From Promethearchaeota archaeon (lineage in GTDB: Archaea > Asgardarchaeota > Lokiarchaeia > Sigyniarchaeales > SOKP01): a stretch of 17,395 nucleotides of DNA. The position numbers were made by a program, and so were the translations under genes. The notes beneath the pieces are model-generated. The model saw nothing but the letters and a program-made list of their open reading frames with translations. It was not told the origin of the DNA and ran no database searches. The stretch's first letter is position 1, and each line of letters opens with the position of its first letter. The stretch covers positions 1 to 17,395 of the forward strand of contig JBHLPW010000083.1 of assembly GCA_048939015.1 (NCBI GenBank), in the 5' to 3' direction. Below are positions 1 to 17,395 of the stretch, in pieces.

Positions 1-1
1 A

Positions 2-625
2 CTAGTCCATATGCAAAAAGTTCTTGAGTGTGTGGTTGAATATGAAAAAGCAGTATCTTATCTTATTGACGAAAAGAACATTGACCTTGCATTAAAAGTA
101 TTTTTTCGTGTTGATGAGGTTGAACATCAAGCAGATGGAATACGTCGGAATATATTAAATATGCTTTCAAAGGCGGAAATTGCTCCTACAATACGAGAAA
201 ATTTGATACATCTTACCCAAAGAATTGATGATATTGCAAATGCAGCTAATGCCGGAGCACGAATATTTATATATATGAATCATACCGACTTTTTGAAATT
301 GGATGAAGAAGTTCATAAAAAATTCTTAGAAATGGCAAGGCTCTCCGTAGATTCAGTTAAGAAAGTCAATATTATGGTTAATAAATTATTGACTGCTACT
401 GAAGAGGAGATCCATCAATTAGGTGAAGAAATTAATATATTAGAACATAAATGTGATGAATTACGTCATGGAATAAATAGAATACTAGTATCAAATAATC
501 CGGATATTAATCCTTTTAGTGCTATTGAAATTCATAACTGTGTTTCTACTTTAGAAGCAGTAACCGATAATGCTGAAGATGTTGCTGATTACATAATCAT
601 GTTGACAGTAGCTAAAAAAACTTAA
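2..625 (+). CDS. DUF47 / PhoU-like phosphate transport regulator (5'-truncated by the window edge)
   Basis: Two PhoU-type repeats with acidic motifs (EVEHQADGIRR, RIDDIAN, LEHKCDELR, LEAVTDNAEDVADYI). The frame is open back to base 2 (LVH-MQKV), which aligns with internal IKH-AQKV of the paralog at 2674, so the ATG at 11 is probably not the true start. Confidence 0.88.
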   Translation, partial: LVHMQKVLECVVEYEKAVSYLIDEKNIDLALKVFFRVDEVEHQADGIRRNILNMLSKAEIAPTIRENLIHLTQRIDDIANAANAGARIFIYMNHTDFLKLDEEVHKKFLEMARLSVDSVKKVNIMVNKLLTATEEEIHQLGEEINILEHKCDELRHGINRILVSNNPDINPFSAIEIHNCVSTLEAVTDNAEDVADYIIMLTVAKKT

Positions 626-812
626 AGAAAAATTAAAGCATAGAAAGTGGTCTTTTAATAATTTTCAATTTAATTATTTACTTATTCTTTTCCATCAAAT
701 TGATTTACTTCTATTAGGAACATAACTAACAATATTTGTACTATATTAAGGAATATAAATTCTATTACATCTAGGCTATATTTAGAGATTAATAATTCAG
801 CAAATAAATTAA

Positions 813-857
813 TCTATATATAGAAAATTAATAGAAAATATATAATACTATATAGAA
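813..857. promoter_or_regulatory. Candidate phosphate-regulator sites (core palindromes) upstream of the DUF47-like/PiT operon
   Basis: Perfect palindrome TCTATATATAGA at 813-824 and CTATATAGAA at 848-857. Same core as the sites at 2634, 7935 and 9089. Confidence 0.55.
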
Positions 858-880
858 TTAAAAATGGAATATTTTTACAA

Positions 881-1543
881 ATGAAAAAGGTTGAGGATGA
901 CGATTTAAAGAAGCTTAGCATTGATGAGTTGACTCAATTATTCATGGACAATATAAATGAACAAAATTTGAGACTTATAGAAGGGATTGAATTTCTTGTT
1001 AAAGAGGATTTTAAAAAATTTAAGGAAAATATGAATTATGTCATAGAAACTAATACAGAGGTTCTAATAAAAAAAAAATTTGAATCGAAAATATTCAAAT
1101 CAAAATTAATGTTTTCAAAAGCAGACAGATTAAAGTTGTTCAATAAAATGAACGAGATTAAGAATATTGGGGAATTTTTAGCTAATAAGATGCTTCTTTA
1201 TAAAGCTGTTTTCCCTGATGAAGTATTTAAAGCTCAAATTTTAAGCATCCTTAAATCATTAAAAAATATTTCCAACAATTTATCAGATGCTGTTAAAAGT
1301 ATTGGTACAGATCTCGGTAAATCTCGTGATATTTGTGAAGATATTAAAGATGAGCGCCGAAAGATGAGAAGTGAGGAATGGAAATTATTAAATCGTCTCT
1401 ATAATTATGATATGGACTATTTATCTCGTACATTCATATATCTGAAAGAATTGATTGAGGATATAATGATGCTAGCAGATCATATTAAGAATTTCTCAGA
1501 AAGTATCCAGTTTCTTGCTACTAAATATCTAATTTTTGATTAA
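881..1543 (+). CDS. Divergent DUF47/PhoU-fold protein
   Basis: 220 aa with an all-helical pattern. ADRLKLFNKMNEI and YLKELIEDIMMLADHIKNFSESI match DUF47 helix patterns, but most acidic motifs are degenerate. It ends 22 bp upstream of pit. Confidence 0.65.
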   Translation: MKKVEDDDLKKLSIDELTQLFMDNINEQNLRLIEGIEFLVKEDFKKFKENMNYVIETNTEVLIKKKFESKIFKSKLMFSKADRLKLFNKMNEIKNIGEFLANKMLLYKAVFPDEVFKAQILSILKSLKNISNNLSDAVKSIGTDLGKSRDICEDIKDERRKMRSEEWKLLNRLYNYDMDYLSRTFIYLKELIEDIMMLADHIKNFSESIQFLATKYLIFD

Positions 1544-1565
1544 ATTATTATAAGTCAATAAAATA

Positions 1566-2603
1566 ATGGCTGAAGAATTAACAATAATCCTAGTTATAGT
1601 TTTAATAGCTATGGCTATTGGTTTAGCGTTTAGTATTGGTGCAAATGATGAAACTCTTGCTTCATTAGTCGGAGCTGGTGTATTAAAGTTCAAAATTGCT
1701 CTGATTCTGGGTGGTGTCGCAATCTGTAGTGGCATGATACTTTTTAGTGGAGGTTTTGTCCCAGAAACCGTTGGTAAAAGCCTATTGGGTGAAGGCTTAG
1801 AAGAACAGTACACCAACTACATGCTATTAACTGTATTAATAAGCAGTATTATATGGTTAGTAGTTGGGAGTTTTGCTGGTATTCCTTTAAGTAGCACTCA
1901 TTCATTAATTGGAAGCATTGTCGGGGTTGTTATTATTTACTCAATCTCTCAAGGTGGGGTAGAACTCAGTACAGCATTCAATTATGAGAAGCTAAGAGAT
2001 GTCGTTTTGAGCTGGTTTATATCTCCTATATCTGGTTTATTAATTACATATATACTTTTTAAAATTATTGCTAAAGTTTTTCTATCTCGCCTAAGAGGTC
2101 TAAATCAAATAGAAAAATCTGAGAAAAACTTTAAATGGTTTTTATTAATTGCTGTTTTATTTGCTGAAATTTGGGTTGGAGCTAATTCAGGAGAAGCTGT
2201 TGGGATTCTTTTAGGTCTTAGGGAGAATAATTCTATAACTGGAGGTCAATATCTTATTTTTGCAGTATTAAGTGGTTTTTTTTCTTTTCTAGGAATTTAT
2301 TTCGCAGCGCGTTATGTAATTAGAAATCTAGCCTCACACATGATAGGTACTCGTCCGAGTGAAGGTTTCATTATTCAGATGAGTTCTGCGATTATTTTAA
2401 TGATCGCCACATTATTTGCTTTACCAATTTCTCATAGCCATGTAATTGTTTTCTGCATAGTTGGTATGAGTCTTGCACAAAAAAAAGAAGTTGATTATAA
2501 AGGTTTAGGTAAAATGGCCATTTATTGGGTGTTAACCTTTCCAATAGCTGCGTTTTTGGCCGGATTTATTTATTTTGGATTAAATATGTTTGGATTTTCT
2601 TAA
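1566..2603 (+). CDS. pit: Inorganic phosphate transporter, PiT (PHO4) family
   Basis: Polytopic hydrophobic protein with PiT signatures IGAND, V..TVGK, GIPLSSTHSLIG, a second repeat GANS and LPISHSH, and C-terminal WVLTFP. Flanked by DUF47 genes. Confidence 0.92.
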   Translation: MAEELTIILVIVLIAMAIGLAFSIGANDETLASLVGAGVLKFKIALILGGVAICSGMILFSGGFVPETVGKSLLGEGLEEQYTNYMLLTVLISSIIWLVVGSFAGIPLSSTHSLIGSIVGVVIIYSISQGGVELSTAFNYEKLRDVVLSWFISPISGLLITYILFKIIAKVFLSRLRGLNQIEKSEKNFKWFLLIAVLFAEIWVGANSGEAVGILLGLRENNSITGGQYLIFAVLSGFFSFLGIYFAARYVIRNLASHMIGTRPSEGFIIQMSSAIILMIATLFALPISHSHVIVFCIVGMSLAQKKEVDYKGLGKMAIYWVLTFPIAAFLAGFIYFGLNMFGFS

Positions 2604-2633
2604 TAAAGATTTTATAATAAAAAGATATATATT

Positions 2634-2652
2634 TCTATATATTCTATATAGT
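2634..2652. promoter_or_regulatory. Candidate operator TCTATATA-TTC-TATATAGT
   Basis: Bases 2634-2651 are identical over 18 bp to 9089-9106. The site is 21 bp before the ATG at 2674 and downstream of a TATA-like TTTATAAT (2611-2618). Confidence 0.7.
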
Positions 2653-2673
2653 GTATAAGAAATATTATCGAAA

Positions 2674-3369
2674 ATGGTTGATGAAATGGGTACATTGATT
2701 GAATATTTGAAAAGAGAAACTGCTTTAAATGCCTTAGAAAAAGCTATAAAACACGCTCAAAAAGTGCAAGAATGTGTAAAAGAGTTAGATCTTGGACTTC
2801 AAATTTTATTAAAAGAAAGGAATCTCGAAAAATCATATGAGACTTTTCATAAAGTTGACGTTTTAGAGAGAGATGCTGATAGATTAAGAAGAAAAATACA
2901 ACAAGATATTTCTAGAGGAGAATTGGATCCTAGCGTAAGGCAGAATCTTTCTCATTTAGTTAAAAGAATGGATGACGTCGCAAATTGTTGCACTGGCGTT
3001 GCTCGTAGAATCGCTACAATACCAGATAAGTTTTGGGACCAAAGCAGTGAGGAAACACTAAATTTGATCAGTCAGATAATGAAAACAACAGTAGATTGTG
3101 GTCAATTCTTGGATAAAATTGTAATAGATTTAGTAGAAGATAGGAAAAATGTTAAAGAAATAGCTAGACAAATAAATGAACATGAACATAAAGTCGACCT
3201 AATGAATATTCAATTAAGAAAAAGCCTTCAAGACACTCATTATGATGTCAATTTTTTCACTATTTTTACAGCAGGAAATACATTTGACATTTTGGAGGCA
3301 ATTTCTGATTCAATTGAAGGTGTTGCAGATTATATCATGGTTCTACTGACTAGTGAAAAAGGGATCTGA
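2674..3369 (+). CDS. DUF47 / PhoU-like phosphate transport regulator
   Basis: Motifs LERDADRLRR, RMDDVAN, HEHKVD and LEAISDSIEGVADYI. Colinear paralog of the ORF at 2-625, directly after pit. Confidence 0.9.
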   Translation: MVDEMGTLIEYLKRETALNALEKAIKHAQKVQECVKELDLGLQILLKERNLEKSYETFHKVDVLERDADRLRRKIQQDISRGELDPSVRQNLSHLVKRMDDVANCCTGVARRIATIPDKFWDQSSEETLNLISQIMKTTVDCGQFLDKIVIDLVEDRKNVKEIARQINEHEHKVDLMNIQLRKSLQDTHYDVNFFTIFTAGNTFDILEAISDSIEGVADYIMVLLTSEKGI

Positions 3370-3504
3370 AAGTACTTTGATTCTTTTATTTTAAAAAATC
3401 ATCAAGATTTCTTCAATTTACTTAAAAAATTTATCTTAAACTATTTTAACCATTTATAATGCTTCTTTCTATTTCATTTAGCAGAAAATGAATTATTAGA
3501 GGAT

Positions 3505-4122
3505 TTAAGGATTTCTTAATAGTTTTTGTTTTTTTACATTTTCTTTTATAAGAATAATTGCTTCCTCTCTAGCTTTCAATATAGTTCTCTCTTTAATCCC
3601 TTTCATTTCTTTAGAGGGTAAAACTTTTTCCTTAATCACTTTTTTAAAGAGTAAATATTCATTTTTAGTTGTAATAAAGGGGTCGACCTTCTCCTCATGA
3701 ATAAATTCTTCTATAGAGGTATTTTTGCCATTACAGTTCCCTTCAGTCAGATCGAAATAGTTATCTTTATATACTAAAAAGCAATGTATCATTGGTACAT
3801 AAGGAATTTTATATTTTTTCAAAATTCTTTCAGTGCCAGTTGAGATTTCTTCAGTAAATTTATAAACTCCAACATGTTTAAAAAGCGGAATATTTAATTC
3901 TTCAGCTAAACCAGCAATGACAGCATGTTTAGAAGTACAACTTCCCTTTTTTTCTTTAAAAAAGATAAATTTATCATCATAGTTAGTGTTGTATCCATAT
4001 TCAATATCATGTACATAATTACATGCATCCTTGAAATTTTTAATACCAAGTTCCAAGAATTTATTCGATATATCACCAACAGGTTTAATTTCTGCGTCTG
4101 GTAATTTACTATATGAATCCAT
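3505..4122 (-). CDS. Hypothetical protein with a transglutaminase-like (papain-fold) Cys-His-Asp pattern
   Basis: GSC62TSKH followed by a helix ending ELNIP, then H113 (MIHCFL) and D124 (YFDLT). The order and spacing are typical of the transglutaminase-like superfamily. Confidence 0.6.
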   Translation of the reverse strand: MDSYSKLPDAEIKPVGDISNKFLELGIKNFKDACNYVHDIEYGYNTNYDDKFIFFKEKKGSCTSKHAVIAGLAEELNIPLFKHVGVYKFTEEISTGTERILKKYKIPYVPMIHCFLVYKDNYFDLTEGNCNGKNTSIEEFIHEEKVDPFITTKNEYLLFKKVIKEKVLPSKEMKGIKERTILKAREEAIILIKENVKKQKLLRNP

Positions 4123-4222
4123 GAAAATCTTCCTAGATTATTTAATTATGTTTTACATTTATCACTAAATTATTGTTTATAAAAGTTCCTTCTTACTTTT
4201 ATAATAAGAATGTATAATTTTT

Positions 4223-4876
4223 TCATGTAATCTCTTTATGTTCACCAGTAACCATATAATGTACTTTTTCAGCGATTTTACAGGCATTGTCACCACTCCT
4301 TTCTAAAAATCTTGCTATCATGGCAAAAAAGGCGCATGGAGTAATAGTCTTTGGGTCCTCCATCATATATGTTAAACATTCTCTAAATATTGACCATCTC
4401 ATTTCGTCAATTTCGTCATCCCGCTGCTGAAAATTCTCTATGTACTTTATATCAGCTTCATCAAAAGCTTTAAGTGCATCCTGGATCATTGATTTTGCAT
4501 GCTCCCACATATGTTGCAAGTTAATAAATGGAGCTGGATATGGTTGTTTTTTTGAGATTTCTTCCACAACTGAAGCAATATCTTTCCCATATCTCCCTAT
4601 TCTTGCTAGATAGGTGATCATCTTTAAAATTGTTGCTAATCTTCTGAGATCAATTGCCATGGGTTGATAAAGGGCTATTAATTTCAATGCTTTTGCCTCG
4701 ATATTAGCATCCAATTCTCTTATTTTATGTTTCTTTTCCTCTATAGCTATAGCTAATTCTATATCTTGAGTTGCTAAAGCTTTCATAGAATCATCTAACA
4801 TTCCTAAAGCTAAATTAGCCATTTCAACAACTTCCTTTTTCAGTGCAAAAATCTCTTTATGTAATTCTTTTGCCAA
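4223..4876 (-). CDS. phoU: Phosphate signalling complex protein PhoU
   Basis: Motifs ALYQPMAIDLR, LARIGRY, RDDEIDE and ARFLERSGDNACKIAEKVHYMVTG. I place the start at TTG 4876 (MAKELHKEI) because AGGTG overlapping the pstB stop lies about 7 nt upstream; the ORF track start is 4894. Confidence 0.95.
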   Translation of the reverse strand: MAKELHKEIFALKKEVVEMANLALGMLDDSMKALATQDIELAIAIEEKKHKIRELDANIEAKALKLIALYQPMAIDLRRLATILKMITYLARIGRYGKDIASVVEEISKKQPYPAPFINLQHMWEHAKSMIQDALKAFDEADIKYIENFQQRDDEIDEMRWSIFRECLTYMMEDPKTITPCAFFAMIARFLERSGDNACKIAEKVHYMVTGEHKEIT

Positions 4877-4886
4877 TAAAATACAC

Positions 4887-5720
4887 CTATCCAAATCTTC
4901 CTGTAATATAATTTTCTGTTAATTCTTCCTTTGGGTTTTCAAATATTTGAGTAGTCCTACCAAATTCTATCATTTTTCCTAAATACATGAATCCTGTATA
5001 ATCACTAATCCTTGCTGCTTGTTGCATATTATGGGTCACAATAATTACAGTCCATTCTTTCTTTAATTCAAGTATCAATTCCTCAATTTTTTGCGTAGCA
5101 ATTGGATCAAGAGAAGCAGTTGGTTCATCCATTAGAAGAATTTCAGGTTCAACAGCTAAAGCCCTTGCTATACATAATCTTTGTTGTTGACCTCCAGATA
5201 ATCCCATGGCAGACTCATCTAATCTATCCTTAACTTCATCCCATAGAACTGCTCTTTTTAGACTCTTTTCCGAAATTTCGCTTAAAATATGCTCATCATC
5301 TATTTTATAAATTTTTGGACCATATGTAATGTTATCAAAAATAGTCATTGGAAACGGATTAGGTTTCTGAAAAATCATTCCAATTTTCTTTCTATTCAAT
5401 CTTATATCGGCATCTTTTGCATATAAATTCTTACCTTTAAATAGTACTTCACCTTCAATCTTACATCCCTCAATTACATCATTCATTCGATTCAAGCATC
5501 TTAATAATGTACTTTTTCCACATCCAGAGGGTCCTATAATAGCAGTAACTTCTTTTTTTTTAAATTTCATATTTATATCTATTAAAGCTTGAGTTTCATC
5601 GTACCAAAGATTCAAATTCTTACATTCAATTACAAAATCATTTTTGTATGCGCTTGAATCATTCAATCCATTCCTTTTTTCAATTTTTGTTTTATTACTA
5701 TTTTTTATTTTTATAACCAA
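4887..5720 (-). CDS. pstB: Phosphate ABC transporter ATP-binding protein PstB
   Basis: Walker [40 protein letters not shown], Walker [17 protein letters not shown] and C-terminal YITGRFG. TTG start preceded by SD-like GGTGAT. Confidence 0.98.
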
Positions 5721-5726
5721 GCAATA

Positions 5727-7835
5727 TCACCATTGCTTTCTTTTTTCGTATCTATTTCTTATTATAAATGCTATTCCATAAATTATCAATACTAATAATA
5801 ATAAAGTAAGAGCTGTACCTGCAGCTTCTTCTACTGAGAATAATGCTTCAGTAAGTAATCTATATAAATGATATGTTAGAGCCATTACAGGCTCAAAAAC
5901 GGACATAGTTATCCACCATCTTGAAGTTGTTCTGACAGCAGTAAACATTATAGGTGCTGTCTCTCCAGCACTTCGTCCCATTCCTAAGACTGCTCCAGTA
6001 ACTATACCCGGTAATGCGGCTGGTAATACAATTTTACTAATTCCTTGCCATTTACTTGATCCTAAGGCTAAGCTACCCTTTCTGAACGATTGAGGAATTG
6101 CTTTAACAGCTTCTTCTGTAGTTCTTATTATTGTTGGGAGTATCATTAACCCTAGAGTTAACATGCCTGCTAATAATGATTTCATGAGTCCTAAGAGAAC
6201 CAGAAAAAGAACAACTCCAAATAGCGCAAAAACAATTGAAGGAGTACCATTTAAATTATCAATTCCAGCACGTATAATTTTTGTAATTTTATTATCAGTA
6301 GCATATTCAGAAAGATATATCCCTGCACACATACCAAGTGGTAAGGCAAAGGCAATAGAACCTACTGTAAGTTGAATAGTTCCTGTGATAGCAGGAAGTA
6401 TTCCACCTTCCATTGAAGTACCTGTAAGAAAATTTGGGCGAAATATAACAGGAAGCCCTCTAGCTATAATATAATACAATAACATACCCACAGAAATAAT
6501 TGCAACTGAAGAACATAGATAAATAATCACAAACCACATTTTTTCTTGACCTACAGAAGAAATACGTTTGAATATGAGTTTGATTCCAATAATTAGAGCA
6601 CATATTCCAATAGATAAAAATATTCCAATCCAAGTGCTAAGCACCCATCCGATAAACAATAAGATTACTCCATACAATATCCATTTTTTATAGTTTTTAG
6701 GAACTGTTTTATAAAGATATGCAGCTATACTTAATCCCGCACAAATTAATAGTCCAATTATTTTCGAAACAAAATCTGGAAATATAAGTAGCATTAAGCC
6801 AAAAAGAATTAAATTTATTACAATATGTTTATATTTTATAATTAAGTTGAAAATTGCGGTGCTTTTTAGTTTAGTGTACTTTTCTTTTGGTTTTTCACCA
6901 GTAAATTTTCTTTGAATCCTAGACAATATGACATTTGCAAAGGTATTAACAAAAAGTGTCATGATAAAAAGAGTAATTCCCAAAGCGAAATAACTCCTCC
7001 ATTCTATACTATTTGTCTCAGTTGGTCCTAATCCTAATCCTATAGTTGAAGTTATAACAGCTACACATGAGAACATATTTGTTATTGGTTCAGGAAGGAC
7101 CTTACAATTACCAATTACTAACATCATTGCCATTGTCTCTCCTAATGCTCGTCCAATACCAAGTATCATCGCGGCAGTAATACCTGACATACCAGCAGGA
7201 ACCACCACTCTACGTATTGTTTGCCATTTTGTTGCTCCCATTGCATAGGATGCCTCTCTATAATAATCTGGAACCGCTCTAATTGAATCTTCACAAACAG
7301 ATACAATTGTTGGCAGAGCCATTATAGCTAAAATTAATGAGCCAGATAACCATGTATTTCCATGATGTAAACCGAAAAAGTCTCTTATCCATCCATTCAA
7401 AACAACTAGTCCAAAGAAGCCATATACAATTGAAGGAATACCAGCAAGAATTTCAACGCTAAATTTCATAATCTTCCTAAGTTTTGGAGGTGCCAATTCT
7501 GCAATAAATATAGAAGTCATTAATCCTAAAGGTAAAGCGATGATAATAGCTCCTAAAGTAACTAAAAGAGTATCAACTATTATTGGTAAGGCTCCAAAAT
7601 CACCGTTTGTTGGTAACCAATTAGTACCAAAAAGAAAATCAATTAATGGAACTTCAGCAAAAAAAGGGCCTCCAATTGAAAACAAAAAAATTATTATTAA
7701 AAATACAAAAATAGTTGCAATAGATGCAATGAAAAATAGTATCCATTTTATTACCGGATCTCTATTTTTTTTTAAGAATGAATAATCTTCATCATTTATG
7801 TATAGATTATTTTGAAGAACTGTTTCAGTAGACAT
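5727..7835 (-). CDS. pstCA: Fused phosphate ABC transporter permease PstC-PstA
   Basis: The N-half is PstC-like (LAGIPSIVYGFFG, REASYAMGATKWQTI, GRALGETMA). The C-half is PstA-like (NLNGTPSIVFALFG, SLALGSSKWQ, GRSAGETAPI). They are joined without a stop by a roughly 125-aa hydrophobic linker. Confidence 0.95.
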   Translation of the reverse strand: MSTETVLQNNLYINDEDYSFLKKNRDPVIKWILFFIASIATIFVFLIIIFLFSIGGPFFAEVPLIDFLFGTNWLPTNGDFGALPIIVDTLLVTLGAIIIALPLGLMTSIFIAELAPPKLRKIMKFSVEILAGIPSIVYGFFGLVVLNGWIRDFFGLHHGNTWLSGSLILAIMALPTIVSVCEDSIRAVPDYYREASYAMGATKWQTIRRVVVPAGMSGITAAMILGIGRALGETMAMMLVIGNCKVLPEPITNMFSCVAVITSTIGLGLGPTETNSIEWRSYFALGITLFIMTLFVNTFANVILSRIQRKFTGEKPKEKYTKLKSTAIFNLIIKYKHIVINLILFGLMLLIFPDFVSKIIGLLICAGLSIAAYLYKTVPKNYKKWILYGVILLFIGWVLSTWIGIFLSIGICALIIGIKLIFKRISSVGQEKMWFVIIYLCSSVAIISVGMLLYYIIARGLPVIFRPNFLTGTSMEGGILPAITGTIQLTVGSIAFALPLGMCAGIYLSEYATDNKITKIIRAGIDNLNGTPSIVFALFGVVLFLVLLGLMKSLLAGMLTLGLMILPTIIRTTEEAVKAIPQSFRKGSLALGSSKWQGISKIVLPAALPGIVTGAVLGMGRSAGETAPIMFTAVRTTSRWWITMSVFEPVMALTYHLYRLLTEALFSVEEAAGTALTLLLLVLIIYGIAFIIRNRYEKRKQW

Positions 7836-7932
7836 AGAACTCTATTTAATTAAGGTGTAACACTCAATTTTTAAGCAAAAGAAATTTAGATTTTTTATAT
7901 TTATAATCATCATAGAATATAGTCGAATATTT

Positions 7933-7955
7933 ATTCTATATAAAATATATAGAAT
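7933..7955. promoter_or_regulatory. Candidate operator ATTCTATATA-AAA-TATATAGAAT upstream of pstCA
   Basis: Perfect 10-bp inverted repeat with a 3-bp spacer, matching TCTATATA-N3-TATATAGA exactly. Confidence 0.72.
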
Positions 7956-8036
7956 TAAGAAATGGTGTAGTTACCAGATTTCCTAAAATAAGCTAAGAAT
8001 TTATGTAGTATTAGTTTTAAATTTAATAAAAGATTT

Positions 8037-8047
8037 AAAAAAAAAAA
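8037..8047 (-). terminator. Oligo-T tract downstream of pstS (putative archaeal terminator)
   Basis: A11 on + equals T11 on -, about 30 bp after the pstS stop. Confidence 0.5.
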
Positions 8048-8076
8048 TTTAAAATTTTTACAATAAAATTAGAATT

Positions 8077-8976
8077 TTAAAACCAAAGTCTAATGAATCC
8101 TTCATCTCCAACAACTGTTTGTCCTACTGGACCATAGATAAAGTCAATAAATGCTCTAACCCATCCAGTAGGTTCACCATTAGTTGTAAGATGTAGAGAT
8201 CTAGAAATAGGATAAGAATCATCCAAAATGGTAGCGATTGAGGGAATCACTCCATCTACAGGGATTGCAATTACACTTGTATCCACATATCCTAAACCAC
8301 AGTATCCGATTCCATATTGATCTGCACTCACAGTTGTAACCATTACTGTATTAGAAGCTACTTCTATGTATCCAGTTACTGAACTAGTATATCCCGAATT
8401 ATCGCCAAGTTCTTCAGTACCTCCATATAAAACTAATTCTTCATATGTCGCTCTTGTACCAGAACCATCAGCTCTGGTGTGAACATCAATTGCTTGAGAT
8501 GATAAAGTACTGTTAATATCGTCCCATGTATCATATGTACCATTATAGATTAAAAAGACTTGATCCATTGTAAGTCCATTTGATTGTAACCAGGCTGCAT
8601 CAGGATGACCCGCATCAATAATCACTGCAATACCATCTTTCGCAAATTTAAAATCTGTTAAATCATTGCCAGCTGAAGTATTTTCAGATGCTTTTATATT
8701 ACGTGATGACATACCAATATCATTTTGTTCATCAATTGTGTCAGAAATACCATCTCCAGAACCAGTCCCTGAAACAGAAATGTCAACATTAGGATTTATT
8801 GCCATAAATTGAGTAGCACATTCAGTAATTATTGGTTCACATGTAGTAGAACCTGTTATAATGATACTTGTTGTTCCTGACCCACCTGGAGCAATAAGAG
8901 AAGTAGTACCCCAGCCGACGAAGAACATTGCAATCATGCCAACAGCAGCAACAATCCAAATACCTTTTTTTTCCAT
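8077..8976 (-). CDS. pstS: Phosphate ABC transporter substrate-binding protein PstS
   Basis: Motifs ITGSTT, GTGSGDGI, IGMSSR, DGIAVII, RADGSGTR and YPISRSLH. N-terminal KK plus a hydrophobic helix. Confidence 0.96.
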   Translation of the reverse strand: MEKKGIWIVAAVGMIAMFFVGWGTTSLIAPGGSGTTSIIITGSTTCEPIITECATQFMAINPNVDISVSGTGSGDGISDTIDEQNDIGMSSRNIKASENTSAGNDLTDFKFAKDGIAVIIDAGHPDAAWLQSNGLTMDQVFLIYNGTYDTWDDINSTLSSQAIDVHTRADGSGTRATYEELVLYGGTEELGDNSGYTSSVTGYIEVASNTVMVTTVSADQYGIGYCGLGYVDTSVIAIPVDGVIPSIATILDDSYPISRSLHLTTNGEPTGWVRAFIDFIYGPVGQTVVGDEGFIRLWF

Positions 8977-9088
8977 TTTTTTTTCACAAATAAAATTTTT
9001 TGTATTTTTGTTGTTAAAATTTGGTTAATTAGAGATATCACTGAGAAAATATAAGAGATTACGATATAGTTTATGATGATTTATTTAC

Positions 9089-9109
9089 TCTATATATTCT
9101 ATATAGAAT
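9089..9109. promoter_or_regulatory. Candidate operator TCTATATA-TTC-TATATAGA upstream of pstS
   Basis: Perfect 8-3-8 inverted repeat (9089-9107) overlapping a 14-bp palindrome ATTCTATATAGAAT (9096-9109). Confidence 0.72.
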
Positions 9110-9186
9110 CTCTTTTTTACCATCTTTCAATCGAAAATGAAATTATTGTTGAGTTAATAAATCAAAGAGAACTAATCAAAAAGGCT

Positions 9187-9198
9187 AACTATATAGTT
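9187..9198. promoter_or_regulatory. Core palindrome AACTATATAGTT in the pstS/regulator divergent region
   Basis: Perfect 12-bp palindrome with the CTATATAG core. Confidence 0.5.
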
Positions 9199-9274
9199 TA
9201 ATAATATTATTAATTTACTTTTTTGTAAAAGGATAAATAAATATTGATTGGAATAATAAAAAATAAAAAAGATA

Positions 9275-9309
9275 TATATAGAATATAGAATATATATAGA
9301 GTATATAGT
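9275..9309. promoter_or_regulatory. Four-unit, 9-bp-period array of the candidate operator
   Basis: TATATA-gaa-TATAGA-ata-TATATA-gag-TATATA-gt, with units starting at 9275, 9284, 9293 and 9302. Confidence 0.6.
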
Positions 9310-9375
9310 TGTAGTATAAAATAGATTGATTATTTATTCTATATAACTAAGTTAGCCTAATACAGCAATTTAAAA

Positions 9376-9387
9376 ATCTATATAGAT
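9376..9387. promoter_or_regulatory. Core palindrome ATCTATATAGAT just upstream of the regulator gene
   Basis: Perfect 12-bp palindrome abutting TATA-like TTTAAAAA (9369-9376), 23 bp before the ATG at 9411. Confidence 0.55.
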
Positions 9388-9410
9388 ATAAAAAATATCA
9401 GGGGATATAA

Positions 9411-10415
9411 ATGGGTTTTCATATTGAGACACGTAAAGTTCAGAAAACAGGGGGTTCAAGTTATATTATTTCTCTTCCAAAAGTATGGATTGATAAGCAT
9501 GGTGTGAAAAAGAATGATACTTTAGGAATTCTTTCCCAACCTGATGGTAATTTACTTATAACTCCCAAAATTGATAATGAAACAGCTATTAAAACAAAGG
9601 AGATAATTGTAGATGATTTTGAAGATGAAAATTTCTTGTTTCGGGTTTTAATTGGAGCATATATAATGGGATTTTCAAGAATAGTTATTAAATCAAGTAG
9701 AAAATTTGAGCCTTTAATAAGAGACACTATTACTAATTTTACACAAATTGCTATTGGTCCCGAAATAGTCGAAGAATCCAACAATTTTATAGTGATTAAA
9801 GATCTACTCAATCCAAAAGAAATGCCCTTCGAAAAAACTATAAAAAGAATGTATATTTTAGTACAAGGTATGCATGAAGATTCTATAAATGCATTTGAAA
9901 CCAAAGATAAAGATTTAGCTGAAGAAGTCATAAAAAGGGATAACGATGTTGATAGATTGCACTGGCTAATTGGTCGTCAATCACATATCGTATTGAAAGA
10001 TATAATTCTGTGTCAGAAAATGGGAATTACATTAGAACAGGCAAGCCATTACCAACAAATAAGCCGATTCTTGGAACGTATAGGAGATCACGCTAGTAAA
10101 ATCGCTAAAAACGTCTTGATCCTTTTAAATCATGAATTAGATAAAAATATAAAGGAAGAAATTAAATCGGTTAGCACATTATCACTAGATCTATTGAATA
10201 AAAGTCTTGATGCTTGGTTGCAAAAAAGCTTAGTTTTAGCAAATGAGAATATTGAAGATATAAAGAACTTAATAACTATGACAGAAAAAATTAGCCTTAA
10301 CACCATAAAGAGTGCAGAAGTTTCAATAGCATTAGGGTATATAATCGAAAGTATAAGAAGAACTGCAGAATATTCTGGAGATATATCCGAAATTATTATA
10401 AATAATTTAGTTTAA
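9411..10415 (+). CDS. Archaeal phosphate uptake regulator (N-terminal AbrB/MazE/SpoVT DNA-binding domain plus PhoU domains)
   Basis: RKVQKTGGSSYIISLPKVW..GVKKNDTL is an AbrB swapped-hairpin signature. RDNDVDRL, RFLERIGDHASKIA and ESIRRTAEYSGDISE are PhoU repeats. Divergent from pstS. Confidence 0.93.
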   Translation: MGFHIETRKVQKTGGSSYIISLPKVWIDKHGVKKNDTLGILSQPDGNLLITPKIDNETAIKTKEIIVDDFEDENFLFRVLIGAYIMGFSRIVIKSSRKFEPLIRDTITNFTQIAIGPEIVEESNNFIVIKDLLNPKEMPFEKTIKRMYILVQGMHEDSINAFETKDKDLAEEVIKRDNDVDRLHWLIGRQSHIVLKDIILCQKMGITLEQASHYQQISRFLERIGDHASKIAKNVLILLNHELDKNIKEEIKSVSTLSLDLLNKSLDAWLQKSLVLANENIEDIKNLITMTEKISLNTIKSAEVSIALGYIIESIRRTAEYSGDISEIIINNLV

Positions 10416-10571
10416 ACCTCAAATATTTTCACTTATTTAATTTAAAATTCGAGGAAGTGGTTTTATCTAAGTAAAACGAAAAAATCACTAAATAATTAAA
10501 ATTCTTAAACTCTAACCAACTAAAATTATTATTAAATTACTTATACTATAATAGAAATATTGGTTTTAAAT

Positions 10572-12125
10572 ATGATTGTGGAAGAAAGTGAAGATTATAA
10601 AGTAGTAATCATAGGTGCTGGAAATGGAGGGCTCGTTGCAGCTGCAAGATTAGCATTAGCAGGCATTAAAGTATTATTAATCGAACAACATAATTTACCT
10701 GGTGGTTTTGCGTCAAGTTTTGTTAGAGGAAGATTTGAATTCGAGACTTCTTTACATGAAATGGCGGATTTTGGTTCAGTTTCAGACCCTGGAGGTATTA
10801 GAGTTCTATTTGATAAACTTGGAGTTGATGCTGAATTTTTAGAAGTTCCCGAAGCATATAGAATAATTACAAAAGACTTAGATGTGACAATGCCATTTGG
10901 AATAGAAAATTTTCTAAATGCGATTGAAGAACAAGTTCCTGGATGTAGAGAATCTGTAGAAAATTTTTTTAAGATTGCTGAAGATATTTCAGTTGCGTTT
11001 GCATACATTGGGAGTTCCAAAGGAAATCCAGAAGAAAAAGTCTTAATAAAGGAACATTCTAATTTTCTTAAAACTGCATCATATTCCTCATTAGAGGTAG
11101 AAGAAGCATTAGGCATTCCTGAAAAAGCACGAAATATTTTAAACGCGTATTGGGCTTATTTAGGACTTCCCATAAGTAGAATTAATTTCACCCTATTCGC
11201 TGCTATGATTAATACTTATATTAAAAGGGGGGCTTATATTCCAAGATACCGCTCAACAGAATTTACAGTAGCCCTTGATAAAAGAATAAGAGAATTGGGA
11301 GGCGAAATCATGTATAATACTCGAGTTGAGAAAATTCTAGTAGAAAATGGTAAAGTTATTGGATTAGAAACCTCAAATGGGGATAAAATTAAAACAAACT
11401 ATGTAATCTCCAATGCTTCACAAACATTAGTATACAATAAATTAATACATCCAAAATCTGAAGTTCCCGAAATTGCATACAAAGAAGTAAACTCTAGAAT
11501 CCATGGACTCTCTGCTTTTGTCGTTTATTTAGGACTTGACGCATCTGCTGAAGAATTAGGTCTAAATGAGTATAGTTACTTCATTATGGATGATATGAAT
11601 ACTGAAAATCTTTATAATCAATGGAATGAACTCAGAGTACCAAAAGGTCAAGCTACTGTCTGTTTAAATGTTGCCATACCAGACTGTTCTCCACCAGGAA
11701 CATCTATCCTATATTTTACTACTCTATTTAAACCTGAAGTATGGAAGGATGTGAAACCTGAAGATTACGTTGATGTTAAAAATAGAATTGCTAATGGGTT
11801 AATTACTGATTTTGAAAACGCTTTGGGGATTTCTATACGAGAACATATTGAAGAAATTGAAGTAGCTACTCCTGAAACATTCGCAAGGTATACCCGGACA
11901 TATAATGGAATTATCTATGGATATGAACCAGAATCTTGGGATTCTTTAGTACCTCGTTTAATGATGATGGGAGATCATAATTACATTAAGGGTTTAGAAT
12001 TCGCAGGAGGCTTTGGAAGACGATGTCACGGATATAGTAGTGCATTAAAAGACGGTGAAATTGCGGCATTATTAGTTTTAAATGAATTATCTGTAAAGGT
12101 GAGGGTTCAAAATGACGGAAGATAA
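10572..12125 (+). CDS. Phytoene desaturase-family (CrtI/CrtISO/RetSat-like) FAD-dependent oxidoreductase
   Basis: Rossmann motif VIIGAGNGGL, EQHNLPGG..SF.RG.FEFE and IEVATPETFARYT....G.IYG. The start is either ATG 10572 or TTG 10560. Confidence 0.85.
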   Translation: MIVEESEDYKVVIIGAGNGGLVAAARLALAGIKVLLIEQHNLPGGFASSFVRGRFEFETSLHEMADFGSVSDPGGIRVLFDKLGVDAEFLEVPEAYRIITKDLDVTMPFGIENFLNAIEEQVPGCRESVENFFKIAEDISVAFAYIGSSKGNPEEKVLIKEHSNFLKTASYSSLEVEEALGIPEKARNILNAYWAYLGLPISRINFTLFAAMINTYIKRGAYIPRYRSTEFTVALDKRIRELGGEIMYNTRVEKILVENGKVIGLETSNGDKIKTNYVISNASQTLVYNKLIHPKSEVPEIAYKEVNSRIHGLSAFVVYLGLDASAEELGLNEYSYFIMDDMNTENLYNQWNELRVPKGQATVCLNVAIPDCSPPGTSILYFTTLFKPEVWKDVKPEDYVDVKNRIANGLITDFENALGISIREHIEEIEVATPETFARYTRTYNGIIYGYEPESWDSLVPRLMMMGDHNYIKGLEFAGGFGRRCHGYSSALKDGEIAALLVLNELSVKVRVQNDGR

Positions 12126-13341
12126 AGAAAAATTTAGTATTACTGTAAAGAGTAATACAAAAGATTTATATGGGTTTATGAAGCTTGTACCTAATAGAAA
12201 GAAAAGAATAGAAAAAGCCTCTAGCGAACCGATAATAACTGATCCAATAAATGACCTTGCAAGAAAATTACATCCTGAAAGACAATATCTTAAAATAAAT
12301 GAAATAATAGATGAAACTAAATCAACCAAAACTTTTATATTACTACCTAATCCAGAGCTAGGAACAAAAGAATTAGCATATTTTAGAGCTGGTCAATATT
12401 TGAGTTTAAAAGTTAAAGTAAATGGTGTGGAAATTACAAGACCATATTCAATATCCTCTTCGCCTTCAGAAGCATTAGCAGGATTTTATAGTCTAACAAT
12501 ACGAAAAGAAGAACATGGATTCTTAACTAATTATATATGGGACAATTGGAAGATTGGTACTAAAATTGTAAGCTCTGGTCCTGAAGGATTCTTTTATTTT
12601 GATCCTCTAAGAGATTTAAAGAATATTGTGGGTATTGCAGGTGGATCTGGTATAACTCCCTTCCGTTCATTGGCAAAAACAATTATAAACGGAAAAATTG
12701 ACGCGAAGCTAACAGTCTTGTATGGTAGTAGCGAGGAAGATGATATTATTTTTTATGAAGAATTTAATAAACTAGAAAAAGAACATCCTGATAAAATAAA
12801 AGTTGTCCATGTATTAAGTTGTGATATGGTCTCTTTAGAGGGTTGTGAATCTGGTTTTATAACGGCGGATATTATCCAAAAATACTGTGATGAACCGAAT
12901 AGTACGTTCTTCATCTGTGGTCCTCAAGTAATGTATGATTTTGTAGAAAAGGAACTCAAGAAATTTAACGTGCCTCAAAAAAGAATTAGACGGGAAGCTT
13001 TTGGCGAAATTAAAGATGTAATTAATTATGCTGGATATCCAAAAGAACTAGCTGAAAAGACATTTAAAATTAAAGTTCAAATTGGAGATAAAATACAAGA
13101 AATCCCTGCAATTGCTACTGAGTCTGTTCTTGTTGCTTTAGAGAGAGCAAATTTAGCACCTCCGTCAAAATGCCGATCTGGTGAATGTGGATTTTGTCGT
13201 TCTCTTCTTATCTCAGGAGAGATATATATAAGTCCAATAAGTGATTGGAGAAAATCAGCAGATAAAAAGTTTAACTACTTCCATCCATGCTACTCTTATC
13301 CGATATCAGATCTGGAGATTAACATTCCAAGACACCTATAA
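12112..13341 (+). CDS. FNR-family flavin reductase with C-terminal 2Fe-2S ferredoxin domain (PaaE/Hcr-like architecture)
   Basis: FRAGQY, RPYSISS (FAD), AGGSGITPF (NAD), FICGP and CRSGECGFC...HPC (2Fe-2S). Overlaps the upstream gene by 14 nt, with SD GGTGAGG. Confidence 0.92.
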   Translation: MTEDKEKFSITVKSNTKDLYGFMKLVPNRKKRIEKASSEPIITDPINDLARKLHPERQYLKINEIIDETKSTKTFILLPNPELGTKELAYFRAGQYLSLKVKVNGVEITRPYSISSSPSEALAGFYSLTIRKEEHGFLTNYIWDNWKIGTKIVSSGPEGFFYFDPLRDLKNIVGIAGGSGITPFRSLAKTIINGKIDAKLTVLYGSSEEDDIIFYEEFNKLEKEHPDKIKVVHVLSCDMVSLEGCESGFITADIIQKYCDEPNSTFFICGPQVMYDFVEKELKKFNVPQKRIRREAFGEIKDVINYAGYPKELAEKTFKIKVQIGDKIQEIPAIATESVLVALERANLAPPSKCRSGECGFCRSLLISGEIYISPISDWRKSADKKFNYFHPCYSYPISDLEINIPRHL

Positions 13342-13353
13342 AATAAATTTTTT

Positions 13354-14235
13354 TTACTTTTTTTTCCATTTTAATAATGATATAATAAGATTTTCTCTGG
13401 AAAGGTCGTTTTGCGTCAATTGACCTATGATACTTTCTCTGCCAAATAAGTTTTTTATTATTTTTCTCATCAATTTTTTCCCAGAATATCCCTCCTGTTG
13501 GAGTTGCTCATTATACTTATGAACTTTAATCCAAAGATTATCAATCTCTTCCATTTTCTCCATTAAAATTTCTCTCCCTTGTAGTACTCCATTCCCAGCA
13601 GAGAATATTAATAAATTCTGCATACCTTCAGCAAAATCGTAAAGATCAGAAAGAGATTGATATATTAATGATATATCTTCTTGAATATCACTATTTTTTC
13701 CAAATATCATTTTGTATTTTGGTTGAACAGCATCAGCTACAAAAGCCCATTGTTGTCTTTTTTCAATTAATGCAACTAATTCGGGAGCATGTCCACTCAT
13801 AGGAAATAATTCAAATTTATACTTCTTTGATTTTGTTATTATTGCTTGATCAATAATTTCTGCATCAACGGGTAATAACTCTGGCCCCCATGCTGCTTGA
13901 CGATATTCTGGATACGTTTTGCCTTTTTTTAAGAGATCTATGGCCTTTTGACTAGTAAATATTGGAATTCCAAATTCTCTATTTAACATATGAGCACCAC
14001 CCGCATGATCCTCATGTGTATGCGTAATAAAACATTTACCAATAATTTGATCATCATTGAGAGCTTTAACAAATTCCCTAAGATCATTTTCTCCACCCGG
14101 AGCTCCAGAGTCAATTAGAAGTCCATCTACCAAATAACAAGAAGTGAAATAGGGATAAGGCATTAACTCATTATCAGAAGCCCATTCCCACTCTATAATT
14201 TGATTACTGCAATGATGAGAAATACGCACAACCAT
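13354..14235 (-). CDS. MBL-fold metallo-hydrolase
   Basis: LLIDSG, THTHEDHAGG (HxHxDH), SGHAP and FVADA. Strong SD AGGAGGA upstream. Confidence 0.9.
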   Translation of the reverse strand: MVVRISHHCSNQIIEWEWASDNELMPYPYFTSCYLVDGLLIDSGAPGGENDLREFVKALNDDQIIGKCFITHTHEDHAGGAHMLNREFGIPIFTSQKAIDLLKKGKTYPEYRQAAWGPELLPVDAEIIDQAIITKSKKYKFELFPMSGHAPELVALIEKRQQWAFVADAVQPKYKMIFGKNSDIQEDISLIYQSLSDLYDFAEGMQNLLIFSAGNGVLQGREILMEKMEEIDNLWIKVHKYNEQLQQEGYSGKKLMRKIIKNLFGRESIIGQLTQNDLSRENLIISLLKWKKK

Positions 14236-14280
14236 AAATTGATCCTCCTAAAATAAAAGTTAATTTTCATAAACGAATTT

Positions 14281-15378
14281 TTATTCAACTTCCAGTTTTT
14301 TAGGGGGGATAAAAACATGTCTAGGACCAATTCTTTCAAGATGTATAGCTTCTTCAGGACAATGATAAGCACATACGCCACATCCTATACATTTATCTTC
14401 ATTAACATGGGCTATACTATTATTTAAATTAATTGTTTCCATTGGACATTTTTCAACACAGGTTCCACAACCTATACACGAATCCTCGTCGACATTTGCT
14501 AAATAAGAAGACATAGTATGTATTGGCGCTGCACCACGATAATACATATTGATCACACCACAGCAACATTTACAACAATTACATATTGCTTCAATTCCTC
14601 TATTAGTATCTGAATGAACATGGAATACCTTATGTACTAATCCTTCATCTTCTGCTTCTCTCATTATTTTAATGGCTTCTTCTTTTGAAACTGGTCTACC
14701 AAATCCTTGTTCAATACCAAATTGAGCAGTTTTATCAATTAGAAAACAATTATTTTTGGATGCTCCTAATTTGCACGGTTCTCCAAGAAGTTCTTTTTCA
14801 TGTCGGCAATAACAATTAACTAATGTTATATCATCATATTCCTCGATATATCTTTTTATTTCTTCAAATGGCATTACAGATTCAGTTCCTACTTCTATTT
14901 CCTTTTCAACTGGAAGTGTCCTATCGGTTGGGGGCAAATCTTTAAACACATTTATTAATTGTTCATAATTGCTTTGAGTTCCTTTACTTATCTCCCCAAA
15001 AAGTTTTTCAAATAATATTGCTAAGTTTTTTTCTTTTTCTGAACTCTCTCCTCTGAGGAAAGTATACTCGAAAATTCCCGGCCATAAACCCATTAGACGA
15101 TATACCATAACTCCTATAGTTTTACTTCTTGTACCGACAATGATTCCATTATGCATTAATGTGTTAAGCATTTCAATGATCTTTGACTCTTCCATTTCTG
15201 TTTTTTGCTTAATTTCGTCAAGTGTCATTGAAGGTTTTTTATAGATTAAAATAAACTTCGCTTGTTCTTCAGTTACCAAACTCTGTAATAATTCAAACAA
15301 TGTATCACTAATGGGTACGGGAAATACTCCCGCTTTTGTAAATGTTCTTGCAACTTTATACCAGAACTTATCTGTCAT
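14281..15378 (-). CDS. Cys-rich 4Fe-4S dicluster protein with an N-terminal wHTH-like region
   Basis: C-terminal CIGCGTCVEKCP and CIGCGVCAYHCP. Additional CYCR, C..C, EDEGLVH and ICNCCKCCCG motifs. Confidence 0.88.
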   Translation of the reverse strand: MTDKFWYKVARTFTKAGVFPVPISDTLFELLQSLVTEEQAKFILIYKKPSMTLDEIKQKTEMEESKIIEMLNTLMHNGIIVGTRSKTIGVMVYRLMGLWPGIFEYTFLRGESSEKEKNLAILFEKLFGEISKGTQSNYEQLINVFKDLPPTDRTLPVEKEIEVGTESVMPFEEIKRYIEEYDDITLVNCYCRHEKELLGEPCKLGASKNNCFLIDKTAQFGIEQGFGRPVSKEEAIKIMREAEDEGLVHKVFHVHSDTNRGIEAICNCCKCCCGVINMYYRGAAPIHTMSSYLANVDEDSCIGCGTCVEKCPMETINLNNSIAHVNEDKCIGCGVCAYHCPEEAIHLERIGPRHVFIPPKKLEVE

Positions 15379-15435
15379 TTTTCTTATAACCTAATTTAGA
15401 AAATTCTTTAAATATAATCTAATTGATAAAAAAAT

Positions 15436-15550
15436 TCATAATTTAATTATATTATGAGTAAGTAAAGCTCAGTAGAAATGTTTTAATAAAGAGATATTAA
15501 TAGTGAGAATCCATAAAATTTCAGGACTCTCATAATTTATTAATTATGGG
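15436..15550. repeat. Two related inverted repeats TCATAAT-N8-ATTATGA and TCATAAT-N6-ATTATGG
   Basis: Located at 15436-15457 and 15530-15549. Both begin TCATAATTTA and lie in a divergent intergenic region. Confidence 0.45.
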
Positions 15551-15600
15551 TTCTTCAATCGATAATAACACTTAATATAGGGTTTGAGTGTAATTCTATC

Positions 15601-15771
15601 ATGAATGATGTCCAAAAAAGGATCGACAGATTGGAATATTCCATCAGCTTTCTTGAAAATCATCTACATGAGTTTGGTCATCTCATACAACCTAAACCTC
15701 TTAGGTTTATTAGAAGCCAAATAAAGCATTATAAACGTGAGTTACAAATCAGAAAAGATTACCCAACCTAA
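15601..15771 (+). CDS. Small hypothetical protein, 56 aa, predicted helical hairpin (not in the ORF track)
   Basis: Translates as MNDVQKRIDRLEYSISFLENHLHEFGHLIQPKPLRFIRSQIKHYKRELQIRKDYPT*. It has an ATG start, higher GC than its flanks, heptad periodicity and T-rich sequence after the stop. Confidence 0.7.
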   Translation: MNDVQKRIDRLEYSISFLENHLHEFGHLIQPKPLRFIRSQIKHYKRELQIRKDYPT

Positions 15772-15943
15772 TATCTTATCTTATTTTTTCTATTTAAGTT
15801 TGGAATTACTAGCAATTCTTCTATTTTCTCATTGATTTTTCCCTAATTTCTCTTTTTTACCACTAATATTTTTGTCAAACCTTAAAAATATTAAATACAA
15901 ATAATAATAATGATTTTTAAAAAAGAATAAAATAAAACTAAAA

Positions 15944-17260
15944 ATGGGTTTTGATATGGAAAGTAGTGATGCTGAATTAAAGAGATTTTATGTAGGAATT
16001 TTTTCGCTTAATTATTTTGTACAAGGGATAAATCAATCGATGTTTACAACAATAATCCCGATATATCTATTTTACTTATTATCACCTGCGCCTGTAGATG
16101 CCGGTCAAATCGCTTCAATGATGTCAATCATCCTTCTTCCATTTGGAGTAAAATTTCTTTATGGAATCGTATCTGATAAAATAGGATTCAAAAATTTGGG
16201 TAGGAGAAAACCATGGATAATAATGGCATCATTTTTATCTGGTATAATTTGGATATTATTTCCATTTATACTAACACCCATCAATGCTTTGAGTTTAGTA
16301 ACCATTTTAGGGATTATAATTGTCATTGGCGTGGCTATGGCGGATACTGCTATTGATGGATTTATCTTAGATTTATACCCCAAAGAAAAATTAGGGCGAG
16401 TTCAAGGAATTTGTTGGGGGTTTAGATCAGTAGGGATAATAGCCGGTGGACCCTTATTGGTAATGTTAATTATATTCACGGGAGGAACCACAGAAACGAT
16501 TTTCATAGGACTAGGTATTGCCATGATGGCTTTCTCATTTACTACTTTGACTATTAAAGATAGAGTAACAAAAATTCAGGTAAATGCGGTCGAGAACCTT
16601 AAAGTAATCTTTGGGAAGAGAAAAAATTGGAAAGTGTATGCTTTCTCTTTATTTAATGCCTTTTGTGATGGGATAATTTTCGTACTTATACCTCTTTTTA
16701 TACTAATTCAAATGGGTTTAGTGAGTGCTACTGGTGCATCAATGGATATTATAGGTGATCCAACCCAGCAACAGCTATATGCTCCACAAGCTTTCATTAC
16801 TTTTATAATTGGTTTAGGAGTAATAACTGGAGCTCTTATTGGGGGGAGAATAGCCGATTTACAATCTAGGAAACGAAGTGTTATTATTGGATTTACTTTA
16901 ACTATAATTTCTTTCTTGCTATTCATAATACCAATTATTTGGCCTGTATTAATCATATTCGCTTTAATAGTAGGTTCATCTGCGGGTTGGAGAAATTCTG
17001 CCTTTTCTGCTGTTATAGGTCAAGAATCGCAACAATATCCTGAGATGGATAGTACTTATTATGCAACATGTAATTCCTTTACTAATGTAGGTTCAACAAT
17101 TGGATTACAAACAACGAGTATTTTAATTGGAATCTTAGCGGGTTTCCAAACCTTTTGGATTTATGCAATTGTCTTTTTGTTTTTGGCAATTGTTATGAAT
17201 ATAGGTTTTGGTACATTTTTTATTTTAGATCCCAAAGATTATGAGGTTAATATCGAATGA
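15944..17260 (+). CDS. MFS transporter, AmpG/peptide-acetyl-CoA (PAT)-like
   Basis: About 12 hydrophobic segments. Motifs LPFGVKFLYGIVSD...GRRKPWI, ADTAIDG and GGRIADLQSRKR (motif A-like). Confidence 0.88.
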   Translation: MGFDMESSDAELKRFYVGIFSLNYFVQGINQSMFTTIIPIYLFYLLSPAPVDAGQIASMMSIILLPFGVKFLYGIVSDKIGFKNLGRRKPWIIMASFLSGIIWILFPFILTPINALSLVTILGIIIVIGVAMADTAIDGFILDLYPKEKLGRVQGICWGFRSVGIIAGGPLLVMLIIFTGGTTETIFIGLGIAMMAFSFTTLTIKDRVTKIQVNAVENLKVIFGKRKNWKVYAFSLFNAFCDGIIFVLIPLFILIQMGLVSATGASMDIIGDPTQQQLYAPQAFITFIIGLGVITGALIGGRIADLQSRKRSVIIGFTLTIISFLLFIIPIIWPVLIIFALIVGSSAGWRNSAFSAVIGQESQQYPEMDSTYYATCNSFTNVGSTIGLQTTSILIGILAGFQTFWIYAIVFLFLAIVMNIGFGTFFILDPKDYEVNIE

Positions 17261-17287
17261 AATATTTAAGATATTTTTAACCAATTC

Positions 17288-17296
17288 TTTTTTTTT
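17288..17296 (+). terminator. Oligo-T tract after the MFS gene
   Basis: T9 about 27 bp after the stop codon. Confidence 0.45.
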
Positions 17297-17395
17297 AATT
17301 ATCTTATTTTTCGAAAAATATTTATCATTATATAATGATTACTTTCACATATTTCTAAAGTAATTTTTAAAAGAAGGGTGTTTTATATTAAAATA

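Follow-up and report, generated by a model that had tools for sequence, protein, structure and literature searches.

In E. coli the PhoB-PhoR regulon is marked by the Pho box, a pair of 7-bp direct repeats (CTGTCAT) with an 11-bp period, and bacterial PhoU, which has no DNA-binding domain, acts through PstB/PhoR. AbrB forms tetramers, and as far as we know Bacillus AbrB has no sharp consensus. In archaea, NrpR (nitrogen) and the TrmB family (sugars) are one-component nutrient regulators that act at BRE/TATA. To our knowledge it is largely unexplained how archaea sense phosphate and turn on pst and pit; PhoBR is lacking, and AbrB-PhoU proteins are annotated by domain only. Thermococcus kodakarensis TK2245, a 'SpoVT/AbrB family regulator containing PhoU domain', has been found among chromosome-associated proteins (PMC7325993), and PhoU-like proteins of Pyrococcus furiosus are listed as predicted transcription factors (PMC6316755); these papers give neither operator, regulon nor signal. 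A literature search, which reached only a minority of subscription journals, turned up neither an operator for AbrB-PhoU nor a Pho box in archaea.

The DNA analyzed here (the window, 17,395 nt) is an entire contig of a Lokiarchaeial (Promethearchaeota) MAG and carries pit, pst and an AbrB-PhoU gene. Reannotation agrees with the earlier gene calls: three DUF47 genes, PiT, PstS, fused PstCA, PstB, PhoU and AbrB(PF04014)-PhoU. DUF47b-pit and DUF47c, encoding the low-affinity PiT system and its PhoU_div partners, occupy 881-3369 on the forward strand; the operon of pstCA (a fused permease), pstB and phoU lies at 4223-7835 on the reverse strand, with its separate, stand-alone PhoU at 4223-4894; the gene for the phosphate-binding protein, pstS, is at 8077-8976 on the reverse strand. 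The AbrB-PhoU regulator gene, at 9411-10415 on the forward strand, encodes 334 residues.

Like the bacterial Pho box, the elements described below are short direct repeats of fixed period immediately ahead of the core promoters of pstS, pst and phosphatase or phosphoesterase genes, and as in the PhoB-PhoR regulon the regulator gene itself carries a site and a phosphate-scavenging regulon is defined. Unlike the Pho box, however, they consist of units ([C/A]TATATAG) that are unrelated in sequence to CTGTCAT and repeat every 9 bp, not 11, and they precede promoters of the archaeal BRE/TATA type rather than the bacterial one. The preliminary description stated that PhoB is absent from the window; no OmpR/PhoB winged-helix DNA-binding domain (PF00486, Trans_reg_C) is matched in the window or in the 4.86-Mb, 95%-complete host genome, whereas the same search was positive in 10 control bacteria. 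The putative binder is instead a one-component fusion. We propose that these arrays of TATATAG serve as operator for a phosphate (Pho) regulon of Lokiarchaeia and that their probable binder is the AbrB-PhoU protein.

Results

The AbrB-PhoU protein. Residues 11-55 match the AbrB/MazE domain PF04014 (41.7 bits against a cut-off of 24.7; 46 bits in the genome search), as in AbrB/SpoVT/MazE proteins such as Bacillus AbrB, and are followed by an alpha/beta middle domain (residues ~62-131) and by a PhoU six-helix bundle composed of two three-helix repeats (residues 140-333; PF01895, 82 bits). In the monomer model residues 1-59 have low pLDDT, as expected because the AbrB fold needs a partner chain. 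The C-terminal 190 residues form a full bundle like that of bacterial PhoU (Aquifex 1T72, Pseudomonas 4Q25), with Foldseek TM ~0.8 to 1T72, 4Q25 and 1XWM, and both repeats carry the E/D-xxx-D metal/phosphate motif (E222xxxD226 and E320xxxD324); in an alignment of 22 sequences E222, D226, H227, D324 and E327 are invariant and E320 nearly so. The protein differs from bacterial PhoU in having a DNA-binding head, in a genome that also encodes a stand-alone PhoU, and from AbrB and SpoVT in having PhoU as the C-terminal partner instead of AbrB-C or GAF, respectively. It shares its domain architecture with TK2245 and the P. furiosus PhoU-like predicted transcription factors.

Architecture of the sites. 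The element was originally portrayed as an 8-3-8 inverted repeat. Every such site and every additional palindromic core that had been reported is present, but the geometry is broader: the element is an array of two to four quasi-palindromic 8-bp units, [C/A]TATATAG, of which the 8-3-8 palindrome is the two-unit case. This follows from the spacing between units, which is 9 bp in 59 cases and 10 bp in 11, and from the occurrence of arrays of 3-4 units in relatives. The G-ended side of the unit always faces the regulated gene, and in all targets a TATA-like box (TAAATAA, TTTAAATA or TTATATAA) lies 0-8 bp past the last unit in promoters predicted from sequence.

Two sites match TCTATATA-N3-TATATAGA perfectly. 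That at 7935-7953 (reverse strand, 19.7 bits) lies upstream of the fused pstCA, is followed by the TATA-like TAAATATT, and is conserved in L007, L011 and L063; that at 9089-9107 (reverse strand, 24.2 bits) lies upstream of pstS, is followed by the TATA-like TAAATAAA, and is conserved in 8 orthologous pstS promoters. The site between pit and DUF47c (2634-2652, forward strand; CTATATA-tt-CTATATAG, 24.4 bits) has one mismatch and is conserved at several orthologous loci, and its bases 2634-2651 are identical with 9089-9106, as had been noted. The match at 9291-9309, with two mismatches, is the end of an array of about four units (9271-9309, forward strand, 22.3 bits) upstream of the regulator gene, a putative autoregulatory site with TATATAG at 9275, 9293 and 9302, a degenerate AATATAG at 9282, and TATAAAAT following.

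The additional cores reported were those at 813-824, 848-855, 9187-9198 and 9376-9387. The DUF47b-pit promoter has a distal unit, the 12-bp palindrome TCTATATATAGA at 813-824 (forward strand), kept as 'taTATATAGaaa' upstream of orthologous DUF47b, and a proximal single CTATATAG unit at 848-855 (forward strand), in a TATA-like position 26 nt before the DUF47b ATG that is conserved in orthologues. In the divergent spacer between pstS and the regulator gene, the single palindromic unit AACTATATAGTT at 9187-9198 has counterparts in several orthologues, ~215 bp ahead of the regulator. Nearer to the regulator gene on the forward strand are a CTATATA unit close to the inferred transcription start (9341-9347), kept as 'ttattCTATATAact' in the window-like group of orthologues, and the 12-bp palindrome ATCTATATAGAT (9376-9387), which lies 26 nt before the ATG and is conserved in many orthologues.

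Specificity within the genome. The window contains 7 matches at up to 3 mismatches, compared with 0.72 expected, and none of 200 shuffles reached 7. All but one of its 21 TATATAG/CTATATA 7-mers fall in four phosphate-promoter spacers, and the five other AT-rich spacers (76-86% AT), which had appeared by eye to be free of sites, contain no such 7-mer. In the whole genome only 3 perfect and 2 one-mismatch matches occur, three of these five inside the 17-kb window. Against a third-order Markov model of the genome's own intergenic DNA, sites of at least 18 bits number 6 (0.28 expected) and exact tandems 7 (0.025 expected). Four of the six strong sites are in the window; of the other two, one precedes a phosphoesterase operon and one an ABC transporter that adjoins a gene for a phosphodiesterase. 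All six adjoin phosphate-related genes. The sites are confined to phosphate-acquisition promoters, the regulator's own included, rather than being spread before unrelated genes as a generic TATA or low-complexity feature would be, and this supports the view that the motif behaves as a regulon-specific operator.

The specificity is limited to the tandem. CTATATAG is rare, with only 24 copies in all the intergenic DNA of the genome (5 in the window), again unlike a generic TATA element; it was nevertheless rejected as a regulon marker on its own because isolated copies adjoin unrelated genes, among them those for an RM methylase, an aminotransferase, an acyl-CoA dehydrogenase and rpoA. Matches to the position weight matrix (PWM) of 12-18 bits are noise, mostly within coding regions, and searches for the 16-bp tandem with one mismatch did no better than the reversed control, so that only exact or PWM-scored sites are informative.

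Conservation in relatives. The 65 orthologous loci (705 kb) contain 82 strong sites, of which 81 are no more than 350 bp upstream of a phosphate gene, although 60 of these 81 are not independent of the PWM, which was trained on regulator upstream regions, and related genomes are non-independent samples. No strong site lies upstream of the flanking FAD oxidoreductase, MBL, ferredoxin or MFS genes at any of these loci. When the upstream regions of 59 regulator orthologues were searched de novo by EM, the top motif was [A/C]TATATAGA-A-TATATAGA, and the site is kept in these 59 loci irrespective of the neighboring gene, be it pstS, hyp205 (in either orientation), DUF47a or DUF47c. Sites are also kept at the orthologous promoters of pstS, pstCA, pit, the ABC transporter and the phosphoesterase; the lack of conservation that would have counted against an operator is thus not observed. 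Ten other genomes of the genus carry 0-6 copies each of the exact tandem (reversed control, counted in five, 0-1), and nearly all of these copies are at the loci of the regulator, pit, the ABC transporter and the phosphoesterase. At greater distance, TATATAG units are ~30-fold enriched upstream of 20 homologues (29-38% identity) from other Asgard families, some with 45-49% GC, where single units are indistinguishable from ordinary TATA boxes because their core is TATA-like.

Discussion

The proposed regulon comprises pstS, pstCAB-phoU, pit/DUF47, the regulator gene, the ABC transporter beside the phosphodiesterase gene, and an operon of small ORFs and a metallophosphoesterase. An unlikely, though the strongest, alternative is that the arrays are a genuine Pho-regulon operator bound by another protein, such as the product of the small helical ORF or of the zinc-ribbon ORF, both at the head of the phosphoesterase operon, or a further factor, the AbrB-PhoU gene being just one target; a site upstream of a gene marks it as regulated and says nothing of its product as regulator. 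In G011 (99% complete) and G019 the regulator gene has no match even at E 1e-3 and there is no orthologous pit/pst cluster, yet the palindromic tandem is kept at the phosphoesterase operon with orf75, whose product has a CPxC...CxxC zinc ribbon. Either the cluster is missing from these bins or another protein binds the site. Against the latter, the phosphate cluster is on a small contig even in the host genome and is therefore easily lost from bins, and the orf56 and orf75 proteins belong to no recognized DNA-binding family, whereas AbrB-PhoU is the sole protein of the cluster with a DNA-binding domain. In addition, TATATAG units accompany AbrB-PhoU genes across the phylum, and neither pit nor the phosphoesterase gene has the motif in G021, a genome in which the regulator was not found.

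It is decidedly improbable that the units are specialized core-promoter elements, that is, tandem TATA boxes for TBP/TFB or a TBP-like paralogue with no dedicated regulator. In its favor, TBP binds a TATATA core well, DUF47b, DUF47c and the regulator gene have single CTATATAG units 23-26 nt ahead of their ATG, and the genome encodes a second protein with one TBP-like repeat. However, the general TATA element of this genome is TTTAWATA, and TATATAG/CTATATA has no positional peak over 1233 upstream regions. Conserved G/C flanks, a strict 9-bp period and arrays of up to 4 units directly upstream of another TATA-like box are also uncharacteristic of core promoters, and the arrays are restricted to phosphate genes. 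Finally, RNA hairpins (attenuators or processing sites) or low-complexity chance repeats can hardly be credited: folding is more stable than in shuffles for two of the four sites (-7.3 kcal/mol, z -4.0; -7.2 kcal/mol, z -2.7) but not for the other two (z -0.97 and -0.35), arrays of 3-4 direct units with variable inter-unit dinucleotides preserve no hairpin, searches found neither Rfam matches nor terminator-like sites, and chance is ruled out by the enrichment relative to Markov and shuffled controls.

If AbrB-PhoU is the binder, each AbrB-domain dimer would sit on one palindromic unit and the PhoU bundles would link dimers into an oligomer; the AT-rich preference and multi-unit sites would fit oligomeric binding as in Bacillus AbrB, from which the well-defined 8-bp Asgard unit differs. 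The array would span BRE, at roughly -38 to -55 relative to the predicted transcription start, and the PhoU domain may read phosphate status, directly or via PstB/PiT-DUF47, in such a way that DNA occupancy, and with it TFB/TBP access, is altered. We lean modestly toward a putative repressor that closes these promoters and that of its own gene when phosphate is plentiful, over an activator upstream of BRE, because weaker extra units occur close to the inferred start sites and every unit has a TATA-like core. Such a metabolite-sensing regulator of uptake genes, with repeated or palindromic operators at or over BRE/TATA, would resemble NrpR and TrmB, while differing from them in DNA-binding fold, sensor domain and nutrient.

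The prospects are about even that AbrB-PhoU is an ancient, phylum-wide master regulator of Asgard phosphate acquisition, and perhaps of that of archaea generally, a one-component sensor that, through its TATA-mimicking units, would compete directly with TBP/TFB. A sharply defined cis-element in many genomes, together with a coherent regulon, makes archaeal phosphate sensing directly testable, offers an archaeal analogue of the bacterial Pho box that is open to experiment, and provides a means of predicting which genes of uncultured Asgard archaea respond to phosphate. An operator that resembles TATA also suggests a simple route by which a regulator could compete with the basal transcription machinery common to archaea and eukaryotes.

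The binding protein of the ABC transporter has no NCBIfam match and no sequence relative in the PDB. In distant families, the palindromes CCATATGG and CATATG-N3-CATATG occur instead at the ABC promoter and with some AbrB-PhoU homologues of 26-30% identity; co-evolution of operator and regulator was considered and dropped because these palindromes are not phosphate-specific, adjoining CBS, Band 7, methyltransferase and beta-lactamase genes genome-wide. The position of the ABC transporter favors the proposed reading: in six relatives it shares a contig with the regulator at a distance of 6-14 kb, and in a seventh the two are ~1 kb apart.

Gene content of the phosphate cluster

The window is the complete contig C97 of a 125-contig genome (4.86 Mb, 30% GC), and the record titles of the loci orthologous to it are those of Promethearchaeota or Promethearchaeia MAGs, i.e. 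Loki-type Asgard archaea. The gene map, drawn from Pfam and NCBIfam matches, places on the plus strand genes for DUF47/PhoU_div (11-625), DUF47 (DUF47b, 881-1543), PiT (1566-2603) and a further DUF47 (DUF47c, 2674-3369), followed on the minus strand by hyp205, encoding a 205-aa protein of no family (3505-4122), PhoU (4223-4894), PstB (4887-5720), fused PstCA (5727-7835) and PstS (8077-8976), and again on the plus strand by the gene of a 334-aa protein that combines AbrB/MazE (PF04014) and PhoU domains (9411-10415; hereafter the regulator); unrelated redox and MFS genes lie beyond 10415. Hyp205 is soluble, has no Pfam or NCBIfam match, and accompanies the phosphate cluster in many relatives, where its gene adjoins the regulator gene in either orientation or follows phoU; in a language-model atlas its neighbours are unnamed clusters and, less closely, a transglutaminase-like one.

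An array of TATATAG units precedes the phosphate genes

All of the sites listed in the preliminary description, among them 8-3-8 inverted repeats at 7935-7953, 9089-9107, 2634-2652 and 9291-9309, are present at those positions with the mismatch counts assigned to them. With up to three mismatches the 8-3-8 motif has seven matches in the window versus 0.72 expected, a number reached in none of 200 shuffles, and 20 of the 21 TATATAG/CTATATA 7-mers fall inside the four spacers preceding phosphate genes; five other equally AT-rich spacers, in which no full site had been seen by eye, contain none.

De novo expectation maximization on the upstream regions of 59 orthologous regulator genes yields [A/C]TATATAGA-A-TATATAGA. 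Successive TATATAG units in 65 orthologous loci are spaced by 9 bp in 59 cases and by 10 bp in 11, and three- or four-unit arrays occur in relatives, for example before the ABC transporter described below and the pit operon; thus the sites first recognized are real, but the element is an array of 8-bp quasi-palindromic units, and the 8-3-8 palindrome is what such an array looks like with two units. The regulated gene always lies on the G-ended side, and a TATA-like box (TAAATAAA, TAAATATT, TATAAAAT/TTTAAATA, TAAAACTATT or TTATATAA) follows the array by 0-8 bp. By inference the array covers BRE, at about -38 to -55 relative to predicted start sites. Weaker units lie near inferred transcription starts or 23-26 nt ahead of ATGs.

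The stretches of ~100 nt from the operator and TATA-like box to the start codons of pstS (8977-9088, minus strand) and pstCA (7836-7934, minus strand) are kept in sequence among orthologues (e.g. ctat[ag]tcg...tcttatatttt...taattaacc). They gave no Rfam match, and may be regulated 5' leaders.

Genome-wide specificity

A position weight matrix (PWM) built de novo from the 59 regulator upstream regions picks out six separate sites in the genome that reach 18 bits, four of them in the window and one each on two other contigs (C5:4333 and C36:5552), versus 0.28 predicted by a third-order Markov model trained on the genome's own intergenic DNA (579 kb); the same model predicts 0.025 exact tandems, of which seven are observed. 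Matches below 18 bits are mostly within coding regions. The 19-mer has three perfect and two one-mismatch matches in the whole genome, three of these five inside the window, while 24 of the 89 copies of CTATATAG are intergenic, five of them in the window; lone CTATATAG units outside the phosphate loci neighbour unrelated genes. The usual TATA element of this genome is TTTAWATA, a Shine-Dalgarno sequence precedes most genes at -15 to -6, and TATATAG shows no positional peak among 1233 upstream regions. A motif common upstream of unrelated genes is therefore not what is seen: given its rarity, its neighbour genes, the different usual TATA element and the missing peak, the TATATAG element is not a generic promoter feature. 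Besides the canonical two-repeat TBP (contig C57), the genome encodes a 336-aa ORF with a single TBP-like repeat (C52:282-497).

Conservation across relatives

Among the 65 orthologous loci, in which the regulator is 60-93% identical, its upstream neighbour may be divergent pstS, hyp205 in either orientation, co-directional DUF47a or DUF47c, or unrelated genes, and the array is retained ~60-140 bp ahead of the regulator start codon despite these changes. With a PWM derived from regulator upstream regions, and in related genomes that are not independent samples, 81 of 82 sites of at least 16 bits in 705 kb of these loci fall in the 350 bp ahead of the start of a phosphate gene (regulator 60, DUF47b 10, pstCA 4, DUF47c 4, pstS alone 3), and none occurs at flanking non-phosphate genes or inside mapped genes. 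Ten further genomes of the genus contain 0-6 exact tandems each (reversed control, counted in five of the ten, 0-1), nearly all at the regulator gene, the pit operon, the ABC transporter or the orthologous orf56-orf75-metallophosphoesterase operon.

Of 81 Asgard genomes sampled, 69 encode a homologue of the regulator. For 20 distant homologues (29-38% identity, GC up to 0.49) TATATAG is ~30-fold denser in the 200 bp upstream than in flanks (18 in 4.0 kb versus 10 in 69 kb), single units in distant genomes being inseparable from ordinary TATA boxes. The reading frames of several homologues in other Asgard families (G099:C160, G105:C176, G067:C235, G102:C1, G092:C17) include TAG at one or two positions, or TGA in a few, which could reflect a recoded stop, a pseudogene or assembly error.

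Putative targets outside the window

The C5:4333 site lies upstream of an operon that encodes a 56-aa helical ORF, a ~60-aa zinc-ribbon ORF (CPxC...CxxC) and a calcineurin-like metallophosphoesterase; this operon (C5 3870-4251, L001; orthologues L139, L140, L146, L147, L151) is conserved with a perfectly palindromic two-unit site. The C36:5552 site, directly downstream of a type I phosphodiesterase/nucleotide pyrophosphatase gene, precedes an ABC transporter composed of an SBP_bac_11 binding protein, a fused CysT/ModB/PhnV-type permease and two ATPases. This transporter shares a contig with the regulator in six relatives, at a distance of 6-14 kb, and is about 1 kb away from it in a seventh, which supports a phosphate-related role. 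Between operator and binding-protein gene lies a small ORF (L002, C36 about 5360-5450; L086-L106) for a ~30-45-aa peptide with a single transmembrane helix, conserved even in those other families of the order that lack the TATATAG motif.

Candidate binder and direction of control

The array is rare, conserved, regulon-specific and adjoins a TATA-like box, and the adjacent regulator gene has the same array. No OmpR/PhoB domain was found anywhere in the genome, extending the absence of PhoB previously noted for the window. In the structure model of the regulator an N-terminal AbrB region is followed by a middle domain of alpha/beta type and a complete PhoU bundle, which superposes on 1T72 and 4Q25 with a TM of about 0.8; the AbrB region has low confidence in this monomer, as would be expected of a swapped-hairpin dimer. 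The protein has the tested features of both AbrB and PhoU domains, and both E/D-xxx-D motifs of its PhoU are conserved, E320 being nearly invariant and the remaining motif residues invariant.

Two relatives, G011 (99% complete) and G019, have no match to the regulator or to orthologous pit/pst, and still carry the tandem at the phosphoesterase operon. Either a small phosphate island is missing from these bins, or the site is bound by a factor other than the regulator, for which the 56-aa helical and ~60-aa zinc-ribbon proteins of that operon would be the main candidates. Against another binder, however, the regulator alone within the cluster carries a DNA-binding domain, and in G021, where the regulator was not found, the motif is also missing at both the pit and phosphoesterase promoters.

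The most likely binder is the regulator: its AbrB dimers would bind the units, its PhoU domain would provide oligomerisation and phosphate sensing, and operator occupancy would control access of TFB/TBP. A location upstream of BRE is typical for archaeal activators. The way AbrB proteins commonly act, the extra units near start sites and the TATA-like core favour repression, and we lean modestly toward repression at high phosphate rather than activation.

Relation to known systems

The array belongs to a known kind of element, the nutrient regulon operator. It resembles the bacterial Pho box in function, but lacks the defining features of the latter: PhoB was not found, the sequence is unrelated, and the period is 9 bp instead of 11 bp. 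The AbrB-PhoU architecture is represented by TK2245 of T. kodakarensis, found among chromosome-associated proteins (PMC7325993), and PhoU-like transcription factors are predicted in P. furiosus (PMC6316755). Among papers open to search, this architecture appears only as an annotation, with no operator or regulon described for it, and the motif itself, of which the preliminary description knew no account, was not found in that literature either.

Other families of the order have CCATATGG or CATATG-N3-CATATG palindromes, with none in G025 and 1-5 per genome in the other four of five genomes searched (reversed control 0). These (L097-L104, L133-L136, L196-L208) lie upstream of the genes of the ABC transporter, of distant AbrB-PhoU homologues and of CBS, Band 7 and methyltransferase proteins, and probably mark a different regulon.
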